Assembly (NCBI RefSeq): GCF_044324875.1 | Contig: NZ_CP172185.1 | Reading direction: 5' to 3' (one strand) | Origin: Escherichia coli | GTDB lineage: Bacteria > Pseudomonadota > Gammaproteobacteria > Enterobacterales > Enterobacteriaceae | DNA: 64,000 nt | Part shown: one piece after another, positions 1 to 64,000 of the stretch | Position numbering within the stretch: the first letter of the stretch is position 1 | Layout: the number at the start of each line of letters is the position of its first letter | Program-made: the position numbers and the translations under genes | Notes under the pieces: generated by a model | Database searches by the model: none | Told to the model about the DNA's origin: nothing | What the model saw: only the letters and a program-made list of their open reading frames with translations

Positions 1-443
1 GGATTCGTACCATTCGGAAGCAAGCAGCGAGTATTTACGCACCAGGTACAACCTTTACAATTGGCAAAGGGCAGGTATTACGTGAAGGTACGGATGTCAC
101 CTTAATTGCTAATGGCATTATGGTGGTGGAAGCCCTGGAGGCCGCACGTCAACTTGAGCTGGCTGGGGTAAGTGTAGCGGTGATTGATATGTTTACGCTC
201 AAACCCGTTGATCGGATGTTAATTAAAAATTATGCCGAAAAAACAGGACGGATCGTAACATGTGAAAACCATAGTATTCATAATGGATTAGGTTCAGCGG
301 TTGCTGAAGTGCTTGTAGAAACTTGTCCTGTGCCCATGCGTCGGGTGGGGGTTAAAGAGCGGTATGGCCAGGTTGGAACTCAGGACTTTTTACAGAGAGA
401 GTACGGGTTAACCGCGCAAGATATTGGTAAGCGTACAGCCTGA
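1..443 (+). CDS. Transketolase C-terminal subunit, 5'-partial (runs off window start); 3' end rewritten by IS66 insertion
   Basis: Frame continuous from position 3 (…IGKGQVLREGTDVTLIANGIMVVEALEAARQLELAGVSVAVIDMFTLKPVDR…), typical transketolase C-terminal domain. Last codons GKRTA-stop lie inside the IS66 terminal repeat. Confidence 0.75.
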   Translation, partial: IRTIRKQAASIYAPGTTFTIGKGQVLREGTDVTLIANGIMVVEALEAARQLELAGVSVAVIDMFTLKPVDRMLIKNYAEKTGRIVTCENHSIHNGLGSAVAEVLVETCPVPMRRVGVKERYGQVGTQDFLQREYGLTAQDIGKRTA

Positions 444-497
444 ACCGTCTGGTCAGAATCTGACGAATTAGACAAAGTGGTGTCCACCAAATAAGTA

Positions 498-899
498 GTG
501 GGAACCAAAGTGTCAGATATGCAGAAAAATGTGACTCCCGGCAGGCGAAAAGGCTGCCCTAATTATCCTCCCGAATTTAAACAGCAGCTCGTTGCTGCCT
601 CCTGTGAACCCGGGATATCCATCTCAAAACTTGCTCTTGAAAATGGCATTAACGCCAATCTGTTGTTCAAATGGCGACAACAATGGCGCGAGGGAAAGCT
701 GCTATTACCTTCTTCAGAGAGCCCCCAGCTACTTCCTGTGACTCTCGATGCAGCTGCCGAACAGCCAGAATCGCTCGCAGAGGACCCGGAAACCCTCAGT
801 ATCAGCTGTGAGGTAACGTTCCGGCACGGGACGCTCCGCTTCAATGGCAATGTCAGCGAAAAGCTCCTGACTCTGCTGATACAGGAACTGAAGCGATGA
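498..899 (+). CDS. tnpA: IS66-family accessory protein TnpA (likely true start at internal Met near 519)
   Basis: First gene of the three-gene IS66 arrangement; motif …GISISKLALENGINANLLFKWRQQWREG…. Confidence 0.8.
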   Translation: MGTKVSDMQKNVTPGRRKGCPNYPPEFKQQLVAASCEPGISISKLALENGINANLLFKWRQQWREGKLLLPSSESPQLLPVTLDAAAEQPESLAEDPETLSISCEVTFRHGTLRFNGNVSEKLLTLLIQELKR

Positions 900-1243
900 T
901 CCCTTTACCTTCCGGGACCAAAATTTGGCTGGTTGCCGGTATCACCGATATGAGAAATGGCTTCAACGGCCTGGCTGCGAAAGTACAGACGGCGCTGAAA
1001 GACGATCCCATGTCCGGCCATGTTTTCATTTTCCGGGGCCGCAGCGGCAGTCAGGTTAAACTGCTGTGGTCCACCGGTGACGGACTGTGCCTCCTGACCA
1101 AACGGCTGGAGCGTGGGCGCTTCGCCTGGCCGTCAGCCCGTGATGGCAAAGTGTTCCTTACACAGGCGCAGCTGGCGATGCTGCTGGAAGGTATCGACTG
1201 GCGACAGCCTAAGCGGCTGCTGACCTCCCTGACCATGCTGTAA
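896..1243 (+). CDS. tnpB: IS66-family TnpB
   Basis: 115 aa, [26 protein letters not shown]…; start overlaps tnpA stop by 4 nt. Confidence 0.85.
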
Positions 1244-1292
1244 ATCTCTTTATCCTGGTTGTCACAGAATAAGCCCGGTAAAATACGGGCTT

Positions 1293-2831
1293 ATGAACGA
1301 CATCTCTTCTGACGACATCTTCCTGCTGAAACAGCGCCTGGCCGAACAGGAAGCGCTGATCCACGCCCTGCAGGAAAAGCTGAGCAACCGGGAGCGCGAA
1401 ATAGACCATCTGCAGGCGCAGCTGGATAAACTCCGCCGGATGAACTTCGGCAGTCGTTCCGAAAAAGTCTCCCGCCGTATCGCACAAATGGAAGCCGATC
1501 TGAACCAGCTTCAGAAAGAGAGCGATACGCTGACTGGTAGGGTGTATGACCCGGCAGTACAGCGTCCGTTGCGTCAGACCCGCATCCGTAAGCCGTTCCC
1601 TGAATCACTACCCCGTGACGAAAAGCGACTGTTGCCTGCGGCGCCGTGCTGCCCGAACTGCGGCGGTTCACTGAGCTATCTGGGCGAGGATACCGCCGAA
1701 CAGCTGGAGTTGATGCGTAGCGCCTTCCGGGTTATCCGGACGGTACGGGAAAAACATGCCTGTACTCAGTGCGATGCCATCGTGCAGGCACCTGCACCTT
1801 CGCGGCCCATCGAGCGGGGTATCGCCGGACCGGGGCTGCTGGCCCGCGTGCTGACCTCGAAGTATGCAGAGCACACCCCGCTGTATCGCCAGTCAGAAAT
1901 ATACGGCCGGCAAGGTGTGGAGCTGAGCCGTTCACTGCTGTCGGGCTGGGTGGATGCATGCTGCCGGCTGCTGTCTCCGCTGGAAGAGGCGCTTCATGGC
2001 TATGTCATGACTGACGGCAAACTCCATGCCGATGATACCCCGGTCCAGGTACTGATGCCGGGTAATAAGAAGACGAAGACCGGGCGGTTGTGGGCGTATG
2101 TTCGTGATGACCGCAATGCCGGGTCAGCGTTGGCACCTGCAGTGTGGTTCGCTTACAGCCCGGACAGAAAAGGCATCCATCCGCAGACTCATCTTGCTTG
2201 CTTCAGCGGTGTGCTGCAAGCGGATGCGTACGCCGGGTTCAACGAGCTGTATCGCAATGGTGGGATAACGGAAGCTGCCTGCTGGGCTCATGCCCGCCGA
2301 AAGATCCACGATGTGCACGTCCGCATCCCGTCAGCACTGACGGAAGAAGCCCTGGAGCAGATCGGTCAGTTGTACGCCATAGAGGCGGATATAAGGGGAA
2401 TGCCGGCAGAGCAGCGGCTTGCTGAACGTCAGCGAAAAACGAAACCGCTGTTGAAATCCCTGGAAAGCTGGTTGCGTGAAAAGATGAAGACCCTGTCGCG
2501 ACACTCAGAGTTGGCGAAGGCGTTCGCGTACGCACTTAACCAGTGGCCGGCACTGACGTACTATGCGAACGATGGCTGGGTGGAAATCGACAACAACATC
2601 GCTGAAAATGCCCTGCGGGCGGTAAGTCTGGGTCGTAAAAACTTCCTGTTCTTCGGCTCTGGCCATGGTGGTGAGCGGGGAGCGCTACTGTACAGCCTGA
2701 TAGGGACGTGCAAACTGAATGACGTGGATCCAGAAAGCTACCTTCGCCATGTGCTTGGCGTCATAGCAGACTGGCCGGTCAACCGGGTCAGCGAACTGCT
2801 TCCGTGGCGCATAGCACTGCCAGCTGAATAA
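1293..2831 (+). CDS. tnpC: IS66-family transposase TnpC
   Basis: 512 aa with N-terminal coiled-coil/leucine zipper, CxxC…CxxC zinc motif and conserved C-terminal …[15 protein letters not shown]…. Confidence 0.9.
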
Positions 2832-3113
2832 CACATCCCCGTCAATACGGCCCTCGCTGTACGCTTACAGATATTGTGGCGGCAGCCAGAGAGCTATTGT
2901 AATTCATGGAGTTTGTTTACCATTCTGTTTTTCTTAAAAGTGAGTGTCTGTGCGGTCACTAAACTCGGTAATAAAGCAGTTCATTGCAGGATAAGAAGCG
3001 TTTGGTTGTGTCGTTTTACCGTAAGAACCGACCGCCGTATGTAGCCATTAAGCCAGTATTGGTAACGTAGGTGCCCACCTTTTCAATGTACTGCGCCCCA
3101 AATCTTGGACATC

Positions 3114-3893
3114 CTATGAAAAATGTTTAAGTCGATATTGAACCGGACTCATACCATCGAGTTTCTCTTTAATGCGATGGTGATTGTAGTATTCAATGTA
3201 ATCAATTATATCTTGCTTTAGATGATGTAACTTATTGTATTTATTTAGATAGTAACATTCTGATTTTAATGTACTAAAAAAGCTTTCCATTGCTGCATTA
3301 TCTAAGCAGTTACCACGTCGGGACATGCTTTGTGTTATGCCATTATCACTCAACCAACGTTGCCAACGAGGCATCTGATATTGCCACCCCTGATCACTAT
3401 GCAACAAGGGCTTATCGTCTTTATTGAGTTGTTCTACCGCATCTAATAGCATGCTCTTTACCATTGATGCTAATGGGCGCTCAGTAAGGTTATATGAGAC
3501 TATTTCTCCATTATACAGGTCCATGATTGGTGATAAATAGAGCTTCCTGCCATCGACCTTAAACTCAGTGACATCTGTTACCCACTTTTGATTTGGGCGG
3601 TCAGCATAAAATTGTCTCTTCAGTAAATTATTACAAGTTCGCCCCTGTTCTCCACGATAGGCACGGTACTTCTTGCGCCTGATAAGTGAGCTGATACCCA
3701 GTTCCTTCATTAACTTTCTGATGGTTTTACCATTAAGTAAAATGCCCTCGTTACGGCAGGCAAGTCTGATGCGTCGATAACCATAACGCCCTTTATGCTG
3801 ATGGTATATTCTCAATATTACTTGTTTAACAAGTTGATATGGATCTGGCGCATTAAGGCGTTTCACGTGATAGTAAAATGTACTACGTGGCAA
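3114..3893 (-). CDS. IS3-family transposase OrfB (DDE integrase core); probably expressed by frameshift from orfA
   Basis: 259 aa with …WVTDVTEF… and …HSDQGWQY… motifs typical of the IS3 DDE domain. Confidence 0.8.
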   Translation of the reverse strand: MPRSTFYYHVKRLNAPDPYQLVKQVILRIYHQHKGRYGYRRIRLACRNEGILLNGKTIRKLMKELGISSLIRRKKYRAYRGEQGRTCNNLLKRQFYADRPNQKWVTDVTEFKVDGRKLYLSPIMDLYNGEIVSYNLTERPLASMVKSMLLDAVEQLNKDDKPLLHSDQGWQYQMPRWQRWLSDNGITQSMSRRGNCLDNAAMESFFSTLKSECYYLNKYNKLHHLKQDIIDYIEYYNHHRIKEKLDGMSPVQYRLKHFS

Positions 3894-3952
3894 ATCAGCG
3901 ATAACCAGTAATTGTGATAATGGATGACATTGCCTTAACTCATTAATAATGA

Positions 3953-4453
3953 TTACTTTTTCTTTTGTTCCAATCGTAATTTTTCCTGAGCTAAGGCTTT
4001 CAGCTTTTTTAGATAAGCGTTCTCAACTCTCAGAAACTCAAGTTCTTCCCGTTCACTGATTGTCAGTTGTGTCGAACGATTTCGTTGATAAACAGCAGGA
4101 GTTTTCGGCCTCAAATCTTCCTTTTGTCCCTTCATCGAAAAATCAACCTCACTGTATTTTTTAATCCATTTGGATATGGTGTTAAAAGCAGGGATCCCAT
4201 ACTTCACTGCAGCTTCCCTTATAGAAAGAGAATTATCAATAACATCTCTGACCACATTCAATCTGAAGTTATCGTCATAACGTCTTTTTTGCCCAGTCAG
4301 TGTTTTTAATCCGTGCTTACGGTAAACATAAGCCCATTTCCTTACCGTGCTGGGGTCAATATTGTACATTTTTCCAACAGACTTCAAACTCAGCTCACCT
4401 TCCAGGTATTTTTCTGATACTTCCCTTTTGAATTCTAATGAAAATTTGCTCAT
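3953..4453 (-). CDS. IS3-family transposase OrfA (HTH)
   Basis: 166 aa, MSKFSLEFKREVSEKYLEGELSLKSVGKMYNIDPSTVRKW…, C-terminal leucine-zipper-like region. Confidence 0.8.
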   Translation of the reverse strand: MSKFSLEFKREVSEKYLEGELSLKSVGKMYNIDPSTVRKWAYVYRKHGLKTLTGQKRRYDDNFRLNVVRDVIDNSLSIREAAVKYGIPAFNTISKWIKKYSEVDFSMKGQKEDLRPKTPAVYQRNRSTQLTISEREELEFLRVENAYLKKLKALAQEKLRLEQKKK

Positions 4454-4559
4454 ACGCTCCTCAGTTACAGATCTGGTGTCTAACTATTGGGGCGCACTTC
4501 ATCAAACTGGTGGACGCCTGTTATGGAGCAAAAACATTATCCGCAGAACCCCGCAGATC

Positions 4560-4682
4560 ATTTTCAAATGAGTTAAACTTCAAATGGTTAAACTGGTTTT
4601 GCAACCAGGAGCCTCTGTTGCCCGTATTGCCCGGGAACACGATATCAATGATAACCTCCTGTTCAAATGGCTCAGACTCTGG
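4560..4682 (+). pseudogene. IS66-family orfA-like fragment
   Basis: One frame reads …GASVARIAREHDINDNLLFKWLRLWQNVR-stop, resembling the IS66 TnpA core; no start codon and no partner genes. Confidence 0.35.
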
Positions 4683-5548
4683 CAGAACGTAAGGTAAAGG
4701 GAGATGAAAAAGGCAATAGCAGAACTGAGTGACAGTGAAACCATTCTGGCGTACAGGGTTGGATGGTGAAACTGATAAAAAAACCCCTCTGAAAATTCTG
4801 TCAGAGGGGTGTAGTCAATAAGGGTGTCATATTCAACATGAAGATGTCTTCTGGGAATGTTTACATAGCAAATGCTTTCACTCCGGTAATTAATTTCCGT
4901 GATTAACTGCTTTCGATCAATAAAGGAATTGCAAAAGTGTGATCTTGTTCACGACATTGTGGATGATAATATGCCTGATGTCTGAATCCGGAAACAGTGA
5001 TCTGGCGGTTTCATGTGAAGTTGACGGATAAAAAATCCGCACGACCAGACAGACGTGCGGTTTACGAAATTCGTAACAAGAGGCTTTTCTACGGATCACG
5101 TGGTGCGTGCCACGTGAAATTTTTGTAGCGCAAAATGTGTGATGTGTAAATACAAGGAAGGAAAAAAGTTAAATCGGTGGAAGTCCATGCCTGCCACATG
5201 TATGTCTGCATTCCTCGTTTTGAACAGAATTCTCACCAGACATCGTGAATTTCTCATTCAATCATCAGAGATATTACCCAGGATTTTTATTGTTTTGTGA
5301 TAGCAGTACTTTAAATGTTCAGATGCTAAAATAAGCGCGCTTATTATAATTATAGTTATGATGTTTTATCTTTATGTATTTTAATGATTTTCTCGTCATT
5401 GCTTTTCTGCTGCTTAAATTGAGGGCGCATATTATACACAATAATATTCCTGGCATTATTAAATTAATAAAAGAGGATTCTTATCACTGTATTTTTGCTC
5501 CGCACTACCGTTCTGGCTGGTGAAGTAATAATACAGGAGAATAACAGA

Positions 5549-7096
5549 ATGCTTAAAAGACGTGATGCTTTTTTAAAGAAAAGCGCGCTGGCAGTGAGTG
5601 TGGCCCTGCTGCTCTCATCTCAGGCTCAGGCTCAGGATATTTTATTCGGACCGATTCAACCTGGCGAAGATAATAGCTTTCTTGTTGGAGATTCAGTAGC
5701 TGGCCGTTCGTCTGGTGACATAAGAAATGTATGGTTGGTGGGTGATAATTCTTTTTTATTAGACTCAAACAGGACTGTGCTTTTGGGGAATAATTCTGGT
5801 GTTGTGAGCTCTCCGGGAAGTGTGAGTCTGGGGCATGATGCACTTATTGCTGACTCTGAATGGGGGACTGTTGCAGGAAAAGAAGCGTCACTTATTTCTT
5901 CTCGTCAGAGCTCGGCAATTGGTGCGTTTTCATCTGTGCAGGATTCTACCAGTTCTGTAGCTCTGGGCCATGGCTCACAGGTGTCGGGAGAAAATAACGT
6001 GGTATCTGTTGGTGCCGGGCCTGAGGGATATGGAGAGAGTGTCAAAGGAGCACCGGAAACCCGCCGGATTATAAATGTGTCTGATGGTATCAATAACACA
6101 GATGCAGCGACGGTAGGGCAACTGAATGAACGATTTGATGATGCACAGGTCTTTTTGTTGCAGACGAATGAAAGAATTGACGAGACAGATAAACGTCTTT
6201 CAACAGTTCATGCTGAACTCAGCAGGGATATTATTGCAGGCACATCGGCAGCGGTGACGTATACAGATGTAACAGCGCTTGCACTTCAGGATGAGATAAA
6301 GGATGGGACGAACAAAGTACGTGATGAGTTGAAATCACAGGGAGACAGTCTGCGTGGTGAGATAGGCGGTGTATACAGAGATGCCCGTGCTCATACTGAC
6401 AGTCAGGTCACAGCAGTACGTGATGAACTGAAGGCAGAGGGAGACAGTCTGCGCGGTGAGATAGGCGGTGTATACAGAGATGCCCGTGCTCATACTGACA
6501 GTCAGGTTACAGCAGTACGTGATGAACTCAGCAGGGATATTATTGCAGGCACATCGGCAGCGGTGGCGTATACGGATGCATCTTCTCTTGCTCTTCAGGA
6601 TGAAATAAAAGAAAAAGCGGATGAAACAGTTCAGGTTTCCCGGGCTTATACAGATAAAAGTGTACGGGATGCCCGTAAAGAAGCGAAAAGCCAGGCAGAA
6701 CATCTCAGCGATGTGCTTGTGAAGAACAGGGCGCAGACGGATGCAGCAATAGCCTCAAATACAGCAGCGATAAGGAATAACAGTCATCGTCTGGATTTGA
6801 CGGAAGCCTGGCAGAAGATGGCGACAGAGAGAATGAATAATATGCAGGAGCAGATTAAAGAGAACCGGAAGGAGTTAAGGGAGAGTGCAGCCCAGAGCGC
6901 GGCACTGGCAGGTCTTTTCCAGCCATACAGTGTTGGAAAATTTAACGCGACAGCAGCCGTTGGTGGTTACCGTGATGAGCAGGCCATTGCGGTGGGCGTG
7001 GGCTACCGTTTCACAGAGAATGTGGCAGGAAAAGTTGCAGTTGCTGCAGGTGGGTCATCCGCATCGTGGAATGCTGGTGTGAATTTTGAGTTCTGA
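5549..7096 (+). CDS. Trimeric autotransporter adhesin (YadA-like C-terminal anchor) with internal repeats
   Basis: Signal peptide [28 protein letters not shown] after a GGAGA ribosome-binding site. Coiled-coil stalk with repeats. C-terminal membrane anchor …[19 protein letters not shown]…GVNFEF. The ORF track starts 18 codons upstream at 5495. Confidence 0.75.
6320..6517. repeat. Two near-identical 99-bp in-frame tandem repeats inside the adhesin gene
   Basis: GGAGACAGTCTGCG(T/C)GGTGAGATAGGCGGTGTATACAGAGATGCCCGTGCTCATACTGACAGTCAGGT… recurs with 99-bp period (encoding [30 protein letters not shown] twice). A second repeat pair (…[13 protein letters not shown]…LALQDEIK) brackets them. Confidence 0.85.
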
Positions 7097-7157
7097 CAGG
7101 TCAGGATTTAGATATCTGTCCCGGGGGGAGTCCCCCGGGATATAATGAGGTACAGAG

Positions 7158-7613
7158 ATGCTGGATATAATCCTGGCGACGAGAGATATTTATTTTGAAA
7201 AAGCCCTGCGAGAGATATTTGGAACCGTAAGCAGTCGAATCAGATATATAGAAGATGCCATATCAGACAGAAGAAGGGTGCAGTCAGGCAGGTCATTCAG
7301 ATATTATTTTGTATTCTGTGATGATGAGTATACAGATATTGTTCGTATTCTTTTTACCGGAGAGGCCTGCTGTATTCTGAATAAGTCGATGCTGAATCTG
7401 AGAGCGGCCGGAGGTGTGTTGACGCTGGAAGAGCGCAGAGCGGTACTGAACCGGTATTACAGAGGTTTAAGTATTGCGGAGATTACAGAAGAGACGGGGC
7501 AGAATGACAAGACGGTATACGGTCATCTTCGTCGTGCACTGCAGCGGTCTGGATTCCGGAAGGGGCGTTTTATAAAGGGGAGAGAAGCGGCGGGGGATTC
7601 AGGTGTTGAATAA
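7158..7613 (+). CDS. Small putative HTH regulator (LuxR / sigma-70 region-4-like C-terminus)
   Basis: 151 aa; C-terminal …LTLEERRAVLNRYYRGLSIAEITEETGQNDKTVYGHLRRAL… resembles a LuxR-type helix-turn-helix. Sits 60 bp downstream of the adhesin gene. Confidence 0.4.
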   Translation: MLDIILATRDIYFEKALREIFGTVSSRIRYIEDAISDRRRVQSGRSFRYYFVFCDDEYTDIVRILFTGEACCILNKSMLNLRAAGGVLTLEERRAVLNRYYRGLSIAEITEETGQNDKTVYGHLRRALQRSGFRKGRFIKGREAAGDSGVE

Positions 7614-7859
7614 TGTATCTTATATTGTGATATCGGTGCTGCTGCTGTTATTTTTTGTTGTATTTGTGACGAATGGTTAAGAATAAAACATGAGTTGGTG
7701 ATTATCAGGACAGGTTGCTTGTATATGAAGATAACAAAGGCGGCATTTATTTTTGCGCTGTCAGTGTGGAGTGTTGCTGTGATATGTCTTTTATTATTTG
7801 TACTGGTTGTTCTGGGATAGCCATAGTGAAATAAAAAGCTGTCTGAATTAAATTATTTT

Positions 7860-9170
7860 GCACACATGTTTTAATTCTGCACTGAATTCAGAATGGGTAA
7901 TCAGTGACCGTCCAGGCGGTCACCGAACTCGATAATAAAGCGGCTCATTGCCATTCGCCAGTCCTTCAACGGCATCGTCCATTTCTGGGACGCAGACTGG
8001 ATTGCCAGCCACACCACTTTTTTCACCGAGTCGTCTGTCGGGAACACTTTACGCTTTTTGATCGCATGGCGGATCACGCTGTTTAGCGACTCGATTGCAT
8101 TCGTCGTATAGATCACTTTGCGGATGTCCGTTGGATAAGCGAAGAACGTGGCAAGATTCGGCCAGTTAGCCTGCCAGCTTCGGCTTATCTGAGGATAGCG
8201 ACTGTCCCAGGCCGCAGCGAACGCTTCCAGTGCCTGCTGACCTGCCTCTTCCGTGGGAGCCTGATAAATCGCTTTCAGGTCGCGAGTGACGGCTTTGTAG
8301 TCCTTCCATGACACGAAGCGCAGGCTGTTGCGCACCATATGCACGATGCATAACTGGATGCGGGCCTTCGGATATACTGTGTTGATGGCATCCGGGAAGC
8401 CTTTCAGGCCATCCACACAGGCGATGAGGATATCGTTCAGACCGCGGTTTTTCAGTTCAGTCAGCACATTGAGCCAGAACTTCGCCCCTTCATTTTCGGC
8501 CAGCCACATACCCAGCAGTTCCTTCTGACCTTCGATATTGATGCCCAGTGCCAGGAACACCGATTTGTTGATGACGCGACTGTCCTGCCGAACTTTCAGG
8601 ACGATACAGTCAAGATAAACAATGGGGTAAACAGCATCCAGTGGTCTGTTTTGCCATTCTACAACCTGCTCCATCACGGCATCGGTGACCTTTGATATCA
8701 GTGCCGGTGAAACATCTGCGTCATACAGTTCTTTGAACGCAGTAGCTATCTCACGGGTGGTCATCCCTTTGGCATACAACGAGAGGATCTGGTTATCCAT
8801 CCCGGTAATACGGGTCTGATTTTTCTTTACCAGTTGTGGTTCGAAGGTACCGTCACGATCGCGCGGAGTACGCAGTTCCAGTGGACCGTCGCCTGTGATA
8901 ACGGTCTTTGTGGAATAACCGTTGCGGGAGTTAGCTCCTGGTCTGGACTGATTTTTCTCATACCCAAGATGGTGTGTCATCTCTGCATTGAGAGCGGCTT
9001 CAACGCTGAGCTTTTTCAGCAGCCGATCAAACTGACTGAGGTCTTCAGGGGTTTTGAGGTTTTTGGCCAGTTCGTTAGCCAGAGCCTGTAACTGTTTTTC
9101 GTCCATAAATTAACCTTCATTTGATGCTGGATTGAACATATCAAAATCAGGCAATTACACAAATCTATGT
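7860..9170 (-). mobile_element. IS256-family insertion sequence (boundaries approximate)
   Basis: Single 401-aa transposase ORF with about 50-60 bp flanks; terminal repeats not confidently delimited by eye. Confidence 0.6.
7901..9106 (-). CDS. IS256-family transposase
   Basis: 401 aa, MDEKQLQALANELAKNLKTPEDL… with …YLDCIVLKVRQ… and …CIVHMVRNSL… motifs typical of IS256 (mutator-type) transposases. Confidence 0.85.
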   Translation of the reverse strand: MDEKQLQALANELAKNLKTPEDLSQFDRLLKKLSVEAALNAEMTHHLGYEKNQSRPGANSRNGYSTKTVITGDGPLELRTPRDRDGTFEPQLVKKNQTRITGMDNQILSLYAKGMTTREIATAFKELYDADVSPALISKVTDAVMEQVVEWQNRPLDAVYPIVYLDCIVLKVRQDSRVINKSVFLALGINIEGQKELLGMWLAENEGAKFWLNVLTELKNRGLNDILIACVDGLKGFPDAINTVYPKARIQLCIVHMVRNSLRFVSWKDYKAVTRDLKAIYQAPTEEAGQQALEAFAAAWDSRYPQISRSWQANWPNLATFFAYPTDIRKVIYTTNAIESLNSVIRHAIKKRKVFPTDDSVKKVVWLAIQSASQKWTMPLKDWRMAMSRFIIEFGDRLDGH

Positions 9171-9277
9171 ACAGGCTCTCTCCCTGAAAATATCATATAT
9201 GAACTTATAATATCATTCGATAGATGATAAGTCATCACCGGCCTTAAATAATTATGTGAACCATGTTCATGGTTGTA

Positions 9278-10051
9278 TCATAATTGCCATTTTAAATGCA
9301 GGCCTAATTGCAGCCCATTGAAATTATGGTTCGGTGTTTTATACCAAACTTTACCTGCCGTCAGCCCGAGATTAAGTTGCTCAGTCAGCGGTTGAATACG
9401 TTGTAAACTGACGCTCTTCATGCTGCCGTATCGTGTTTCTGGCGTCCAGTCATAGGTGTAAGCACCTGTTCCGCGGCTTAGCCATAGTTGTGTATAACCA
9501 GCACCGCGCGGGTCCTTCAGACGCACGGAAATCATATTGCTGTAACTACCAGCTGCATCGCTGGAGTCATAATGGGTATAGCGGTAGCTGGTGATCACCG
9601 GGCCAGTATAGAGAGATACGCCGCCTTGCCAGGCATCGACTTCGACATCATCGTAATATTTAGTGTAGCGATAACCGGTCGTGAAAAGCGTTTTTGGCAA
9701 CAGGGCCAGGTTAATATCCTGACGAAAATCCTGACGGGCAAAGACCGGCGTATTATCCGCAAAGGCAATACCCGTTCGGGTTGTCAGCCAGTTATTCCAT
9801 TTGTACCAGACTGCACCCTGGCCGCGAGTGGCATTGAAATGTTCAGTTTCATAATCACGACGCCCCTGGGAAAGATTAAAAAGCAGCGTTGCGTTTTCAA
9901 CTTTTGCCACCAGTTCAGCATAAGCTAAATTACGGTTGCCATGGTCGCCAGAATAATCGGTAAAATCGTAGCCCGTGGTAATGGAAGTTAACCCGGCATA
10001 AGCGGGCAATGCACTAAAAAAAAACGGCATTAATAACGTATGCTTTATCAT
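9278..10051 (-). CDS. yaiO: YaiO-family outer-membrane beta-barrel protein
   Basis: 257 aa, signal peptide, alternating aromatic/Tyr-rich strands, C-terminal …GLHLKWQL; closely resembles E. coli YaiO as recalled. Confidence 0.7.
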   Translation of the reverse strand: MIKHTLLMPFFFSALPAYAGLTSITTGYDFTDYSGDHGNRNLAYAELVAKVENATLLFNLSQGRRDYETEHFNATRGQGAVWYKWNNWLTTRTGIAFADNTPVFARQDFRQDINLALLPKTLFTTGYRYTKYYDDVEVDAWQGGVSLYTGPVITSYRYTHYDSSDAAGSYSNMISVRLKDPRGAGYTQLWLSRGTGAYTYDWTPETRYGSMKSVSLQRIQPLTEQLNLGLTAGKVWYKTPNHNFNGLQLGLHLKWQL

Positions 10052-10052
10052 T

Positions 10053-10763
10053 TTAATCTCCTGTACGGATAAGTTCTTGTCGGAGTGAGTAAGTTCCGGT
10101 AGGTAAATTACGTTCTACAATCACGCGCGGGCCAAGTTGCGTGTTCGGGGAAATAATTCGCCCGGGCAAAATAATAACCTGTACGCCAAGGCGTGAACGC
10201 TGCCCGATATAACAACCTAATTTATCGCATCCGGTAGCGATAATTCCATCTGGCGTTCGAACAGACACGGGCTGTTCATCCAGACGATGATTACTGGTAC
10301 GTACTTGTGCGCCCAGATATGCCTGGTTTGCAACTACCGAGTCGGCAACAAAGCATTGCGGACCAATCGTTGCTTCCGTTTCAATAACCGCATTTTTAAT
10401 TTCGGTGGCAAAACCAATTTTTACGCCATTGCTGATTATTGTGCCAGGACGAATAAACGCATAATTACCTATCAGGCAGTTTGCGCCAATCACTACCGGC
10501 CCCTGAATAACGGCACCGTGGCAAATACGGGTATTCGCGCCGATAACAACTTCACCTGCACTTTCATCAATAATTACCTGGTCTGCAATCTGAGTATTTT
10601 TCTCTTTAACATTAAGCTCCAGATAGTTTTTCAGTTTCTGTGACAGAAGGTTGGGAATAAGCGGTTGACGTTTCCACCAGTGCGGAATAGCGGGTGGGTT
10701 TGTCGCGCTGAGGTTCGCGTCCAGTAAAAAAGGCAATAAGTCCATAAATAATCCAGATGGCAT
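10053..10763 (-). CDS. yaiX: Hexapeptide-repeat (left-handed beta-helix) acyltransferase, YaiX-like; true start probably downstream of 10763
   Basis: Repeated [LIV]-G-x-x-x-x-I hexapeptide pattern (…VIGANTRICHGAVIQGPVVIGANCLIGNYAFIRPGTIISNGVKIG…). The ORF as drawn overlaps the upstream gene by about 150 nt. Confidence 0.65.
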   Translation of the reverse strand: MPSGLFMDLLPFLLDANLSATNPPAIPHWWKRQPLIPNLLSQKLKNYLELNVKEKNTQIADQVIIDESAGEVVIGANTRICHGAVIQGPVVIGANCLIGNYAFIRPGTIISNGVKIGFATEIKNAVIETEATIGPQCFVADSVVANQAYLGAQVRTSNHRLDEQPVSVRTPDGIIATGCDKLGCYIGQRSRLGVQVIILPGRIISPNTQLGPRVIVERNLPTGTYSLRQELIRTGD

Positions 10764-11808
10764 AAGCTAATAATACATACACAACGGAAAGCGGAGCTAA
10801 AGGTACCAACAACCAGCAACGATGAAACCAGGCGCTAAAAGTACCAATAACACAAACTATGCCGACCCAGATAAGCGGGAACATTGCCATCACCACACCA
10901 TGTGGCCCGGTGGTGATGAATTCATTAAACCAGGTAGTGAGATAAATCCCAACGCCATAAAGCACAACCAGCAGCATAGGAAATATACTGAAGATACCGA
11001 AGCGGCTAAATAAAAGTCTTTTATGCAGGCGCATACAGACCGCGTAGCCCACAATCCAGCGCCGCCAGCGACGCCACTCCTCACGAAGGCTGTTGCATTC
11101 CTGTGGGTATACGATACAGCGATTCACCTGCCGAATACGGTAACCATTGGCGACCAATGTCCAGGTGAGATCGAGATCTTCAACTTTGGTACGGTCCGAA
11201 AAACCGAATTTACGCAGCACATCGGTACGGAACATCCCGCAGGCACCGCTGATAATAAACGGTGCACCACCCAGGAACTGCTGTAGCGTACGCTTCATAG
11301 CAATCATCGGCAACTTTACGGTGGCGCGGATATGTGGCAGCAGACCTGCCCCTTTTAACGCGGTGGAGGGAATTCCGCCAACGGCATCAGCGCCGCGCTC
11401 AATTTCTGCCAGCATATAGCCCATTCCATCACTGTCAGGTGGAACGAAAGTATCTGCATCACTTAAAAATACTTGATCACACGTGGCGTATTTTATTCCA
11501 TGCATTAGTGCGCCACCTTTACCGGTGTTTTTTTGCGTGACGGCAACAAAGCGGTCGCCCCATTTGCGTTTGACTTCCGCCATGACCGCTTCGGTATTGT
11601 CCGTGGAGCCGTCGTTAACGCAAATTACCCGGCAAAAATAAGGGTTACGCAGCAGATTATCCAGTGACTGCGCCAGACACGGGCCTTCGTTATAAGCAGG
11701 TATAATGACGTCAATACAGCCTTTCTTTTGACTGGGTTTACGTCTTAGCGTACTTAAAAACCATAGCAACATTACTATGGACATACAGATAAATATCCAA
11801 GTCTTCAT
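10612..11808 (-). CDS. yaiP: Family-2 glycosyltransferase (YaiP-like), membrane-anchored
   Basis: 398 aa; N-terminal TM, then …VIIPAYNEGPCLAQSL…VNDGSTDNT… (GT-A fold DxD-type motifs) and C-terminal TM helices. Confidence 0.75.
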   Translation of the reverse strand: MKTWIFICMSIVMLLWFLSTLRRKPSQKKGCIDVIIPAYNEGPCLAQSLDNLLRNPYFCRVICVNDGSTDNTEAVMAEVKRKWGDRFVAVTQKNTGKGGALMHGIKYATCDQVFLSDADTFVPPDSDGMGYMLAEIERGADAVGGIPSTALKGAGLLPHIRATVKLPMIAMKRTLQQFLGGAPFIISGACGMFRTDVLRKFGFSDRTKVEDLDLTWTLVANGYRIRQVNRCIVYPQECNSLREEWRRWRRWIVGYAVCMRLHKRLLFSRFGIFSIFPMLLVVLYGVGIYLTTWFNEFITTGPHGVVMAMFPLIWVGIVCVIGTFSAWFHRCWLLVPLAPLSVVYVLLAYAIWIIYGLIAFFTGREPQRDKPTRYSALVETSTAYSQPSVTETEKLSGA

Positions 11809-11821
11809 TTATGAAATCCAG

Positions 11822-12475
11822 TCATAACACCATTTTGTATATAATAAAACCTTCGCACATAGCGCAGTTTGCCTGTTGCCCTCTGAAACTGGCCTGACTA
11901 TGTAAATATTCATGTTGCATATATTTACGTTGACTCTGGCTTTTATGCTCTTTCAATGCCATTAATTTTTTATTAAATTCATTCTGCTCTATTGCTTCAA
12001 AAGCATGAGGGGAAAATGAAATCCATGCACTTGGTGTTTCATATCCCAGTATCTGAGGAATATAACGACAGGCAACCATTGATGCCTGATAAACAGCAAT
12101 ATGATCCTGATGCCTGTCAGAATTATTCATGGTATAAACTCTCGTAATTTCGACATCCTGAGGGATATCATTAGCAATTATATTTTCCAGGGAAGATATC
12201 ATGTCTCTTATCTGTAAATAAAGACGGGTATCCTCAAAATTAAGATGAATTGACTTGTCACATCCCAGTATTTTTAATGCTTTCTGTGACTCTTTATGAC
12301 GGTCAGTATCTTTTCCCCCACAACAACCGGGGGTCATAACTACCGCGATAGTATATATATTTCTGGCAGAAAAAGTTGCAAGAGATGCACCACATCCTAA
12401 TTCTATGTCATCAGGATGTGCACCTATTGCCAGTACACCTGTTCTCTTTCCTGAATATGTGATAGAATTTAACAA
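11822..12475 (-). CDS. yaiS: PIG-L/LmbE-family deacetylase (YaiS-like)
   Basis: 217 aa with …AHPDDIELGCG… and …HQDH… zinc-binding signature of LmbE-type N-acetylglucosaminyl deacetylases. Confidence 0.75.
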   Translation of the reverse strand: MLNSITYSGKRTGVLAIGAHPDDIELGCGASLATFSARNIYTIAVVMTPGCCGGKDTDRHKESQKALKILGCDKSIHLNFEDTRLYLQIRDMISSLENIIANDIPQDVEITRVYTMNNSDRHQDHIAVYQASMVACRYIPQILGYETPSAWISFSPHAFEAIEQNEFNKKLMALKEHKSQSQRKYMQHEYLHSQASFRGQQANCAMCEGFIIYKMVL

Positions 12476-13407
12476 GATACCTTCCTTATCTACTTCCTGT
12501 TATATGCTTCTCCCCATTATAAATATTACCATTGTATTAATTTCAAATTAACTAATTAACTTTCTCAGATGATGCCTGACATCAGTAATACACTGATTCT
12601 ATCTTGTAGTGAGGACTTTTAGCACCAGTTCACTGAGCTCATGCTTAACTGCATCATGGAATCTGATGTCAGCTGGCCTGTGACAGGAAAATTATCGAAC
12701 CGGAAAAGTAAAGTGGAACTGAATTCACACTGAAGGAGATATTTCGATTCACAGCATGCTGGCTCAAGGTTTGTTGAATAAATAGAACTTTTGGGTAACT
12801 GGAGGAGCTGAGCGCAACCGTAGCTTACACCGGCTCCCCATGGCAAAGTTAAATTTTAAACTCACCAGACAAGTCGCACACAGCCAGGTACTGCTGACCG
12901 AAATGAAACCGTCTTTTATGATCTGGTCGGCAGGATAGCGTCCTTCGTCAGAAATACTGGTATGTATTGCTCCGGCTCAGAGATTTAACTTCAGATACGG
13001 CAAACAATTGCTGGAAATTGTTGCGTAAGTCGTTGACTGAATTGAATATTTACTTAATCCAGAGAGTGCAGAAGAAAGTCATTTAGCGCAATATGAAGAC
13101 TTTATCGCAGCATGGCCCCCGTTTTGTGAAGCCTGGGGATCGTCCGTTATTACTGATGACGCTTATCGTACCGTTCCATGTTCTGGTCTCAGGTCCGGAC
13201 AGCCTGTTCCGTGCAATTTTCGATGAGCAGGGCATTCCTGCCTGGCTGGGGGAAACAAAATGCCGGAGCACGACAGCCGTCAGAATCGATCGTCTGGCAG
13301 GTATAAAGATATTGATGTTCTCTGTTTTGATCACGATAACAGAAAAGACATGGATGCGCTAATGGCAAGCCCGCTGTGGCAGGCTGCCCGCGTTCTGGAC
13401 AAAACCA

Positions 13408-13917
13408 TTGGATGCAAAGCGTGAGTATACGAATTGCGCTTTTCCCCGCGTCATTGCCGCGTTTTCTGTCGCCGTCATGCTTGCTCTGGTTGTATGCGTA
13501 GTCTGGCAAGTATTTAGCCGCTACGTACTTAACCAGCCAAGTACATTAACCGATGAGCTGGCACGCTTTTTGATGATCTGGGTAGGATTATTAGGTGCTG
13601 CATATACCGTCGGCGCGCAGAGACATCTCTCTATCGATTTATTTGCTCTCGCCCTGAATAAGCGCAAGCAATTACTTCTTAGTATAGTCATTAACATTCT
13701 CATTTTAGGTTTTGCCGGTTCGGTCATTGTGACTGGTGGCCTGAAATTAATTGATAAAACACTGACAACATCACAGGTATCTGCCGCGATGCAAATACCG
13801 ATGGGATACGTATATATCATTCTGCCATTAAGTGGATTGGTGATGATGTTTTATGCCTTGTGTTTTATTAATCAAAGCATTCAACAACTGAAACAACCTG
13901 CGCAGGAGGCCAGTTAA
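13408..13917 (+). CDS. TRAP transporter small permease (DctQ-like)
   Basis: 169 aa, four hydrophobic helices; directly followed by the large permease with overlapping stop/start. Confidence 0.7.
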   Translation: MDAKREYTNCAFPRVIAAFSVAVMLALVVCVVWQVFSRYVLNQPSTLTDELARFLMIWVGLLGAAYTVGAQRHLSIDLFALALNKRKQLLLSIVINILILGFAGSVIVTGGLKLIDKTLTTSQVSAAMQIPMGYVYIILPLSGLVMMFYALCFINQSIQQLKQPAQEAS

Positions 13918-15218
13918 TGGATAGTTATATCGCGCTTACACTGTTTGGCTGTTTTTTTGTGCTGGTCTTTATTGGTGTGCCCATTTCGTTCTCAATCGGT
14001 ATTGCCACTGTAGCTTCAATGCTGTTGATGTTTCCCTGGGATATCGCGGCAATCACTGTTTCGCAGCGACTGGCTAATGGACTGGATAACTTTGCCCTGT
14101 TGGCAATCCCCTTTTTCATCTTTGCCGGAACGCTGATGAACAGCGGCGGTATTGCGATACGTTTGATTAACCTCGCCCAGGTAATGGTTGGCCGCGTTCC
14201 TGGTTCGCTTGGTCATGTGAACGTCCTGGCGAATATGATGTTTGGTTCCATTTCTGGTTCAGCCGTTGCGGCAGCTGCTGCCGTTGGTGGCACACTGAAT
14301 CCCATTCAGACCAAAGAAGGTTATGATCCGGCATTTTCTACCGCTGTAAACGTCTCATCCTGTATTACTGGATTACTGATACCGCCCTCAAACGTGTTAA
14401 TTGTATTTTCCCTGACAGCTGGCGGCGTTTCTGTAGCATCGCTATTTATGGCGGGATATTTGCCAGGGATCTTAATGGGTCTCGCGGTAATGATAGTCTG
14501 CGGCATTATTGCTAAACGCCGTGGCTACCCACTTTCAGAAAAAGCAACCTTTGCTCAGGCATGTAAAGCGTTTCTGGATGCCTTACCAAGTTTGCTTCTG
14601 GTGTTCATTGTAATGGGCGGCATTCTGGGCGGCATTTTTACCGCAGCTGAAGCGTCAGCAATTGCCGTGGTCTACACATTTATTCTCTCGGTGCTGATTT
14701 ACCGGGAAGTAAAATGGCGCGATTTACCCAAACTGATTCTGGAATCGGTTGTTACCACTTCGATTGTATTACTGTTGATCGGTTTTTCCGTGGGCATGTC
14801 CTGGGCAATGACCAATGCTGATATTCCTTATATGATCAGCGACGCGTTGATGGGGATTTCTGATAACCCACTGGTCATATTGCTGCTGATTAATATCGTC
14901 TTATTAATTGTCGGCATCTTTATGGACATGACACCGGCTGTACTAATCTTCACACCAATCTTCTTGCCGATTGCACAAGAGCTGGGAATGGATCCGGTAC
15001 ATTTCGGTATTATGATGGTGGCCAACCTTTGTATTGGGCTGTTAACACCGCCGGTGGGTAGTGCGCTATTTGTTGGTTGTTCTATTTCAGGTGTGAAGAT
15101 TCAACATTTGCTTAGACCATTGCTACCCTTTTATACAGCATTGCTAGTCGCATTGATGATGATCACTTACATTCCACAAATCTCTTTATTTATCCCACAA
15201 TTTCTAGGGCTGATGTAA
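13917..15218 (+). CDS. TRAP transporter large permease (DctM-like)
   Basis: 433 aa polytopic membrane protein, MDSYIALTLFGCFFVLVFIGVPISFSIGIAT…; no cognate binding-protein gene in the window. Confidence 0.8.
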   Translation: MDSYIALTLFGCFFVLVFIGVPISFSIGIATVASMLLMFPWDIAAITVSQRLANGLDNFALLAIPFFIFAGTLMNSGGIAIRLINLAQVMVGRVPGSLGHVNVLANMMFGSISGSAVAAAAAVGGTLNPIQTKEGYDPAFSTAVNVSSCITGLLIPPSNVLIVFSLTAGGVSVASLFMAGYLPGILMGLAVMIVCGIIAKRRGYPLSEKATFAQACKAFLDALPSLLLVFIVMGGILGGIFTAAEASAIAVVYTFILSVLIYREVKWRDLPKLILESVVTTSIVLLLIGFSVGMSWAMTNADIPYMISDALMGISDNPLVILLLINIVLLIVGIFMDMTPAVLIFTPIFLPIAQELGMDPVHFGIMMVANLCIGLLTPPVGSALFVGCSISGVKIQHLLRPLLPFYTALLVALMMITYIPQISLFIPQFLGLM

Positions 15219-15356
15219 ATAATTAATAGCCGGACAATTTTTATTGTCCGGTAAAATTCATCGTAAGCGCTCCTTCTGTGCCGTCTTGTGGTGGTTGTCC
15301 TGTCTGGCAACAATCGCGTCCATCTATTGATGGACACGAACGATGTGGATTTGCCC

Positions 15357-16262
15357 CTATATATCCAGACATCTGTTATCACTTAACCCATTACAGGCCC
15401 GCTGCCGCAGATATTCCCGTGGCGAGCGATAACCCAGTGCACTATGCGGATGCCATTCGTTATAATGCTCGAACGCCTCTGCAAGGTTCTTTGCTGCCGT
15501 TAACCCGTCTGGTTTGGGCATGACACTGATGTAGTCACGCTTTATCGTTTTCACGAAGCTCTCTGCTATGCCGTTACTCTCCGGACTCCGCACCGCCGTG
15601 TTCTTCGGTTCAAGCCCCAACATCCGGGCAAACTGCCGTGTTTCATTAGCCCGGTAGCATGAACCATTATCCGTCAGCCACTCTACTGGAGACGCCGGAA
15701 GCTCGTTGCCGAAGCGGCGTTCCACCGCTCCCAGCATGACGTCCTGTACTGTTTCACTGTTGAAGCCGCCCGTAGTGACCGCCCAGTGCAGTGCCTCACG
15801 GTCACAGCAGTCCAGCGCGAACGTGACTCGCAGTTTTTCTCCGTTATCACAGCGGAACTCGAACCCGTCAGAGCACCATCGCTGATTACTTTCTTTCACA
15901 GCCACTCTGCCGGTATGTGCCCGTTTCGATGGCGGTACAGCGGTTTTTCGCTCAAGCAACAGCGCATTCTGGCGCATGATCCGGTAAATACGTTTGGCAT
16001 TGATCGCAGGCATACCATCAAGTTCTGTTTGTCTGCGAAGCAGCGCCCATATCCGACGATAACCATATGTGGGTAGCTCTCCGATAACATGGTGTATACG
16101 GCGAAGCACATCCGTATCATCCGTGTGACGGCTGCGGCGTCCGTCCTTCCAGTCATCGGCTCGTCTGAGAATTACGTGCAACTGCGCACGCGACACCCGG
16201 AGACAACGGCTGACGAAGCTTACTCCCCATCCCCGGGCAATAAGGGCGCGTGCGCTATCCAC
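15357..16262 (-). CDS. insD: IS2 InsD (OrfB transposase)
   Basis: 301 aa, [34 protein letters not shown]… with DDE core. Confidence 0.9.
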
Positions 16263-16630
16263 TTTTTTGCTCGCCCATATTCAACGGCTTCTTTAAGGAG
16301 TTCATTTTCCATCGTTTTTTTGCCGAGCAGACGCTGGAGTTCTTTAATCTGCTTCATGGCGGCAGCAAGTTCAGAGGCAGGAACGACCTGTTCTCCGGCA
16401 GCCACAGCAGTAAGACTTCCCTCCTGGTATTGCTTACGCCAGAGAAATAGCTGGCTGGCTGCCACACCATGTTGCCGGGCAACAAGGGAGACCGTCATTC
16501 CCGGTTCAAAACTCTGCTGAACAATAGCGATCTTTTCCTGTGTAGTACGCCGTCTGCGTTTCTCCGGTCCTAAGACATCAATCATCTGCTCTCCAATGAC
16601 TAGTCTAAAAACTAGTATTAAGACTATCAC
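16220..16630 (-). CDS. insC: IS2 InsC (OrfA)
   Basis: 136 aa, [56 protein letters not shown]…. Confidence 0.9.
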
Positions 16631-17482
16631 TTATTTAAGTGATATTGGTTGTCTGGAGATTCATGGGGCCAGTCTACTCCCGCATTAAAATATACTGTTC
16701 TTTCCGGATAATTACGTTAAAATAGACACCTGCGTGCATCTGTGTCAGACTCCGTTAGATACCAGCGTACATTGTAAACATGCCGGATGCACGCAATACA
16801 ATAATCGGTCTTTTCGGAGTTATAGTCACCAGGCTGGCATCCCGTAAATATGTATCAGGTAGCAATTCAGGAAGCGAACAAAAGCGCCTGGAGAAGGTTA
16901 TCTCTGATAATAATTTACATGAAATGTCTCCTTTATTCTTCGCGAATAAGGCCTTCAGTGTTCTCCCCTTTTCAGCAATTCTTACCGTAGTAATCACTCC
17001 TGCCTGTGTATAACACGAGAATTGCCAGAGTTTAACGTTTCGGTATCGTTATCCTGCATGATGTTGAACAGAACCGGGCGTGAATTCTGCGCCAGAATTT
17101 TCTTTCGAGGAACATTCCGGGTTATCTGTAGTACAGGAGGAGATTTTCTCCTATTTCAAATAAAATTCAATGACAGGTGAATATTTAAATATAAATGCAT
17201 CGCTTCAACAGAGAAATCGGAATTACGCCCGGAACCAGGTCTGAATGAATAATGGAGGAGGAAAAATAATATTATTGATGAAAATATCAAATCAAGTCCC
17301 CCTTCTCCTTCCCCAGCTTAAATATACTTACTTTTTCACTGGATAATATGTTATTGAATTACAAAGTTGATCCTGATATACATGATTTCCGGCTCTTGCA
17401 TCCAGTGATAACTTTATATACTCCTGCAAAGGCGAACTTCGTAAAAGTATACTTTTCTGTTGTAAGCATTGAGGTATCGAAT

Positions 17483-17707
17483 ATGAGTGAGAATACCGGA
17501 AAATCCCATGAAAATAAAATGGTTATTATTGACTGCGGGGAATATGATGAATACCTTCGTAACGCGTGGTTCCGAGGTTTTCGGGAAGGTTATGATATGG
17601 CGATGAAATTTGGATTAGGCTGCCAGCAATGTTATGAAACAGGTGAAAAAATAGCATGCGCAAGAGCTGAAGAATGCCGTAAAAAGATTAAGGTAATAAA
17701 ACACTGA
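17483..17707 (+). CDS. Small Cys-containing hypothetical protein (74 aa)
   Basis: ATG at 17483 preceded by GAGGT; MSENTGKSHENKMVIIDCGEYDEYLRNAWFRGFREGYDMAMKFGLGCQQCYETGEKIACARAEECRKKIKVIKH. The longer ORF-track start at 17348 lacks a ribosome-binding site. Confidence 0.4.
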   Translation: MSENTGKSHENKMVIIDCGEYDEYLRNAWFRGFREGYDMAMKFGLGCQQCYETGEKIACARAEECRKKIKVIKH

Positions 17708-17835
17708 AACGGGCTGTCTGATATTTCTGTGAGCTAAAAAGACACCGTAATACAGGTATCTCACAGTAACTGAAAGATATGCACATGCAGCCAGGGAAGA
17801 TTAAGGGTAAGGGAGGATATCCCTTACCTGATTGA

Positions 17836-18360
17836 TTATGGGATGATACCACAGGCAATTCTTGCACCACCGCCACCTAGAGGTTCAGGATGGTCATCAT
17901 GATTATCACCTCCTGCGTGGAGCATTAGCGAACGGCCATCGAGCTCCTTTAATTCAGATAGTCTTGGCGCAAGCACCGGGTAGGTTGCTTTTCCGTCATG
18001 AGTGACATAAAGCGCAGGGAGATCACCCAGGTGGCCATCAGGAGACCATGGACCGAGATGCTTCCCTGTTTTTTCCGGGTCAAAGTGACCACCTGCAGAT
18101 AAAGCAGCGACAGTTTTTCCATCTTTCAGGGCAGGAGCACAACTTGCGTTTTCATGTACATGAAAACCATGAATGCCGGCGGGTAAGGAGTGAAGATCAG
18201 GGGTGAACAGCAGCCCGTAGGGTGTCTTCTGGATGGTTATTTTACCAATATTTCGCTCTTTTCCGTCACTATCAACAAGATTCATTGTTACATCTTTGGT
18301 GGCTGCATATCCACAGGATGATGTAGCCAGAATCACAAAGGCAATAAGTTTACGTTTCAT
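17836..18360 (-). CDS. sodC: Periplasmic Cu/Zn superoxide dismutase (SodC paralogue)
   Basis: 174 aa with signal peptide; metal-ligand motifs …[10 protein letters not shown]… and …GGHFDPE…, …HLGDLPAL…, …[12 protein letters not shown]…. Confidence 0.85.
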
Positions 18361-18455
18361 AAACCCTCTGTTAACAGGTTAAAGATTTACTCAATAACTG
18401 TTGCGAAATAACAGTCAGCCAGATTTCAGGGGGATGGCTGTGCGCGAAATGAAGC

Positions 18456-19535
18456 TTACTGCATCATGACCTCACGAACGAAATCTTTTTTGAGCTGTGT
18501 ACTGTACGCTTTGCCATAAAACTCCACCGTGGGCTCCGGGATCTCATTCAGATCCGGACGGAGCTGTTTGTTCATCGGCGTGGAGCCGAAGACTTTACTC
18601 AGTGCATGTTGCGTTTCAGGCTGAATCAGCCAGTTGAGGAATAAGCGTGATGCCGCCGGATGTGGGCTGTTGGCGGCAATGGCAGCGATGTTACCGCCGC
18701 CAGGCATGCCAAACTCCGGTACGTAAAATTTCAGCCGCGAATTGATAGCCCCGGTTTTTTGTAGTCCGACAAGATGATCTTCCCAGGATGGTGTCAGCAT
18801 CAGCTCGCCGTCATTCAGGCGTGTCAGACTATCAGCACCGGAGGCCGTGCGGGTAATTTTGTCCTTATTAGCGGCAAACCACTGCCAGCCTTTCTGCCAG
18901 TTTTTCACCACTGCCGGGTCAACGCTCTCCGCTTCGCTGTTAAACGTGTCGCCCTGAGTAGTGACGATGCGCTGGATAAAGGCTTCCCCAGCGCCGCCGT
19001 TGTTCGGGTCGTTATAGCCGAACTTTTTCGGGTTGGCGTCGATAAAGCTCTGCAACTGCTCCAGCGTTTGTGGCAGCGCCCGGTCACCCATCTGCTGCGG
19101 GTCGTAAGCAAATCCGGTCTGGTTGCCCCAGAACGCCACGGCATAACCCTGGGTGTCAACGTTCTGAATCTGGTGAATGGCGTCGCCATAGCCCGGCAAA
19201 TCGTCCACCTTCGCCAGCGCTTTCGCTCCCATTGCCACTGGCAGTTGCGCAACAGACAAGGCGATAACATCTATTTTACCTTTTTTTTTCCCCGCTTCTG
19301 CCAGCAACTTGTTCACGTTTCCGTCGATATTCCCTTCCGGGATGCGCACCTTAACACCGTACTGCTGCTCAAAATCCTTCACAAAGCTGCGCCACTGCGG
19401 CTGTAAGTACCAGACGTTAAAGGTCACGCTGCCCTCTTTTTTCGCTTGGGCAATCAGGTCGGGGCTATCCGCCGCCGTTGCCAGCGAGCTGCACAGCAGG
19501 CCGCCCGCCAGAATCATCACTGTTTTTTTCATCAC
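18456..19535 (-). CDS. ABC transporter periplasmic substrate-binding protein (PotD/PotF-type)
   Basis: 359 aa, signal peptide, last gene of a four-gene ABC operon on the minus strand. Confidence 0.75.
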   Translation of the reverse strand: MMKKTVMILAGGLLCSSLATAADSPDLIAQAKKEGSVTFNVWYLQPQWRSFVKDFEQQYGVKVRIPEGNIDGNVNKLLAEAGKKKGKIDVIALSVAQLPVAMGAKALAKVDDLPGYGDAIHQIQNVDTQGYAVAFWGNQTGFAYDPQQMGDRALPQTLEQLQSFIDANPKKFGYNDPNNGGAGEAFIQRIVTTQGDTFNSEAESVDPAVVKNWQKGWQWFAANKDKITRTASGADSLTRLNDGELMLTPSWEDHLVGLQKTGAINSRLKFYVPEFGMPGGGNIAAIAANSPHPAASRLFLNWLIQPETQHALSKVFGSTPMNKQLRPDLNEIPEPTVEFYGKAYSTQLKKDFVREVMMQ

Positions 19536-19553
19536 ATTATCTCCTGTAAAAGG

Positions 19554-20438
19554 TCAGGCTTTTCCCGTGGATTGCGACAGATAGTTCCCCTTCAGCAACT
19601 TCTCAATGATGACCATCAGGATGACATTGGGGATCACCAGAATCATCGACACCACCGCCGCATCCGGGCGGACGAAGGAGTAGCCAAGGAAAGAGTAAAG
19701 AATGGTCGGAACGGTGATAAAGTCCGGCGCGCCCAGCACGTATGAGATGCTGAACTCTTCCAGGCTTCGCACCAGACAAAAAATCAGCGCCGCCAGGAAG
19801 CTCGGTTTCAGCAGCGGCAGATAGGCATTGCAGAAGGTGTCCCACGCGCCGGAGCCCAGGTCGCGGCTGGCGTCGATCAGATCCTGCGGCACCGACTTAA
19901 ACCCCGCAGACATAATGCGGATCGAATAGGGCAGCGTCAGTACCGTATGGCCGATAACAATGCTGATAAACGCGTTGTCGATATTGAGGTTGATCAGCAT
20001 GGCGCTGAAAAAAATCCCGATCAGCATCCCCGGCATCACCAGCGGGATCAGCGTCAGCATCTCCGCCACCGCCTTACCGCGAAAGGTCATGCGCCCGAAG
20101 GCATACGCGGTGGGTAGCGACAGCAGCAGGCTGGCGACCGCTACCGCAGGCGCAATGGTGTAGCTGTTGAACAGCGCCTCGGAAAGCGAAGTCTTTTCCC
20201 ATACCAGCAGCCAGCGGCTGAACGACAGCACGGGCGGGAAGATATCCGGGTAGCTCCACGGATGGGCCGGGTCAACCAGCGACCAGAGGATCGCCATGCC
20301 GAACGGCATGCCCAGCCAGATCAGATTAGCGACCACGAAGAAGATCAGCGAAATCGTCACCACCCGGCAACCGTTGGCAGTGTGGCTCATTTGACCTCTC
20401 CTTTGCGGGTGGCGAACGGGGTAATCAGTGTGGCTCAT
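19554..20438 (-). CDS. ABC transporter permease (second permease); N-terminus carries a 16-aa duplication
   Basis: 294 aa; MSHTDYPVRHPQRRGQ-MSHTANGC…; the second Met is likely the ancestral start. Start overlaps upstream stop. Confidence 0.75.
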   Translation of the reverse strand: MSHTDYPVRHPQRRGQMSHTANGCRVVTISLIFFVVANLIWLGMPFGMAILWSLVDPAHPWSYPDIFPPVLSFSRWLLVWEKTSLSEALFNSYTIAPAVAVASLLLSLPTAYAFGRMTFRGKAVAEMLTLIPLVMPGMLIGIFFSAMLINLNIDNAFISIVIGHTVLTLPYSIRIMSAGFKSVPQDLIDASRDLGSGAWDTFCNAYLPLLKPSFLAALIFCLVRSLEEFSISYVLGAPDFITVPTILYSFLGYSFVRPDAAVVSMILVIPNVILMVIIEKLLKGNYLSQSTGKA

Positions 20439-20476
20439 TTGACCTCTCCTTTGCGGGTGGCGAACGGGGTAATCAG
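20381..20476. repeat. Perfect 48-bp tandem duplication across the permease-permease gene junction
   Basis: TGTGGCTCATTTGACCTCTCCTTTGCGGGTGGCGAACGGGGTAATCAG occurs twice in tandem (20381-20428, 20429-20476), bounded by the short direct repeat CAGTGTGGC. Confidence 0.9.
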
Positions 20477-49197: not shown

Positions 49198-50064
49198 TTA
49201 TGCCTGGCTGCTTTTGCTTACGATGTCCGCCCGGAATTCTGGATAACGTTTCGCCAGAACAGCATTCAGCTTCTCCACCAGTTCCGGGTGTTTAAACGTG
49301 ATATGCGCGGAGCCCTTCCTGAAGTATCTGATGCTGAACATCTCATCCTCATAGCACGCTTCACCCTGAACAGAACGGATGTGTTCATCCAGACGAATGA
49401 GGATATTGTCCCTGCAATCGGGTATGGGTTTACCACTGAACAGATACAGTATCCTTTCCAGGTCGGCAAGCCGCACGGCCTGCGGACCATGGTTCAGACC
49501 AAATCCCCACCAGTCCCATTTCACCAGGTTGTTGAGGATAATCTTGCTGCCGAATTTACAGGGTGACCCGCTGTTTTGCGTCCGGCTCAGCCCCCTGAAG
49601 AGGTTGATGACGCCCCGTTCAGCCATTTCATCCCTGTTACGGTGCAGTTGTTCAGACGTGCTCAGGATATTCGCTTCGCTGATTTCCGGGAAATTATCCT
49701 CCTCCAGTGAACGGTACCATTCATCACGCGCCTGTGCATCCATCAGACTCAGCATCCCGGAGCGTTGCATCAGGTCACGCCAGATTTCCCGGTCAAGATT
49801 CCGGGTGATGGCTTTCATTGCGGTTTCCGGTTTTTCCATCAGCCAGCAGCCACAGCGAAAATCCTGTTTCACGGCCCAGTCCCGGGCCGTTTTACCTCCG
49901 ATGCTTTCTGTCATTACTGAGATTTCTGCCAGTTGCCGGATAAGCCTTTCGGTTTGTTGCAGTGCTTCATTCCGTACCGTCACAACGTGCCGGATACTGG
50001 TTGAGCAGATAACGTCCGTATGTCCGTTAAGCGTTTCCGGACGGGAGACTGTGATATCAGACAT
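49198..50064 (-). CDS. Hypothetical protein (about 288 aa) upstream of parDE
   Basis: Start taken at MSDITVSRPE…; the longer ORF-track start lies inside the IS2 terminal repeat. No assignable motif. Confidence 0.5.
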   Translation of the reverse strand: MSDITVSRPETLNGHTDVICSTSIRHVVTVRNEALQQTERLIRQLAEISVMTESIGGKTARDWAVKQDFRCGCWLMEKPETAMKAITRNLDREIWRDLMQRSGMLSLMDAQARDEWYRSLEEDNFPEISEANILSTSEQLHRNRDEMAERGVINLFRGLSRTQNSGSPCKFGSKIILNNLVKWDWWGFGLNHGPQAVRLADLERILYLFSGKPIPDCRDNILIRLDEHIRSVQGEACYEDEMFSIRYFRKGSAHITFKHPELVEKLNAVLAKRYPEFRADIVSKSSQA

Positions 50065-50160
50065 AACCGATATTCCTTTTTGCAGATAAATGAAAACGCC
50101 AGCCCTGTTCAGGCTAGACTGGCCCCCTGAATCTCCAGACAACCAGTATCACTTAAATAA

Positions 50161-50571
50161 GTGATAGTCTTAATACTAGTTTTTAGACTAGTCATTGGAG
50201 AACAGATGATTGATGTCTTAGGGCCGGAGAAACGCAGACGGCGTACCACACAGGAAAAGATCGCAATTGTTCAGCAGAGCTTTGAACCGGGGATGACGGT
50301 CTCCCTCGTTGCCCGGCAACATGGTGTAGCAGCCAGCCAGTTATTTCTCTGGCGTAAGCAATACCAGGAAGGAAGTCTTACTGCTGTCGCCGCCGGAGAA
50401 CAGGTTGTTCCTGCCTCTGAACTTGCTGCCGCCATGAAGCAGATTAAAGAACTCCAGCGCCTGCTCGGCAAGAAAACGATGGAAAATGAACTCCTCAAAG
50501 AAGCCGTTGAATATGGACGGGCAAAAAAGTGGATAGCGCACGCGCCCTTATTGCCCGGGGATGGGGAGTAA
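50161..50571 (+). CDS. insC: IS2 InsC
   Basis: 136 aa, identical in length and nearly identical in sequence to copy 1. Confidence 0.9.
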
Positions 50572-51434
50572 GCTTAGTCAGCCGTTGTCTCCGGGTGTCG
50601 CGTGCGCAGTTGCACGTCATTCTCAGACGAACCGATGACTGGATGGATGGCCGCCGCAGTCGTCACACTGATGATACGGATGTGCTTCTCCGTATACACC
50701 ATGTTATCGGAGAGCTGCCAACGTATGGTTATCGTCGGGTATGGGCGCTGCTTCGCAGACAGGCAGAACTTGATGGTATGCCTGCGATCAATGCCAAACG
50801 TGTTTACCGGATCATGCGCCAGAATGCGCTGTTGCTTGAGCGAAAACCTGCTGTACCGCCATCGAAACGGGCACATACAGGCAGAGTGGCCGTGAAAGAA
50901 AGCAATCAGCGATGGTGCTCTGACGGGTTCGAGTTCTGCTGTGATAACGGAGAGAGACTGCGTGTCACGTTCGCGCTGGACTGCTGTGATCGTGAGGCAC
51001 TGCACTGGGCGGTCACTACCGGCGGCTTCAACAGTGAAACAGTACAGGACGTAATGCCAGGAGCGGTGGAACGCCGCTTCGGCAACGATCTTCCGTCGTC
51101 TCCAGTGGAGTGGCTGACGGATAATGGTTCATGCTACCGGGCTAATGAAACACGCCAGTTCGCCCGGATGTTGGGACTTGAACCGAAGAACACGGCGGTG
51201 CGGAGTCCGGAGAGTAACGGAATAGCAGAGAGCTTCGTGAAAACGATAAAGCGTGACTACATCAGTATCATGCCCAAACCAGACGGGTTAACGGCAGCAA
51301 AGAACCTTGCAGAGGCGTTCGAGCATTATAACGAATGGCATCCGCATAGTGCGCTGGGTTATCGCTCGCCACGGGAATATCTGCGGCAGCGGGCTTGTAA
51401 TGGGTTAAGTGATAACAGATGTCTGGAAATATAG
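50529..51434 (+). CDS. insD: IS2 InsD
   Basis: 301 aa DDE transposase. Confidence 0.9.
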
Positions 51435-51496
51435 GGGCAAATCCACAGGCTGGCGTCAGGTTAATGAATCGTGGTGAGTGAGATGATGAGTGAAAC

Positions 51497-51742
51497 TCAC
51501 CGTTTCTGGTGCTGAAGCTTCCGCTTCAGCTGGCGCAGGGTGCGGATATCCGCTCTGGCCTGTTCAATAACGGGCAACAGTGCTGCCGAATCCGTTTTAT
51601 CCTCATCGTTGTCGAAGATAATGCCGGAGCCGCAGTCGATATTGTCCTGCAGCCACGCAATCAGAATATCCGGTGCCGTTTCCGTGGTTAATGATTTCAT
51701 ACTGTCGGTTACCAGTCGAAAGTGGGTAAACCCGGCAGACAT
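51497..51742 (-). CDS. Small hypothetical protein (YeeW-like position)
   Basis: 67-81 aa depending on start; acidic, …DNDEDKTDSAALLPVIEQARADIRTLRQLKRKL…. Confidence 0.35.
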   Translation of the reverse strand: MSAGFTHFRLVTDSMKSLTTETAPDILIAWLQDNIDCGSGIIFDNDEDKTDSAALLPVIEQARADIRTLRQLKRKLQHQKR

Positions 51743-52197
51743 TCAGCGCCGGCATCCAGATGGATGAGACTGACGCCATAACGCCGGATGAGTGTGACAA
51801 CCAGACGACGAAACGTTTTTGACAGACCCAGGCGTTTAAGCCGCAGAGCCGGGTACGACCACGCATCGGTACGTAACAGATATCCGCTGCCTGTAAAATG
51901 AATCCATTCTGATTCGCCGGTGTCATTCGTCTGATGCGACAGCGAGTACAGCCAGGCATTGTCCTGTTCCGTGATATGTGCGGTACTGCAGCGTATGCCG
52001 GTAAGGGCCGCAAATGGTGGCATGCAGTCTGCTGAGGTCCGGTCAGATTCATCAACAACACGAAGGGAACAGCCGTTATCGCAGACCACGTTAATCAGTT
52101 CAGCGAGATTAACACCATCGACGTCAGCGACAATGCGCCCCATGTTCAGTGCCTGCACGTTAACGCTGTCGGCTTCCAGTGTCAGGGACAGTTTCAT
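51709..52197 (-). CDS. Hypothetical protein (162 aa) immediately downstream of cbtA
   Basis: Start overlaps the cbtA stop (ATGA). Confidence 0.4.
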   Translation of the reverse strand: MKLSLTLEADSVNVQALNMGRIVADVDGVNLAELINVVCDNGCSLRVVDESDRTSADCMPPFAALTGIRCSTAHITEQDNAWLYSLSHQTNDTGESEWIHFTGSGYLLRTDAWSYPALRLKRLGLSKTFRRLVVTLIRRYGVSLIHLDAGAECLPGLPTFDW

Positions 52198-52325
52198 GGT
52201 TTCACCTCACAGTGTTTACCCAGGGTGATGTTGTTCACCATTCGGTAGTGGCTGCGGGTCATCAGCCCGGTTGCCCGGCGGGCCCGGAGAATATCAATGC
52301 TGCTGATTAACTGAGAACGGGTACT
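52194..52325 (-). pseudogene. cbtA: cbtA-like toxin gene, 3' portion (separated from 5' portion by IS100)
   Basis: …TRSQLISSIDILRARRATGLMTRSHYRMVNNITLGKH… continues the CbtA frame once IS100 and one copy of the duplication are removed. Confidence 0.7.
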
Positions 52326-52327
52326 GG

Positions 52328-54954
<2,627 letters not shown>

Positions 54955-54991
54955 GATAAATCCTCTGTGAAAGTGGGTTGAGGTGATGAGG

Positions 54992-55648
54992 TCAGCTGAA
55001 ATGATGTCCGGCTGCGGTGAAGGTGTATCCGTTGATGAGAAGCGCCTCATCCACGGCGTCGTCTGAGGTCAGCCAGTCGTACTCGTTTTCCAGTTGACTG
55101 TATAACCAGAAGGCCAGGTCCCGCAGGGCGTCACAGACAACGGTTTCTGCATCGGCTGTCATTGCCTGTCCGGTCGGACTGTTCCGGGTAACAGTGATAT
55201 CCATGCTGTACGGATGGCAGTAGTGTCCCCGGTGACTGATTTCAGCCTGTAACTGCCGGAAGTTACGTTTCTGCACCGCCTGCAGGGCATCCGCGATACG
55301 ATGAAGTTCATGGTCCTGCGGGGCATATTCCCGGATTTTCCTGGCTGTTGCCGGCTGCCAGTGCCAGCGTCCTTCAAAACAGGCTCCGTCCCCCTGGCTG
55401 CAGAATCCGCTGAACCAGATACACGGCTCTTCCATAAACCTGCCGCTGCTGAGCCGGATAACTCGCTGGCGGAGGACAATCCCGACAATCTCACAGACCG
55501 CCCTGAAGTCTTCATACACGTTTTCATACCAGCTGCTGTCAGCATGATGCTGACGGTACCAGTCACGGGCTTTTTCCCGTGCTGTGGCGGAAAGTTCATC
55601 CGGCGTATACACGGTGGTGGTGATAATTCTGCTCATCCGCATCTCCAC
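54992..55648 (-). CDS. Hypothetical protein (218 aa) between the DUF987 gene and cbeA
   Basis: Cys/His/Trp-rich (…CIWFSGFCSQGDGACFEGRWHW…, …HRGHYCHPY…); not part of the module as I recall it from E. coli K-12. Confidence 0.5.
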   Translation of the reverse strand: MEMRMSRIITTTVYTPDELSATAREKARDWYRQHHADSSWYENVYEDFRAVCEIVGIVLRQRVIRLSSGRFMEEPCIWFSGFCSQGDGACFEGRWHWQPATARKIREYAPQDHELHRIADALQAVQKRNFRQLQAEISHRGHYCHPYSMDITVTRNSPTGQAMTADAETVVCDALRDLAFWLYSQLENEYDWLTSDDAVDEALLINGYTFTAAGHHFS

Positions 55649-55652
55649 TGAC

Positions 55653-55889
55653 TCAGTTCAGGGTGACGCTCATCAGCCGGACATACGGGCCAAAACTGTC
55701 CTTGCGGCGTTCGGCAAACACGGCCAGTACGCCGGGGATATCCTGTACTTCACGACCGGTATACGCCTCAGTGCCGCCGTGCCAGCGGTACTTACCGGTG
55801 CAGAACGGAAAAAGACGGGATGACGGATACTGACGGTGAACGCGCATGGCTTCACCACGGGTGACGATTTTCATAGTGTGATACCTCAT
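55653..55889 (-). CDS. DUF987 (YeeT-like) protein
   Basis: …MKIVTRGEAMRVHRQYPSSRLFPFCTGKYRWHGGTEAYTGREVQDIPGVLAVFAERRKD…. Confidence 0.7.
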   Translation of the reverse strand: MRYHTMKIVTRGEAMRVHRQYPSSRLFPFCTGKYRWHGGTEAYTGREVQDIPGVLAVFAERRKDSFGPYVRLMSVTLN

Positions 55890-55958
55890 GAGGATGAGAG
55901 AGAGTAAAGGGCCGGATGACGATGACAGATATGTGGTTTGCTGTGATTTGTCGCAGAA

Positions 55959-56477
55959 TTAAAGCAGGCCGTGTTCGGCAAAGGAGAACACCCGGCTGCC
56001 ACCGACTATCAGATGGTCCGGTACCCGGATATCCACCAGGGCCAGTGCCTGTACCAGCCGTTCCGTGATAAGCCGGTCAGCCTTACCGGGTGTGACTTCA
56101 CCGGACGGATGATTGTGCGCCAGCACCACGGCAGCGGCATTGTGGTACAGGGCGCGTTTAACCACCTCCCGGGGATGGACTTCCGTGCGGTTGATGGTGC
56201 CGGTGAAGAGGGTTTCACCGGCAATCAGCTGATTCTGGTTGTTCAGGTACAGCACCCGGAACTCTTCCCGCTCCAGTCCTGCCATGTGCAGAATCAGCCA
56301 TTCCCGTGCCGCATGCGTGGAGGTGAAGGCCACACCGGGTTCATGAAGATGGCGGTCCAGGGTTTTCAGGGCACGCTGAATGAGACTGCGCTCGCCGGGC
56401 GTCATCGCGCCGGGCAGAAAGGAAATCTGTTGCATAACCTCACCCCTCAGTCGATGATGCGAATAATGGCGCTGCAT
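55959..56477 (-). CDS. RadC-like JAB-domain protein (YeeS/YfjY-like)
   Basis: …VVLAHNHPSGEVTPGKADRLITERL… (JAMM metalloprotease-like HxHPSG motif). Confidence 0.8.
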   Translation of the reverse strand: MQRHYSHHRLRGEVMQQISFLPGAMTPGERSLIQRALKTLDRHLHEPGVAFTSTHAAREWLILHMAGLEREEFRVLYLNNQNQLIAGETLFTGTINRTEVHPREVVKRALYHNAAAVVLAHNHPSGEVTPGKADRLITERLVQALALVDIRVPDHLIVGGSRVFSFAEHGLL

Positions 56478-56920
56478 TCCGGATGCTGCAGGGCGTAATC
56501 CCGCAGCCGGTAATAATGGACCGTCATGGCATAATGCTCCGTACTGCAGGCGTGATGACTGTAGGCCATCAGACAGGCGGCAATGCCGGCGGCTTCCGGG
56601 CTCATTTCCGCGCGGTTACCGTTCATGGCGTTAAACAGCACCCATTTTTCGTCATCATCGTCACCCGGTTCGGGAGCCATAAATGCGCCGCCGTTGTTCA
56701 GGGTGTACATATTCCAGATACCCCCACTGTAGTCTTCACACAGACGGTCCATCCAGCCGAAGACACGGGGCTCCAGGGTCACCCACTGCGGAATGAGGCC
56801 AAAATGCTGCGGCCAGAAGCTGATGCGCTGTTCGTCAGGCACCGTGGTGGCAACCAGCTGAGGTGTATTATTCCCGGATGCAGTGGCTGCGGAAACAGAG
56901 TCATGCGAAACCGTTTTCAT
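56447..56920 (-). CDS. Antirestriction protein (ArdB/KlcA-like)
   Basis: 157 aa; acidic, …NMYTLNNGGAFMAPEPGDDDDEKWVLFNAMNGNRAEMSPEAAGIAACLMAYSH…. Confidence 0.75.
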   Translation of the reverse strand: MKTVSHDSVSAATASGNNTPQLVATTVPDEQRISFWPQHFGLIPQWVTLEPRVFGWMDRLCEDYSGGIWNMYTLNNGGAFMAPEPGDDDDEKWVLFNAMNGNRAEMSPEAAGIAACLMAYSHHACSTEHYAMTVHYYRLRDYALQHPECSAIIRIID

Positions 56921-56933
56921 AAGTGAAATCCTT

Positions 56934-56973
56934 AAGTGAATAAGTGAATAAGTGAATAAGTGAATAAGTGAAT
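56934..56973. repeat. Octanucleotide tandem repeat (AAGTGAAT)x5 in the 5' leader of the antirestriction gene
   Basis: Five perfect 8-bp units at 56934-56973; the start codon is at 56918-56920 with AGGA between repeat and ATG on the minus strand. Confidence 0.9.
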
Positions 56974-57013
56974 AGATAAGAGAGAAAAGGCTGCGCCTCT
57001 CAGGCAGAAGGCA

Positions 57014-57832
57014 TCAGCGCATACTCACCAGCAGCGTTTCCGCCATCACCCACAATGCACGATTGAGCTTAATGTCGGTGTCGATACTGTGAATGGCCCG
57101 GGTGTGGATACGTTTTCCTTTTGCGCTGCGTCCCTGAAGACCGCCTTTGAGCATATTCTCCTGGATGGTCTGATAAGCACTCCACAGGTCCCTGCCGTAA
57201 TCCTCCCGGCGTCGTGGTGTCAGAATGTCGGCGGTGGTGACGGGCTGATGTTCGTCACCATAACGGTAAGTCAGTGCCGCCTGTGCCAGCGCCTGACGAG
57301 CCGGTGGTGGTAAAATCAGCGACTGCATGGCATCACGCTTCTCCTCAATCCGGTCAAACACGCCCACAACCTCGTAAGCCCCTTCGATGACCCTGTCCAC
57401 CACGTTTCCCCGGTGCGGGACACGCACCTCTCCGAGAGACTGACCACAGACACATCCGTTCTGACACACGAACCGGAAGTAACCCGGCAGCATCTGGTAG
57501 CTGGAGGTACCGTCATGGGAGTTCAGCAGGATGATTTCAGGAACGTGCTGTCCGTTTATCTCCCCGTCACGGCGCAGACGCAGCATGTGCTTTGTGTATC
57601 CCCGGCGTCCCGGGTCACGCACGCGGGTCTGGCAGGCAAAGAACGGCTGAAAGCCTTCCCGCTGCAGGCTTTCCAGTACGGTGATGGTGGGGATGTATGT
57701 ATAGTTCCGGCTCCGGGAGGTGTGCTTATCTTCCCCGAAAATCCCGGGCACATGGTGCATCAGCTCTTCACGGGTCAGCGGACGGTCACGGCGTATCTGG
57801 TTCGCATAACCGAAACGACTGGCTAATCGCAT
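57014..57832 (-). CDS. DUF932 (YfjQ-like) protein
   Basis: 272 aa; conserved island-module neighbour of the GTPase gene. Confidence 0.65.
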   Translation of the reverse strand: MRLASRFGYANQIRRDRPLTREELMHHVPGIFGEDKHTSRSRNYTYIPTITVLESLQREGFQPFFACQTRVRDPGRRGYTKHMLRLRRDGEINGQHVPEIILLNSHDGTSSYQMLPGYFRFVCQNGCVCGQSLGEVRVPHRGNVVDRVIEGAYEVVGVFDRIEEKRDAMQSLILPPPARQALAQAALTYRYGDEHQPVTTADILTPRRREDYGRDLWSAYQTIQENMLKGGLQGRSAKGKRIHTRAIHSIDTDIKLNRALWVMAETLLVSMR

Positions 57833-58016
57833 ACTTTGCTCCTTATCGGTGGTTAATATTTACTGATGTAATAAATGAAAAAGCCGCGTCTCCCGGGGAA
57901 GACGCGCCTGATGGATGAAATGAATGAGGGTTTACCGAAGTCCTTCAGCATTGAGGTGAAGCAGCCGGAAAGGTGTTACCTGGTCATCGACGGGTCAGGT
58001 CAAAAAGCGGGGACAT

Positions 58017-58901
58017 TCAGAACAGGCGATCCCACAGTGTGACCAGCAGGCGGATAATGCGATCACGGGCTTTGCGCAGAAGCTGCAGCATCCATGCCGG
58101 AAAGCTGAACCGGGCAATGGCCGCGTCAAAGCTCTGGCCGATGGCGTCACCAAAAGCCTGCTGTGCGTGTTGCTGATCCTGCGCAGTGCGCTTTTCATTC
58201 CGGATATGCGAATAAACCGCGCTGGTTGCCTGTGGTGGCAGGGCGTGGATCATCAGAGACACAAATGCCGGAAGATTCCAGCCGGCAGGAGCGGCTATGG
58301 GGAGTACCGGAAATGATGAAGGGAACAGGGTTGCCACCCGGGCTGTCACCGTCGCCAGTGAGAGTTCCTGCTGACGGGATGGCGTGCTGCTCTGGTTGTT
58401 CCATTCTTCAGCCGGGTGGATGCGATCGGCATGGCTGAGAACAAACAGAAAACGCGAGGGATCGGCACCTTCATTCAGTAAAAACTGATGCATGGCAATA
58501 TCGGCAGCATACGCACGTTCATCAGCCCGCAGGATCCAGATAATCAGATCCAGTTCGGGTAGTAACTGACGGTAAAGTGCCCGGTATTCCTGATCATGCT
58601 GTGGTGTTTCGCCAGTGCCGGGCAGATCGACGAGCGTCATTCTGCGTTCACCGGGCTGAAAGGTAAGACGATGAGCCTGACGGGTGCAGCCGTTCAGCGG
58701 ATGCGTGGCGCAGACACGGGACTGAAAAATGGCATTGCACAGGCTGCTTTTTCCGGCACCGGATTTACCCATAATGCCAATAACGGGTTCGTAATGAATG
58801 ACGCTGTGAAGATGTTCAAGGATTTTCTGGCGTATTTCTTCAGGAAGAAAGGTCAGATGTGACTTTACGTGTGCGGAAAGGGAAGAATGGCTGAATGACA
58901 T
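58017..58901 (-). CDS. YeeP/YfjP-family GTPase
   Basis: G1 motif GIMGKSGAGKSSLCNAIF, G3 …DLPGTGE…; typical first conserved gene of CP4-like modules. Confidence 0.85.
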   Translation of the reverse strand: MSFSHSSLSAHVKSHLTFLPEEIRQKILEHLHSVIHYEPVIGIMGKSGAGKSSLCNAIFQSRVCATHPLNGCTRQAHRLTFQPGERRMTLVDLPGTGETPQHDQEYRALYRQLLPELDLIIWILRADERAYAADIAMHQFLLNEGADPSRFLFVLSHADRIHPAEEWNNQSSTPSRQQELSLATVTARVATLFPSSFPVLPIAAPAGWNLPAFVSLMIHALPPQATSAVYSHIRNEKRTAQDQQHAQQAFGDAIGQSFDAAIARFSFPAWMLQLLRKARDRIIRLLVTLWDRLF

Positions 58902-59006
58902 ACCGGTATCCTGTTGATTTCACTGAACCGGATCACATTAATCCGGTCTCTCAGTCAGGTAATATGGACGTGAAAAAATCTGGAGTGATAAAGTGTGGGA
59001 GGTGAG

Positions 59007-59960
59007 ATGACGGCACAACAAAGTGATGCGCTGCGTGAGATTGCTAATAAAGCCAGAGTTACCACCATTCTTCAGAGTAAGGTCTGGAAAGATACCCAGC
59101 GAATACTGAAGCGCAGCGGACTCGTGTACGGAAAACGGTCAGAGCCGTTTGATCCGGAGAAACATTTTGACCTTCAAACGGTGCGTTATCTGTATCAGCT
59201 TAACATGATGGCACTTGAGTTAAGGGAAGACACACAGATTGAGGTTGAGGTGGGCCACTGGCATCGCATGACAGGTCAATGTTTATCAATTCGTGTCCCG
59301 CCTTTTATGCTGATCCCGCGTCATATCCGGAGAAAAGTGGATGGATTCAGACAATCAGAAGGTAAAACAACAAAAAAACCGACTCAACCGTTCACGGGCA
59401 GTTTGTATAAGATTTTGCTCAGGGATATTGACCCGGATAAGCTGGATGCATGGTTTGCTGAACCGCCGATGACATGGCAGGAAGTGCTGGAGGGGAGGCG
59501 TGTCACTGATTTTAATCCATGGGCTCTGTCTTCGCCTATTTGCCGTTCAGCATCCCCGACGTTTGAACTTTTTTACCAGGAATATAAGCGACTGGGATTA
59601 AAATCTCTTTTTGTATCAGGGGTAATGTTTGAACAATTTTTAACAAAACTGAATGTCAGAAAACATGAGTACGGGGTTGAATCGCAGTTACTGGAATCAC
59701 TGGGAAATGTGATGTTTTTCATGTTGCTTTATGACATTGAAAATATGGCAAGGTTTACAGAAGCACTTATGAACATTAATGAGCAAAGTGGACATTCGAA
59801 GGGAAAAGGGAAAACGCGAACAGAGATAATGCTGGAATATATCAATTCATATATCCTCGATGTTCATGAAAACTTCCTTTGTTCTTCAAAAGAAAGGTAC
59901 GAACAGCATAAACGCAAAAACAGCAGTAAAAAGAAAAACGGTTCTGGTGGAACGCATTAA
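59007..59960 (+). CDS. Hypothetical protein (about 317 aa), low GC
   Basis: Start at MTAQQSDALREIANKARV…; Lys-rich C-terminal tail; no recognizable motif. Confidence 0.5.
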   Translation: MTAQQSDALREIANKARVTTILQSKVWKDTQRILKRSGLVYGKRSEPFDPEKHFDLQTVRYLYQLNMMALELREDTQIEVEVGHWHRMTGQCLSIRVPPFMLIPRHIRRKVDGFRQSEGKTTKKPTQPFTGSLYKILLRDIDPDKLDAWFAEPPMTWQEVLEGRRVTDFNPWALSSPICRSASPTFELFYQEYKRLGLKSLFVSGVMFEQFLTKLNVRKHEYGVESQLLESLGNVMFFMLLYDIENMARFTEALMNINEQSGHSKGKGKTRTEIMLEYINSYILDVHENFLCSSKERYEQHKRKNSSKKKNGSGGTH

Positions 59961-60904
59961 CGGGAATAATCCCCGGTTGTTTTCTGCATAAACAGACGAT
60001 CAGCTGATAAGATGAGTTTATCCAGTATTTCAGCCTGAGTAAGATTATTCTTTTTTGCCATTTTCCGGAGTATATTCCTGGCTTCCGGAGAAATCAGGGC
60101 ACTTATCTGTACCCGGCGATCCACTTTTTCATGCCGGAACATTTTCTGATAAGAATTTTTCATGCGTCTGATTAAATCATTCTGACGCTGAACAAGATCT
60201 TTCAGATGCTGGTGTTCAATAGTGGAAGGAAGTATATTAAAAAATACACAACGGACAGAAACTATTACGGCGAGACGGGCTTCTCTGTCGTTACAAGTTT
60301 TAAAATTCGGAAGAACAGGACAGTAATGAATGTTTCCAGAATTATGCATGCACAAATCAGAATCATGCCTGGACAAATATTCCCATGCCCATTTAATATG
60401 AATCCTTTGATGATCAAGCCATTTCATGGGATTCACTTTTTCAGCATACGACCATAAAAAACGAAGAGTAGACAAGAATTCCGAGACGGTTAGTGCGTCG
60501 ACAATTTTTCTGTACTCCTGGAGCCATTTATTTATCATAATAATCCGGGATTTATCATCACCAGGTAAAGAGTAATAACCAAACAACCTGGTATACAGGT
60601 TACTCTCGTTTTGAGACTGCTCCCAGGACAATGGAACTCGTGTGAAGTTGTCAGGAACATGAAATATAAACCACCATACCCAGAACGTGGCTACACGGTT
60701 GGTTTTTATCCAGTCCGGAACTGCTTCACTTTCTGAATTATCGGTCTCAACAACTCCTGATGTATTATCCGGATAATGCTCAGCCCCAAAAAAACCATCA
60801 ACAGGGTTATCTGGTGAATACACAGACATTAACTCCATGGGTATAAATGTATAGCCATCTAAAGAATCAAATCCTCTCTTACTTTCAACTCCTCTGTAAG
60901 TCAA
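59957..60904 (-). CDS. Hypothetical protein (about 293-315 aa), low GC, with C-terminal RHH/HTH-like segment
   Basis: C-terminus …ISPEARNILRKMAKKNNLTQAEILDKLILSADRLF…; Trp-rich central region; 3' end overlaps the convergent neighbour by 4 nt. Confidence 0.5.
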   Translation of the reverse strand: MTYRGVESKRGFDSLDGYTFIPMELMSVYSPDNPVDGFFGAEHYPDNTSGVVETDNSESEAVPDWIKTNRVATFWVWWFIFHVPDNFTRVPLSWEQSQNESNLYTRLFGYYSLPGDDKSRIIMINKWLQEYRKIVDALTVSEFLSTLRFLWSYAEKVNPMKWLDHQRIHIKWAWEYLSRHDSDLCMHNSGNIHYCPVLPNFKTCNDREARLAVIVSVRCVFFNILPSTIEHQHLKDLVQRQNDLIRRMKNSYQKMFRHEKVDRRVQISALISPEARNILRKMAKKNNLTQAEILDKLILSADRLFMQKTTGDYSR

Positions 60905-61232
60905 TTCTATCTGAATTCTCTTTTAACGACACATCAGAAAAAATGCAACACCCACATTGGTGATTTTCATTTGCTTACAAAACCATACTTTAAATTACAA
61001 ACAAATAATACACACACCTCGGATAAAATCACGTCGAAATTTAATTATTTTAAATAAATAATGCATTAAAAATATCCATAAATTATCCAGCTGAATATTT
61101 TTTATATGAAAAACATGCTGTCGTTCGTTGTCTTGCGTATTCCGCTCTATTCGATCACGGATTGGCATCGAAGTCCGATCAGCGATTCGCATCCATTCGA
61201 TCAACCGGGAACTTAACTTTTTCTACCGCTTT

Positions 61233-64000: not shown

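Follow-up and report, generated by a model that had tools for sequence, protein, structure and literature searches.

Elements of the IS66 family are recognised by terminal inverted repeats starting GTAAGCG and by the 8-bp target-site duplication that flanks them. Among transketolases, a split-gene enzyme has been characterised from Carboxydothermus hydrogenoformans (ChTK; PMC7661550), while the tkt1 island of APEC O1/ExPEC, common in avian E. coli, carries an accessory transketolase-like gene beside PTS genes (PMC3349570). In addition, the E. coli TktA variant G540stop, from which the whole TKC domain is deleted, is reported to be active, with its catalytic rate retained or even increased (PMC5286519). 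Here we describe an ISEc8 copy of the IS66 family at the very end of an accessory split-transketolase gene, in a 64,000-nt stretch of E. coli DNA (hereafter the window), and compare the interrupted gene and its predicted product with these systems.

The IS body, oriented like the transketolase gene, occupies positions 427-2868 of the window (2442 bp, + strand), and the insertion point is 24 nt ahead of the native stop codon. Sequence reading, a script check and alignment to the empty site place the direct repeat AGATATTG at 419-426 and 2869-2876, abutting both ends of the IS, and the chance probability of a specified 8-mer matching at the repeat position is ~1.5e-5. The IS termini are inverted repeats that match perfectly over 13 bp, GTAAGCGTACAGC, and at scattered positions out to ~22 nt; the perfect part lies at 427-439 on the left (+ strand) and, from the inverted-repeat match, at 2856-2868 on the right (- strand). 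This 13-mer occurs at the two IS ends only within the 64-kb window, where 0.01 occurrences would be expected by chance. On the left side, the 3' part of the transketolase C-terminal (beta) subunit gene, as it is now ended, spans 1-443 (+ strand; Pfam Transketolase_C, E 4e-33) and has 100% nucleotide identity to genes encoding WP_000609007.1 in complete E. coli genomes. On the right side, 2877-2900 (+ strand) holds the native end of the gene, now displaced and split from the remaining gene by the IS; together with G2876 it encodes VAAARELL and the native TAA stop codon (2898-2900).

The element carries three intact genes on the + strand. The first, tnpA (519-899; 381 nt), is equal in length to the RefSeq tnpA annotation and encodes an accessory protein of 126 aa with an HTH (Pfam HTH_Tnp_1); a GTG-extended ORF begins at 498. 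The tnpA product scores 97.7 bits with the NCBIfam IS66-like TnpA model (cut-off 74). The tnpA stop and tnpB start overlap as ATGA at 896-899, and tnpB (896-1243) encodes the 115-aa IS66 Orf2 protein (Pfam TnpB_IS66, E 1e-38; NCBIfam IS66_TnpB). The third gene, tnpC (1293-2831), encodes an intact DDE transposase of 512 aa, which matches Pfam DDE_Tnp_IS66 (PF03050) over model positions 1-283 of 284 (E 9e-107) and the NCBIfam transpos_IS66 model NF033517 with 457 bits (cut-off 180), and which also carries the Pfam domains zf-IS66, LZ_Tnp_IS66 and IS66_C. Using nucleotide comparison we found that 422-2869 is 100% identical to several E. coli copies named 'IS66-like element ISEc8 family' by RefSeq, with full-length identity of 99.9-100% to annotated copies. 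Megablast detected thousands of copies of the element in 5426 complete E. coli genomes, with a median of 4 places per genome matching ISEc8, and the same length, 2442 bp, is seen in an independent ISEc8 copy of strain GF4, which is flanked by an 8-bp duplication of its own, CCATTAAG. Thus the tnpA-tnpB-tnpC layout, the DDE TnpC, ends of the GTAAGCG type, the 8-bp duplication and near-identity to named copies are all found, and the element is ISEc8, which is known and evidently active. Compared with ISEc8 copies in E. coli chromosomes and plasmids, the window copy has the same sequence, length, gene layout and duplication size, and differs in its insertion site only. The earlier note had described an IS66-family element flanked by an 8-bp duplication; domain and nucleotide matches agree on the family and name the element more exactly, and the duplication holds, AGATATTG lying on both sides of the IS but only once at the empty site.

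We reconstructed the empty site by removing the IS and one copy of the repeat, and this 660-nt sequence had a one-piece match in 132 complete E. coli genomes, counted as those holding at least 80% of the site in one piece. Nucleotides 1-636 of it were at 100% identity in most of the matches listed, and strain ECCNB12-2 could be aligned to both window junctions, with a single AGATATTG at its empty site. In GF4 and ECCNB12-2 the uninterrupted gene is a 954-nt CDS encoding the 317-aa 'transketolase family protein' WP_000609007.1, with a Transket_pyr domain (PF02779) at residues 12-171 and a Transketolase_C domain (PF02780) at residues 189-309. Since the window opens at codon 169 of 317, it is the Transketolase_C part alone that is visible for the interrupted gene; across its visible native codons, 169-309 (141 codons), identity to the intact allele is 100% and the frame is unbroken by frameshift or stop. 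Upstream of the gene, GF4 and ECCNB12-2 have an overlapping gene for a 276-aa Transketolase_N (ThDP-binding, PP) subunit, and further upstream genes for ascorbate-type PTS IIA, IIB and IIC components and a divergent LacI-family regulator. From its sequence and these neighbourhoods, the target is the C-terminal (beta) subunit gene of a predicted split transketolase, and the last gene of a putative accessory cassette for sugar utilisation, borne on a genomic island.

Among solved structures, the encoded chain is most closely related to the C-terminal chain of the split enzyme from Carboxydothermus (6YAJ/6YAK; E 1e-70). The two share the same chain of Pyr and TKC domains, aligned over residues 12-315, and in related genomes the E. 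coli gene pairs with an upstream N-terminal subunit gene, as in the Carboxydothermus enzyme. The terminal helix is also conserved between them (LTAQDIVAAARE in E. coli, LTARDVVAAVQK in ChTK). Unlike ChTK, however, the E. coli cassette is preceded by an ascorbate-type PTS and a LacI regulator and is carried on a genomic island, and in the window allele IS-encoded residues take over part of the last helix. Transketolase activity is predicted for the encoded chain from its homology to ChTK, which has been characterised. The published tkt1 island of APEC O1 was considered as the target locus and ruled out, being another locus; there, one full-length transketolase-like gene of ~2 kb, tkt1, has a glucose-type IIBC component as its neighbour, in place of a split transketolase that follows an ascorbate-type PTS. 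A link to the PTS operon c3405-c3410 of CFT073 was also dropped, that operon having been published as a maltose/glucose-type PTS with transketolase not mentioned.

Codon-by-codon reading of the interrupted frame gives CAA GAT ATT GGT AAG CGT ACA GCC TGA, which is translated as Q D I G K R T A and closed by the TGA at 441-443. The Gly codon spans the junction, being formed by G426 of the duplicated target and the GT of IS nt 1-2, while the new TGA is IS nt 15-17 and follows closely on the perfect stretch of the inverted repeat. When the IS and one repeat copy were deleted in silico, the native ending ...TAQDIVAAARELL followed by a stop was restored. The last eight residues, 310-317 (VAAARELL), are therefore replaced by five (GKRTA), which takes the product from 317 aa to 314 aa, ending ...TAQDIGKRTA. 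These readings bear out the C-terminus proposed in the earlier note for the interrupted gene (DIGKRTA and a stop), and its proposed native ending is the one with which the uninterrupted alleles of the 132 complete genomes end, no different native C-terminus having emerged from this comparison. It had further stated that the new codons and the stop are supplied by the terminal repeat of the IS; they are IS-derived, although the wording was loose with regard to the TGA, which is slightly outside the perfect repeat. A protein can be made from the variant ORF, because this is closed by a normal stop codon. The note's further proposal, that the gene is probably still expressed with an altered C-terminus, is therefore plausible. 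The 5' half of the gene and its promoter lie upstream of the window, however, and may be damaged in the source strain, which counts against the gene being still translated.

All reading frames that enter the left end of ISEc8 are closed within 45 nt, by stops at IS nt 2-4, 15-17 and 43-45. Short chimeric tails are thus a generic result of ISEc8 insertion near gene ends, and the tail seen here is nothing special to the transketolase site.

The native C-terminus was modelled by AlphaFold2 with a last helix at residues 306-316 and a pLDDT of ~96 in the last block. Of this helix AQDI alone survives in the variant, the lost residues making up ~70% of it. In 38 orthologues (74-94% identity) I309, A312, A313 and L316 never vary, and conservation at L317 is at least 90%. 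Likewise, the full helix is kept in 119 of 120 cluster representatives, which end 1-5 residues (rarely more) past the L316 equivalent, and the sole exception is a contig-end fragment. The helix can be aligned out to the crystallised Carboxydothermus split transketolase (6YAJ, to residue 315) and to human transketolase. The Pfam Transketolase_C model stops exactly at I309, and the replaced residues are beyond this broadly conserved domain core. For the variant, AlphaFold2 predicted a helix at 306-313, with a mean pLDDT of 65 against 76 for the native protein, values obtained from a shallow alignment and in a score that is not a measure of stability. Taken from these alignments and models, the replaced segment is a conserved, predicted helix and not a disposable tail.

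To our knowledge the TKC domain has no catalytic role. G540stop and the window allele are both C-terminally altered transketolases, and the former shows that the C-terminal domain is dispensable for the chemistry. However, G540stop removes the whole domain cleanly, whereas the window allele swaps eight residues of the last helix and leaves a possibly destabilised domain attached. Because the replaced residues belong to the conserved terminal helix, some loss of stability or function in the variant protein is plausible, and the protein is probably somewhat destabilised.

We then examined the distribution of the junction. Among the 5426 complete E. coli genomes the left junction was nowhere matched over 80% or more of its length, and the sole match to the right junction was a non-contiguous two-piece match in strain CM2. 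CM2 was rejected as an instance of the same junction: what is left of the gene there, 177 nt, is separated by ~107 nt from an ISEc8 copy without duplication, and we therefore regard the arrangement as a separate event. A 41-nt junction string was not found in GTDB species representatives or in JGI metagenome contigs, and exact look-up of the reconstructed 314-aa product, which assumes that its N-terminal 168 residues equal those of WP_000609007.1, showed it not to be on record. As the junction was found nowhere else in these collections and the IS is 100% identical to other copies, the insertion looks recent and private to the strain. Downstream, the gene is directly adjoined by an IS3-family element, and many further ISs lie within the window. 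This tkt-IS3 arrangement on the right of the gene is also present in GF4 and TUM9803 and is therefore older than the ISEc8 event. Of the related poultry strains, ECCNB12-2 has IS1414 at the same spot, and GF4 has ISEc8 inside IS3 there.

A simple scan of the + strand for terminator-like sites found none from the gene to the IS and none in the native 3' region, a result that carries no weight in either direction. Because ISEc8 is co-oriented with the operon and no terminator-like site intervenes, transcripts of the operon would be expected to run on into the element. Through such read-through from a sugar-inducible operon, the supply of its sugar might govern ISEc8 transposase expression and with it transposition; separately, three different ISEc8 arrangements at or beside the gene in poultry E. 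coli (the window, GF4 and CM2) raise the idea of a local hotspot or of selection against the cassette. We consider either of these a long shot.

The locus is very probably explained by a recent ISEc8 transposition into the end of the accessory split-transketolase gene, a private mutation whose product would be translated with a frayed C-terminal domain. An active-looking ISEc8 copy would have transposed recently into the last gene of the cassette of LacI regulator, ascorbate-type PTS and split transketolase, its DDE transposase making staggered target cuts 8 bp apart, as suggested by the footprint, with repair then duplicating AGATATTG. None of the observations speaks against the insertion as such. 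Translation would follow the frame 17 nt into the left IS end to the TGA and give the 314-aa product read from the sequence. The most likely outcome would be a protein that is still translated but less stable or less active, its C-terminal domain being frayed, and the operon mRNA would now read into the IS rather than into the native 3' region. In an island riddled with ISs, the mutation is probably neutral to mildly deleterious and not a designed or selected feature.

Whether the frayed domain matters for the enzyme is the point on which a first alternative differs. If the altered protein were fully functional, the insertion would be silent for transketolase and the window would simply hold an allele with a different tail, which we regard as possible but doubtful. 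Its in-frame stop comes after just five new codons, I309 is where the Pfam TKC model stops, catalysis by E. coli transketolase can do without the TKC domain, as the reported activity of G540stop indicates (PMC5286519), and AlphaFold2 retains a short helix near the end of the variant, at 306-313; the last three of these also count against impaired function. Weighing on the other side are the invariance of A312, A313 and L316 and the near-invariance of L317, the Gly that now follows I309, and the fact that no natural relative among the 120 cluster representatives ends inside the helix. Partial loss of a folded domain may, moreover, often be worse than loss of the whole, and the fall in mean pLDDT from 76 to 65, weak evidence in itself, points the same way.

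At the other extreme, the gene or the whole operon may be effectively dead and the insertion one step in the decay of an IS-overrun island. The IS3-family element immediately after the gene and the many other ISs in the window are consistent with this, as are the IS1414 and the ISEc8 within IS3 that the related poultry strains ECCNB12-2 and GF4 have gathered at the same spot, and the 177-nt gene remnant that CM2 keeps beside an ISEc8 copy without duplication. However, the 141 native codons in view match the intact allele at 100% identity and hold neither frameshift nor stop, only eight residues are changed, and the upstream genes lie outside the window, so that we consider decay unlikely. An assembly artefact, in which a mis-joined repeat mimics an insertion, is barely credible. 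ISEc8 is multi-copy in E. coli (a median of 4 places per genome), repeats are a classic cause of mis-assembly, and the junction was seen nowhere else in the collections searched; yet mis-joins do not create target duplications, and here the target is duplicated perfectly over 8 bp, the usual length for ISEc8, and the flanks rejoin precisely into a known intact gene. Recent transposition with a translated but frayed product is thus the reading we retain.

This is an ordinary insertion of a known element and a kind of event that is already known, with little importance beyond strain-level annotation. At that level, automated annotation would call the 314-aa ORF an intact 'transketolase family protein' despite its IS-chimeric terminal helix. 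The insertion documents recent ISEc8 activity in the source lineage, and the allele is a natural C-terminal helix mutant for studies of the LacI/PTS/split-transketolase cassette in avian-type E. coli.

An IS3-family element (window ~3087–4500, minus strand; orfB 3114–3893, orfA 3953–4453) lies on the downstream side of the gene for the C-terminal transketolase subunit, 186 nt from its native stop, and this arrangement of the transketolase gene followed by the IS3-family element is common to the E. coli strains GF4 and TUM9803. In GF4, ISEc8, the IS66-family element that interrupts the transketolase gene in the window, is located within the IS3-family element and not in the transketolase gene, while in strain ECCNB12-2 IS1414 is found between the gene and the IS3-family element. 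From the IS arrangements in the window, GF4 and ECCNB12-2, the 3′ side of the cassette is therefore a repeated IS acceptor. In strain CM2 (NZ_CP158308.1, 3649–6373), the transketolase gene is reduced to a 177-nt 3′ remnant. An ISEc8 copy with a frameshifted tnpC and no target duplication is located ~107 nt away from this remnant, and together these features suggest that the remainder of the cassette was lost by an IS-associated deletion.

Several other mobile elements were identified in the window. The transposase gene of IS1414 (IS256 family) is found at 7901–9106, and an IS21-family element is present as two copies in direct orientation (32606–35246 and 61134–63774), each with a 548-aa istA ORF and a 332-aa istB ORF. 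These copies are 2641 bp each, 100% identical to each other and 28.5 kb apart. Different apparent 4-bp duplications accompany them (TTGC at one and GTCT at the other), so that they look like independent insertions and not a single composite transposon. A second IS66-family transposase ORF (35194–36504, minus strand; 436 aa, matching positions 5–305 of 387 in the NCBIfam model) overlaps at its 3′ end with the end of the first IS21-family copy, and was thus probably cut by that insertion, giving nested ISs. The window contains just two instances of the ISEc8 terminal repeat, so this ORF does not belong to a further ISEc8. We also detected an IS-sized inverted repeat of 1333 nt (15344–16676 and 50115–51447; 95% identity between copies), and the ~33 kb segment enclosed by the repeat copies could undergo inversion if they recombined with each other.

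Other island genes on the plus strand include a 533-aa ORF for a YadA-like trimeric autotransporter adhesin (5495–7096), and a classical autotransporter of 1274 aa (27908–31732), annotated in related genomes as an S6-family peptidase. A 500-aa ORF (43668–45170, plus strand) is weakly similar to the phosphoethanolamine transferases CptA/EptA; its MCR model scores are far under the cut-offs, which led us to reject it as an mcr gene, and it is a predicted, uncharacterised sulfatase-fold transferase carried by the island.

Finally, the Pseudocitrobacter corydidari orthologue, 83% identical to the native transketolase protein, has the UniRef name ‘Apulose-4-phosphate transketolase subunit B’. This name may be an automated transfer, and it hints that the substrate of the cassette might be a branched or unusual sugar, as in the D-apiose pathway.

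Follow-up and report, generated by a model that had tools for sequence, protein, structure and literature searches.

The gene at positions 5549-7096 (+) of the analysed window, a 64,000-nucleotide stretch of E. coli DNA (contig NZ_CP172185.1), was identified as an intact reading frame which extends from an ATG at 5549 to a stop at 7096, is preceded by an AGGAG ribosome-binding site (5535-5539) and encodes 515 aa, the length also given for the RefSeq coding sequence at the homologous locus. Taken as a whole, the findings are probably best explained by an intact, Eib-related trimeric autotransporter adhesin (TAA) cassette, the stalk length of which has been changed by recombination between repeats. 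A YadA-type anchor, a Sec signal peptide and a passenger composed of head, neck and coiled-coil stalk were found, on which basis the gene product was assigned to the TAAs (type Vc secretion), whereby trimer formation and surface display are predicted. The same assignment had been made by the sequence-only reading and was borne out by the anchor and the neck/stalk motif matches, the match to structure 2lme and the similarity to the EibD head and neck. Its role would be expected to lie in adhesion, autoaggregation and/or serum resistance, in analogy to short TAAs known from E. coli.

The N-terminal 28 aa (5549-5632, +) were recognised by direct sequence reading as Sec-type signal peptide, possessing a basic n-region (KRR), a hydrophobic core and a cleavage site, read by eye, between AQA and QD; AF2 places a helix at residues 2-24. 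The following part (aa 29-172; 5633-6064, +) is predicted to form a YadA/EibD-like left-handed beta-roll head on the basis of BLASTP, SadA fragments, NCBIfam and AF2: BLASTP aligned aa 91-224 with residues 211-346 of EibD (E 5e-10), head/neck fragments of SadA match aa 125-203, and AF2 yields short beta-strands, recurring every ~7 residues, at 31-154 with a pLDDT of 62-82 over about aa 41-140. A neck connector (aa 173-194; 6065-6130, +; Pfam PF05662, E 2.9e-5) leads over to the alpha-helical coiled-coil stalk (aa 195-456; 6131-6916, +), which was delimited from AF2 secondary structure (helices 186-359 and 370-454) and hydrophobic periodicity and contains YxD motifs at aa 238, 276, 309, 341 and 367. 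The hydrophobic period amounts to 3.66-3.68 residues, i.e., ~11/3 (power 71 at 3.667 vs 0.4 at 3.5), and is only moderately significant, as 42 shuffles out of 2000 score at least as high. The protein ends with a YadA-type beta-barrel anchor (aa 457-515; 6917-7093, +; Pfam YadA_anchor PF03895, E 3.5e-16), which also matches the YadA anchor structure 2lme (E 2.1e-17). The C-terminal 121 aa (aa 395-515; 6731-7093, +), comprising an Eib-like membrane-proximal coiled coil and the anchor, are invariant in 16 of the 16 aligned alleles. The AF2 model is a monomer derived from a 16-sequence alignment, its mean pLDDT of 52 is poor and it was used for secondary structure only; when compared with the PDB by Foldseek, it gave no match at E <= 0.001, the top one being EibD (2xqh) with E 1.3.

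Within the stalk, TRF identified a single array of 99-bp period (6316-6528, 2.2 copies, 93% matches, without indels), in which unit a (6316-6414, +) and unit b (6415-6513, +), each 99 nt or 33 aa long and also recovered by the repeat search, are followed by a partial third unit (VRDEL; 6514-6528, +) that merges into the second copy of an outer repeat. A repeat of this length (99 nt) and identity (93%) lies far beyond what chance would produce. The array had been described before as perfect and as lying at 6320-6517; its presence was confirmed, but its position is ~4 nt off (actually 6316-6513) and perfect it is not, as units a and b differ at 7 of 99 nt (93% identity) with a longest identical run of 53 nt. 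At the protein level 31 of the 33 residues are the same, the difference being KSQ vs KAE. A second duplicated block with LALQDEIK, noted together with the array, was likewise found: the repeat search gave two outer direct copies (6198-6303 and 6507-6612, both +) of 106 nt each, which are identical at 91 of 106 nt (86%) with a longest identical run of 43 nt, encode ...(T/A)YTD...LALQDEIK and enclose the nested units a and b. Judged from these sequences, the stalk is built of diverged YxD-containing modules with the 99-bp unit as their youngest layer, whereby the 33-aa unit would correspond to three hendecads or nine helical turns.

That such an array marks a hotspot of length variation had been predicted, and the comparison of copy number among isolates that had been suggested along with it revealed homologues with 0 to 5 units, chimeric units and a hybrid flanking block being found at the junctions. 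E. coli alleles of 412 aa possess no unit and one hybrid block, those of 480-484 aa one unit, those of 513-519 aa two, those of 546-550 aa three and that of 581 aa four, while an allele of 555 aa combines five units with a different neck. In the population at least three head alleles and two neck types exist, the second neck variant (GVKDSDAATKGQM) occurring in other alleles. By tally of the homologue listing, the main length classes on contigs comprise ~140 with one unit, ~300 with two and ~60 with three. The two-copy array reads a,b whether the head is of type I or II, the three-copy array consists of a, a chimera (b in its 5' and a in its 3' part) and b, and the four-copy array of a, b/a, b and c. 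For the one-copy state at least four haplotypes were identified, namely pure a, a chimera of a (5') and b (3'), ACGGGTCT and ACGGGTCC. In the 412-aa allele, the only block has the SNPs of block 1 on the 5' side of the 43-nt identical tract and those of block 2 on its 3' side. Such SNP patterns are the traces left by unequal homologous recombination, the crossovers having taken place in the identical tracts of 53 and 43 nt. As the array haplotypes are few in number and recur with different heads, independent events may have been few and their rate low. Repeat-driven gain and loss of 33-aa stalk pieces is nevertheless real; it is fairly ordinary for trimeric autotransporters and well precedented.

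In the natural alleles, unequal homologous recombination, or replication slippage, in the 53-nt core has added or removed whole units and thereby yielded 1, 2, 3 or 4 copies at this site, five copies being present in another scaffold. Recombination in the 43-nt core of the outer repeats deletes the intervening DNA and gives the 412-aa allele, and heads (at least three types) and necks (two types) are also shuffled onto the same stalks. Each unit is expected to contribute ~5 nm of additional rigid stalk while leaving the core register unchanged. A longer or shorter stalk would then alter the projection of the head through O-antigen or capsule as well as the exposed epitopes, and the HTH protein encoded downstream possibly regulates the cassette.

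The gene is embedded in conserved surroundings. Upstream, a non-coding leader (4502-5548, +) recurs in front of the gene in five other loci with 92-99% identity; the ~150 nt directly preceding the ATG do not vary, and a stretch of ~100 nt (about 5308-5410) exists in two forms. It contains the 3'-end remnant of a prophage tail-fibre-assembly gene of the ORF-191 type (4690-4809, +), identified by a sequence match to the L008 prophage, and a terminator-like hairpin with T-run (5096-5117, +). The upstream region is AT-rich (GC ~33% at 5150-5600), and the promoter scan upstream of the gene gave one weak sigma-70-like match (5318-5347, +) only, which is fewer than in shuffled sequence. Downstream, a GC-rich hairpin with an 11-bp stem and without a following T-run (7117-7142, +; centroid fold -23.2 kcal/mol, z -2.0) takes a position at which eib genes have an annotated stem-loop. 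The small HTH gene formerly placed 60 bp downstream was found at 7158-7613 (+), i.e., after a gap of 61 nt; it encodes 151 aa (ORF-151) with a sigma-70 region-4-type HTH at aa 87-130 (Pfam Sigma70_r4_2, E 4e-7), and comparison with the PDB gave weak sigma region-4 matches only. Among the matches listed, all those with a probe coverage of 80% or more have ORF-151 directly downstream of the TAA gene; matches of this coverage occur in 163 genomes. BLASTP similarity of ORF-151 to ORF-156D is weak (E 2e-4, 22% identity), and phrog_6585, which ORF-156D itself matches at 4e-99, is reached by the whole ORF-151 protein at 3.3e-4 with no single stretch over the cut-off. By these similarities, ORF-151 was classified as a probable remote homologue of ORF-156, the gene found downstream of eib genes, and it may act as regulator of the cassette. 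An Rfam scan of 3800-8000 returned sub-threshold chance matches only, and the sole PADLOC match was a coiled-coil artefact (LmuB).

The 3' part of the cassette was found in 183 of 5426 complete E. coli genomes (~3%), always at >=99% identity. Carriers are mostly poultry and ExPEC isolates (33 of 60 sampled rows derive from poultry or other birds) and include the reference APEC strains BEN2908 and IMT5155. Well over 100 genomes retain an uninterrupted reading frame including signal peptide and anchor; often the gene is present in two or more copies per genome, and in several genomes it is truncated or separated from the HTH gene by IS elements. In the window, IS3, IS1414 and a transposase fragment flank the gene within an IS-ridden chromosomal island, not a prophage, and of ORF-191 a stub only is left. 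The full eib-type slot layout is seen in L008, where a 484-aa allele resides at a prophage end, with an ORF-191 homologue (59% identity with ORF-191D) on one side and DinI/integrase on the other; positions 4690-4809 and 4871-5548 of the window match the spacer between ORF-191 and the TAA gene of this prophage. Gene order and sequence suggest that the cassette (TAA gene, ORF-151 and hairpins) is an eib-type moron of lambdoid prophages. The island of ECCNB12-2 covers 89% of window positions 1-25000 at 99.7% identity and harbours a differently built gene with 5 units. A plasmid origin was rejected, as megablast against plasmids gave only a 650-bp partial match, and so was a link with the tkt1 pathogenicity island: upstream of the copy in BEN2908 lies a different, split transketolase/PTS operon, and the tkt1 papers make no mention of the present TAA. 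Concerted evolution of paralogues was also considered, as 4-5 genome pairs had equal unit numbers in the protein table, and found no support, the fetched second copies being discordant (515 vs 412, 513 vs 421, 513 vs 419 and 581 vs a truncated 372 aa).

Among the known adhesins that had been proposed for comparison, neither Saa nor UpaG nor YadA proved to be the same protein, but the C-terminal module and, apparently, the cassette layout are common with Eib. The prophage-borne Eib proteins (EibA, C, D, E, F, G, H) are of like size (392-511 aa vs 412-581 aa here); EibA and EibD are 57% identical with the present protein over its last 118 aa (aa 398-515), and the beta-roll head and neck of EibD align at ~32%. 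The eib cassettes apparently have the same order (ORF-191, hairpin, TAA, hairpin, ORF-15x), one present allele being located in the lambdoid-prophage eib slot, and the present gene often has more than one copy per genome, as several paralogues per genome were reported for eib (PMC12525524). In contrast, N-terminal to ~aa 398 of the present protein the stalk is unrelated to that of EibD, the EibD saddle segment falling opposite a gap without visible similarity, neither the LSRDIIAG blocks nor the tandem unit of 33 aa occurs in EibA or EibD, and eib cassettes are in prophages whereas the window cassette is in a chromosomal island. The EibD stalk fragment 2xzr matched with E 0.23 only, and 2xqh was not found by sequence search. 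YadA of Yersinia follows the same lollipop plan with head, neck, right-handed/non-heptad stalk with YxD-type motifs and anchor, but it is encoded on the pYV plasmid and shares ~23% identity; the NCBIfam YadA model (NF033478) matched aa 109-514 with E 5.8e-20 and 71.7 bits, the curated cut-off of 750 not being reached, and YadA proper was rejected. Saa of STEC (plasmid pO113) is, like the present protein, a short E. coli TAA (~460-535 aa). As Paton et al. reportedly found in 2001, natural Saa variants differ in the number of a ~37-aa in-frame repeat in the C-terminal half, and Saa would hence offer the closest functional parallel to the length polymorphism. It is plasmid-borne with a different repeat unit, however, and identity with Saa was dismissed on the tblastn result (24.9% identity, E 1e-7, aa 121-490, vs NC_007365.1 and other saa plasmids). 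UpaG/EhaG, chromosomal E. coli TAAs which also vary in passenger-domain sequence between lineages (PMC8281228), are multi-head fibres of ~1600-1800 aa and absent from the listed homologues. Finally, eYadA of the avian pathogenic E. coli strain TW-XM (Vet Res 2026, PMC12955052), a TAA likewise annotated as 'YadA family', is a different gene (338 aa, cueR-ybbJ locus, 23% local match at E 0.008), and its phenotypes are not transferable to the present protein.

The closeness to Eib raises the question of whether the protein is an Eib also in function, i.e., mainly binds IgG Fc or IgA non-immunely and confers serum resistance, with the units multiplying or spacing Ig-binding sites. The C-terminal identity to EibA and EibD, the common cassette layout and prophage slot and the older database names of close homologues ('immunoglobulin-binding protein') point in this direction, although this name was probably carried over from the anchor and is an annotation, not a test. 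Leo et al. are said to have mapped in 2011 the IgG-binding site of EibD to its C-terminal left-handed coiled coil, which would fit as well. However, similarity ends N-terminal to ~aa 398, a gap lies opposite the saddle and the 2xzr match is poor; within aa 398-422, 6 of 25 residues are identical with EibD (D, N, T, I, N, S), most of which would, by their heptad-like spacing, be core positions, so that the exposed residues would differ. As the 33-aa unit also has no counterpart in EibA or EibD, an Ig-binding function of this kind was considered unlikely.

Two further explanations concern the length variation itself. The length classes could be a few old alleles that are stably inherited and have spread by horizontal transfer and allelic replacement, which would make the repeat a historical scar and not a hotspot still active. 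This is possible, albeit doubtful: the a,b and a,b/a,b haplotypes do occur with both head type I and II, units of 93% identity with a maximum identical tract of 53 nt predict a modest recombination rate, and flanks of >=99% identity across genomes fit the recent spread of few cassettes. Yet the single-unit haplotypes (at least four), the arrays of 4 and 5 units and the 412-aa allele with its hybrid block together imply several independent events, and ECCNB12-2 has a 5-unit gene despite its near-identical island. Alternatively, the gene might be silent or in decay, left over from a defective prophage and carried passively in an IS-rich island, and its length variation neutral debris, which we regard as very unlikely. 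The IS3, IS1414 and transposase-fragment flanks, the tail-fibre-assembly gene reduced to a stub, the AT-rich leader with its paucity of promoter matches and the commonness of truncated or IS-interrupted copies would agree with decay. Against it stand the frame kept intact with signal peptide and anchor in so many genomes, the invariant C-terminal 121 aa, a leader conserved up to the ATG and the maintenance of two or more copies per genome; moreover, all repeat-mediated changes comprise whole 33-aa units, whereby the coiled-coil register is kept.

Beyond the preferred reading, i.e., an intact Eib-related cassette with recombining stalk repeats, it is conceivable, though quite unlikely, that the cassette is a self-contained, prophage-derived module which, present in at least two copies per genome in ExPEC/APEC, forms a combinatorial surface-variation system with its own HTH regulator, and whose copies recombine with one another and within their nested repeats because their 5' leaders and 3' ends are near-identical. 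If so, at least three heads, two necks and 0-5 units would allow stalk length to be tuned to capsule or O-antigen and antigenicity to be varied, a logic comparable to Bartonella vomp or Neisseria opa/pil variation. We know of no description of combinatorial surface variation for E. coli TAAs. According to a 2025 review, the E. coli TAAs are UpaG/EhaG, Eib and Saa only (PMC12525524); the present family represents a fourth, unstudied group, Eib-related at the anchor and with a stalk of its own. It could plausibly contribute to colonisation or serum resistance and might serve as a target for vaccines or typing; both uses would be made more difficult by exchanged heads and by the polymorphic stalk length (proteins of 412-581 aa). 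With their clean chimeric junctions, the natural alleles of 0-5 units would lend themselves to studying how TAA function behind capsule and O-antigen depends on stalk length. A smaller length difference is seen at the signal-peptide cleavage region, where TRF identified a hexanucleotide repeat, (CTCAGG)x3 (5619-5636, +), coding for an (AQ)n stretch, and alleles differ by presence or absence of AQ (e.g., 515/517/519, 482/484 and 546/548/550 aa).

The trimeric autotransporter adhesin (TAA) gene is a single long plus-strand ORF in the ORF listing, running from ATG 5549 to the stop at 7096, with a biologically sensible start that follows an AGGAG at 5535-5539; strain TUM9803 has a RefSeq CDS of equal length at its homologous locus. 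The tandem repeat that the sequence-only reading had placed in the stalk is real and in frame. Tandem Repeats Finder identified one array of 99-bp period (6316-6528; 2.2 copies, 93% matches, 0 indels), and a direct-repeat search gave two full plus-strand units, 6316-6414 and 6415-6513, which are 93% identical. These units had been described as perfect, which does not hold, as direct comparison revealed 7 mismatches in 99 nt, the longest identical run being 53 nt and 31 of the 33 encoded residues being identical (VRDELKSQ... versus VRDELKAE...). The second duplicated block reported around the units was recovered as an outer direct repeat pair at 6198-6303 and 6507-6612 (+), 86% identical and with a 43-nt identical core. 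Further upstream, a (CTCAGG)x3 hexanucleotide repeat (5619-5636) encodes (AQ)n at the signal-peptide cleavage region, where alleles vary by plus or minus one or two AQ dipeptides (515/517/519, 482/484 and 546/548/550 aa), which is a second, smaller in-frame length polymorphism of the gene.

Pfam identified a YadA_anchor domain (aa 457-515, E 3.5e-16) and a neck/stalk motif (aa 173-194, E 2.9e-5), the NCBIfam YadA model matched with E 5.8e-20, yet with 71.7 bits against a cut-off of 750, and a PDB sequence search matched 2lme, the anchor of YadA (E 2e-17), as well as fragments of the SadA head and neck. The N-terminal sequence looks like a classical signal peptide. Confidence in the AF2 monomer model is low (mean pLDDT 52); nevertheless its predicted secondary structure, with short strands every ~7 residues at 31-154 and helix at 186-359 and 370-454, is that expected of a lollipop-shaped TAA. 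Foldseek comparison of this model with the PDB gave nothing significant, the top match being EibD (2xqh, E 1.3). Within the stalk, YxD motifs locate to aa 238, 276, 309, 341 and 367, and hydrophobic residues recur with a periodicity of 3.66-3.68 residues (power 71 at 11/3 versus 0.4 at 7/2, equalled in 42 of 2000 shuffles). Because of this periodicity the 33-residue unit corresponds to three hendecads or nine turns; gaining or losing one unit would leave the core register unbroken, and one unit would account for ~5 nm of stalk at about 0.15 nm per residue.

At E <= 0.001 a protein search gave 1522 homologues. The best-scoring 120 were inspected; nearly all come from E. coli, and their database names are 'YadA-like family protein' or 'immunoglobulin-binding protein'. 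Copy number among isolates, the comparison that the sequence-only reading had proposed, was found to vary: counting the 33-aa core in 87 full-length sequences revealed clear classes with one (480-484 aa), two (513-519 aa) or three units (546-550 aa) at the array site, each class being found with two highly dissimilar head alleles, and the contigs behind the best 120 of 1522 homologues number roughly 140, 300 and 60, respectively. Loci fetched from other genomes extend this range to four units (L022, strain 135, 581 aa), five tandem units behind an alternative neck (L002, strain ECCNB12-2, 555 aa) and zero units with a single block (L018, strain NRZ14408, 412 aa). Of window 1-25000, 89% has a counterpart in ECCNB12-2, at 99.7% identity. 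BEN2908-type alleles (419-421 aa) possess a third head type; in L004, L019 and L020 this unrelated head, HKTLTESSTGIIWIDNGTQ..., precedes the same neck-b and stalk, and the gene always has a split transketolase/PTS operon on one side and a c-type lysozyme inhibitor gene on the other. None of the 16 aligned alleles differs in the C-terminal 121 aa. Of 5426 complete genomes, 183 carry the TAA 3' end together with the downstream HTH gene at >=99% identity, BEN2908, IMT5155, SMS-3-5 and F11 among them, and 33 of 60 evenly sampled entries came from chicken, poultry or other birds.

How these classes arose can be read from eight variable positions that tell unit haplotypes apart (a, GTATCTCC; b, ACGGGCCT). 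Whichever of the two heads they accompany, two-unit arrays read a,b. Those with three units read a, ACGGGCCC, b; the central unit has the 5' end of b and the 3' end of a, as expected if b and a misaligned and crossed over unequally inside the 53-nt identical tract. The single-unit allele of L009, GTATCTCT, is the reciprocal a5'/b3' product; the remaining single-unit alleles are pure a, ACGGGTCT and ACGGGTCC, and the four-unit array is a, b/a, b, c. At the outer level, the 412-aa allele is exactly 103 aa shorter than that of the window, and in its single block every SNP 5' of the 43-nt identical tract is of the block-1 type and every SNP 3' of it of the block-2 type. The chimeric units and the hybrid block directly record repeat-mediated gain and loss, at the inner as well as the outer level of the nested repeat, and, together with the range of 0-5 units, bear out the suggestion that the repeats allow recombinational change in unit number. 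That the length classes are simply old alleles would agree with the few unit haplotypes, the same ones recurring across head types, and is considered rather unlikely, as the chimeric units and the hybrid block imply several independent events. The few haplotypes common to different head types show that allelic exchange spreads arrays, and because of them the rate of repeat-mediated change may be modest.

The best phage-record matches of the TAA are the Eib proteins of ECOR-9 prophages: over its last 118 aa it shares 57% identity with EibA and EibD, and aa 91-224 align with the EibD beta-roll and neck (E 5e-10), whereas the intervening stalk is unrelated to Eib and the EibD saddle segment falls opposite a gap. 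Gene order appears to be shared as well: downstream of eib genes lie an annotated stem-loop and 'ORF-156', and here a GC hairpin with an 11-bp stem (7117-7142) separates the TAA gene from the small HTH gene, which was expected 60 bp downstream and was found 61 nt away at 7158-7613 (+). Its 151-aa product carries a sigma-70 region-4 HTH and resembles ORF-156D (22% identity, E 2e-4); it also matches phrog_6585, the profile of the ORF-156 family (E 3.3e-4 for the whole protein). In L008 a 484-aa allele resides at a prophage end between DinI/integrase and a homologue of ORF-191, the other gene flanking eib, which is 59% identical to ORF-191D of the eib prophage P-EibD; this position is the eib slot. 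The ORF-191-to-TAA spacer of this prophage matches window 4690-4809 and 4871-5548, and a ~690-nt leader is conserved across all loci examined. We conclude that the gene, located in E. coli chromosomal DNA, probably belongs to a moron cassette of the eib type whose passenger differs, and that it now lies in a chromosomal island between an IS3-family element (orfA/orfB, 3114-4453, -) and the IS256-family IS1414 transposase (7901-9106, -).

Of the comparisons suggested earlier, that with Eib stood by C-terminal module and probable gene order, and Saa was ruled out at only about 25% identity in a plasmid search. The same search gave about 23% identity to YadA; eYadA of APEC TW-XM is a different protein (338 aa) at another locus. 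The E. coli TAAs given in a 2025 review are UpaG/EhaG, Eib and Saa alone (PMC12525524), and islands with such genes were auto-annotated 'eibA' or 'ibr' without study (PMC7371111, PMC11537424). The earlier view of the TAA was essentially right: the gene forms a short, uncharacterised TAA cassette related to Eib, the stalk of which demonstrably varies in length; it putatively serves adhesion, aggregation, serum resistance or Ig binding, and the 151-aa HTH protein is its putative regulator.

Many genomes possess two or more TAA copies in different islands; concerted evolution of these paralogues was not supported, unit numbers being unmatched within genomes (515/412, 513/421, 513/419, 581/truncated 372). 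A promoter scan of the leader gave only one weak site (5318-5347), which lies within a ~100-nt patch (about 5308-5410) occurring in two sharply different forms across loci, the rest of the leader being near-invariant; this patch could be a promoter or regulatory allele. A terminator-like hairpin (5096-5117) probably ends the upstream unit, and Rfam and PADLOC scans returned nothing relevant. In several genomes, those of L009, L010 and L012 (about 4650-5770) and of hits H26, H27 and H39, an IS4/IS5-family element is inserted exactly between the two genes, at or near the intergenic hairpin, and parts the TAA gene from the HTH gene.

In other genomes the neighbours of the cassette are IS1, ISL3 or IS256 fragments, or a transketolase/PTS operon and a c-type lysozyme inhibitor gene. 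Directly downstream of IS1414, 9278-12475 (-) encodes a YaiO-family outer-membrane beta-barrel, an acetyltransferase, a glycosyltransferase and a PIG-L deacetylase according to the closest genome's annotation, which may constitute a surface-polysaccharide modification module. ORF sets of equal size and spacing (332 aa, 548 aa) at 32705-35123 and 61233-63651 (-), 28,528 nt apart, look like two IS66-family copies. The region 39458-48093 contains a PhoX-family gene, then a phosphoethanolamine-transferase/sulfatase-like gene (43668-45170) and, at 46828-48093 (-), a P4-type integrase. Its arrangement is similar to that of tRNA-Phe islands such as SE-PAI at their integrase-proximal end, yet ARAGORN found no tRNA gene in the 64-kb window. 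About 20 kb from the TAA gene, 27908-31732 (+) encodes a 1274-aa autotransporter, annotated as 'S6 family peptidase' (SPATE-like) in the closest genome and recognised by NCBIfam for its beta-barrel domain alone; in the prophage P-EibA, eib is likewise near a SPATE-like gene (eaaA).

Follow-up and report, generated by a model that had tools for sequence, protein, structure and literature searches.

Sequence comparison places a small helix-turn-helix protein encoded behind an Eib-related trimeric adhesin of Escherichia coli in the TosE/ORF-156 family

Small regulators encoded beside adhesin genes

Small regulators encoded at the 3′ end of adhesin operons, such as PapX and MrpJ, tie adhesin expression to flagellar repression. 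They differ from the protein described here in belonging to MarR-like and Xre-like families, and in accompanying fimbrial adhesins.

A second described system is the tos operon of uropathogenic E. coli, located on PAI-aspV. We recognised its tosRCBDAEF arrangement as a PapB-TolC-ABC-HlyD-adhesin-HTH-HTH operon, in which a sigma-like helix-turn-helix (HTH) gene, tosE (160 residues), directly follows the gene for an Ig-like adhesin. Passages in two papers describe TosE and TosF as 'associated with suppression of motility' (PMC5956150; PMC7545054), and a passage in a third places TosEF among the listed regulators of fliC (PMC10392849). Passages in the same three papers put the tos adhesin operon itself under the control of TosR, H-NS and Lrp (PMC5956150; PMC10392849; PMC7545054). 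RNA-seq reads for tosE and tosF were too few to score (PMC5956150), consistent with weak expression of genes behind a hairpin.

ORF-156 is encoded in the P-Eib prophages of E. coli ECOR-9 (orf-156A, C, D and E, which follow eibA, C, D and E), with relatives in PhiR5_1 and GER2. The orf-156A and orf-156D genes lie directly after eibA and eibD, with an annotated stem-loop between the two genes and orf-60 behind them, and the same order of trimeric adhesin, orf-156 homologue and small ORF is found in phages PhiR5_1 and GER2. No function has been reported for ORF-156, and one ORF-156-like sub-branch, in EHEC prophages, has no adjacent adhesin.

In avian pathogenic E. coli, the orphan LuxR/GerE-type regulators AutA and AutR are encoded beside the autotransporter gene upaB, whose promoter they bind and regulate (PMC4844996). 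They also regulate many other genes, lie on a horizontally acquired islet and have no sensor kinase (PMC4844996). Exhaustive and profile searches detected no sequence relationship between AutA/AutR and the protein studied here; AutA/AutR moreover lie outside the upaB operon, and their partner is a classical (Va) autotransporter, whereas the present one is trimeric (Vc).

The 151-residue protein and its relatives

The window, that is, the whole stretch of E. coli DNA that we analysed, comprises 64,000 nt (NCBI RefSeq assembly GCF_044324875.1, contig NZ_CP172185.1). The small gene behind its trimeric adhesin gene is real (Table 1). The initial annotation had described a 151-residue protein with a LuxR/sigma-region-4-like C-terminal HTH, encoded 60 bp behind the trimeric autotransporter gene on the same strand. 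Both statements were borne out: the reading frame is intact and preceded by a ribosome-binding site, Pfam Sigma70_r4_2 matches the C-terminal HTH (E 2.2e-7; 30.9 bits against a gathering score of 25.7 bits), and a gap of 61 nt separates the adhesin TGA (7094-7096) from the ATG of the HTH gene. The RefSeq label of the protein, 'sigma factor-like helix-turn-helix DNA-binding protein', is purely generic, and the protein is uncharacterised.

Table 1. Features of the adhesin/regulator locus (positions in the window)
Feature	Position	Strand	Description
Adhesin/regulator module	4502..7923	+	~3.4 kb; several E. coli genomic-island contexts (blastn of 4401-8000 against 10 loci)
Candidate sigma-70 promoter	5318..5347	+	TTCAGA-18-TATTAT; sole such + strand site upstream of the adhesin gene
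Trimeric autotransporter adhesin gene, Eib-related	5549..7096	+	515 aa; signal peptide, head/neck, coiled-coil stalk with repeats, YadA anchor
Tandem repeats in adhesin stalk	6316..6513	+	two of 99 bp (33 aa); repeat search
First intergenic RNA hairpin	7085..7112	+	12-bp stem; overlaps adhesin stop codon
Second hairpin, G+C-rich	7117..7142	+	11-bp stem, GAGT loop, no following T-run
Shine-Dalgarno GAGG of HTH gene	7147..7150	+	7 nt before ATG 7158
TosE/ORF-156-family gene (WP_000884153.1)	7158..7613	+	ATG 7158, TAA 7611-7613; 151 aa, intact
N-terminal domain	7158..7415	+	aa 1-86; homologous to N-terminal domains of TosE and ORF-156
C-terminal HTH	7416..7547	+	aa 87-130; sigma region 4 / LuxR-GerE type
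Small ORF	7725..7820	+	31 aa, one predicted membrane helix; 111 nt downstream of HTH gene

AlphaFold modelled the HTH part with a pLDDT of 83-89, and this part superposed on region 4 domains of ECF sigma factors at 0.6-0.9 Å over 42 residues; modelling from the single sequence without an alignment was uninformative (pLDDT 37). Pfam GerE did not match the protein, in contrast to its homologue TosE, which exceeds the GerE gathering score and also matches Sigma70_r4_2. Pfam recovered region 4 alone and no sigma region 2, and NCBIfam sigma models reached 12-21 bits against cut-offs of 43-350, aligning with residues 67-130 only. No receiver domain of the kind found in FixJ/NarL response regulators was detectable with Pfam or NCBIfam. 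Foldseek gave weak full-length alignments to RcsB, StyR and FixJ (probability 0.1-0.28). The N-terminal 86 residues matched no Pfam family even at E 10; they are predicted, with low confidence, to alternate between strand and helix, and neither models nor structure comparison allowed a fold to be assigned.

Searches with the single protein gave the impression of an orphan gene. A word-indexed search and an exhaustive phmmer search of 1.84 billion representatives returned nothing beyond near-identical copies in E. coli and four matches confined to the HTH. TosE was absent from the library-wide phmmer result at E ≤ 0.001, and the homology claim therefore rests on pairwise and profile comparisons together with synteny. 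The first lead to TosE was a weak full-length tblastn match on IncF plasmids (E 0.1). BLASTP then aligned the plasmid TosE-like protein with ours over residues 2-132 at 22% identity (E 5e-10), and ORF-156D was aligned collinearly (E 2e-4). With hhalign, five TosE sequences matched the protein at 93.9% (E 1.6e-7), and ten TosE and ORF-156 sequences together at 96.8% (E 3e-10), residues 2-134 being aligned with 1-146. The N-terminal domain alone gave E 2.3e-5 with hhalign and Smith-Waterman z values of 4.0-8.4 (2000 shuffles). As an independent check, PHROG 6585 was matched by TosE over its full length (E 3.6e-31) and by residues 3-75 of our protein (E 3.3e-4). The full-length profile homology to TosE and ORF-156 overturned the impression of an orphan. 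A tblastn search of phages with the 151-residue protein found nothing significant, ORF-156 being recovered only with TosE as the query. A further tblastn match inside the window (51926-52207) was weak, lay in no plausible gene and was discarded. In the literature library, no paper named TosE together with Eib.

Judged by these comparisons, the protein is a new and distant member of the known TosE/ORF-156-type regulators, a very divergent relative in a family that corresponds to PHROG 6585. By the same comparisons the family is restricted to E. coli and has three branches: TosE, ORF-156 and the present protein. Its homology to TosE is collinear over the full length, with a similar size and the same two-domain layout, although identity is only 22-26%; GC content is 46% in the HTH gene against 26-29% in the TosE gene. 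ORF-156 is likewise homologous over its full length (N-termini MKVILATRNRYLE and MLDIILATRDIYFE), at about 22% identity. In the alignment, K118, T119, V120, Y121 and H123 are kept in our protein and in all TosE-type sequences, and K118-T119-V120 is common also to ORF-156, so that conservation spans all three branches. The conserved residues cluster in the HTH recognition region. K-T-V/H residues in the recognition helix are the usual DNA-reading pattern of LuxR/GerE proteins.

The adhesin module and its distribution

The adhesin gene most likely starts at ATG 5549 rather than at the mechanically listed TTG 5495, given an AGGAG at 5535-5539 and a 1548-nt RefSeq call on a 99.4% identical copy. 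The encoded protein matches Pfam YadA_anchor (E 3.3e-16) and YadA_stalk. EibD was aligned with it by BLASTP (E 5e-36, 31% identity), the last ~60 residues, in the anchor region, being nearly identical, and tblastn showed 57-62% identity between residues 398-490, a stretch before the C-terminus, and the EibA, PhiR5_1 and GER2 adhesins. A sequence search of PDB chains with the adhesin returned no EibD entry, and we rejected the idea of a bona fide Eib: the anchor and stalk are Eib-related, but the region solved in EibD is not shared. Adhesin length is strain-dependent, CDS lengths corresponding to 388-555 residues, and the stalk repeats fall within the length-variable region.

The position of the HTH gene recalls both described systems. 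As in the tos operon, a non-fimbrial adhesin gene of the same orientation immediately precedes it, with a G+C-rich hairpin in between, and it shares with TosE a restriction to E. coli. As with orf-156, the gene in front encodes an Eib-type trimeric autotransporter (the adhesins being related), a stem-loop lies between the two genes, and a small ORF with a predicted membrane helix, possibly comparable to orf-60, follows. The adhesin of the tos operon, in contrast, is a type I-secreted RTX/Ig-like protein (tosA), and that operon carries a second regulator, TosF, and a leading PapB-type regulator, TosR, both of which the present module lacks. The best tblastn match to a TosF-like protein in the window had E 0.036, no TosF-like gene was present in the module contexts inspected, and no PapB-like gene was found either. 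Since the ORF-156 branch is without TosF too, TosF and TosR mark the tos operon and not the protein family. ORF-156 is borne by lambdoid prophages, where it belongs to the moron region behind the tail-fibre genes; the present gene, in contrast, lies on chromosomal islands with no phage genes near the module.

The candidate sigma-70 promoter lies in an AT-rich leader (33% GC); because three sites were found against 6.9 expected, it is a weak indication only. From 5348 to 8000 the + strand showed no sigma-70-like promoter. An invertible or phase-variable promoter was rejected, as a repeat search gave no convincing flanking inverted repeats. The 91-nt intergenic fold has a predicted energy of -36.1 kcal/mol (z -3.1), and none of 200 shuffled sequences was as stable. 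Hairpins between adhesin and regulator genes are present in all three branches (this locus, tos and eib); the second one here corresponds in position to the hairpin behind tosA and to the stem-loops annotated behind eibA and eibD. A T-run follows the eib hairpin but not ours. In other genomes this second hairpin is the insertion site of IS421, with a target duplication at 7124-7135. An Rfam scan of 4400-8000 gave sub-threshold chance matches only.

The 31-residue ORF, which we assign tentatively to the adhesin/regulator unit, is possibly the counterpart of the C-terminal half of ORF-60. Its Smith-Waterman score against the membrane half of ORF-60 was 42, compared with 23.6 ± 4.8 for shuffled sequences, 5 of 2000 of which reached 42. 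It is half as long as ORF-60, does not overlap the HTH gene and has no clear ribosome-binding site. The sequence through this ORF to 7923 was conserved in all contexts compared. Across the module as a whole, identity between contexts was 92-98% in the 5′ 1.1 kb and at least 99% in the 3′ 1.5 kb, and the adhesin passenger was variable.

Of 5426 complete E. coli genomes, 183 carried the HTH gene, at 321 places, and in 163 of these genomes the adhesin 3′ end was contiguous with it at 99% identity or more. BEN2908 and MSHS 133 are among the natural carriers. All three exceptions inspected had IS421 or ISEc12 inserted, and one further record had ISKpn26 annotated between the two genes. In all inspected copies, adhesin and HTH gene shared the ~3.4-kb module, and IS insertions accounted for the exceptions encountered. 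In the one genome examined that has the adhesin promoter without the HTH gene, the adhesin is cut short by a sul2-strAB-tetA region. Co-occurrence in other genomes, the check proposed in the initial annotation, thus favours linkage of the two genes. Transketolase genes nearby had raised the suspicion that the locus is the tkt1 island of APEC O1; the gene list in the paper on that island differs, and this identification was rejected.

Candidate functions of the HTH gene

Its kinship with TosE and ORF-156 makes the HTH gene part of a recurring adhesin-plus-small-regulator cassette. We assign a probability of about 50% to the following reading: the gene encodes a small two-domain DNA-binding protein of a divergent TosE/ORF-156 branch, carried in an inherited adhesin cassette and expressed by read-through, whose output is mainly on other surface programmes. 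The cassette would consist of the Eib-related trimeric adhesin gene, the G+C-rich hairpin, the TosE-like gene and the small membrane ORF, and would move between E. coli genomic islands as one ~3.4-kb block. With no convincing promoter of its own, the HTH gene would be transcribed weakly, by polymerases that start at the adhesin promoter and read through the hairpin, and we propose that the amount of HTH protein would consequently track adhesin transcription. The protein would contact DNA through its C-terminal LuxR/sigma-4-type HTH and might use the N-terminal domain to form oligomers or bind a partner. Through putative target genes it would chiefly alter other surface programmes, the likeliest effect being that flagellar motility is repressed, as has been described for TosE and TosF; switching on the adhesin itself would not be the main role. 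The likeliest job of the cassette would be to link adhesin expression with motility or further surface programmes. Functional coupling of the HTH gene to the adhesin is well supported by the Eib-related adhesin, the eib-like layout and the recurrence of the same module in every inspected copy. Since TosE acts with TosF, and neither a TosF-like nor a PapB-like gene is present in the module or window, the function may differ from that of TosE.

The initial annotation had suggested that the protein may be a dedicated regulator of the adjacent adhesin. Such a regulator would bind the AT-rich region upstream of the adhesin gene and activate the gene, relieve its silencing or feed back on it. The two genes adjoin in every inspected E. 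coli copy, synteny with trimeric adhesin genes survives at ~22% protein identity, the 1.05-kb upstream region travels with the pair, and AutA/AutR next to upaB provide a precedent in E. coli (PMC4844996). We nevertheless regard this role as rather unlikely: linkage alone is no proof of adhesin regulation, a place downstream of the supposed target and behind a hairpin is odd for a primary activator, and the ORF-156-like genes of EHEC prophages have no neighbouring adhesin. In addition, eib expression depends on the unlinked ibrAB genes. The sole studied homologue, TosE with TosF, is tied to motility and fliC in the passages quoted above, where the tos operon answers to TosR, H-NS and Lrp.

It is unlikely that the gene is a passenger, a decaying remnant that has no function today and merely accompanies the adhesin gene, although several observations are consistent with this. 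Among copies from ten loci, all seven substitutions were non-synonymous and none synonymous, a number too small for an informative selection test, and some copies are frameshifted, truncated or disrupted by IS elements, so that recent purifying selection on the gene is not demonstrated. The 3′ half of the module is nearly identical even outside its coding sequences, a pattern that speaks for recent spread and not for selection, and AGA or AGG makes up 11 of the 21 Arg codons. Most inspected copies are nonetheless intact, and 6 of the 10 loci carry a gene 100% identical to that in the window. Gene order and two-domain architecture have outlasted divergence to ~22% identity and a GC range of 26-54%, which requires long-term selection on the family, and conserved positions accumulate in the recognition region of the HTH. 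The same region bears on whether the protein, rather than being a classical regulator that binds DNA, mimics sigma region 4 or serves as a partner-dependent cofactor and acts by attaching to RNA polymerase, to an anti-sigma-like protein or to a partner of the FixJ/NarL type, for example RcsB. Its best Pfam and structural matches are indeed sigma region 4 domains, many of them solved with anti-sigma factors, and both the weak Foldseek alignments and the cooperation of TosE with a second HTH protein, TosF, would fit such a role. Retention of recognition-helix K118-T119-V120 in three branches, and of H123 in our protein and TosE, makes it very unlikely, as do the GerE score of TosE and the missing sigma region 2 and receiver domain.

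Returning to the reading as a read-through-expressed regulator of other surface programmes, membership of TosE, ORF-156 and the 151-residue protein in one family suggests a common hypothesis, that expression of non-fimbrial adhesins is wired to motility and other surface programmes via a small follower regulator. The three branches offer ready natural variants for cross-complementation. A bolder scheme, improbable as a whole, would see in them a previously unrecognised, lineage-restricted family of E. coli 'adhesin-follower' regulators recruited repeatedly behind unrelated adhesins (type I-secreted RTX, type Vc), each behind an attenuating hairpin; in Eib-type cassettes, the HTH and small membrane proteins might then form a minimal signalling pair that reports adhesin production or envelope load and reprogrammes motility and other surface structures. 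In practical terms the gain is modest, namely better annotation and a candidate regulator for studies of Eib-like adhesins.

The HTH gene is carried on islands of extraintestinal pathogenic E. coli from birds and humans, including BEN2908 and ST95-type strains, and on those of some STEC.

The HTH gene and its linkage to an adhesin gene

The initial annotation had described a small HTH gene just behind a trimeric autotransporter gene, and this arrangement was borne out: a 151-codon ORF (window 7158-7613, + strand) follows the adhesin gene on the same strand after a 61-nt gap. Its product is WP_000884153.1 in RefSeq, a 'sigma factor-like helix-turn-helix DNA-binding protein'. The C-terminal HTH claimed for it was likewise confirmed, residues 87-130 scoring above the curated threshold of Pfam Sigma70_r4_2 (30.9 vs 25.7 bits). 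Only this part aligned with NCBIfam sigma-factor models, at scores far under the cut-offs, and residues 1-86 matched no Pfam family, even at E 10. The HTH protein therefore lacks the defining features of sigma factors and of response regulators and belongs to neither class; its architecture is an HTH domain preceded by an N-terminal domain without a Pfam family. AGA and AGG make up 11 of the 21 arginine codons of the gene. GC skew is strongly positive (0.19-0.32) over the adhesin and HTH genes (window 5600-7600) and ~0 in the flanks.

The adhesin matched the YadA anchor structure 2lme (E 2.2e-17). Its start is likely ATG 5549: AGGAG lies ahead of this codon, and RefSeq calls a gene of the corresponding length, 1548 nt, on a copy with 99.4% identity. 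EibD is related to it (E 5e-36), the last ~60 anchor residues being nearly identical, and the EibA, PhiR5_1 and GER2 adhesins share 57-62% identity with it over the stretch before the C-terminus. The window adhesin has the Eib anchor and stalk end but, unlike eib, is not prophage-borne. Between strains its size varies from 388 to 555 aa through differences in passenger length, while the anchor and downstream gene stay at least 99% identical. This contrast, noted over window 5634-6450 and the stalk repeats, suggests that the repeats mediate changes in length or that different passengers have recombined with an invariant 3' end.

Of 5426 complete E. coli genomes, 183 carry the HTH gene, at 321 places (up to 8 per genome) and always on the chromosome. 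A 921-nt probe, composed of the adhesin 3' end, spacer and HTH gene, was contiguous at ≥99% identity in 163 of the 183 (326 places). Three inspected non-contiguous genomes had IS421 in the intergenic hairpin or ISEc12 inside the HTH gene itself, and in another record the annotation places ISKpn26 between adhesin and HTH gene. The adhesin upstream region and signal-peptide coding sequence are present in 372 genomes. In EC9952 (comparison locus L011, 6651-12663), the only such genome without the HTH gene that was inspected, the adhesin is truncated to a 188-aa product, cut by a chromosomal sul2/aph(3'')-Ib (strA)/aph(6)-Id (strB)/tet(A) resistance region. From these comparisons we conclude that intact adhesin and HTH gene go together in both directions in the inspected copies, and the co-occurrence check proposed in the initial annotation favours linkage. 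In many other genomes this adhesin upstream region, 93% identical, is accompanied by a gene called as 'hypothetical protein'. Some genomes (AR13438, DG341-1, TUM1886) have two or more complete copies of the module holding both genes, at distant positions.

Relationship to TosE and ORF-156

Single-protein searches with the HTH protein recovered nothing beyond near-identical sequences from E. coli, including fragments and frameshifted forms; one contig labelled Salmonella carries the gene in the same island context. Exhaustive phmmer against 1.84 billion representatives added only four matches, HTH-only, at E ~3e-4. By tblastn against plasmids, a 160-aa 'sigma factor-like HTH' protein of E. coli IncF plasmids aligned over residues 2-132. 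On these plasmids its gene is found downstream of type I secretion genes, immediately 3' of the gene for a huge Ig-like adhesin, and the next gene encodes a GerE-type regulator. A chromosomal version, inside a pic-carrying island in ATCC 25922, Nissle 1917 and 83972, has the order PapB-family/TolC/ABC/HlyD/Ig-like adhesin/sigma-like HTH/HTH. This operon is tosRCBDAEF, and the sigma-like HTH gene is tosE. On conjugative IncF plasmids (L013 7001-12834, from CI5, and L014) the tos-like operon shares 74% DNA identity with the chromosomal one and has beside it, on the opposite strand, genes for a PapB/FocB-type regulator and for a classical autotransporter of 1250 aa.

Pairwise BLASTP of the HTH protein with plasmid TosE gave E 5e-10, and hhalign against five TosE sequences aligned both domains (93.9%, E 1.6e-7), rising to 96.8% and E 3e-10 with a combined profile of TosE and ORF-156, the product of the gene after eib in P-Eib prophages. 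The N-terminal domain alone matched this profile at E 2.3e-5, and its Smith-Waterman scores with three TosE N-termini lay 4.0-8.4 sd above 2000 shuffles. PHROG 6585, a profile of outside origin not built in this analysis, matched TosE at E 3.6e-31 and the N-terminal domain of the HTH protein at E 3.3e-4. With TosE as query against phage records its members were recovered: the ECOR-9 P-Eib prophage genes orf-156A, C, D and E, with 35% identity to TosE, and relatives in phages PhiR5_1, PhiR12, GER2, 2B8 and Stx1a phages. An ORF-156-like sub-branch (180 aa, ~29% identity to TosE; L023 4001-4543 in phage 2B8, and EHEC genomes) lies in lambdoid and Stx1a prophages, where its neighbours are nleG/espM effector genes and a trimeric adhesin gene is lacking in the vicinity. 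A profile search of a 5.8-billion-protein collection gave no further branches, all matches being from E. coli.

The HTH protein has the sequence, architecture and gene-order features of TosE and ORF-156, and we conclude that it is a third branch, strongly diverged, of a small family confined to E. coli. Long separate histories fit the strong difference in base composition (GC 26-29% for TosE, 46% for the window gene, 54% for ORF-156). In contrast to the tos operon, TosF and TosR partners are absent at the HTH gene, as they are in the ORF-156 branch. No literature on the adhesin/HTH gene pair and no publication naming TosE together with Eib was found, and ORF-156 was found only as an unnamed ORF in GenBank records.

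AlphaFold without an alignment gave an unusable model (pLDDT 37); with nine family sequences pLDDT reached 64 and pTM 0.65. The predicted three-helix HTH (residues 90-131) is confident (pLDDT 83-89) and superposes on ECF sigma -35-binding domains at 0.6-0.9 Å over 42 residues, matching GerE/NarL-type domains as well. For the N-terminal part the model predicts strand-helix and strand-helix-strand-strand elements on either side of a disordered segment (24-49); full-length structural alignments to StyR, RcsB and FixJ were weak (probability 0.1-0.28), and in this model the domain is possibly a truncated receiver-like fold. K118, T119, V120 and H123 are kept in the HTH protein and TosE, and K-T-V in ORF-156 too; such K-T-V/H conservation is usual for recognition helices of the LuxR/GerE type.

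The P-EibD and P-EibA records show eib, stem-loop, orf-156 and orf-60 in this order, the annotated stem-loop lying ~25 nt past the eib stop and orf-60 overlapping orf-156 by one base; PhiR5_1 and GER2 have the same gene order with Eib-type adhesins. The window spacer folds at -36.1 kcal/mol (z -3.1), none of 200 shuffles being equally stable, and the tosA-tosE spacer also has a G+C-rich hairpin, so that the order adhesin/hairpin/TosE-type gene is common to the tos operon. The hairpin is followed by TTTTT in eib and TCTTTGG in tos, and by no T-run at the HTH gene. As with orf-156/orf-60, an ATG overlaps the HTH-gene stop (TAATG), but the frame opened here ends after five codons. A separate 31-aa ORF (MKITKAAFIFALSVWSVAVICLLLFVLVVLG) shows similarity to the membrane half of ORF-60 (score 42 vs 23.6 ± 4.8; reached by 5 of 2000 shuffles) and lies within DNA kept in all module contexts, with no clear ribosome-binding site. 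It is a possible third cassette member; it may encode a small membrane protein or may have arisen by chance. Given the gene order, the hairpin and the likeness of the adhesins, the window arrangement is an island-borne relative of the eib cassette.

Expression and possible role

The two-domain HTH protein gene is real, groups with TosE and ORF-156, and lies behind a hairpin next to the Eib-related adhesin gene with which it is co-inherited. It adds a new, distant example to the known small regulators whose genes close adhesin units at the 3' end, a placement that has annotation value and offers a clear experimental hypothesis, if one unsurprising to a specialist. Since a search of the + strand from the adhesin leader to the module end gave no sigma-70-like promoter, and TATAAT at 7141-7146 is too near the start codon to keep the ribosome-binding site on the transcript, the gene would probably be transcribed by reduced read-through from the adhesin promoter. 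In line with this, RNA-seq reads for tosE and tosF were too few to score while tosCBD were induced (PMC5956150).

Because TosE and TosF are the only experimental guide to targets, we favour, at a probability of about 0.5, a 'follower regulator' that would link expression of the adhesin with repression of motility or other surface programmes. Engstrom et al. (2014) reportedly observed lower fliC expression upon tosEF overexpression and raised motility upon deletion. TosE and TosF have been described as motility suppressors (PMC5956150, PMC7545054) and are among listed fliC regulators (PMC10392849). That the protein is instead a dedicated regulator of the adjacent adhesin, as initially suggested, would suit their linkage in E. 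coli genomes and the AutA/AutR-upaB precedent (PMC4844996), but the TosE data point away from it, as do ORF-156-like genes in EHEC prophages with no adhesin alongside, and we hold it unlikely. A decaying passenger is more doubtful still, even though all 7 substitutions between copies are non-synonymous and disrupted copies occur. Least probable is a sigma-4 mimic or partner-dependent cofactor.

The module and its settings

Comparison of ten fetched loci delimited a conserved block at window 4502-7923. The 5' 1.1 kb, in which a transposase fragment and an AT-rich non-coding leader are found along with the signal peptide, shares 92-98% identity across contexts, and the 3' ~1.5 kb at least 99%, non-coding DNA as well. 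The block was found in at least three settings, and in the window it is interrupted by insertion sequences on both sides. Since a piece of transketolase gene accompanies the module in other islands too, the PTS/transketolase locus is its probable source.

Features of the module and its surroundings (window positions, except for the L loci, which have their own coordinates)
Feature	Position	Strand	Remark
Transketolase C-terminal fragment	120-443		left module flank
ISEc8 (IS66 family)	498-2831		left; nested inside IS3-family element with 3114-4453
YadA-type trimeric autotransporter gene, 515 aa	5549-7096	+	TGA 7094-7096; YadA_anchor E 3.3e-16, stalk motif
106-nt dispersed repeat	6198-6303 / 6507-6612		adhesin stalk
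Two 99-bp tandem repeats	6316-6513		adhesin stalk
First intergenic hairpin	7085-7112	+	adhesin/HTH-gene spacer
Second intergenic hairpin	7117-7142	+	adhesin/HTH-gene spacer
Shine-Dalgarno GAGG of HTH gene	7147-7150	+	7 nt before ATG 7158
31-aa ORF	7725-7820	+	single hydrophobic helix
IS1414 (IS256 family)	7901-9106		right module flank
IS421 copies in hairpin	L005 4835-5946; L006 4834-5946; L007 6607-7719		
Setting 1 (BEN2908, MSHS 133)			after LacI/PTS IIA-IIB-IIC/split-transketolase cluster, before lysozyme-inhibitor gene
Setting 2, left side			CP4-like islands, after ProQ/IS1 and carried-along transketolase 3' fragment
Setting 2, right side			CP4-like islands, before IS256/ISL3 and aerobactin or carbamate-kinase genes
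Setting 3 (as in the window)			adjoins yaiO/glycosyltransferase/deacetylase cluster

IS421 (IS4 family) sits in the loop of the second hairpin with a 12-bp target duplication corresponding to window 7124-7135, and is present in module copies at both the transketolase locus and CP4 islands; the hairpin may be an insertion hot spot, or else IS421 inserted before the module was duplicated. Directly downstream of the module, window 9278-12475 (- strand) encodes a YaiO-family outer-membrane barrel, a left-handed beta-helix acetyltransferase, a family-2 glycosyltransferase and a PIG-L deacetylase, a cluster that looks like one for surface polysaccharide modification or export.

Follow-up and report, generated by a model that had tools for sequence, protein, structure and literature searches.

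TRAP transport is a binding-protein-dependent, ion-gradient-driven uptake. The analyzed 64-kb stretch of Escherichia coli DNA (hereinafter, the window) contains a pair of TRAP permease genes but no gene for a binding protein. The pair abuts an IS2 copy that lacks a target duplication, and the sequence-only reading of this region proposed that an IS2-mediated event removed the binding-protein gene together with neighboring DNA. Comparison with related genomes points to a different history. With a probability of roughly 0.85, the pair is a truncated and displaced copy of the common dctPQM operon that lost dctP from its 5' side independently of any IS, the IS2 insertion being a separate event, and the remaining genes are likely non-functional.

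The permease genes and their upstream junction

The dctQ-like gene (13408-13917, plus strand; 169 amino acids from a TTG start) encodes a small TRAP permease that matches positions 1-129 of the 132 positions of PF04290 in a profile search (106 bits). It overlaps the dctM-like gene (13917-15218, plus strand; 433 amino acids), which encodes a large 12-helix permease matching all 413 positions of PF06808 (402 bits) and scoring 471 bits against TIGR00786, for which the cutoff is 268. Both genes were initially described as intact, and both frames are indeed open, but the first 13 codons of dctQ are not native. The reported lack of a DctP-type gene is borne out: when the 64 kb were searched by tblastn for the cognate DctP, the best E-value was 2.6, dctP DNA produced no match in the window, and no cognate DctP-type or TAXI gene lies beside the permease genes. 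The 2,3-diketo-L-gulonate transporter YiaMNO of E. coli K-12 belongs to the same family; however, the scores of the window pair against the NCBIfam models for YiaN (296 bits) and YiaM (38 bits) are far under the equivalog cutoffs (800 and 260, respectively), which places the pair in a different TRAP subfamily, and the yiaO-type binding protein of that system is absent in the window.

The gene order is dctP-dctQ-dctM in all complete versions of the operon that we observed (LH50-c, ECCNB12-2, NCTC86 and others), and therefore dctP originally preceded dctQ and lay on the opposite side of the pair from IS2. Among 5426 complete E. coli genomes, 1460 have the complete operon (defined by at least 80% coverage), in most cases located between hemW and yggM as in NCTC86, and this operon may be the hypothetical TRAP transporter listed for strain BEN2908 (PMC12928451). 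The window copy shares with it the gene overlap and the hairpin that follows dctM but lacks dctP and the promoter region as well as dctQ codons 1-11, and is located in a mosaic island (selC-associated in ECCNB12-2, the closest relative) rather than at the usual hemW-yggM site. From dctQ codon 12 onwards, dctQM is 97-99% identical to the complete-operon DNA, with 56 differences in 1810 nt from NCTC86 and 10 nt differences from the LH50-c island copy, the latter being too few for pN/pS inference of selection. The hairpin (CCGGACAATTTTTATTGTCCGG, 15230-15251, plus strand, detected by scan and alignment) appears terminator-like only on the minus strand in the scan, with the tail CTATTAATTA. Homology to the native hemW-yggM locus stops shortly after it, at about 15255, as indicated by alignment of the downstream region and by the extent of NCTC86-type matches.

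Upstream of dctQ, a fhuD-like pseudogene fragment (12890-13424, plus strand), identified by blastn to K-12 fhuD and three-frame translation, adjoins a yaiOXPS-like gene cluster. This fragment begins at the equivalent of fhuD nucleotide 270 and extends to the natural TGA (13422-13424); it is disrupted by frameshifts and internal stops, and 85 bp are deleted from its interior. The PGAP annotation of ECCNB12-2 and TUM9803 denotes it a FhuD/TroA pseudogene. Alignment to the K-12 fhuD/fhuB overlap identifies the first ~37 nt of a fhuB-like gene (13421-13457, plus strand) whose GTG start, like that of fhuB in K-12, overlaps the stop codon of fhuD, and whose frame differs from that of dctQ. The blastn identity to the K-12 fhuD region is 80% over 12890-13384 and 87% over 13389-13457. 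The possibility that the fhuD-like gene supplies an unusual binding partner was considered and rejected: it is a frameshifted, internally deleted ABC-type fragment that is followed by its own fhuB start, and it represents a binding-protein class unrelated to DctP.

The foreign DctQ residues 1-13 result from reading this fhuD-3'/fhuB-5' remnant in another frame. Of the native dctQ, the start codon is lost together with codons 1-11, and the TTG at 13408, which is not preceded by a Shine-Dalgarno sequence, is the only upstream start. The foreign residues are N-terminal to the Pfam domain, the match to which begins at residue 27; as we read the sequence, the first hydrophobic stretch likewise begins only after them.

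A three-way alignment of the window, the LH50-c complete operon and the K-12 fhu region maps the junction to 13446-13457 (plus strand), where a microhomology of ~11-12 nt (CGCGTCATTGC) can be aligned with fhuB (9 of 11 positions match in K-12) as well as with native dctQ codons 12-15. Homology to complete operons begins at 13446, that is, at dctQ codon 12, and the ~1460 genomes match only from the corresponding query position 201. Thus, dctP and dctQ codons 1-11 are lost at this point, at the 5' side of the pair and not at the IS2 side, and no IS sequence is present at the 13446 junction. The fhuB'::dctQ junction is found in 15 of the 5426 complete genomes, an unfused fhuD' fragment is absent from this collection, and the junction 26-mer has no matches in a scan of one genome per species. 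Illegitimate recombination without IS involvement would account for this arrangement: it probably removed dctP and dctQ codons 1-11, joined codon 12 to the initial ~26-37 nt of the fhuB-like gene via a microhomology of ~11 nt, and yielded a chimeric dctQ frame that has lost its native promoter along with the ribosome-binding site and the start codon, leaving dctM unchanged.

Decay and possible function of the orphan pair

TRAP permeases require a binding protein, and DctQ is essential (reviewed in PMC5812351). Given that no cognate binding protein is encoded in cis, the pair most likely is a non-functional remnant heading to loss. Because neither frame in the window carries a disabling mutation, the decay is manifest in losses among relatives and not in the window copy itself. 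In 11 of the 13 junction carriers seen individually (15 carriers in total; 3 of those with the cut were examined in detail), dctQ is cut at 13780, and in most of the complete-genome carriers seen, dctM and the 3' third of dctQ are already deleted. Only two complete genomes without dctP combine an intact dctQM pair with the IS66'-IS2 junction.

Judging from sequence features, the pair could alternatively be a working permease, an extra membrane unit that would use DctP from a complete paralogous operon, although we consider this unlikely. Both frames are open and conserved (no differences among the window, ECCNB12-2, TUM9803 and several of the draft assemblies); the proteins differ little from their paralogs, with a single amino acid difference in DctQ residues 14-169 from the complete-operon DctQ and two differences between DctM and its counterpart in the LH50-c complete operon; dctM has its own upstream AGGAGG; and 140 indexed blocks of public assemblies contain the chimeric DctQ, which could fold if made. 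Moreover, supply in trans is conceivable: ECCNB12-2 encodes a full dctPQM operon near pepT, 870 kb from the orphan copy, and the DctP encoded there is 100% identical to that of LH50-c. These features are to be weighed against the loss of the native expression signals of dctQ, for which only the TTG without a Shine-Dalgarno sequence would substitute, against promoter-like sites that occur at chance frequency (the counts in promoter and terminator scans are no different from those in shuffled sequences), and against the truncation at 13780 and absence of dctM in most carriers. In addition, dctM is frameshifted in 3 assemblies, possibly due to sequencing errors, and the 10 nt that differ from the complete copy are too few for a test of selection.

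It is similarly improbable that the orphan pair is not inert in a broader sense, either as such an extra membrane unit fed by the paralogous DctP or as a 1.8-kb stretch of homology that promotes large-scale rearrangement of the chromosome. In the draft assembly L019 (GCA_044159985.1), the island copy is connected through a crossover inside dctM with the native yggM-ansB side, an arrangement that, by K-12 map positions, would amount to an inversion of ~0.7 Mb.

IS2 copy 1 and the rearrangement downstream of dctM

IS2 copy 1 (15346-16676, minus strand; 1331 bp, with orfA and orfB open) aligns end to end with IS2A of K-12, with 57 mismatches (4.3% divergence), and so its termini are not mis-delimited; the caveat that a duplication might be hidden by wrongly placed ends is thereby eliminated, and the flanks, CGATG (15341-15345) and CTCCC (16677-16681), do differ as originally noted. 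The same holds for the description of copy 2 (50115-51445, plus strand), a canonical element with 4 mismatches to IS2A that is flanked by CAGGC on both sides (50110-50114 and 51446-51450), a 5-bp duplication; ECCNB12-2 has no IS2 at the corresponding site. Both copies share with IS2A, a member of the IS3 family, the 1331-bp length, the terminal repeats and the orfA/orfB arrangement, each with an orfA 121 codons long and an open stretch of 307 codons, and PGAP annotates an intact transposase with programmed frameshift in the IS2 copy of ECCNB12-2. Unlike the usual IS2, copy 1 lacks the 5-bp duplication and has flanks that come from two different modules. A search for chimeric structure in copy 1 found 57-61 differences from canonical IS2, evenly distributed. 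A third IS2 sequence, taken at first for a terminal remnant at 25128-25203, is indeed IS2-derived but spans 25119-25203 (plus strand) and includes both ends, and thus is an internally deleted mini-IS2 of 85 bp, with an IRL matching at 22 of 22 positions, a 21-nt spacer and a diverged IRR, flanked by GCGGT and AGGAA without a duplication.

To the left of copy 1 lies an IS66-family left-end remnant (15263-15345, plus strand) that extends from GTAAGCG to the tnpA ATG, directly after which IS2 interrupts the gene; the remnant shows 83.5% identity to the corresponding end of a complete IS66-like element (LH50-c, L004 1877-1961). The IRL end of copy 1 is joined directly to the start of a sodC module (16677-18360) that consists of a small hypothetical gene and sodC (17836-18360, minus strand). 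In other islands, the sodC module is preceded by an IS3-family fragment ending in ...CCGCTCATGCAA, and in 50EVA-type islands, the CTCCC site is located ~17 kb downstream of dctQ' in unchanged orientation. Among the complete genomes, only ECCNB12-2 has the IS2|CTCCC junction; TUM9803 shares the left IS2 junction with the window, but its IS2 is truncated and the right side is different. Hence an IS2-associated rearrangement at this place is real inasmuch as copy 1, without a duplication, connects two unrelated modules.

This event appears to be separate from the loss of dctP: IS2 is located in the first codon of the IS66-family tnpA, 3' of the operon, and its other end became joined to the sodC module, probably either by IS2-IS2 recombination or by a transposase-mediated adjacent rearrangement, altering the DNA to the right of the operon but not the operon itself. 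Synthetic junction queries against the 5426 complete genomes detected neither IS2 with CTCCC on the IRR side at this site nor IS2 with CGATG and the IS66 sequence on the IRL side, and an apparent match to a parental junction in CFT073 proved to be a spurious 23-nt extension. The expectation that a flank of copy 1 would recur on the far side of another IS2 thus fails both in the window and in this collection; such an absence is still compatible with IS2-IS2 recombination, and with neither a parental junction nor a reciprocal product found, both mechanisms stand.

The wider setting is a complex one. In ECCNB12-2, the region belongs to an island that ends at tRNA-Sec with an integrase and includes many IS elements and sugar-uptake genes; no tRNA gene is present in the 64-kb window. 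By description, the island is similar to the mosaic selC-associated islands of avian and extraintestinal E. coli, among which AGI-3 of BEN2908 is the described example, cited in PMC3349570 and PMC12928451. ECCNB12-2 retains an MgtC-LysR module after the S6 peptidase gene, and accordingly, in a comparison of the window, ECCNB12-2, TUM9803 and 50EVA, a single simple deletion does not explain the present order.

Conceivably, IS2 copy 1 inserted normally and one flank was altered later without involvement of IS2, for example, by IS66- or IS3-family activity, given that both flanks lie in or beside other IS elements and that IS1414, IS66-family and IS21 elements abound in the island. We consider this quite unlikely since the breakpoints coincide to the base with the IRL and IRR termini, as is the outcome of events driven by IS2 or by IS2 homology, and three different IS2 or IS2-like junctions occur within a span of 11 bp at the IS66 tnpA start. 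As for the removal of dctP by IS2, through an adjacent deletion or recombination between two copies, the position of the duplication-free copy 1 next to the operon and the recurrence of such junctions in the island family (for example, in Ch1 at 13780) would be consistent with it, but it is extremely improbable considering that dctP precedes dctQ in all complete versions whereas IS2 follows dctM, that the 13446 breakpoint shows fhuB microhomology and no IS2 sequence, that the examined carriers of the fhuB'::dctQ junction, strains 144 and 50EVA among them, lack an IS2 adjoining the TRAP remnant, and that LH50-c retains dctP with an IS2 located 11 bp from the site of copy 1.

Implications for annotation

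The dctQM remnant is a case of ordinary island decay, and its importance beyond annotation is small. When TRAP permease genes occur in E. coli islands as a pair with no binding-protein gene, they are to be read as a remnant of the widespread dctPQM operon and should not be taken for a binding-protein-independent transporter, and the small permease that PGAP annotates here as intact is chimeric at its N-terminus. The region also offers a compact example of how missing target duplications, together with comparison to relatives, separate two neighboring, independent rearrangements.

The dctQ-dctM pair and its missing partner

The small permease gene dctQ (13408-13917; PF04290, 106 bits) and the large permease gene dctM (13917-15218; PF06808, 402 bits; TIGR00786, 471 bits, cutoff 268) stand without a binding-protein gene, as the sequence-only reading held: tblastn with the cognate DctP as query found no match in the 64-kb window. 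Two of the three gene-level hallmarks of the TRAP family are present among the window genes and the third is missing. The pair is not YiaMN. A complete operon, in which a 329-aa DctP (PF03480, TIGR00787) precedes DctQ and DctM, is found in strain LH50-c and, with a coverage of at least 80%, in 1460 complete E. coli genomes out of 5426; in NCTC86 it is located between hemW and yggM, and strain ECCNB12-2 carries a full copy, 100% identical to that of LH50-c, at another chromosomal site.

The window pair differs from the LH50-c operon by 10 nt and contains no disabling mutation; promoter-like sites do not exceed chance frequency. Because a TRAP permease requires its binding protein and cannot do without DctQ (PMC5812351), the pair is best read as a probable recent remnant in which mutations have yet to accumulate; that it functions with DctP provided in trans is a minority possibility.

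A microhomology junction at codon 12 of dctQ

Homology to the complete operons starts at 13446, codon 12 of dctQ. Upstream lie two pieces of an fhu-like operon: a fhuD-like pseudogene (12890-13384; 80% identity to nt 270-770 of K-12 fhuD), disrupted by frameshifts and stop codons and lacking 85 bp internally, and a segment (13389-13457) in which the fhuD 3' end runs into the initial 37 nt of fhuB across the overlapping GTGA stop/start. In the alignment, 13446-13457 (CGCGTCATTGC) matches both parents, fhuB-like and dctQ, which makes the join a microhomology junction; it contains no IS sequence. The annotated dctQ start is a TTG within the fhuD 3' end that adds 13 foreign codons before native dctQ; the native N-terminus MIFNRLKLAVD is missing, and the fhuB GTG is not in the dctQ reading frame. 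An IS2-mediated adjacent deletion, or recombination between IS2 copies, had been proposed to have removed the binding-protein gene. An IS2 rearrangement did occur, to the right of the operon, but given the junction at 13446 it was not IS2 that removed dctP.

Of the 5426 complete genomes, 15 carry the fused junction, and none has the fhuD fragment in unfused form. Among the carriers listed, dctQ is cut at 13780 in 11, as confirmed in Ch1, 144 and 50EVA. In Ch1 (L003 10782-12112), an IS2 lies precisely at this truncation point, which most carriers share, flanked by GGTAT and TTTCC without a duplication; the deletion junction of 144 and 50EVA is the same except that the IS2 is missing, a difference of 1332 bp. 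The whole pair, with the downstream IS66-IS2 junction and no dctP, occurs only in ECCNB12-2 and TUM9803 among complete genomes. Single-base frameshifts in dctM in three draft assemblies, two of them within homopolymer runs, may be sequencing errors.

IS2 copies and the rearrangement to the right

IS2 copy 1 (15346-16676; 1331 bp) aligns over its entire length, both termini included, with IS2A as annotated in K-12, so that the mismatch of its flanks, CGATG and CTCCC, is genuine, as are the matching CAGGC flanks of copy 2 (50115-51445). The terminal remnant reported at 25128-25203 does derive from IS2 but retains both ends and spans 25119-25203 (85 bp: a perfect 22-nt left end, 21 nt and a diverged right end, with no flanking duplication); judged by this structure, it is an internally deleted IS2, akin to a miniature element.

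To the left of copy 1, the dctM stop is followed by a hairpin (15230-15251), reported by the terminator scan on the minus strand only, and, from 15263, by the left end of an IS66-family element (GTAAGCG... to the tnpA ATG) that IS2 cuts just past the ATG. IS2 lies 11 bp deeper into tnpA in LH50-c (L004 11892-11911), and at a separate junction 7 bp in, the full operon copy of ECCNB12-2 passes into IS2-like internal sequence. The start of tnpA thus shows three distinct IS2 or IS2-like junctions within 11 bp (after the ATG, ATGAATTCTC and ATGAATTCTCAGAC; window 15337-15345, L004 11892-11911 and L010 ~13180-13190), which suggests recurrent IS2 events or nibbling at a single site. TUM9803 shares the left IS2 junction seen in the window; its IS2 breaks off at nt 426, after which come an ISEc23 piece and an MgtC module.

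On the right, CTCCC begins a sodC module. In AR13438 an IS2 flanked by a regular CCGCT duplication lies 12 bp to the left of this site; the site is uninterrupted in 702/18, HCM-22C-2 and 50EVA, where CCGCTCATGCAA runs straight into CTCCC behind an IS3-family fragment. In 50EVA-type islands the truncated dctQ precedes the site by ~17 kb, both having the same orientation, with an MgtC-to-LysR module between. Among complete genomes, only ECCNB12-2 has the IS2-CTCCC junction. IS2 copy 1 thus marks a rearrangement, associated with IS2, that affected the DNA on the right-hand side of the operon, through either IS2-IS2 recombination or a transposase-mediated event. The evidence favours neither: the junction search of 5426 complete genomes found no parental or reciprocal IS2 junctions, the divergence of copy 1 is spread evenly, and ECCNB12-2 retains the MgtC-LysR module downstream of its S6 peptidase gene. 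Compared with the ECCNB12-2 copy (L001 16347-17677), copy 1 shows 12 differences, clustered at nt 300-500 and 1000-1200, and the adjoining dctQM is identical in both strains, a pattern resembling gene conversion among IS2 copies.

The island and its exchanges

The window is of E. coli origin, and one complete genome, that of the chicken strain ECCNB12-2 (NZ_CP033635.1), matches positions 11000-19000 over their full length at 99.7% identity. The counterpart region lies in an IS-rich island with tRNA-Sec and an integrase at its end; no tRNA genes are found within the 64-kb window. The YaiO, acetyltransferase, glycosyltransferase and PIG-L genes at 9278-12475 represent a second, diverged version of the K-12 yaiO-yaiX-yaiP-yaiS cluster (95.4% identity at 9308-10468 and 85.4% at 10463-12448); native E. 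coli alleles all show at most 89.5% identity, which suggests a donor beyond ordinary E. coli diversity. The K-12 yaiX is itself interrupted by IS2A. The same island encodes an S6-family serine-protease autotransporter of 1274 aa (27908-31732), downstream of an AbgT-family transporter gene. Nested IS66-family (ISCro1-like) and IS21-family (ISSso4-like) elements occupy 32135-38836, where ECCNB12-2 has ISEc23 and the MgtC-nucleoside hydrolase-LacI-MFS...LysR module, of which the window keeps only the final 38 bp (38799-38836).

In one assembly (L024, GCA_044149075.1, 1-7334, equivalent to 9308-14741), frmB-frmA-frmR (98% to K-12) adjoin island-type yaiO...yaiS, the fhuD fragment and dctQM, the contig ending within dctM, so that at least one assembly has the module at the native frm-yaiO locus or recombined with it. 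In a draft assembly (L019, GCA_044159985.1, DBAHPG010000082.1 4229-7102, equivalent to 13408-15218), island genes and a chimeric dctQ continue via dctM directly into yggM-ansB-yggN. Counted from 13446, its dctQM follows the window allele as far as ~nt 914 and a native-locus allele from ~nt 959, which implies a crossover of the orphan copy with the native operon, although the join could be an assembly chimera. If the crossover is true, it would entail an inversion of ~0.7 Mb, judged by the orientation of the K-12 map. Truncated operons and IS copies devoid of duplications are routine in mosaic islands; the events in the window are all of already known kinds and stay within known mechanisms.

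Follow-up and report, generated by a model that had tools for sequence, protein, structure and literature searches.

An open reading frame (ORF) of 74 codons, situated between an IS2 copy and sodC in Escherichia coli, is almost certainly a genuine protein-coding gene under purifying selection, as judged from the comparison of three diverged lineages. In all three of them it accompanies a sodC gene of mobile DNA, and its product is tentatively proposed to be a cytoplasmic accessory factor of this sodC module, acting via the conserved tip of a predicted helical hairpin. This proposal falls just short of an even balance in our judgement. The window analysed here is the whole stretch of 64,000 nucleotides from contig NZ_CP172185.1 (assembly GCF_044324875.1), read on one strand from 5' to 3', and all positions refer to it. 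The reading frame and its ribosome-binding site (RBS) are the following:

17483..17707 (stop codon included), plus strand: 74-aa CDS for the small hydrophilic protein MSENTGKSHENKMVIIDCGEYDEYLRNAWFRGFREGYDMAMKFGLGCQQCYETGEKIACARAEECRKKIKVIKH, with ATG at 17483 and TGA at 17705-17707
17471..17474, plus strand: Shine-Dalgarno sequence GAGG, 8 nt 5' of the ATG, in a TTGAGGT context that also occurs in the Klebsiella copy

A preliminary description of this DNA had reported a 74-aa ORF with a plausible ribosome-binding site, and both were recovered at these positions; the peptide quoted there is found within the CDS product. The AT-rich surroundings and the absence of co-directional neighbours described at that time were likewise observed: the GC content is 0.39 in the ORF and 0.395 across 16676-17835, compared with 0.49 in the whole window, and both flanking genes, IS2 and sodC, are on the minus strand. 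The same CDS is called by PGAP and is deposited as hypothetical protein WP_024210520.1 in RefSeq and as A0A0D8W5S6 in UniProt, while the exact ORF sequence is present on at least 1000 public contigs.

An ATG-initiated ORF of at least 74 aa was obtained in 28% of dinucleotide shuffles of 16676-17835, and therefore length alone is no evidence for a gene. The whole open frame covers 141 codons from stop to stop and 119 codons from its first ATG; no more than about 2% of shuffles equalled it. In Klebsiella a 1-nt deletion disrupts the 45-codon extension that precedes the 74-aa frame, and because this extension is not conserved, the 74-aa start is the supported one. The extended 119-aa ORF predicted by many gene callers was rejected on the same deletion and on its lack of conservation in contig L008, which carries the third lineage.

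The copy of Klebsiella pneumoniae (P0004) shows 81% amino acid identity to the 74-aa protein and has retained the ATG, the position of the stop codon and the Shine-Dalgarno sequence. No indels separate the E. coli and Klebsiella sequences in the 225 nt of the ORF and each of the flanking non-coding stretches has one; nucleotide identity is 86% in the ORF and 77-79% in these flanking stretches. Calculation by NG86 gave a dN of 0.097 and a dS of 0.434 (omega 0.22) for the ORF, the dS matching that of sodC (0.448). After random placement of an equal number of substitutions, as few non-synonymous changes were seen in 0.3% of cases (p 0.003), and a stop codon was created in 81%. Of the five alternative frames, four had an omega of 0.49-1.18, and one on the opposite strand reached 0.29 but with two stop codons. 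The third lineage is represented by protein P0010 (75 aa, contig L008), with 54% amino acid identity and an intact frame. Here pN was 0.26 and pS 0.91, synonymous sites being saturated (Fisher p 1.5e-14), and DNA similarity between the window and L008 is limited to codons 20-62 of the ORF (17540-17667) and to sodC.

A chance opening of the frame, or a constraint acting on DNA or RNA as part of a sodC 3' or regulatory region, would be the alternative to a gene. This explanation can refer to the frequency of 74-aa ORFs in the shuffles, and to the segment 17596-17690, in which the identity of the E. coli and Klebsiella copies is about 96% and thereby exceeds that of sodC. It is opposed by the omega of 0.22, which is confined to the ORF frame apart from the opposite-strand frame that carries stop codons, and by Rfam, where no credible match for the ORF region was found. 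The third lineage keeps the protein despite saturated synonymous change and in a different placement relative to sodC. Taken together, the substitution patterns against the two relatives rule out both a chance ORF and a constraint at the DNA/RNA level. We regard the non-coding explanation as extremely improbable. The possibility of a spurious ORF, which the preliminary description had left standing, is thus rejected because frame, start, stop and Shine-Dalgarno sequence are conserved together with these substitution ratios; the check proposed there, namely conservation of the frame with a bias to synonymous changes, was run on the two diverged relatives and found the frame conserved in both.

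The family is very small. In the protein collections searched it consisted of three lineages in total (E. coli-type, Klebsiella and P0010), none with a family match, so that the earlier term "orphan" was apt. Word-indexed searches of 5.8 billion protein clusters returned only the E. coli-type and Klebsiella copies, and P0010 alone was added by a full profile scan, which covered about 15 billion proteins through 1.84 billion cluster representatives. Two other matches of the profile scan (P0011 and P0012) were repeat proteins aligned over short stretches and were discarded as spurious. No relative of the ORF was found in 100,044 GTDB representative genomes or in the viral contigs of IMG/VR, and a metagenome scan yielded nothing besides E. 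coli-type copies. By tblastn, phage records contained no relative, and plasmids contained only IS2-truncated copies of the ORF. Scans of all three lineages against Pfam, NCBIfam, PHROGs and PADLOC gave nothing above threshold. For the 74-aa protein no Pfam match was obtained at E up to 10; PADLOC assigned no anti-phage defence family, and the best PHROG match had an E-value of 0.19. The nearest Pfam candidate, DUF7574 (PF24459), was rejected: P0010 scored 15.1 bits (E 0.023) against a gathering threshold of 27, and the window and Klebsiella proteins did not match it. Judged by these sequence searches, the ORF appears to define an uncharacterised family that is absent from Pfam.

The 74-aa protein contains neither a signal peptide nor a hydrophobic segment, and a cytoplasmic location is predicted. 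AlphaFold2 (AF2), supplied with the alignment of the three lineages, placed helices at residues 18-42 and 47-73 with a four-residue turn between them. The pLDDT was 78.6 with three sequences, exceeding 90 over approximately residues 21-65, and 46 with the close pair only. According to this model, residues 1-17 are variable and predicted to be disordered, and the remainder is predicted to form a tight antiparallel two-helix hairpin; all amino acid variants within E. coli are located in residues 8-20. Invariant in the three lineages are E20-D22, R26, A28, W29, R31-Y37, M39, A40, F43-L45, C47-C50 and E52-K56, followed in the C-terminal part by A58, A60-A62, C65, K70 and H74. The most invariant stretch corresponds to the tip of the hairpin, F43-G-L-x-C47-Q-Q-C50-x-E-T-G-E-K56. 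In the model, a ladder of small residues on helix 1 (A28/G32/G36/A40) faces a second one on helix 2 (C47/C50/G54/A58/A62/C65). A sequence profile search of the PDB gave nothing at E up to 10, and a fold search returned generic hairpins only, with no specific structural match. Among known hairpins, the Rop/Rom proteins (63 aa, dimerising to four-helix bundles) are comparable in size, small-residue packing and carriage on mobile DNA, and share two long antiparallel helices with a tight turn, which for the ORF protein are predicted in a monomer model. They differ in showing no sequence similarity to it and no specific structural match. The targets of Rop are RNA kissing complexes, and there is no indication of such binding by the ORF protein.

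Five cysteines are present in the protein, at residues 18, 47, 50, 59 and 65. The preliminary description had pointed to a CxxC…C pattern as a possible metal-binding motif, and this can be upheld only in part. C47, C50 and C65 are invariant in the three lineages, while C59 is replaced by Tyr in P0010 and C18 by Gly or Tyr in the other lineages, the latter position being C/Y polymorphic within E. coli. In the AF2 model the conserved cysteines are situated on one continuous helix, with C65 15 residues (about 22 Å) away from C50, and therefore C47, C50 and C65 would not form one site in the monomer. Given this model and the variable C18 and C59, a single monomer is unlikely to contain a CxxC…C…C metal site. 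The more specific proposal of a classical small metal-binding protein, in which CxxC…C…C would jointly bind a single Zn or Fe ion in a knuckle like that of zinc fingers or rubredoxin, is consistent with the invariance of the three cysteines and of the C-terminal His74, and with the adjoining gene for a Cu,Zn enzyme. The substitutions at C59 and C18, the single CxxC pair and the spacing of C50 and C65 on an uninterrupted helix speak against it, as does the lack of any match to zinc-ribbon, TraR/DksA, HMA or rubredoxin models at E up to 10. C4 zinc ribbons, TraR/DksA proteins and rubredoxins are recognised by two CxxC motifs, or by CxxC with CxxH, and neither combination was found in the ORF protein. 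This proposal was considered highly unlikely.

A helical wheel places C47, C50 and C65 on the apolar Gly/Ala face and the non-conserved C59 on the polar face. The conserved cysteines may consequently be plain packing residues of the predicted helix-helix interface instead of reactive thiols. In the AF2 model helix 2 begins with C47 and has C50 in its first turn, at the junction of the loop and the helix N-cap, and the CxxC motifs of thiol-redox and Cu(I)/Zn proteins have the same local geometry. A two-thiol redox or Cu(I) site of C47 and C50 at the helix N-cap, or a site between subunits, is possible from the model; that the CxxC motif is chemically active at all seems rather doubtful to us.

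Two groups of cysteine-containing proteins were compared in this respect. The Cu(I) chaperones CopZ/Atx1 (HMA, PF00403) and thioredoxin-like CxxC proteins resemble the ORF protein in their length of about 70 aa, their cytoplasmic location and a C-x-x-C motif of which the first Cys ends a loop and the second stands in the first helical turn, as seen in AF2; for CopZ/Atx1 the adjacency of the ORF to a copper enzyme gene can be added. The ORF protein differs from CopZ/Atx1 in being predicted as all-alpha and not as a beta-alpha-beta-beta-alpha-beta ferredoxin-like fold. HMA domains carry an N-terminal MxCxxC, in contrast to the CxxC at residues 47-50 of the ORF protein, which gave no HMA HMM match. 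CHCH proteins of the twin Cx9C and twin Cx3C types (Cox17, small Tims, subunits of complex I and IV) are likewise helical hairpins containing cysteines. In those proteins, however, paired cysteines on both helices form inter-helix disulfides in an oxidising compartment, whereas the ORF protein is bacterial and predicted to be cytoplasmic, has only the variable C18 on helix 1 and lacks the paired pattern, with E-values above 2.

The region upstream of the ORF contains the following elements:

17354..17382, plus strand: candidate sigma-70 promoter TTGAAT-17 nt-TATACA (TATAAA in Klebsiella), proposed by eye
17434..17466, plus strand: block of 33 nt in which E. coli and Klebsiella differ at one position, directly 5' of the ORF RBS

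The candidate promoter lies within the block ATGTTATTGAATTACA, which is fully conserved in the alignment of E. coli and Klebsiella; in a promoter scan with a 9-of-12 threshold it scored below the limit and was not reported. A perfect 14-nt palindrome, AAAAGTATACTTTT, occupies 17443-17456 inside the second block, which could represent an operator or a leader element. Folding of the leader RNA (17385-17500) was no better than that of shuffles (z -0.85). Inspection by eye of the upstream regions of the ORF and sodC for Fur, Zur and LexA-like boxes gave none that was convincing. The 8-mer GTTATTGA that is common to both upstream regions was dismissed as being within chance expectation.

These elements bear on a function in nucleic acid binding, in which the protein would act as an RMF-like ribosome or RNA binder, or as a DNA-binding autoregulator on the upstream palindrome. 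The conservation of the palindrome just 5' of the RBS agrees with this, as do the invariant basic and aromatic residues of helix 1 (R26, W29, R31, F33, R34 and Y37), and the local motif R..W..G[FW]RE[GA] resembles helix 2 of RMF. RMF and Rmf-CrpP proteins are, in addition, small helix-linker-helix proteins. A relationship was nevertheless rejected: an hhalign comparison with what we take to be the RMF sequence, which serves as a lead only, gave 8% probability over 13 columns, and no match was found to PF04957 or to NCBIfam RMF/CrpP models, which would be expected to extend over both helices with the CPY linker and the W..GW motif. The AF2 model shows no HTH, RHH or other DNA-binding fold, and the palindrome is not recognisable upstream of the third-lineage ORF. 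Such a function is, in our estimation, quite unlikely.

The ORF and sodC together form a block that is shared by E. coli and Klebsiella and has the following organization:

15346..16677, minus strand: IS2 copy, left bound of the E. coli module (module start 16676)
17317..18424, without strand: two-gene block comprising the ORF with 165 nt upstream, the hairpin, and sodC with 64 nt upstream, 85.5% identical to a Klebsiella pneumoniae contig
17805..17829, without strand: GC-rich hairpin GGGTAAGGGA-GGATA-TCCCTTACCT between the convergent ORF and sodC
17836..18360, minus strand: sodC, periplasmic Cu,Zn superoxide dismutase of 174 aa, WP_000823671.1, with a Sod_Cu Pfam match

The ORF and sodC are convergent in both species, 128 bp apart, and have the hairpin in common. 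It is kept in Klebsiella except for one loop base, and looks like a terminator on both strands. The Klebsiella flanks are unrelated on both sides of the block, and its right edge (18424) is the end of homology both in Klebsiella and in the E. coli copies adjacent to dptFGH. Together, these sharp edges suggest a discrete mobile cassette; no terminal repeats were seen at them. The copies used for the comparison of edges were L003, L012, L013, L015 and L017. In E. coli and Klebsiella the cassette was found in at least four unrelated settings, namely an ABC transporter/phosphodiesterase cluster (as in the window), dptFGH phosphorothioation-restriction genes, IncF plasmids and, in Klebsiella, a FecCD-type transporter. 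The stretch 16942-17071 resembles the 3' ends of IS3-family transposase genes (69-79% identity to regions of L010 and L025), suggesting that IS debris makes up part of the 640 bp that separate IS2 from the conserved cassette; this IS3-like stretch may explain many plasmid matches of the region. Upstream of sodC an inverted repeat, ACTGTT-N7-AACAGT, was noticed at 18397-18415, 37-55 nt before the start codon. It is kept in Klebsiella except for its last base and could be a sodC operator; its interpretation as a LexA box was rejected, the CTGT..ACAG spacing being 9 nt and not the canonical 8.

Every known member of the family is located at 0.13-0.75 kb from a sodC gene of one mobile clade, with differing flanks and orientations. 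In the third lineage (contigs L008 and L009) sodC lies 752 bp upstream of the ORF homologue and is divergent from it, with an IS3 remnant between them, and katG is found 465 bp after the homologue. The gene order on L008 (1-6254) and L009, taken from Logan SRR33065492 and SRR33065487, is sodC, IS3 remnant, ORF homologue, katG and an 83-aa Cys-containing ORF, for which no Pfam match was obtained. The katG DNA of these contigs is about 75% identical to enterobacterial katG.

Neither the ORF nor a remnant of it is present near sodC genes of 83%, 82%, 76% and 68% identity. In a neighbour-joining (NJ) tree of SodC, for which an outgroup sequence that we take to be that of K-12 was used, the 83%, 82% and 76% genes without the ORF fall inside the clade spanned by ORF-linked sodC. 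The linkage looks ancestral to this clade because SodC of L008 branches outside the group of the window, Klebsiella and P0032-P0039. The simplest reading would be an old linkage that was repeatedly lost. sodC does not depend on the ORF, and in the collections searched the ORF was never seen without sodC. Since the E. coli-type and Klebsiella lineages inherit the cassette by descent, the linkage amounts effectively to two independent observations.

Among complete E. coli genomes, the region was detected in 125 of 5426 and is essentially full length in 104 of these carriers; it is truncated in about 17% of them. Many of the carriers listed are poultry isolates. In public copies the 225-nt ORF has been hit by IS elements at least four times independently, at about codon 21, about codon 44 (by IS2, in IncF plasmids from E. 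coli and E. albertii), about codon 50 and about codon 70 (by IS5). The interrupted or truncated copies considered were P0003, P0006, P0008, L005/L006, L017 and H81-H85. The AT-rich ORF seems to be a hot spot for IS elements. The proportion of truncated carriers and the number of insertions indicate a gene that can be dispensed with in the short term.

The main rival to a role in the sodC module is that of a real gene with an unrelated function, for example in modulating a host or mobile-element process, which shares the mobile segment as a passenger independently of sodC and oxidative stress and whose cysteines are core packing residues. The frequent IS insertions into the ORF and the existence of sodC relatives without it speak for such a passenger; the ORF furthermore has its own promoter region and never stands in an operon with sodC, its conserved cysteines lie on the Gly/Ala packing face, and there is no sequence tie to any redox or metal family. 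Against this, all three lineages have stayed within 0.75 kb of sodC despite complete turnover of the flanks and rearrangement of the two genes relative to each other, and in the third lineage the ORF stands between sodC and katG. Nor was it found without sodC in the 5.8 billion clusters, the profile scan of 1.84 billion representatives or the metagenome scan. We consider the passenger explanation less than probable, though more so than any of the other rivals. A functional tie of the ORF to sodC is evenly balanced in our assessment.

For the preferred reading, in which the protein assists the mobile sodC module of oxidative defence (including katG in one lineage) as an accessory factor, the following mode of action can be proposed. 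The protein would work through the invariant tip of the predicted hairpin, which could either operate as a switch, based on thiols or a metal, or provide the surface on which a partner protein docks. It would thereby tune how the periplasmic Cu,Zn superoxide dismutase (SOD) is expressed or supplied with metal. A further step would be to regard the three lineages as a new family of cytoplasmic CxxC hairpins dedicated to transferred Cu,Zn-SODs, linking Cu(I) or thiol sensing to SodC metallation via copper exporters, or to sodC expression. This is a speculative extension that we think improbable; if true, the position of the ORF in the third lineage, with sodC on one side and katG on the other, would point to a wider function in a portable kit for oxidative defence.

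In pathogenic Enterobacteriaceae, survival of the phagocyte oxidative burst is aided by additional sodC genes. The sodCI gene of Salmonella, located on the Gifsy-2 prophage, is such a horizontally acquired extra sodC. It resembles the present case as a second periplasmic Cu,Zn-SOD gene carried as small cargo on mobile DNA in pathogenic Enterobacteriaceae, and differs from it in that, in the searches made, no phage record encodes a relative of the ORF and a companion small gene is not part of the sodCI locus. To our knowledge, the expression and metal loading of a transferred periplasmic Cu,Zn-SOD in its new host are only partly understood. A cytoplasmic companion that travels only with such sodC genes would, if the proposed role is true, be a simple candidate for the missing link. 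If the ORF is a passenger, the annotation still gains a real gene that starts at the 74-aa and not at the 119-aa position and belongs to a tiny family missing from Pfam. The ORF was already known as a hypothetical protein in RefSeq and UniProt; the selection on its frame and the failure of the tetra-Cys idea come from the present work. In the literature searched, neither the sodC linkage nor the predicted hairpin fold was found described, and searches on the accession numbers, on DUF7574 and on selC/tkt1 islands gave no mention of the gene or of the sodC cassette.

Collinearity of the window with E. coli ECCNB12-2 (NZ_CP033635.1), where the region forms a selC-associated island, is limited to 3001-31835; no tRNA gene is present in the window. 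Downstream of the sodC/ABC-transporter cluster, this collinearity identifies a YebF-family pseudogene with an internal stop (24688-24987) and a 3.8-kb gene for an S6-family serine-protease autotransporter (27909-31733). Past 31835 the gene order differs: genes for PhoX and phosphoethanolamine transferase are found at 38799-46589, and IS2 occurs a second time at 50115-51447. Several copies of IS1414 are scattered across the island.

Follow-up and report, generated by a model that had tools for sequence, protein, structure and literature searches.

The closest described system to the locus studied here is the microhomology-mediated tandem duplication (MTD). Long GC-rich arms are favoured in this class of mutation (PMC8639346) and, in S. 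pombe, the reversion of such duplications is about 100 times commoner than their formation (Dan et al. PNAS 2021, PMC8639346). Among E. coli genomes, about 13,000 variable tandem-duplication loci are reported, mostly flanked by arms (Wei et al. bioRxiv 2026, 10.64898/2026.02.28.708716). Two other systems are also comparable: the phase-variable contingency loci of bacterial pathogens, whose tandem repeats of 1-10 bp shift in copy number, and the operons of PotB/PotC-like type I ABC importers, whose membrane-subunit genes are joined by translationally coupled ATGA overlaps.

The sequence analysed is a window of 64,000 nucleotides from Escherichia coli (contig NZ_CP172185.1), in which a 48-bp tandem duplication is located at the junction of two ABC permease genes. 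As in the MTDs, a single-copy segment of 48 bp bounded by identical 9-bp arms passes from one to two copies without spacer, the copy number varies within one species, and single-copy alleles recur on the same haplotype, as the high reversibility of this class leads one to expect. Nothing mechanistic distinguishes the locus from the MTDs. Here the duplication spans a stop/start overlap; it preserves the reading frame of the downstream gene and is silent for the upstream one, unlike the ssp1 duplications described for MTDs, which inactivate by frameshift. With the operons of PotB/PotC-like importers the locus shares an overlap of the permease 1 TGA with the permease 2 ATG (in the single-copy allele), a Shine-Dalgarno sequence situated within the upstream gene, and a junction between the ATPase and permease 1 that is overlapping too; in the duplicated allele, however, the TGA overlaps a new ATG that lies 48 nt before the original start. 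With the contingency loci it shares a tandem-repeat copy number that shifts back and forth in close relatives, but the unit is 48 bp long, just one or two copies are seen, and the change in length, a multiple of 3, switches neither a reading frame nor a promoter. The duplication is an ordinary reversible polymorphism, which adds one more example to a familiar type of mutation and is one of thousands in E. coli. In itself it is of little importance; it offers a clean natural case of a duplication that would have been inherited and then precisely reverted among near-identical haplotypes.

TRF reports a single array at the junction (period 48, 2.2 copies, 100% matches, 0 indels, score 210), which is the only perfect long-period array of the window. 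The first-pass annotation had placed a perfect duplication at 20381-20476, and this corresponds to a different phase of the same array. Its 105 bp are composed of 48+48+9 bp, head-to-tail and without spacer or filler bases. On the plus strand, the arm CAGTGTGGC is found three times (20378-20386, 20426-20434 and 20474-20482) and the unit reads CAGTGTGGC...GGGGTAAT. This exact periodic match of 57 nt cannot be attributed to chance. Concerning the arms themselves, 237 seed pairs of 9-mers repeated less than 100 bp apart were detected in the window, for about 22 expected at random. Close 9-mer pairs are thus common and potential arms are present everywhere; the pair of the array is one that fired. 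The features of the locus are collected in Table 1.

Table 1. Features of the duplicated junction and of the genes around it (positions in the window; H-D is one of the two operon haplotypes described in the text).
Feature	Position	Strand	Remarks
Tandem array, two 48-bp units and a trailing 9-bp arm	20378..20482	-	Minus-strand unit GCCACACTGATTACCCCGTTCGCCACCCGCAAAGGAGAGGTCAAATGA; TRF and sequence
48-bp copy, upstream in the coding direction	20426..20473	-	Missing from single-copy genomes in the alignment; contains the end of permease 1 (15 sense codons, ATLITPFATRKGEVK, and the stop TGA, 20437-20435), a Shine-Dalgarno sequence GGAGAGG (20449-20443) and the additional upstream ATG gained by permease 2 (20438-20436)
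48-bp copy, downstream in the coding direction	20378..20425	-	Sequence and PGAP annotation; contains the second Shine-Dalgarno sequence GGAGAGG (20401-20395) and the original ATG of permease 2 (20390-20388, start annotated by PGAP)
9-bp microhomology arm	20474..20482	-	Coding strand GCCACACTG, codons A-T-L of permease 1
Duplication-specific junction			Sequence GGTCAAATGAGCCACACTGATTACCCCG
Single-copy H-D state			Whole interval, then ...CACACTGCCAACGGTTGCC
ABC ATPase, 355 aa, gene 1 of the operon	21298..22365	-	Stop overlaps the start of permease 1; ABC_tran 4e-36
ABC permease 1, 288 aa, BPD_transp_1, PotB-like	20435..21301	-	Pfam; stop TGA 20437-20435
ABC permease 2, BPD_transp_1, PotC-like	19554..20438	-	294 aa from the upstream ATG, 278 aa from ATG 20390
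Periplasmic solute-binding protein, SBP_bac_8, 359 aa, final gene of the operon	18456..19535	-	E-value 2e-31
Glycerophosphodiester phosphodiesterase, divergent	22581-23411	+	Member of the conserved six-gene module
ROK-family regulator, divergent	23427-24539	+	Member of the conserved six-gene module

The two permeases display the BPD_transp_1 domain with Pfam E-values of 5e-14 and 3e-13. In NCBIfam they match PotB and PotC best, far under the equivalog cut-offs. The NCBIfam similarities considered for the substrate (PotB/PotC, PhnT2 and UgpC) are all sub-threshold and none was assigned; a glycerophosphodiester substrate is an idea whose sole basis is the conserved adjoining phosphodiesterase gene. 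All four ORFs of the operon are intact in the window. Elsewhere in E. coli, permease 1 is truncated by IS3 in two loci (L005 and L012), and frameshifts are found in the gene of the binding protein (L008 and L013) and in that of the ATPase (L011 and L015), some of which may be sequencing errors. The disruption of the operon in several genomes suggests that it is dispensable in E. coli. The complete module of six genes (ROK regulator and phosphodiesterase, divergent from the ATPase, the two permeases and the binding protein; 18456-24539) is also present on conjugative plasmids of Kosakonia cowanii (L049) and Vibrio scophthalmi (L050), and a tblastn search of plasmids recovered remoter homologues of the permeases on plasmids of Rhizobium and Agrobacterium. 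The E. coli module belongs to an IS-rich island adjoining sodC, an AbgT transporter and an S6 (SPATE) autotransporter protease, and most of the isolates come from poultry.

The locus was detected in 23 of 5,426 complete E. coli genomes. Three of them are duplicated (RefSeq CP033635, CP080260 and CP182371; strains ECCNB12-2 from chicken in Zhejiang, 135 from chicken faeces in Guangdong, and Br_112_kylling from Brazil) and the 20 others are single-copy, being exactly 48 bp shorter. Look-ups of the exact proteins, in each of which 24-25 contigs were read of the many on record, added at least 13 further independent duplicated assemblies, on contigs of 7 kb to 5.8 Mb. The duplicated assemblies derive from short as well as long reads; some are finished chromosomes, others short-read contigs of 7-42 kb. 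The single-copy genome AR_0085 differs from the window in this region solely by a gap of 48 bp and contains GCCACACTG twice, 48 bp apart. In the single-copy genomes, one arm forms the codons A-T-L of permease 1 and the other is localized directly past the ATG of permease 2. The 9-bp direct repeat that had been proposed to bound the unit, and slipped mispairing as the mechanism, are supported by these two arms, which precede the duplication. Outside E. coli, permease 2 of Salmonella and Klebsiella has 278 aa and starts with MSHTANGRR, and on the plasmid of Kosakonia cowanii the stop and the start of the two permeases are 2 nt apart and the repeat is absent. The single copy, for which the first reading proposed to search the orthologous loci, is thus the state of 20 of the 23 E. 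coli genomes and of the three other genera and, as judged from these sequences, it is the ancestral one. Permease 1 of Klebsiella ends with IALLITPF (IATLITPF in E. coli), so the upstream arm seems particular to the E. coli sequence.

The SNPs of the operon define two major haplotypes, H-S and H-D. The H-S set is composed of the 20 single-copy complete genomes and 10 further sampled loci, and every isolate carrying the duplication is H-D. The two haplotypes are separated by 14 fixed SNPs, from 18777 to 21388 of the window, of which nine are synonymous and five nonsynonymous; this is the normal pattern of purifying selection. Within H-D, at least three sub-haplotypes (alpha, beta and gamma) are distinguished by the SNPs 22306, 22031, 22023, 20052, 19356 and 18524, and each of them has duplicated and single-copy members. 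Four loci are true single-copy H-D, with overlapping permeases 1 and 2 and the 278-aa allele. Locus L027 has 0 SNPs over up to 6.8 kb with its nearest duplicated relatives (L018, L022 and L034), whereas 1 SNP separates L029 from L001, L019 and L021, L031 from L021, and L032 from L033. These alleles point to a precise return to the single copy, at 0-1 SNP from duplicated alleles in three sub-haplotypes; the direction of the change within H-D is deduced from parsimony and from the published asymmetry of the rates.

The duplication carriers differ by about 0.15% over the operon (about 6 SNPs in 3.9 kb). At this divergence, 96 identical bases are uninformative, and the dating of the event by the identity of its copies was abandoned. 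The perfect identity had been read as the sign of a recent event, and this reading does not stand: the duplication is carried by three sub-haplotypes, in two provinces of China, in Brazil and in many other assemblies. Being common to the three H-D sub-haplotypes, it is older than this genome. It may be used as a lineage marker of one variant of a genomic island associated with poultry.

From these observations, we consider with a probability of about 85% that the locus results from a microhomology-mediated (slipped-strand) duplication of 48 bp, gained a single time on H-D, then inherited, occasionally lost by reverse slippage and near-neutral. The anatomy of the locus indicates that the ancestor would have held GCCACACTG twice, 48 bp apart. 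During replication, the nascent strand would misalign between the two 9-bp arms and the interval would be copied twice; faulty processing of Okazaki fragments, or another route that uses microhomology, may equally have formed the duplication. By parsimony, the duplication would then have been passed on during the diversification and spread of H-D, for the most part in E. coli associated with poultry. With 57 bp of perfect homology available between the two copies, one of them would occasionally be lost by reverse slippage, and such a loss would regenerate single-copy alleles otherwise identical to the duplicated ones. The simplest history that the sequences suggest is one gain on H-D before its diversification, followed by at least three precise losses.

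Other explanations were weighed against this history. An artefact of reading or assembly might have produced the duplication or, conversely, the single-copy H-D alleles: short tandem repeats are liable to mis-assembly, and some of the single-copy H-D loci were assembled from long reads prone to errors (in L029, 2 nt are deleted from an A run). Apart from the window, however, about 16 independent assemblies from varied laboratories, countries and platforms carry the identical duplication; single 150-bp reads span the 105-bp array, and long contigs show both states. An artefact is therefore scarcely credible as the explanation of the locus. Concerning the single-copy side, three of the four H-D loci are on chromosome-scale contigs that are probably long-read, and L029 displays homopolymer-type indels; a collapse of the consensus in some of these assemblies is weakly possible. 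If both states are real, the three sub-haplotypes, each with both states at 0-1 SNP, could also derive from recurrent gains at a duplication hotspot, with a separate origin in each sub-haplotype and the single copy as the ancestral state of H-D. The arm is indeed long (9 bp) and GC-rich (6/9), a class reported to be far more prone to duplication than short AT-rich arms. However, H-S has an identical unit and identical arms and is about three times as abundant on record (3447 blocks, against 1070 for H-D), and the duplication was found in none of its 20 complete genomes and none of its 10 further sampled loci; moreover, the reported loss rates are 10- to 100-fold above the gain rates. The only candidates for an independent gain were H-S alleles with the 16-aa extension, found on 4 contigs. 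All are scaffolds of pig or poultry faecal metagenomes with mosaic H-D/H-S SNPs, and they were treated as chimeric assemblies of co-occurring strains and set aside. Recurrent gain appears improbable, although it is the least improbable of the alternatives.

The third alternative gives the change a selected function: the passage between one and two copies would tune the output of permease 2 through translational coupling, in a manner resembling phase variation, or the basic tail added by the duplication would compensate a substitution at residue 8. This residue is a Cys in H-D and an Arg in H-S, Salmonella and Klebsiella. R8C removed an Arg adjoining the first membrane helix, and the extension contributes three Arg. 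Furthermore, the duplicated state is the majority among the sampled H-D loci (about 17, for 4 single-copy) despite its expected instability; this sample is small and skewed to clonal poultry lineages. Against a function, the unit equals 16 codons and both permease ORFs are intact and in frame in either state, which leaves no on/off switch as in phase variation. The copy number is one or two in all the 48 loci examined, outside the multi-copy range of contingency loci, and an exact look-up of the 310-aa protein expected from three copies gave no allele on record. The operon also seems dispensable, with the frameshifts and IS3 truncations described above in several genomes. A selected change is in consequence very unlikely. 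The more precise proposal, in which one and two copies constitute a selected and reversible tuning device where an Arg-rich cytoplasmic tail, made by coupled ribosomes with two copies and not with one, restores the charge lost by R8C or shifts the subunit ratio, is a little less likely still; if it were true, the population would hold a heritable yet reversible setting of transporter activity.

The operon itself is duplicated in two assemblies, which each contain two copies at different chromosomal sites, one H-D with the duplication and one H-S (GCA_027274645.1, L028 and L041; GCA_974493445.1, L020 and L046). Among the H-D copies, patches of H-S type are confined to those two: 21073 G in L028 and 19281-19282 GG in L020. 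Their presence in exactly these two copies suggests gene conversion between the paralogous operons.

The first-pass annotation had described an in-frame duplication that spans the stop of permease 1 and the overlapping start of permease 2 and that provides permease 2 with two in-frame starts, and the sequence bears this out. The ATG at 20438 and the ATG at 20390 have an identical context from -45 to +12, with the same Shine-Dalgarno sequence. The upstream ATG adds 16 residues (MSHTDYPVRHPQRRGQ), the number given in the annotation, but the qualification of these residues as an N-terminal repeat holds just for four of them: MSHT alone repeats the true N-terminus, and residues 5-16 (DYPVRHPQRRGQ) form a new peptide, which the final 12 codons of permease 1 encode in the other reading frame. 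The extension has a net charge of +2, with three Arg and two His, and the first hydrophobic helix begins after residue 24 of the long form. The gene callers disagree over the start codon, a difficulty that the duplication illustrates: in the duplicated genomes PGAP starts permease 2 at the downstream ATG (278 aa), which results in a gap of 44 nt, while other gene callers choose the upstream ATG (294 aa). On record, the 294-aa sequence is found on 43 contigs and the 278-aa sequence on 591. The protein cluster of permease 2 at 90% identity also includes 288-aa sequences of Klebsiella permease 1 (P0003, P0006 and P0007), apparently through an artefact of the clustering, a point to consider whenever cluster sizes are used.

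Permease 1 has 288 aa in duplicated and single-copy genomes alike, with equal coordinates relative to the stop. As it stops at the TGA of the first copy, its protein is unaffected by the duplication. The ATGA overlap of the single-copy allele suggests translational coupling between the two permeases. In the duplicated allele, the stop of permease 1 overlaps the new ATG (again ATGA), where terminating ribosomes would probably restart and give the 294-aa permease 2. The original ATG, 48 nt downstream and provided with its own Shine-Dalgarno sequence, could still serve as the start of the 278-aa protein. An N-terminally extended permease 2 would be the product of coupling, should coupling operate. 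Relative to shuffled controls, the RNA of the junction is weakly structured (z +2.5 to +2.8). A structure masking either start site was sought at the junction and none was found; with such a weak fold, both start sites are predicted to be accessible. Within 20378-20482, no match to a terminator-like or promoter-like consensus was detected.

The N-terminus is assumed to be cytoplasmic in this transporter class. The extension precedes the first membrane helix, a position compatible with that side of the membrane, and it is predicted to be tolerated, with an effect that is probably neutral or nearly so. A comparable tail would be encoded by plasmid pVS127 of Vibrio scophthalmi (L050:3426-3500), where an in-frame ATG at 3426 overlaps the stop of permease 1 and is preceded by AAAGGAGAAG. 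This start would add a basic tail of 24 aa (MNTLANRSNSFKRFFKADREKTPK) to the orthologue of permease 2. The annotated start (3498) has no Shine-Dalgarno sequence and, from the sequence, it is probably placed too far downstream. The Vibrio tail suggests that long basic N-terminal tails are tolerated in the permease 2 family.

Other repeats are present in the window. A perfect direct repeat of 2,641 bp (32606-35246 and 61134-63774, 28,528 bp apart) probably corresponds to two copies of an insertion sequence, and each copy contains an imperfect tandem array of 23/47 bp (35115-35237 and 63643-63765). A tandem repeat of 99 bp (6316-6528; 2.2 copies, 93% identical), in frame by its length of 33 codons, is probably inside the gene of a repetitive surface protein. 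Finally, a perfect octamer microsatellite (TAAGTGAA, 5.2 copies) occupies 56933-56974, in the 93-bp interval between two ORFs; it follows the ORF 57832..57014 and immediately precedes the ATG of the minus-strand ORF 56920..56447. Such a placement, together with the perfection of the repeat, would suit a promoter or leader tract of variable copy number.

Follow-up and report, generated by a model that had tools for sequence, protein, structure and literature searches.

A minus-strand open reading frame (ORF) of 218 codons, running from a GTG at 55648 to a stop codon at 54992 of the window (the whole 64,000-nucleotide stretch of Escherichia coli contig NZ_CP172185.1 that was analysed), lies between a DUF987 gene and a cbeA antitoxin gene, and raises the question of whether it is a foreign addition to a CP4-like module or a regular part of one, and what its product might do. 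The original prediction regarded it as an extra, tightly packed ORF, rich in Cys, His and Trp, inserted into an otherwise stereotyped module, and proposed from its position next to a toxin-antitoxin (TA) pair that it had a co-regulated accessory function.

The ORF is present as described, though translation most probably begins at ATG 55636, giving a protein of 214 aa to which the GTG at 55648 would add four codons. This start is preferred because a GGAG motif was seen on sequence inspection 6 nt upstream of the ATG, because RefSeq places the start of a 100% identical copy in E. coli AR_0085 at the equivalent ATG, and because essentially all homologues are 214 aa long (N-terminus MSRI or MPEI). 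The spacing had been given exactly: 4 nt separate the DUF987 stop codon from the ORF (the gap in E. coli is 4–16 nt) and 37 nt separate the ORF from the cbeA ATG at 54954. The composition also agrees with the earlier description, with 6 Cys, 10 His and 7 Trp among the 214 residues.

Table 1. Features of the CP4-like module in the window, with the evidence for each.
Feature	Position in window	Strand	Evidence
GTPase-family gene (YeeP/YfjP-like), module head	58017..58901	-	ORF; RefSeq annotation of collinear AR_0085 gene
DUF932 gene (YfjQ/YafZ/YubP-like)	57014..57832	-	Pfam PF06067, E 1.7e-51
Antirestriction-family gene (YfjX/YafX-like)	56447..56920	-	Pfam PF03230, E 1.8e-36
RadC/JAB-domain gene (YeeS-like)	55959..56477	-	Pfam PF04002, E 7.9e-44
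DUF987 (YeeT-like) gene, immediately upstream of the gene in question	55653..55889	-	Pfam PF06174, E 7.7e-37; RefSeq annotates 73 aa
Gene in question, 214-aa DUF8835-family protein	54992..55636	-	ORF, GGAG, RefSeq start, homologue length, dN/dS, AlphaFold2 model
cbeA (YeeU-family type IV antitoxin), 37 nt downstream	54577..54954	-	Pfam PF06154, E 3.2e-54; RefSeq annotation of identical copy
cbtA toxin gene, 5' part, interrupted by the IS after ~85 codons	54282..54536	-	Pfam PF06755 (E 1.5e-47), profile positions 1-83 of 112
IS21-family element, 1,954 bp, in cbtA; istA 53173-54195, istB 52394-53176	52328..54281	-	ORFs
cbtA 3' remainder	52194..52327	-	Collinear with L001 13363-13496
DUF5983 (YeeW-like) gene, where the module resumes past the IS	51709..52197	-	ORF; collinear with AR_0085 DUF5983 gene

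The surrounding genes (Table 1) make up a regular CP4-like module in the order GTPase-DUF932-antirestriction-RadC-DUF987-(214-aa gene)-CbeA-CbtA-DUF5983-DUF957-DUF4942. The stretch from DUF987 to cbeA showed neither a promoter-like site nor a convincing minus-strand terminator, and for this reason the gene is very probably co-transcribed with the cbeA/cbtA TA pair; the operon interior likewise contained no promoter-like site. Co-transcription agrees with the proposal of co-regulation; for the accessory role that was attached to it there is evidence on both sides, which is taken up below.

In the window the cbtA gene has been destroyed by insertion of the IS21-family element, whereas the two genes before it, the 214-aa gene and cbeA, are both intact. 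Collinearity with AR_0085 ends at the cbtA break at 54282, and a local blastn alignment with L001, the AR_0085 locus, showed a 5-bp target duplication flanking the element, positions 13363-13367 of that locus being found on both sides.

Several lines of evidence indicate that the ORF is an intact protein-coding gene under purifying selection. We regard it as a real gene, and not a chance ORF, because pairwise dN/dS values against E. coli, Citrobacter, Salmonella and alphaproteobacterial copies were 0.13–0.26, because homologues number in the thousands (2,807 in a word-indexed search; 3,451 representatives after clustering at 50% identity, among which 387 lay below E 1e-30), and because an AlphaFold2 (AF2) model built from an 87-sequence alignment was highly confident (pLDDT 95.6, pTM 0.87). 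The reading of the ORF as a chance frame or a recent foreign insertion with no function in the module, which could appeal to its absence from K-12 and to the lack of a Pfam or NCBIfam match in the library copies used, has a negligible probability in the face of this selection, of the many homologues of 214 aa and of the confident fold.

The family to which the gene belongs can be named with near certainty. RefSeq gives E. coli genes of 94.5% nucleotide identity, WP_045145966.1 among them, the annotation ‘DUF8835 domain-containing’, and the window protein meets the family-wide length of about 214 aa and carries all of the family motifs (GFxSQGDGA, HxGxYxH, WxYxxL and NxYxFxxxG). DUF8835 is a catalogued, very large and functionally uncharacterised family. 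PHROG entry phrog_5162 (function unknown) matched residues 6-216 (E 1.3e-36), and no family was returned for the protein from the copies of Pfam, NCBIfam and PADLOC used, of which the Pfam copy predates the DUF8835 model; a Pfam scan of 87 relatives at E<=1 similarly gave no family for DUF8835 proteins. Searches of the PDB by single sequence and by profile found nothing below E 0.4, and fold comparison against the PDB returned neither a structural relative nor an enzyme fold, the matches in BFVD being uncharacterised phage proteins (E 3e-7, TM ~0.6). Homology and structure searches thus assigned the protein to a conserved family and supplied no PDB relative or function. In the literature, DUF8835 was found in no paper, and papers on yeeT, yeeS and yeeU are silent on the 214-aa gene.

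The gene is common in E. coli. A megablast search of 5,426 complete genomes found it in 1,967 of them, with up to 8 copies each and 2,834 places in all. DUF987 was found in 4,755 genomes, at 11,907 places, so that about one in four DUF987 modules has the 214-aa gene; the remaining three-quarters or so keep cbeA-cbtA without it. A 109-nt megablast query aimed at modules with only a 3' remnant matched 1,618 places against the 2,834 obtained with the full gene, the shorter query being less sensitive. The DUF987-ORF-cbeA block was intact in 1,928 genomes, a fixed position that also speaks against a recent foreign insertion. The CP4-44, CP4-57 and CP4-6 modules of K-12 do all lack the ORF, as the original prediction stated, but comparison of gene order with other CP4-like islands showed the ORF to be frequent elsewhere and constant in place. 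Contrary to what the original prediction had supposed, it is a conserved and named member of these modules, with a RefSeq family name (DUF8835).

The direction of change was addressed by aligning to the window the spacers between DUF987 and cbeA in modules without the ORF. The spacers of CP4-44 in K-12 (73 nt) and of O104:H4 C227-11 (79 nt) open with the ribosome-binding region of the gene, ...GGGAATTCTG, followed by ATG AGC AGA ATT ATC GCC ACT ACC (MSRIIATT, where the window protein has MSRIITTT), and past this 8-codon stub both jump to the region just before cbeA. The spacer of strain DAM (162 nt) instead retains, in frame, the last 33 codons of the gene, ENEYDQMTSDAAVDEALLINEYIFTEAGLHAG-stop. 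No recognisable stub was found in the spacers of CP4-57 (37 nt) and CP4-6 (18 nt), which belong to more divergent modules. Since two distinct internal deletions have left different stubs, the ORF-less modules appear to derive from ORF-containing ones, and the alignments indicate that the CP4-44 layout of K-12 is a deletion derivative of the ORF-containing arrangement. It is very likely, from these remnants, that the ancestral yeeT/cbeA-type module had the gene and that K-12 lost it by deletion. The polarity originally proposed, of an extra ORF inserted into a stereotyped module, is accordingly reversed, since it is the modules without the ORF that keep a 5' or a 3' remnant of it; such remnants indicate loss and not gain, and weigh once more against a recent insertion.

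What the protein does is harder to assign, and the name under which relatives are filed is of little help. RefSeq attaches an ‘antitoxin’ label to the family, which is the phrase belonging to COG2161 (StbD/Phd). The protein had no match to PF02604 at E<=0.01, and PF02604 was absent from the 25 most-matched of the 61 Pfam families obtained with 87 family members at E<=1. Identity with the Phd/YefM/StbD antitoxins (COG2161, PF02604) was rejected on the lack of a domain match, the length of 214 aa and a different predicted fold, and on these sequence and model comparisons the name is unsupported and not to be trusted. Likeness to CbeA or CbtA (PF06154, PF06755) was also rejected, as no Pfam match was obtained and the hhalign probability of an alignment with CbeA was 0.1. 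The 214-aa protein is probably not an antitoxin.

The AF2 model predicts an α/β fold that opens with two N-terminal helices, continues through a meander of six strands, a helical hairpin and two further strands, and closes with a long helix at the C-terminus. DUF8835 proteins are acidic (median pI 4.8, net charge -17), and the protein may be described from the model as a single-domain acidic α/β protein for which the PDB holds no solved relative. Across the 87-sequence alignment the near-invariant residues are E14, L15, G52, G77-F78, Q81-G82-D83-G84-A85, F87, L111, I114, Y139, H141, R172, W177, Y179, L182, N202, F206 and G210, and the window protein has 25 of 25 nearly invariant residues as well as both invariant ones. 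The conserved surface motifs GFxSQGDGAxFE, HxGxYxH, RDLAxWLYxQLE and NEYxFTExG would make up a functional site; the polar residues among the near-invariant set (E14, Q81, D83, Y139, H141, R172 and N202) could equally mark the active site of an enzyme. Domain fusions were considered as a clue to function and set aside, the longer family members having only low-complexity or unrelated tails.

In the Enterobacteriaceae loci examined the gene always abuts cbeA, on one side or the other. The order in E. coli and Citrobacter is DUF987-ORF-CbeA-CbtA, whereas in Salmonella it is DUF987-CbeA-CbeA-ORF-CbtA, where the ATG of the ORF overlaps the cbeA stop codon by 4 nt (ATGA). This constant adjacency would fit, at least as well as the early-entry role preferred below, a reading in which the protein is a third member of the CbeA/CbtA type IV module that modulates CbeA or CbtA, for instance by serving as an adaptor or second antitoxin or by regulating how active or stable the antitoxin is, and that is dispensable, hence often lost. 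Natural in-frame ORF::CbeA fusions of 342–343 aa in several E. coli genomes point the same way, as does a copy on a Pseudosulfitobacter plasmid that lies immediately before an unrelated ParS/RES TA pair, and the intact state of the window copy beside an IS-destroyed cbtA is compatible with a role on the antitoxin side. The fusions, however, arise by deletion of about 35 nt of spacer that leaves cbeA its own GAGGA and GTG, and because these signals are retained they need not be functional fusions. A model of the ORF joined to CbeA through a (GGGGS)6 linker (AF2, pTM 0.62) folded the two domains separately with no sign of a fixed interface, a weak test given a shallow paired alignment and no PAE. 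The same reading must also account for the roughly three-quarters of DUF987/cbeA modules that keep cbeA-cbtA without the gene, for the lack of sequence relation to CbeA and for a family that mostly has no TA genes nearby (77 alphaproteobacterial loci and lytic phages). Taken together, we consider a role as a third TA component unlikely.

The family is widespread, 545 genomes carrying a relative in a scan of one genome per species, and most of its members occur without CbeA/CbtA, in integrative and conjugative elements (ICEs), plasmids and lytic phages. The relatives in alphaproteobacterial ICEs are about 60% identical and 214 aa long, and lie among genes for ArdC-N/MPTase, DUF2958, RadC, a 700-aa ParB_N protein, a 1,440-aa Sno-like helicase, DUF7146-Toprim and YAcAr; on a Roseobacter plasmid the gene comes after genes for H-NS, SSB and DUF932 and two RadC genes. 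Neighbours were counted at 77 alphaproteobacterial loci, those that could be scored among the best 80 of the scan. The upstream neighbour was a single family of 138 aa in 73 of the 77, and in 58 there was an 8-nt overlap between its stop and the start of the 214-aa gene, which hints at a two-protein unit that a simple stand-alone inhibitor would not explain. This 138-aa partner has 806 homologues, all ‘hypothetical’ and with no Pfam family, and homology to DUF987 or CbeA was rejected (BLASTP E 0.044 over 31 aa; hhalign probabilities of 0.05–0.2). Downstream neighbours varied, with the Sno-like helicase in 37 of the 77 loci and no TA Pfam family among the remainder.

Such coupling raises another alternative, in which the protein is a host-directed enzyme or toxin-like effector restrained by the protein that the preceding gene encodes (the 138-aa protein, a CbeA-like protein in Salmonella, DUF987 in E. 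coli), in the manner of a two-gene unit with antitoxin first and toxin second. Close coupling to the preceding gene recurs in the Salmonella overlap and the 4–16-nt gap in E. coli, the near-invariant polar residues and the GFxSQGDGA loop resemble a catalytic or ligand site, and lytic phages carry the gene alone in host-takeover regions. Against these observations, the three upstream partners are mutually unrelated, a median pI as low as that of the family is unusual for TA toxins, and the coding sequence was annotated as intact in all genomes inspected, with none of the pseudogenisation expected of an unguarded toxin. PADLOC, Pfam and NCBIfam gave no toxin or enzyme family and the PDB no enzyme fold, and we judge a guarded effector of this kind to be quite improbable.

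Homologues were found in 62–75 phage records. In jumbo phages of two groups, Caulobacter Bertelyvirus and E. coli Asteriusvirus, it is situated within the direct terminal repeats, among small genes of unknown function. The terminal repeats of T5 and SPO1 hold early or host-takeover genes. The label ‘RNA polymerase binding protein’ on one phage homologue was discounted, as the neighbouring names in that record are plainly unreliable.

The role that we prefer, and advance tentatively at somewhat less than an even chance, is that of an early-entry factor acting in anti-defence or host takeover. The gene would be transcribed within the long CP4-like operon, which would correspond, on the chromosome, to the leading (first-entering) region of conjugative elements; the 214-aa protein would be made early after entry of the element and would bind or modify a host protein, to the benefit of the element in evading defence or taking over the host. 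This role is suggested because the family lies in leading-region and phage-repeat neighbourhoods, is acidic, and in the window is separated from its neighbours by no promoter-like site or convincing terminator. The leading region has been described as an anti-defence hotspot (Samuel et al. 2024, PMC11541004), where DUF932/YubP, DUF905/YubL and KlcA-type antirestriction proteins are among the top leading-region families, as numbers 3, 2 and 9 (Supplementary file 3); a family with the same UniProt name as ours stands in that file under ‘Other unknown leading families’, a match by name alone. The same has been argued for the ArdC-N, RadC and ParB domains of conjugative elements (Iyer et al. 2017, PMC5512222). 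The CP4-like module consists of families that are dominant in plasmid leading regions, and genes of leading-region type (DUF932, antirestriction and RadC) are present in the window in the same orientation as the gene, although guilt by association with such genes is weak evidence for function. Considered as a whole, the explanation of the locus as a DUF8835 module gene, deleted in K-12 and encoding an early-entry factor, is the best available and has a slightly better than even chance of being right. A bolder extension, which we hold to be possible and on balance unlikely, is that DUF8835 represents a new and structurally unprecedented class of early-entry effectors common to conjugative elements, islands and jumbo phages, which would neutralise some defence or takeover target in the host and would in the Enterobacteriaceae be wired to CbeA/CbtA, possibly as a third partner.

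The observation itself is ordinary, a common gene being simply missing from the K-12 reference modules, and the family is of modest interest. Its consequence for K-12 is that the ‘stereotyped’ layout is a degraded derivative, the yeeT-cbeA spacer of CP4-44 still keeping the 8-codon stub, and that K-12 studies of CbeA/CbtA leave out a gene which in natural isolates is often found next to or within the TA pair. With over 3,400 clusters (50% identity) and a confident predicted fold that has no PDB relative, DUF8835 is a reasonable place to seek new anti-defence or host-takeover functions.

Compared with known systems, the family shares with the Phd/YefM/StbD antitoxins only an inherited product name and an occasional place next to a TA pair; those antitoxins are about 80–90 aa long and lie directly upstream of their toxin, whereas the DUF8835 protein, at 214 aa, is more than twice the typical length. 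The CbeA/CbtA (YeeU/YeeV) modules of CP4-44, CP4-57 and CP4-6 represent the same operon type, in which the 214-aa gene has the same orientation, but its product is not homologous to CbeA or CbtA, the gene is missing from about three-quarters of the modules, and most of its relatives have no TA pair beside them. With known anti-restriction and anti-CRISPR proteins DUF8835 has no similarity of sequence or fold. In neighbourhood it resembles the genes of leading regions (ArdA, KlcA/ArdB, ArdC, PsiB, SSB, DUF932/YubP and DUF905/YubL), since DUF8835 genes likewise lie among DUF932, antirestriction, RadC, SSB, ArdC-N and ParB_N genes; like the anti-defence genes of these regions, it encodes a small acidic protein, and DUF8835 genes are also found in the first-entering terminal repeats of large phages.

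Some E. coli modules that have no 214-aa DUF8835-family gene between the DUF987 gene and the antitoxin gene cbeA nevertheless carry remnants of it in their spacers, with the RBS, the ATG and the first 8 codons kept in K-12 and O104:H4 and the last 33 codons in strain DAM. To judge from their sequences, these 5' and 3' stubs are independent deletion scars. The gene is also found fused in-frame to cbeA in natural loci, where deletion of a spacer of ~35 nt removed its stop codon while the GAGGA and GTG start of cbeA itself were retained. In Salmonella enterica, the gene order (CbeA-CbeA-214-aa gene-CbtA) places it between antitoxin and toxin, and its start forms an ATGA overlap following the second CbeA paralogue in both loci (L044 and L096).

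In the window, the toxin gene cbtA is split past ~codon 85 by a 1,954-bp IS21-family element flanked by a 5-bp target-site duplication, and is thereby inactivated; cbeA and the 214-aa gene are both intact despite this insertion. The size of the element fits that of IS100. The segment from RadC to cbtA (54282-56500) was 100% identical to E. coli AR_0085, whereas the wider 5.4-kb stretch (54282-59612) showed just 96.8% identity, a contrast that suggests mosaic recombination between paralogous modules.

Coordinates of the 214-aa gene, its relatives and associated features (window, or each locus in its own numbering)
Feature	Locus	Coordinates	Details
IS21-family element	window	52328-54281	1,954 bp; istA 340 aa, istB 260 aa; within cbtA
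IS2-like element (IS3-family, orfA/orfB)	window	50105-51449	inserted, by comparison with E. coli AR_0085, into the DUF957-DUF4942 interval of the cbtA-containing module
S. enterica module	L044	5260-7086	two tandem CbeA paralogues, 214-aa gene, CbtA
S. enterica module	L096	4293-6081	as L044
214-aa protein::CbeA fusions, E. coli	L101/L102	3001-4032	342-343 aa; P0024, P0020, P0029 and others
K-12 BW25113 CP4-44 yeeT-cbeA spacer	L011	1736-1808	5' remnant
O104:H4 spacer	L013	1023-1101	5' remnant
Strain DAM spacer	L012	1036-1197	3' remnant
Caulobacter phage CcrSC member	L010	5001-5657	in long direct terminal repeat
Escherichia phage vB_Ec-M-J member	L103	2252-2926	in long direct terminal repeat
138-aa upstream protein	L003	7592-8008	example copy
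138-aa upstream protein	L006	7592-8008	example copy
Pseudosulfitobacter plasmid P3	L009	9704-10803	DUF8835 gene, directly then MbcA/ParS-type antitoxin and RES NAD+ phosphorylase toxin

The RefSeq product string of the family is misspelt 'DUF8835 domain-containing pootine' (NZ_CP135671.1, NZ_AP045773.1, NZ_CM176589.1 and others), and one E. coli homologue, P0001 (283 aa), has roughly its first 69 residues duplicated in tandem. A family with a matching UniProt name that Samuel et al. 2024 (PMC11541004, Supplementary file 3) place among 'Other unknown leading families' may be the DUF8835 family.

Both jumbo phages carry the DUF8835-family gene twice per genome because it lies inside their direct terminal repeats, where it is surrounded by many small unknown genes. 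Among 77 alphaproteobacterial loci (L016-L095), a 138-aa protein is conserved directly upstream of the DUF8835 gene in 73, its stop overlapping the DUF8835 start by 8 nt in 58; it matched no Pfam family, and its 806 homologues are all named 'hypothetical'. From this arrangement, the two proteins likely form a functional pair. On Pseudosulfitobacter plasmid P3, the position held in E. coli by cbeA-cbtA is instead occupied by a different toxin-antitoxin pair, of MbcA/ParS-type and RES proteins.

Follow-up and report, generated by a model that had tools for sequence, protein, structure and literature searches.

A polymorphic octanucleotide tandem repeat in front of the klcA antirestriction gene in one lineage of Escherichia coli islands

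The klcA antirestriction gene of one uncommon lineage of CP4-type Escherichia coli islands is preceded by a perfect octanucleotide tandem array that differs by whole units between strains. The array is polymorphic, its instability depends on the purity of the repeat, and it is restricted to that single lineage. It is probably a lineage-specific, purity-dependent VNTR in the klcA leader that has no effect, or only a small graded effect, on expression. In the history that we propose, replication slippage would have enlarged an older, imperfect ATTC-type proto-repeat between the DUF932 gene and klcA into the octamer array, which would go on gaining and losing whole units as long as its copies are perfect. 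The array would lengthen a G-free, pyrimidine-rich, unstructured tract 5' of the ribosome-binding site, where changes in unit number (n) within the range 3–9 would most likely either leave the expression of klcA and of the genes radC-DUF987-cbeA-cbtA 3' of it unchanged or alter it in a small, graded way. As far as predictions and comparisons indicate, the array is neither an on/off switch nor an operator. It represents a previously undescribed polymorphic marker that could help to subtype strains with a CP4-type island of this lineage, and it provides a clean natural example of purity-dependent instability, in which a perfect array ranges from 3 to 9 units and its interrupted sister is frozen.

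The array and its gene neighbourhood

Five perfect copies of AAGTGAAT occur on the plus strand of the window (the whole 64-kb stretch of E. coli DNA analysed here), as identified by an exact-match scan; on the coding (minus) strand the array reads (ATTCACTT)x5. Tandem Repeats Finder (TRF) places it at 56933-56974 with a period of 8, 5.2 copies, 100% matches and no indels. The array therefore has the three or more perfect head-to-tail copies that characterize a slippage-type VNTR or simple sequence repeat. Two adjacent units form a 16-mer with 4 matches against 0.02 expected from shuffled sequences, and this 16-mer has no further occurrence within the 64-kb window. The preliminary description of this DNA had reported five perfect tandem copies of an 8-bp unit directly 5' of the klcA ribosome-binding site, and it was right on both points, as the array adjoins AAGGA. 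The interval that it gave, 56921-57013, is the entire 93-bp intergenic region, of which the array occupies only a part (Table 1). Among its interpretations, copy-number variation by slippage agrees with the present results; effects on promoter spacing or leader structure and a regulator-binding array are not supported by them.

Table 1. Features of the klcA leader and its surroundings, with positions in the window
Feature	Position	Strand	Basis
Octanucleotide VNTR array	56934..56973	-	TRF, exact-match scan, copy number 3-9 in 19 assemblies
Shine-Dalgarno (SD) AAGGA of klcA, adjoining last unit	56929..56933	-	Read from sequence; 8 nt 5' of ATG
SD-to-ATG spacer TTTCACTT, 8 nt, a repeat unit with one mismatch	56921..56928	-	Read from sequence
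59-nt G-free tract (CCTTTTCTCTCTTATCT + array + AA), 78% pyrimidine	56932..56990	-	Unpaired in predicted folds
Interrupted 11-bp hairpin with DUF932 stop codon, then CUUUUCUCUCUU	56990..57018	-	RNA fold, stem at model positions 8-36
Promoter-like candidate TTCACA-16-TAAGCT inside DUF932 3' end	57066..57093	-	Weight matrix, 8.64
klcA/ardB-type antirestriction gene, 157 aa	56447..56920	-	Pfam PF03230 Antirestrict, E=1.8e-36
DUF932 gene, 272 aa, 5' of klcA	57014..57832	-	PF06067, E=1.7e-51
GTPase gene	58017-58901	-	Domain search
RadC, DUF987, CbeA antitoxin and CbtA toxin genes	3' of klcA	-	Domain search

In mRNA sense, the intergenic region begins at the UGA stop codon of the DUF932 gene and continues through the interrupted hairpin, CCTTTTCTCTCTTATCT, (ATTCACTT)x5, AAGGA and TTTCACTT to the klcA ATG at 56920-56918. 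The sequence TAAGGA is kept in every E. coli lineage aligned, and the spacer is identical in the lineages with perfect and with interrupted arrays. The PF03230 match of the klcA product covers the whole domain (profile positions 1-92 of 92), which makes the protein a member of the ArdB/KlcA family. An unassigned ORF is present between the DUF987 and CbeA genes. From the annotation of the best relative, these genes make up the distal module that is conserved among CP4-type islands of E. coli, and the same module of GTPase, DUF932, antirestriction, RadC, DUF987, CbeA antitoxin and CbtA toxin genes occurs in the K-12 prophages CP4-57 (yfjPQ and yfjX-yfjY-ypjJ-yfjZ-ypjF) and CP4-6 (yafX-ykfG-ykfH-yafW-ykfI). 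Unlike in the K-12 modules, klcA in the window lies directly 3' of DUF932. In K-12, the operon that closes with the toxin gene starts with the antirestriction gene, and the GTPase-DUF932 pair yfjP-yfjQ is a unit of its own (PMC3946193; PMC5371832).

The predicted fold of the intergenic region has an energy of -16.4 kcal/mol for the whole stretch, and a terminator consensus scan flags a site at 57001-56985 that overlaps the interrupted hairpin. The hairpin, which is situated just 5' of the array and is not kept in the sister lineage described below, is probably a weak terminator-like element. Terminator-like structures are also found elsewhere: in 11 of 35 klcA loci from other Enterobacterales (L033, L034, L036, L041, L042, L044, L056 and L059-L062; ~90 nt 5' of klcA), a strong terminator-like hairpin with a T-run ends 24–38 nt before the start codon. 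Almost no space remains there for a promoter, so klcA in those loci may need read-through, or the hairpin may serve as a 5' stabiliser or attenuator.

As a whole, the window is a mosaic island region of the E. coli chromosome. Its best matches come from isolates of avian and poultry origin, and its 64 kb contain no detected tRNA gene. Two IS21-family copies (32705-35250 and 61233-63765) encode a 548-aa Mu-transposase/rve protein and an IstB ATPase; the klcA module is bracketed by these copies and a separate IS21-like (ISEc12-type) element at 52394-54195. Each of the two copies ends in a degenerate 23-bp tandem repeat of ATGCCAAACCGTGATCGATTCG with ~4.3 copies (TRF 35139-35237 and 63667-63765), which probably represents multiple terminal transposase-binding repeats. 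Other tandem repeats in the window include a perfect 48-bp duplication at 20378-20482 (2.2 copies, 100%) over the junction of the overlapping minus-strand ORFs 19554-20438 and 20435-21301, and a 99-bp repeat at 6316-6528 (2.2 copies, 93%) that is in frame, with 33 codons per unit, in a gene for a YadA-like trimeric autotransporter adhesin (5495-7096). Further island regions at 27908-31732 and 39458-48093 carry an S6-peptidase (SPATE) autotransporter, PhoX, a phosphoethanolamine transferase and a P4-type integrase.

Copy number across islands and the origin of the array

Repeat units were counted in 19 E. coli assemblies, including the window itself, that were found through exact-protein look-ups with the window's KlcA, its DUF932 protein and one KlcA point variant. 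Five units predominate (9 assemblies), followed by three (4), four (3), six (2) and nine (1). The arrays are perfect in 19 of 19 assemblies, and the 30 nt on the 5' side and 16 nt on the 3' side are identical throughout. The preliminary description had proposed this comparison across homologous islands and had stated that a fixed repeat number would count against it; the observed range of 3–9 units is far from fixed. It had also suggested that copy number can vary by slipped-strand mispairing, and the variation occurs in whole units as slippage predicts, which is the mechanism that we infer.

Array length changes much faster than point substitutions accumulate, because different unit numbers occur between substitution-free flanks. 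Among seven loci whose flanks are free of substitutions over ~1.18 kb, the unit numbers are 3, 3, 3, 3, 4, 5 and 6; over 1439+1987 nt, the flanks of L012 (n=5), L014 (n=6) and L016 (n=5) do not differ by a single substitution. Alleles that differ by whole units within flanks identical over ~1.18–3.4 kb are characteristic of VNTR loci. The four n=3 alleles all have DUF905 upstream, and alleles in the GTPase context are mostly n=5. The array is thus unstable but not wildly so, and its alleles partly track lineage. No allele with fewer than three units occurs among the 19 assemblies, which hints that there could be a lower bound on unit number, in a sample that is small and partly lineage-tracking.

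The DUF932-klcA junction is matched in 4,316 of 5,426 complete E. coli genomes, at a median of 2 places per genome; a close relative of the window is present in only two of the 5,426, AR_0085 and LH50-c, each with 6 perfect units. The exact KlcA of the window is listed in 149 contigs or index blocks, and every named source is E. coli. Partial members of the KlcA cluster were considered as further sources of arrays and proved to be C-terminal fragments of other paralogues, and a search of metagenomes and viral contigs with the 3'-flank pattern found no extra alleles. AR_0085, the closest relative, also contains a perfect 12-bp repeat of TGTATCTGGCCT with 3.1 copies (L001 902-938) in a hypothetical gene 5' of the GTPase gene; this repeat is absent from the window.

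A sister lineage is commoner, with its exact KlcA in 1168 index blocks. Its DNA around the array is 88–91% identical to that of the window lineage (9–12% divergence), and its array is interrupted: ATTCACTT ATTC ATTCACTT ATTTCCTT A ATTCACTT GTTCACTT ATTCACTT AAGGA TTTCACTT ATG. This interrupted array does not vary in length among 10 complete genomes; another 9 sister loci, some of them in the same assemblies, have the same length and are one C/T SNP apart. Instability therefore depends on purity, as in other VNTRs: the interrupted sister array is stable and the perfect array varies. Despite the divergence, the sister leader keeps 6–7 recognizable ATTCACTT-like units beside the SD, a retention that selection, either on the motif or on the composition of the leader, could explain.

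More distant E. coli paralogues (78–80% identity), sampled from strains other than K-12, have only ATTCTTCCATTCATTTAC at the array position, which, judged from its sequence, is probably a two-unit imperfect proto-repeat. Three paralogue lineages of E. coli lack the octamer array, and the leaders of 35 klcA loci in other Enterobacterales are likewise without a tandem array. Convergent arrays in other klcA leaders were considered and rejected, since none was found in these 35 species-level loci or in the three paralogue lineages. The pattern (ATTCACTT)x3 matches at least 120 unrelated metagenomic contigs with unrelated flanks, which suggests that the octamer is a generic slippage product that carries no specific signal. 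Two contexts recur among these contigs, with the repeat followed by TTGACATTTGACATTTGACAT or by TGGACATTAAGG/TGGACATTAGC (L066 and L093, from rumen metagenomes, and L092, L119, L122, L129, L131, L126 and L135); they suggest a family of repeated sequences, regulatory or mobile, in an organism of the gut or rumen. The comparison of lineages suggests an ordinary microsatellite life cycle for the klcA array, in which birth from a proto-repeat would have been followed by expansion, by decay through interruption in one branch and by ongoing slippage.

The klcA array closely resembles bacterial intergenic VNTR and simple sequence repeat (SSR) loci used in MLVA typing, with which it shares perfect short units, whole-unit polymorphism, stabilization by interruption and an intergenic position. 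The difference is its restriction to a single, uncommon lineage of E. coli islands (149 versus 1168 index blocks). The literature searched mentions neither the repeat sequence nor any tandem repeat associated with klcA or with antirestriction genes.

Promoter, regulator and reading-frame explanations

Classical phase variation by promoter spacing would require that gain or loss of units shifts the spacing of -35 and -10 boxes, or the distance to an upstream element, and so turns klcA on or off. Such a switch could exploit the 8-bp steps in which n varies, and TTCACT within the array resembles a -35 box at four of six positions. However, a consensus scan finds no sigma-70 promoter in 56400-59100, and a weight-matrix scan, with matrices that are our own approximation, finds no -35/-10 pair separated by the array. 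The top weight-matrix match in the 330 nt 5' of klcA lies within the DUF932 gene (Table 1) and is not called by the stricter consensus scan. The sole array-related match, TTCACT-17-AAGGAT, scores 5.96, which is background level (135 matches score at least 6 in 20 kb), and it would start transcription 3' of the SD. Because the array is periodic, the internal -35/-10 spacing is constant and this match is unchanged at every n of at least 3. The earlier suggestion that copy number alters promoter spacing finds no support in these scans, and we regard a promoter-spacing switch as exceedingly unlikely.

With just 13 nt between the array and the ATG, any klcA promoter must lie within or 5' of the array; this gap is too small for a downstream promoter, and at least the 3' units would consequently belong to the klcA mRNA leader. 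With no downstream or spanning promoter predicted, the repeat may be placed between the transcription start and the start codon. Its predicted geometry, outside the ORF and splitting no promoter element, is not that of a phase-variable contingency locus. Contingency loci of Neisseria and Haemophilus, such as nadA with its TAAA repeat (PMC2791445), share with the klcA array a repeat that is prone to slippage and is situated close to the start of a gene for foreign-DNA or host interaction. In nadA-type loci, however, the repeat lies between or 5' of mapped promoter elements and changes their spacing (PMC2791445), whereas the klcA array splits no predicted element.

It has also been proposed, in the preliminary description, that the repeats are a binding array for a regulator. 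In an operator or iteron-like array, each ATTCACTT unit would bind a host or island regulator that controls klcA; direct repeats beside a gene start are a common operator layout, and the motif survives in degenerate form in the sister lineage. Several observations are difficult to reconcile with such a role. The 8-bp period places successive sites ~274 degrees apart on the helix, out of the phase expected of operators and iterons, and sister-lineage units are spaced irregularly at 12, 8, 9, 8 and 8 bp. The array has no inverted symmetry or dyads. The motif is not conserved in homologous control regions (0 of 3 E. coli paralogue lineages and 0 of 35 klcA leaders from other species), the number of sites is free to vary from 3 to 9, and the two-unit 16-mer does not recur outside the array within the window. 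A regulator-binding array is therefore very unlikely. To our knowledge, the unit also has no convincing match to consensus sites for CRP, IHF, RcsB, NarL, EvgA or OmpR/PhoB, or to sRNA seeds, a comparison to which we give no weight.

A further explanation is that the array is an assembly or sequencing artefact, or that it belongs to an unrecognized coding sequence in which length changes of 8 bp would alter the reading frame. All frames of the array are free of stop codons, and with n=5, as with every n that leaves a remainder of 2 on division by 3, the klcA ATG shares the frame of DUF932, from which it is separated by one UGA. Translation across the junction at n=5 gives ...SMR*CLLPERRSLFSLIYSLIHLFTYSLIHLRISLMKTVS, and over 56906-57025 on the minus strand the two genes are separated by that one UGA and 31 sense codons. 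The G-free tract, however, contains no ATG, GTG or TTG, and the sole upstream start opens a 4-codon ORF (by eye). A hidden coding or frame-shift switch was rejected on these grounds, and because the annotated ATG is preceded by a canonical SD at 8 nt; the KlcA N-terminus also aligns from residue 1 with its Escherichia albertii homologue. An artefact is opposed by array lengths of 24–72 bp, which are below sequencing-read length, and by the presence of whole perfect units in independent assemblies that include two complete genomes. The likelihood of an artefact or a hidden frame is practically negligible.

The leader tract and comparable repeat systems

The preliminary description had suggested that copy number could alter leader structure. 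Predicted RNA folds for n=0–12 all leave the array unpaired, and the energy needed to open the region from SD-2 to +15 rises only from 8.2 kcal/mol at n=0 to 9.6 at n=2 and 10.0–10.2 at n=5–12. Accessibility of the ribosome site is thus flat from n=2 (9.6–10.2 kcal/mol over n=2–12), and the small rise in opening energy is attributable to weak pairing of the unit (UC.CUUA) with the SD (UAAGGA). An RNA structural switch was rejected on this evidence, which leaves that suggestion unsupported by prediction. Folding of the array as single-stranded DNA gives no structure, and a search for Rfam families in 54000-61000 gives nothing relevant.

The 59-nt G-free tract is the longest run free of any single base on either strand of the 64-kb window. 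C makes up 27% of it, it has 10 YC dimers, and the C/G ratio over 78-nt windows reaches its maximum here, at 2.9. G-free, pyrimidine-rich RNA is favoured by ribosomal protein S1 and ribosome standby, and by Rho in untranslated gaps, and Rho silences horizontally acquired DNA in E. coli. Canonical rut sites are unstructured, untranslated RNA stretches of about 70–80 nt that are rich in C, poor in G and contain YC dimers; the present tract, at 59 nt with n=5, is shorter than this. Because S1 and Rho both prefer such a composition, unit number could matter quantitatively, and n might, as judged from composition, raise or lower expression in a graded manner by way of S1/standby binding or Rho loading.

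Consequently, the array might act as an expression rheostat in the mRNA leader, like AGAT(n) of Moraxella uspA2, in which n tunes klcA and the downstream toxin-antitoxin genes. In one version, more units would extend an S1/ribosome standby platform and increase translation; in the other, more units would make a better C-rich, G-free Rho loading site and increase premature termination and polarity. Such tuning would fit an array that is directly 5' of the SD in an unpaired, G-free, 78% pyrimidine tract, that varies from 3 to 9 units, and whose units pair weakly with the SD (opening energy of 8.2 kcal/mol at n=0 and 10.0 at n=5). The ATTCACTT-like units retained beside the SD in the sister lineage point the same way, as do the precedents of uspA2 AGAT(n), the Moraxella GACTGTTT octamer (PMC7302503) and TAACTGA heptamers (PMC4679880). 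Nevertheless, the predicted change in accessibility is below 0.6 kcal/mol over n=2–12 and would saturate below the observed range. Standby-site models saturate at ~12–20 nt of single strand, a length that the 17-nt CU tract plus one unit already reaches. Variability is not maintained in the sister lineage, where the interrupted array is fixed in length, and klcA leaders of other lineages and species work without an array. A rheostat is therefore a tentative possibility that we consider rather unlikely, and the VNTR described above, whose near-neutrality follows from predictions, is the more likely reading. Nothing found demands tuning of expression by n.

If n does tune klcA and the toxin-antitoxin operon, the array would be a rare case of repeat-based expression tuning in E. 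coli, on an anti-defence gene. SSR-based control is uncommon in E. coli. A more elaborate version, in which slippage changes Rho or S1 loading so that sibling cells differ in antirestriction and CbeA/CbtA levels as an island-borne form of bet-hedging, would be a contingency-type rheostat in this species and is improbable.

Precedents for a graded effect are known from Moraxella. In M. catarrhalis, uspA2 has 6–23 AGAT units in its 5' UTR (PMC4679880), and this heteropolymeric repeat 5' of the ORF tunes expression (PMC7302503); the GACTGTTT octamer occurs in 2–17 copies 25 bp 5' of the glutathione-disulfide reductase ORF (PMC7302503). Like the klcA array, these repeats are heteropolymeric, lie 5' of an ORF and have a strain-dependent n, and the Moraxella effect is graded rather than on/off. 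The dependence of uspA2 expression on n has been measured, whereas for klcA predictions indicate no dependence, and the range of 3–9 units is smaller. TAACTGA heptamers form direct repeats just 5' of SDs and start codons in Beggiatoaceae and cyanobacteria, and a translational role has been proposed for them (PMC4679880). They share with the klcA array a forward, heteropolymeric arrangement near the SD and start codon and whole-unit indels between close strains. The heptamers, however, are a genome-wide family at many loci (169 sets in one genome) that often replace the SD, whereas the klcA array occupies a single locus and adjoins a canonical SD.

Follow-up and report, generated by a model that had tools for sequence, protein, structure and literature searches.

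What are the two AT-rich genes that meet end to end beside the YfjP-type GTPase gene of an Escherichia coli genomic island, and do they work separately or together? We addressed this question in a window of 64,000 nucleotides, the whole stretch of DNA that was analysed (RefSeq assembly GCF_044324875.1, contig NZ_CP172185.1). A sequence-only reading had placed two convergent ORFs with overlapping ends, here called ORF1 and ORF2, between that GTPase gene and an IS21-family insertion, and our analysis confirms both their position and their orientation (Table 1). Their AT-richness relative to the neighboring CP4-like module was also correctly seen, the GC content dropping from 0.55-0.60 in the module to 0.34-0.41 over about 59400-61200. 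Its onset, between about 59400 and 59600, is a little 5' of the variable third of ORF1.

Table 1. Features of the ORF1-ORF2 segment, in window coordinates
Feature	Position	Strand	Remark
YfjP-type GTPase gene, 294 aa	58017-58901	-	constant divergent neighbor of ORF1-family genes
Divergent control region, GTPase gene/ORF1	58902-59006	.	94% conserved among E. coli islands
Inverted repeat ACCGGAT-N7-ATCCGGT	58927-58947		in GTPase/ORF1 intergenic region
-10-like TAATAT	58960-58965		in GTPase/ORF1 intergenic region
ORF1, 317 aa	59007-59960	+	mostly alpha-helical, orphan fold
Variable C-terminal third of ORF1, about aa 200-317	59604-59957	+	co-swapped with ORF2 in other islands
Overlapping stop codons of ORF1 and ORF2, TTAA	59957-59960		convergent genes
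ORF2, 290 aa	59957-60829	-	Trp-rich helical N-terminal domain, long helix, C-terminal ribbon-helix-helix (RHH)
ORF2 RHH domain, aa 238-286	59972-60118	-	RRVQISALIS-PEARNILRKMAKKNN-LTQAEILDKLILSADRLF
ORF2 N-terminal domain, aa 35-232	60134-60727	-	no sequence or fold match
AT-rich region upstream of ORF2	60830-61133	-	presumed promoter and operator; resumes at 63779-64000 past the IS
IS21-family insertion (IstA, IstB)	61134-63772	-	6-bp target duplications at 61128-61133 and 63773-63778

Two genes and their predicted proteins

Both reading frames are intact. ORF1 likely starts at the ATG at 59007, which is preceded by GGGAGGTGAG and is the start in all relatives; a GTG at 58995 is an alternative upstream start. 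The frame of ORF2 is open up to a TTG at 60904, and we place its start at the ATG at 60829 because its relatives and an identical database protein (P0069) begin there. The 4-nt overlap of the stop codons is annotated identically in the E. coli loci L001-L004, L015, and L016 and in the distant locus L005. ORF1 and ORF2 are real genes rather than chance ORFs, since intact homologs occur in hundreds of genomes, conserved motifs survive down to 22% identity with dN/dS values below 1, and AF2 predicts the structure of ORF1 with confidence (pLDDT 85, pTM 0.83). The two proteins, when compared with each other, are not paralogs. Fragmentary copies of the genes are also found in databases. A terminator at the junction was considered and dropped: small hairpins with U-runs behind them are present there, but their folding is no more stable than that of shuffled sequences (z of -0.8 to -1.7), and they are missing in L015. 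A search of Rfam over 54000-64000 gave no noncoding RNA match; on L004, Rfam returned one sub-threshold match only.

ORF1 is a basic protein (pI 9.4) whose family shares a first set of motifs, AW..TQ..LKRSG, FM(L/I)(I/V)P..IRRK..F.Q, and GSLY, and a second set, PTF.L...E..R and LLE.LG..LFF..LY. Its only invariant polar residues are K110, Y134, and E192, and no conserved motif looks catalytic. ORF1 has no match in Pfam, NCBIfam, PHROGs, PADLOC, or sequence profiles of the PDB, a fold search with its model retrieved no structural relative beyond its own family, and neither a motif nor a fold match of the relaxase, Rep, or ParA type was found in it.

The last 50 residues of ORF2 follow the pattern beta-strand, helix, turn, helix, that is, the module of about 45 residues that characterizes the RHH superfamily, and fold search matches them to RHH proteins. 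The top matches are mostly antitoxins (ParD/PrpA, MazE4, TacA, FitA, and DinJ), with TraM also among them. The corresponding sequence signal, of the CopB/RepB type (PRK13702/PF10723), is weak: NF010256 scores 19.2 bits against a cutoff of 87, and PF10723 matches are precomputed for close relatives of ORF2 (among 12 aligned members, E ≤ 1e-3 in 1 and E ≤ 0.1 in 3), the window protein itself having no Pfam match. Outside the RHH, ORF2 matches nothing in Pfam, NCBIfam, PHROGs, PADLOC, or PDB sequence profiles. Among ORF2 alleles that share the RHH, this domain is 90 to 100% identical and the N-terminal domain 35 to 65%, the latter being the fastest-diverging part of the protein. From its sequence and a monomer model, ORF2 is predicted to bind DNA through the C-terminal RHH, a dimeric DNA-binding fold of the CopG/CopB/Arc class. 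The sequence-only reading had found no described family for either protein and had noticed the RHH-like tail of ORF2; both observations hold after searches of profile libraries and PDB profiles and a fold search, which gave no family for ORF1 and only the weak RHH for ORF2.

One unit in a variable slot

ORF1 lies divergently beside a YfjP-family GTPase gene, as is characteristic of islands of the CP4-57/YfjP type. Islands of this type occur in most E. coli genomes; DNA of the GTPase gene is present in 4409 of 5426 complete genomes, at a median of 2 places per genome and up to 9. We take the compact, conserved intergenic region as the origin of ORF1 transcription, common to the GTPase gene. L001-L005, L008, and L015-L018 share this layout, in which the GTPase gene is followed by DUF932, antirestriction, RadC/JAB, and CbtA-CbeA genes and the opposite side has a gene of the Gp2/YfjJ type; the genes of the window were assigned by size and similarity, and the window ends past the IS, before the Gp2 side. 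In the inspected loci, a gene of the Gp2/REP_ORF2-G2P type is always present downstream. The IS, which generated a TTGTCT duplication and is identical to another copy in the window (32606-35244), lies outside the pair and separates ORF2 from its former upstream neighbors.

That this slot is variable, as had been proposed, is borne out by two islands. Strain LH50-c matches the window at 98.9% identity as far as 58976, beyond which it has a different gene, encoding a 407-aa protein that is a remote homolog of ORF1. In CP4-57 of K-12, the interval from yfjJ to yfjP is taken up by abpAB, yfjM, and rnlAB, and there is no trace of ORF1 or ORF2. The 407-aa homolog occurs without ORF2 in 975 genomes, and the islands that carry it, while lacking ORF2, have the same Gp2-family gene. 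ORF1 thus belongs to a wider family, other members of which fill the same slot in other islands. YfjH of K-12, which is of similar size and divergent from alpA, was considered as a counterpart and rejected, as it is unrelated to either the ORF1 or the ORF2 family. Ordinary cargo that hops between elements, as the genes had been seen, is a doubtful description, because relatives of the pair are absent from phage records (0 among 50,697) and occur in only 2 of 72,556 plasmids; the pair is found in one island family only, always beside the GTPase gene.

The sequence-only reading had also taken the two genes as likely separate units, which their co-occurrence and their exchange as a contiguous cassette contradict. 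The six distant relatives of ORF1 (22 to 30% identity), which come from Citrobacter, Hafnia, Serratia, and Lelliottia, all have a convergent partner beside the GTPase gene, and these partners are homologous to ORF2 along its full length. In E. coli, the pair is present in 6/6 inspected loci having an ORF1 of the 317-aa-type length (L001-L004, L015, and L016), and DNA related to it in 741 of the 5426 complete genomes. Relatives, among those found, are confined to Enterobacterales; a scan of the genome collection with the subset alignment A7 yielded a single locus, from Hafnia alvei. In the relatives outside E. coli, ORF2 is divergent from alpA and Gp2/YfjJ-like (rolling-circle Rep-like) genes, alpA lying upstream of ORF2 in divergent orientation wherever a distant locus extends far enough to show it (L005/L006, L008, L009, and L010). 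In the E. coli islands, the interval from ORF2 to the Gp2 gene lacks alpA and contains a long AT-rich stretch free of ORFs.

The exchange is clearest between L015 and L004, whose GTPase genes are 99 to 100% identical and whose Gp2 genes are 97 to 100% identical. Between these flanks, the 3' third of ORF1, ORF2, and about 0.5 kb upstream of it share only 30 to 48% nucleotide identity when L015 or L016 is compared with L004. The replacing alleles are unalignable, although the flanks around the replaced segment are 97 to 100% identical, and the ORF2 protein of L015 is 26% identical to that of the window. In other islands, the AT-rich DNA upstream of ORF2 covaries with the ORF2 allele, a putative regulator and its adjacent noncoding DNA being replaced together between conserved flanks, as in an immunity region. 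The dN/dS values are 0.66-0.67 for ORF1, 0.44-0.77 for ORF2, and 0.17-0.20 for the GTPase gene. ORF1 and ORF2 are thus one coinherited, fast-diversifying unit, while the co-swapping of the two could reflect adjacency alone.

What the pair may do

Our preferred reading, to which we give a probability of about 40%, is that ORF1 and ORF2 form an island-specific, immunity-like regulatory cassette of the CP4-57/YfjP-type island. It is based on the pairing, the position of alpA, the cassette swap, the fast evolution, the restricted context, and the presence of several islands per genome. ORF2 would dimerize through its RHH and bind operators in its own covarying AT-rich upstream region, thereby controlling itself and the adjacent genes on the alpA/rep side, and its variable N-terminal domain would receive a signal. 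The most economical candidate for a partner of ORF2 is ORF1, with its co-swapped C-terminal third. The two transcripts probably overlap, since the genes meet stop to stop without a convincing terminator, and they could interfere with each other. Having many diverged alleles in near-identical backbones may keep coresident islands from cross-regulation.

Several results weigh against this regulatory role: no operator was found, the RHH scores below curated thresholds, and alpA is absent from the ORF2-Gp2 side in E. coli. A comparison of five upstream regions whose ORF2 proteins have an RHH 90 to 100% identical revealed no shared repeated motif, a search of ORF2 upstream regions for repeats and shared k-mers returned only AT-rich low-complexity words, and the repeats seen in the intergenic regions of the distant loci do not exceed what AT-rich DNA would be expected to contain. 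The inverted repeat between the GTPase gene and ORF1 was rejected as an ORF2-specific operator, as it is also present in L017, which has no ORF2, and as the adjoining backbone of the ORF2-less L018 is 98.9% identical up to 58976. Furthermore, the islands with the 407-aa homolog keep the Gp2-family gene without ORF2, and ORF2 is therefore not an indispensable repressor of that gene. The high dN/dS values and the allele swapping fit a role in conflict, either defense or anti-defense, equally well.

Such a role is possible, albeit with the odds against it: the genes would constitute a new pair for anti-phage defense or abortive infection, or for anti-defense or exclusion, with ORF1, possibly together with the GTPase, as the effector or sensor, ORF2 as a DNA-binding sensor or autoregulator, and an arms race driving the turnover of alleles. 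The occupation of the same slot by abpAB and rnlAB in CP4-57 of K-12, the raised dN/dS and the divergent alleles swapped within near-identical backbones, the AT-richness of the cassette, the orphan folds in both proteins, and the antirestriction, RadC/JAB, and DUF932 genes of the backbone, which are typical of establishment or anti-defense regions, all agree with it. Yet PADLOC-DB v2.0.0 (systems to 2023) contains no component matching ORF1 or ORF2 at E ≤ 1 or the 407-aa homolog at E ≤ 0.1, ORF1 lacks a conserved catalytic-looking motif, and a convergent order is atypical for two-gene defense operons. Most defense systems hop between contexts, and the pair is seen at one position of one island family and is absent from phages. 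Nothing found here shows ORF1 and ORF2 to be a phage-defense system. A broader version, which we regard as unlikely, joins the GTPase gene, the hypervariable ORF1-family gene with which it shares the conserved promoter region, and ORF2 where present into a conflict system, hitherto unrecognized, that Enterobacterales islands would use to defend themselves against phages or rival elements, or for anti-defense when an island establishes itself; whole-cassette swaps would reprogram its specificity.

It is improbable that the pair is an accessory module for DNA processing, in which ORF2 would act as an RHH factor at an oriT, a replication origin, or a centromere-like site, as TraY/TraM, CopG, or ParG do, and ORF1 would bind DNA as its partner and cooperate with the Gp2-like Rep. 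TraM among the best RHH fold matches, the sequence signal to the replication-regulator family PF10723, the constant Gp2/REP_ORF2-G2P-type gene downstream, the ORF-free AT-rich stretch leading to it in E. coli, and the basic pI of ORF1 point in this direction, but ORF1 resembles relaxases, Rep proteins, and ParA-type proteins in neither motif nor fold, a search for iterons and repeats found none, and the islands with the 407-aa variant manage without ORF2. The antitoxins among the RHH matches, the strict pairing of the genes, and the toxin-antitoxin modules (CbtA/CbeA) already carried by the island would suit an addiction pair in which ORF1 is the toxin and ORF2 an RHH antitoxin of HicB-like layout. 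We consider this very improbable, as type II pairs are co-directional, include a toxin of known fold or family, and never have the toxin without the antitoxin: the genes are convergent here and in their relatives, not a cotranscribed bicistron, and ORF1 falls into no toxin family by Pfam, PADLOC, or fold. A toxin deprived of its antitoxin is lethal, and the 975 genomes with an ORF1 homolog and no ORF2 therefore count against it. Finally, we give almost no credence to decaying, nonfunctional remnants kept by linkage alone. The relatively high dN/dS, the fragmentary copies in databases, and the IS next door would be expected of such remnants, but intact full-length pairs with conserved motifs persist across Enterobacterales at 22 to 30% identity, the fold prediction of ORF1 is confident, related DNA is found in 741/5426 complete E. 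coli genomes, and dN/dS stays below 1.

Together, our results define two protein families without a known fold that behave as one swappable unit and evolve at an unusually high rate, and they give ORF2 a concrete predicted activity, DNA binding through the RHH. Island-specific regulation by the cassette, if real, would account for the coexistence of several near-identical islands in a single cell; a role in conflict would make the cassette a new type of conflict system, locked in position and exchanged as a cassette.

Comparison with known systems

We found nothing on the ORF1-ORF2 pair in the literature. Islands of Pseudomonas that are integrated at tmRNA or tRNA genes have the core genes IntY, AlpA, RadC, and Gp2-like and carry defense genes as cargo (PMC12595487); with AlpA, an inovirus Gp2-like protein, and RadC in common, the island of the window is of the same general class, and the passages of that paper that were searched contain no occurrence of GTPase and no mention of the pair. 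Within CP4-57 of K-12, AbpAB (YfjLK) and RnlAB occupy the same slot, from the yfjJ-type to the yfjP-type gene, but they are unrelated in sequence and form co-directional operons annotated as anti-phage and toxin-antitoxin.

ORF2 resembles CopG, IncFII CopB (RepA2), and PF10723 (RepB-RCR_reg) in its C-terminal RHH pattern, in the weak sequence signal, and in having a Rep-like Gp2-family gene nearby. Those regulators, however, are stand-alone proteins of 45 to 90 aa from plasmid replicons, whereas ORF2 has 290 aa, with a large N-terminal domain and a convergent ORF1, and belongs to a chromosomal island. No IncFII repA adjoins it, and its relatives occur in 2 plasmid records only, unlike an IncFII copy-number repressor. 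HicB-type antitoxins have a partner-binding domain followed by a C-terminal RHH, and ORF2 shares this order, a larger N-terminal domain preceding the RHH. Its N-terminal domain nevertheless has no likeness to that of HicB in fold or sequence, its presumed partner has 317 aa, unlike the small HicA, and the two genes converge instead of forming an operon.

In phage immunity regions and with Stl of the SaPIs, repressors differ between otherwise similar elements. The likeness of our cassette to these is one of analogy only: here, too, a putative regulator and the adjoining DNA differ radically between near-identical flanks, and ORF2 is divergent from the alpA/rep side in relatives outside E. coli. 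The RHH of ORF2 is C-terminal, whereas Stl and phage repressors have an N-terminal HTH, and ORF1 is an extra, convergent gene within the exchanged unit.

Inheritance of the two convergent genes as a unit

The two genes that the sequence-only reading had placed beside the GTPase gene are both present as it described them (see table), and its coordinates for ORF2 (59957-60904) hold for the frame, which is open from a TTG at 60904, but not for the start, which in relatives and in the 100%-identical database protein P0069 is the ATG at 60829. The AT-richness it reported is borne out: GC content falls from 0.55-0.60 in the adjoining module to 0.34-0.41 at about 59400-61200, a stretch that coincides with the variable part of the ORF1-ORF2 cassette.

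The same reading took the two genes for likely separate units, a view contradicted by their convergent co-occurrence in inspected E. coli islands and distant relatives and by their joint replacement. E. coli A24 has this pair beside a YfjP-family GTPase gene (86% DNA identity), and the arrangement recurs with its 4-nt overlap in five further E. coli islands inspected, all with an ORF1 of this length. A convergent partner of 256 to 320 aa lies directly downstream in 6 of 6 distant ORF1 relatives whose contigs were fetched, overlapping ORF1 by up to 26 nt or separated from it by up to 121 nt; these partners align with ORF2 over their full length and share with it a group of invariant Trp residues as well as the ribbon-helix-helix (RHH). 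Clusters of the distant set have named members from Citrobacter, Hafnia, Serratia, and Lelliottia. On contigs that reach far enough, a divergent GTPase gene precedes ORF1 at a distance of about 100 nt (L005-L008), and an alpA-type gene, then a Gp2/YfjJ-type gene, lie divergently upstream of ORF2. None of 50,697 phage records and only 2 of 72,556 plasmids contained the pair. ORF1 and ORF2 are passed on and swapped together, and their range is limited to a single position in one family of islands.

The IS21-family insertion beside the pair, also noted earlier, is confirmed by IstA/IstB scoring; it lies on the upstream side, 304 bp from the ORF2 ATG, its flanking duplication marks a simple insertion, and the pre-insertion sequence resumes in the final 222 bases of the window. 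A second, identical 2,639-bp copy has its own target duplication, which indicates recent independent transpositions. A different IS21-family element probably truncates the distal genes of the CP4-like module, since relatives have DUF5983, DUF957, and DUF4942.

Features of the window and of comparison loci (window positions unless a locus is named)
Feature	Position	Remarks
ORF with C-terminal autotransporter beta-barrel domain	27908-31732	1274 aa
IS21-family copy (IstA/IstB)	32606-35244	6-bp duplication TTTTGC
Phosphoethanolamine-transferase-like gene beside P4-type integrase gene	43668-45170 and 46828-48093	transferase 500 aa
Different IS21-family element	52394-54195	IstA 340 aa, IstB 260 aa; abuts CbtA/CbeA end of CP4-like module
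GTPase gene, YfjP type	58017-58901 (-)	
GTPase-ORF1 intergenic region	58902-59006	105 bp; 94% conserved among E. coli islands
Inverted repeat	58927-58947	7 bp, 7-nt spacer; in intergenic region
-10-like TAATAT	58960-58965	in intergenic region
ORF1	59007-59960 (+)	317 aa; most likely start ATG 59007, GGGAGGTGAG ahead of it
Convergent-junction DNA	59900-60150; L004 7020-7168	ORF1 tail and ORF2 RHH
TTAA	59957-59960	overlapping stop codons of ORF1 and ORF2
ORF2	59957-60829 (-)	290 aa
Weak promoter-like site	61110-61082	only such site upstream of ORF2
IS21-family copy (IstA/IstB)	61134-63772	6-bp duplication TTGTCT
Other hairpin-forming repeat and GGTAATAT element	L005 5900-6000; L008 5900-6000	same positions as in window
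Corresponding control region, with the inverted repeat	L017 7886-7985	locus without ORF2
407-aa ORF1 homologue	L017 7986-9209; L018 (LH50-c) 20584-21807	same slot, without ORF2
AT-rich interval	L004 7922-9600	no ORF > 92 aa (sole locus scanned for ORFs)
abpB-abpA, yfjM, rnlAB between yfjJ and yfjP	L013 (K-12 CP4-57) 8352-14356	

The ORF1 and ORF2 proteins

ORF1 and ORF2 are real and uncharacterised genes, and the ORF2 product is probably an RHH-type DNA binder. ORF1, which the sequence-only reading could place in no family, falls into no described one by profile or fold search: it had no match in PADLOC, NCBIfam, PHROGs, or Pfam, whether as a single sequence or as a 27-member alignment, nor among PDB sequences. 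With an alignment that took in relatives at 22-29% identity (found with a profile scan over all 1.84 billion representatives), AlphaFold2 gave a confident model (pLDDT 85, pTM 0.83), for which the Foldseek hits in AFDB50 were all uncharacterised members of its own family, from E. coli, Salmonella, Citrobacter, and Serratia. With a pI of 9.4 the protein is basic, and no known catalytic site is suggested by its conserved positions (W27, K110, Y134, E192, an IRRK motif, and GSLY).

ORF2 weakly matches a CopB/RepA-type regulator (E 9e-4, 19 bits against a cut-off of 87) over residues 266-300 of the 315-aa ORF, or 241-275 in the 290-aa numbering. Relatives carry PF10723, which on rescan reached E <= 1e-3 in only 1 of 12 aligned members. 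We accept the C-terminal RHH, earlier called a ribbon-helix-helix/HTH-like tail, as likely, at scores that stay under the curated thresholds. For the Trp-rich N-terminal domain (about 200 aa), neither PDB sequence profiles nor a fold search gave a match. Kinship between ORF1 and ORF2 was rejected.

Replacement of alleles in the variable slot

The pair evolves much faster than its neighbours. Among pair-carrying islands, identity to the window is 87-88% for the GTPase, 88-96% for DUF932, and 91-95% for JAB, and drops to 50% for ORF1 and 26% for ORF2; against A24 and strain 144, dN/dS is 0.66-0.67 for ORF1, 0.44-0.77 for ORF2, and 0.17-0.20 for the GTPase gene. Block-wise, the C-terminal third of ORF1 varies jointly with the whole of ORF2, while residues 1-200 of ORF1 stay at 48-90%. 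Between two E. coli loci with the pair (L015 and L004), the GTPase gene is 99-100% and the Gp2-family gene 97-100% identical, and the roughly 2 kb between them, comprising the 3' third of ORF1, the ORF2 gene, and some 0.5 kb on its upstream side, just 30-48%. The convergent junction is the cassette's best-conserved part between allele groups (95-98%, with one flank at 82-85% and the other at 56-57%); the codons of the lysine-rich ORF1 tail form a U-run when read on the opposite strand.

The slot itself is variable, as first proposed, with different occupants in K-12 CP4-57 and LH50-c. Neither family is traceable in the K-12 island, which provides the contrast in a family whose GTPase-proximal slot is filled by unrelated gene sets. 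LH50-c is 98.9% identical to the window over 57000-58976, up to 30 nt before the ORF1 start and just past the conserved GGTAATAT element; beyond lies a 407-aa gene and no ORF2. Its product is remotely homologous to ORF1 (hhalign probability 94%, E 1e-7; HMM E 2e-8) and has an additional zinc-finger-like N-terminal Cx4C...Cx2H motif and no match in Pfam or PADLOC. Among 5426 complete E. coli genomes, related DNA occurs at 1067 places (975 genomes) for this gene, 818 (741) for ORF1, 202 (195) for the present ORF2 allele group, and 10,083 (4409) for the GTPase gene. Elsewhere in the window, the transferase/integrase segment is also 98.9% identical to LH50-c; the transferase-like gene best matches CptA, well under all curated cut-offs, and MCR models at just E 1e-6 to 1e-9.

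Control regions, possible roles and known systems

The inverted repeat between the GTPase gene and ORF1 was rejected as an ORF2-specific operator because L017, a locus that lacks ORF2, has it too. In relatives at 25-30% protein identity, the repeat and the GGTAATAT element hold their positions while the stem sequence changes, which suggests a conserved hairpin or operator of the island backbone. The ORF2 upstream regions of five loci with 90-100% identical RHH domains had no repeated motif in common. At the convergent junction, hairpins were no better than shuffled controls, so that an evident terminator is lacking and the two transcripts probably overlap. In E. coli islands (L001, L004, L015, L016, and L017), 1.2-1.7 kb of AT-rich DNA separates the slot gene(s) from the Gp2-family gene, with no annotated gene except one short hypothetical CDS in most loci and no Rfam family match; non-E. 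coli relatives have an alpA-type gene there.

Our tentative preference, at a probability of about 0.4, is for the pair as a regulatory cassette specific to its island. In this reading, ORF2 would bind the upstream region that co-varies with it and regulate both its own gene and those on the alpA/rep side; the ORF2 N-terminal domain might be acted on by ORF1, through the C-terminal third that is swapped along with ORF2, or by an external signal, and allele diversity would keep co-resident islands free of cross-talk. Against this stand the lack of an identifiable operator in the ORF2 upstream regions and the islands that carry the same Gp2-family gene without ORF2. The main rival, that the two genes are a new pair for defence or anti-defence which may act with the GTPase, fits the defence genes in the same slot of K-12 and an arms-race pattern of evolution; as neither protein matches a PADLOC model or bears an enzymatic signature, and the pair was not met in other contexts, we consider it somewhat less likely. 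An accessory role in DNA processing is distinctly improbable, a toxin-antitoxin pair, which the convergent layout and ORF1 homologues without ORF2 speak against, more so, and decay of the pair hardly credible.

The closest described families are the small RHH regulators of the CopG/CopB/RepB type, but ORF2 has only their 50-residue module and departs from them in size, context, and score. The behaviour of the cassette resembles, by analogy only, that of phage immunity regions and SaPI Stl repressors. Our literature search found no paper on either protein; a 2025 study on Pseudomonas islands whose core genes include AlpA, RadC, and Gp2-like ones (PMC12595487) concerns the broader element class. 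What we rate as new here is a probable RHH regulator whose putative sensor domain is novel and whose partner, likewise novel, is obligatory.
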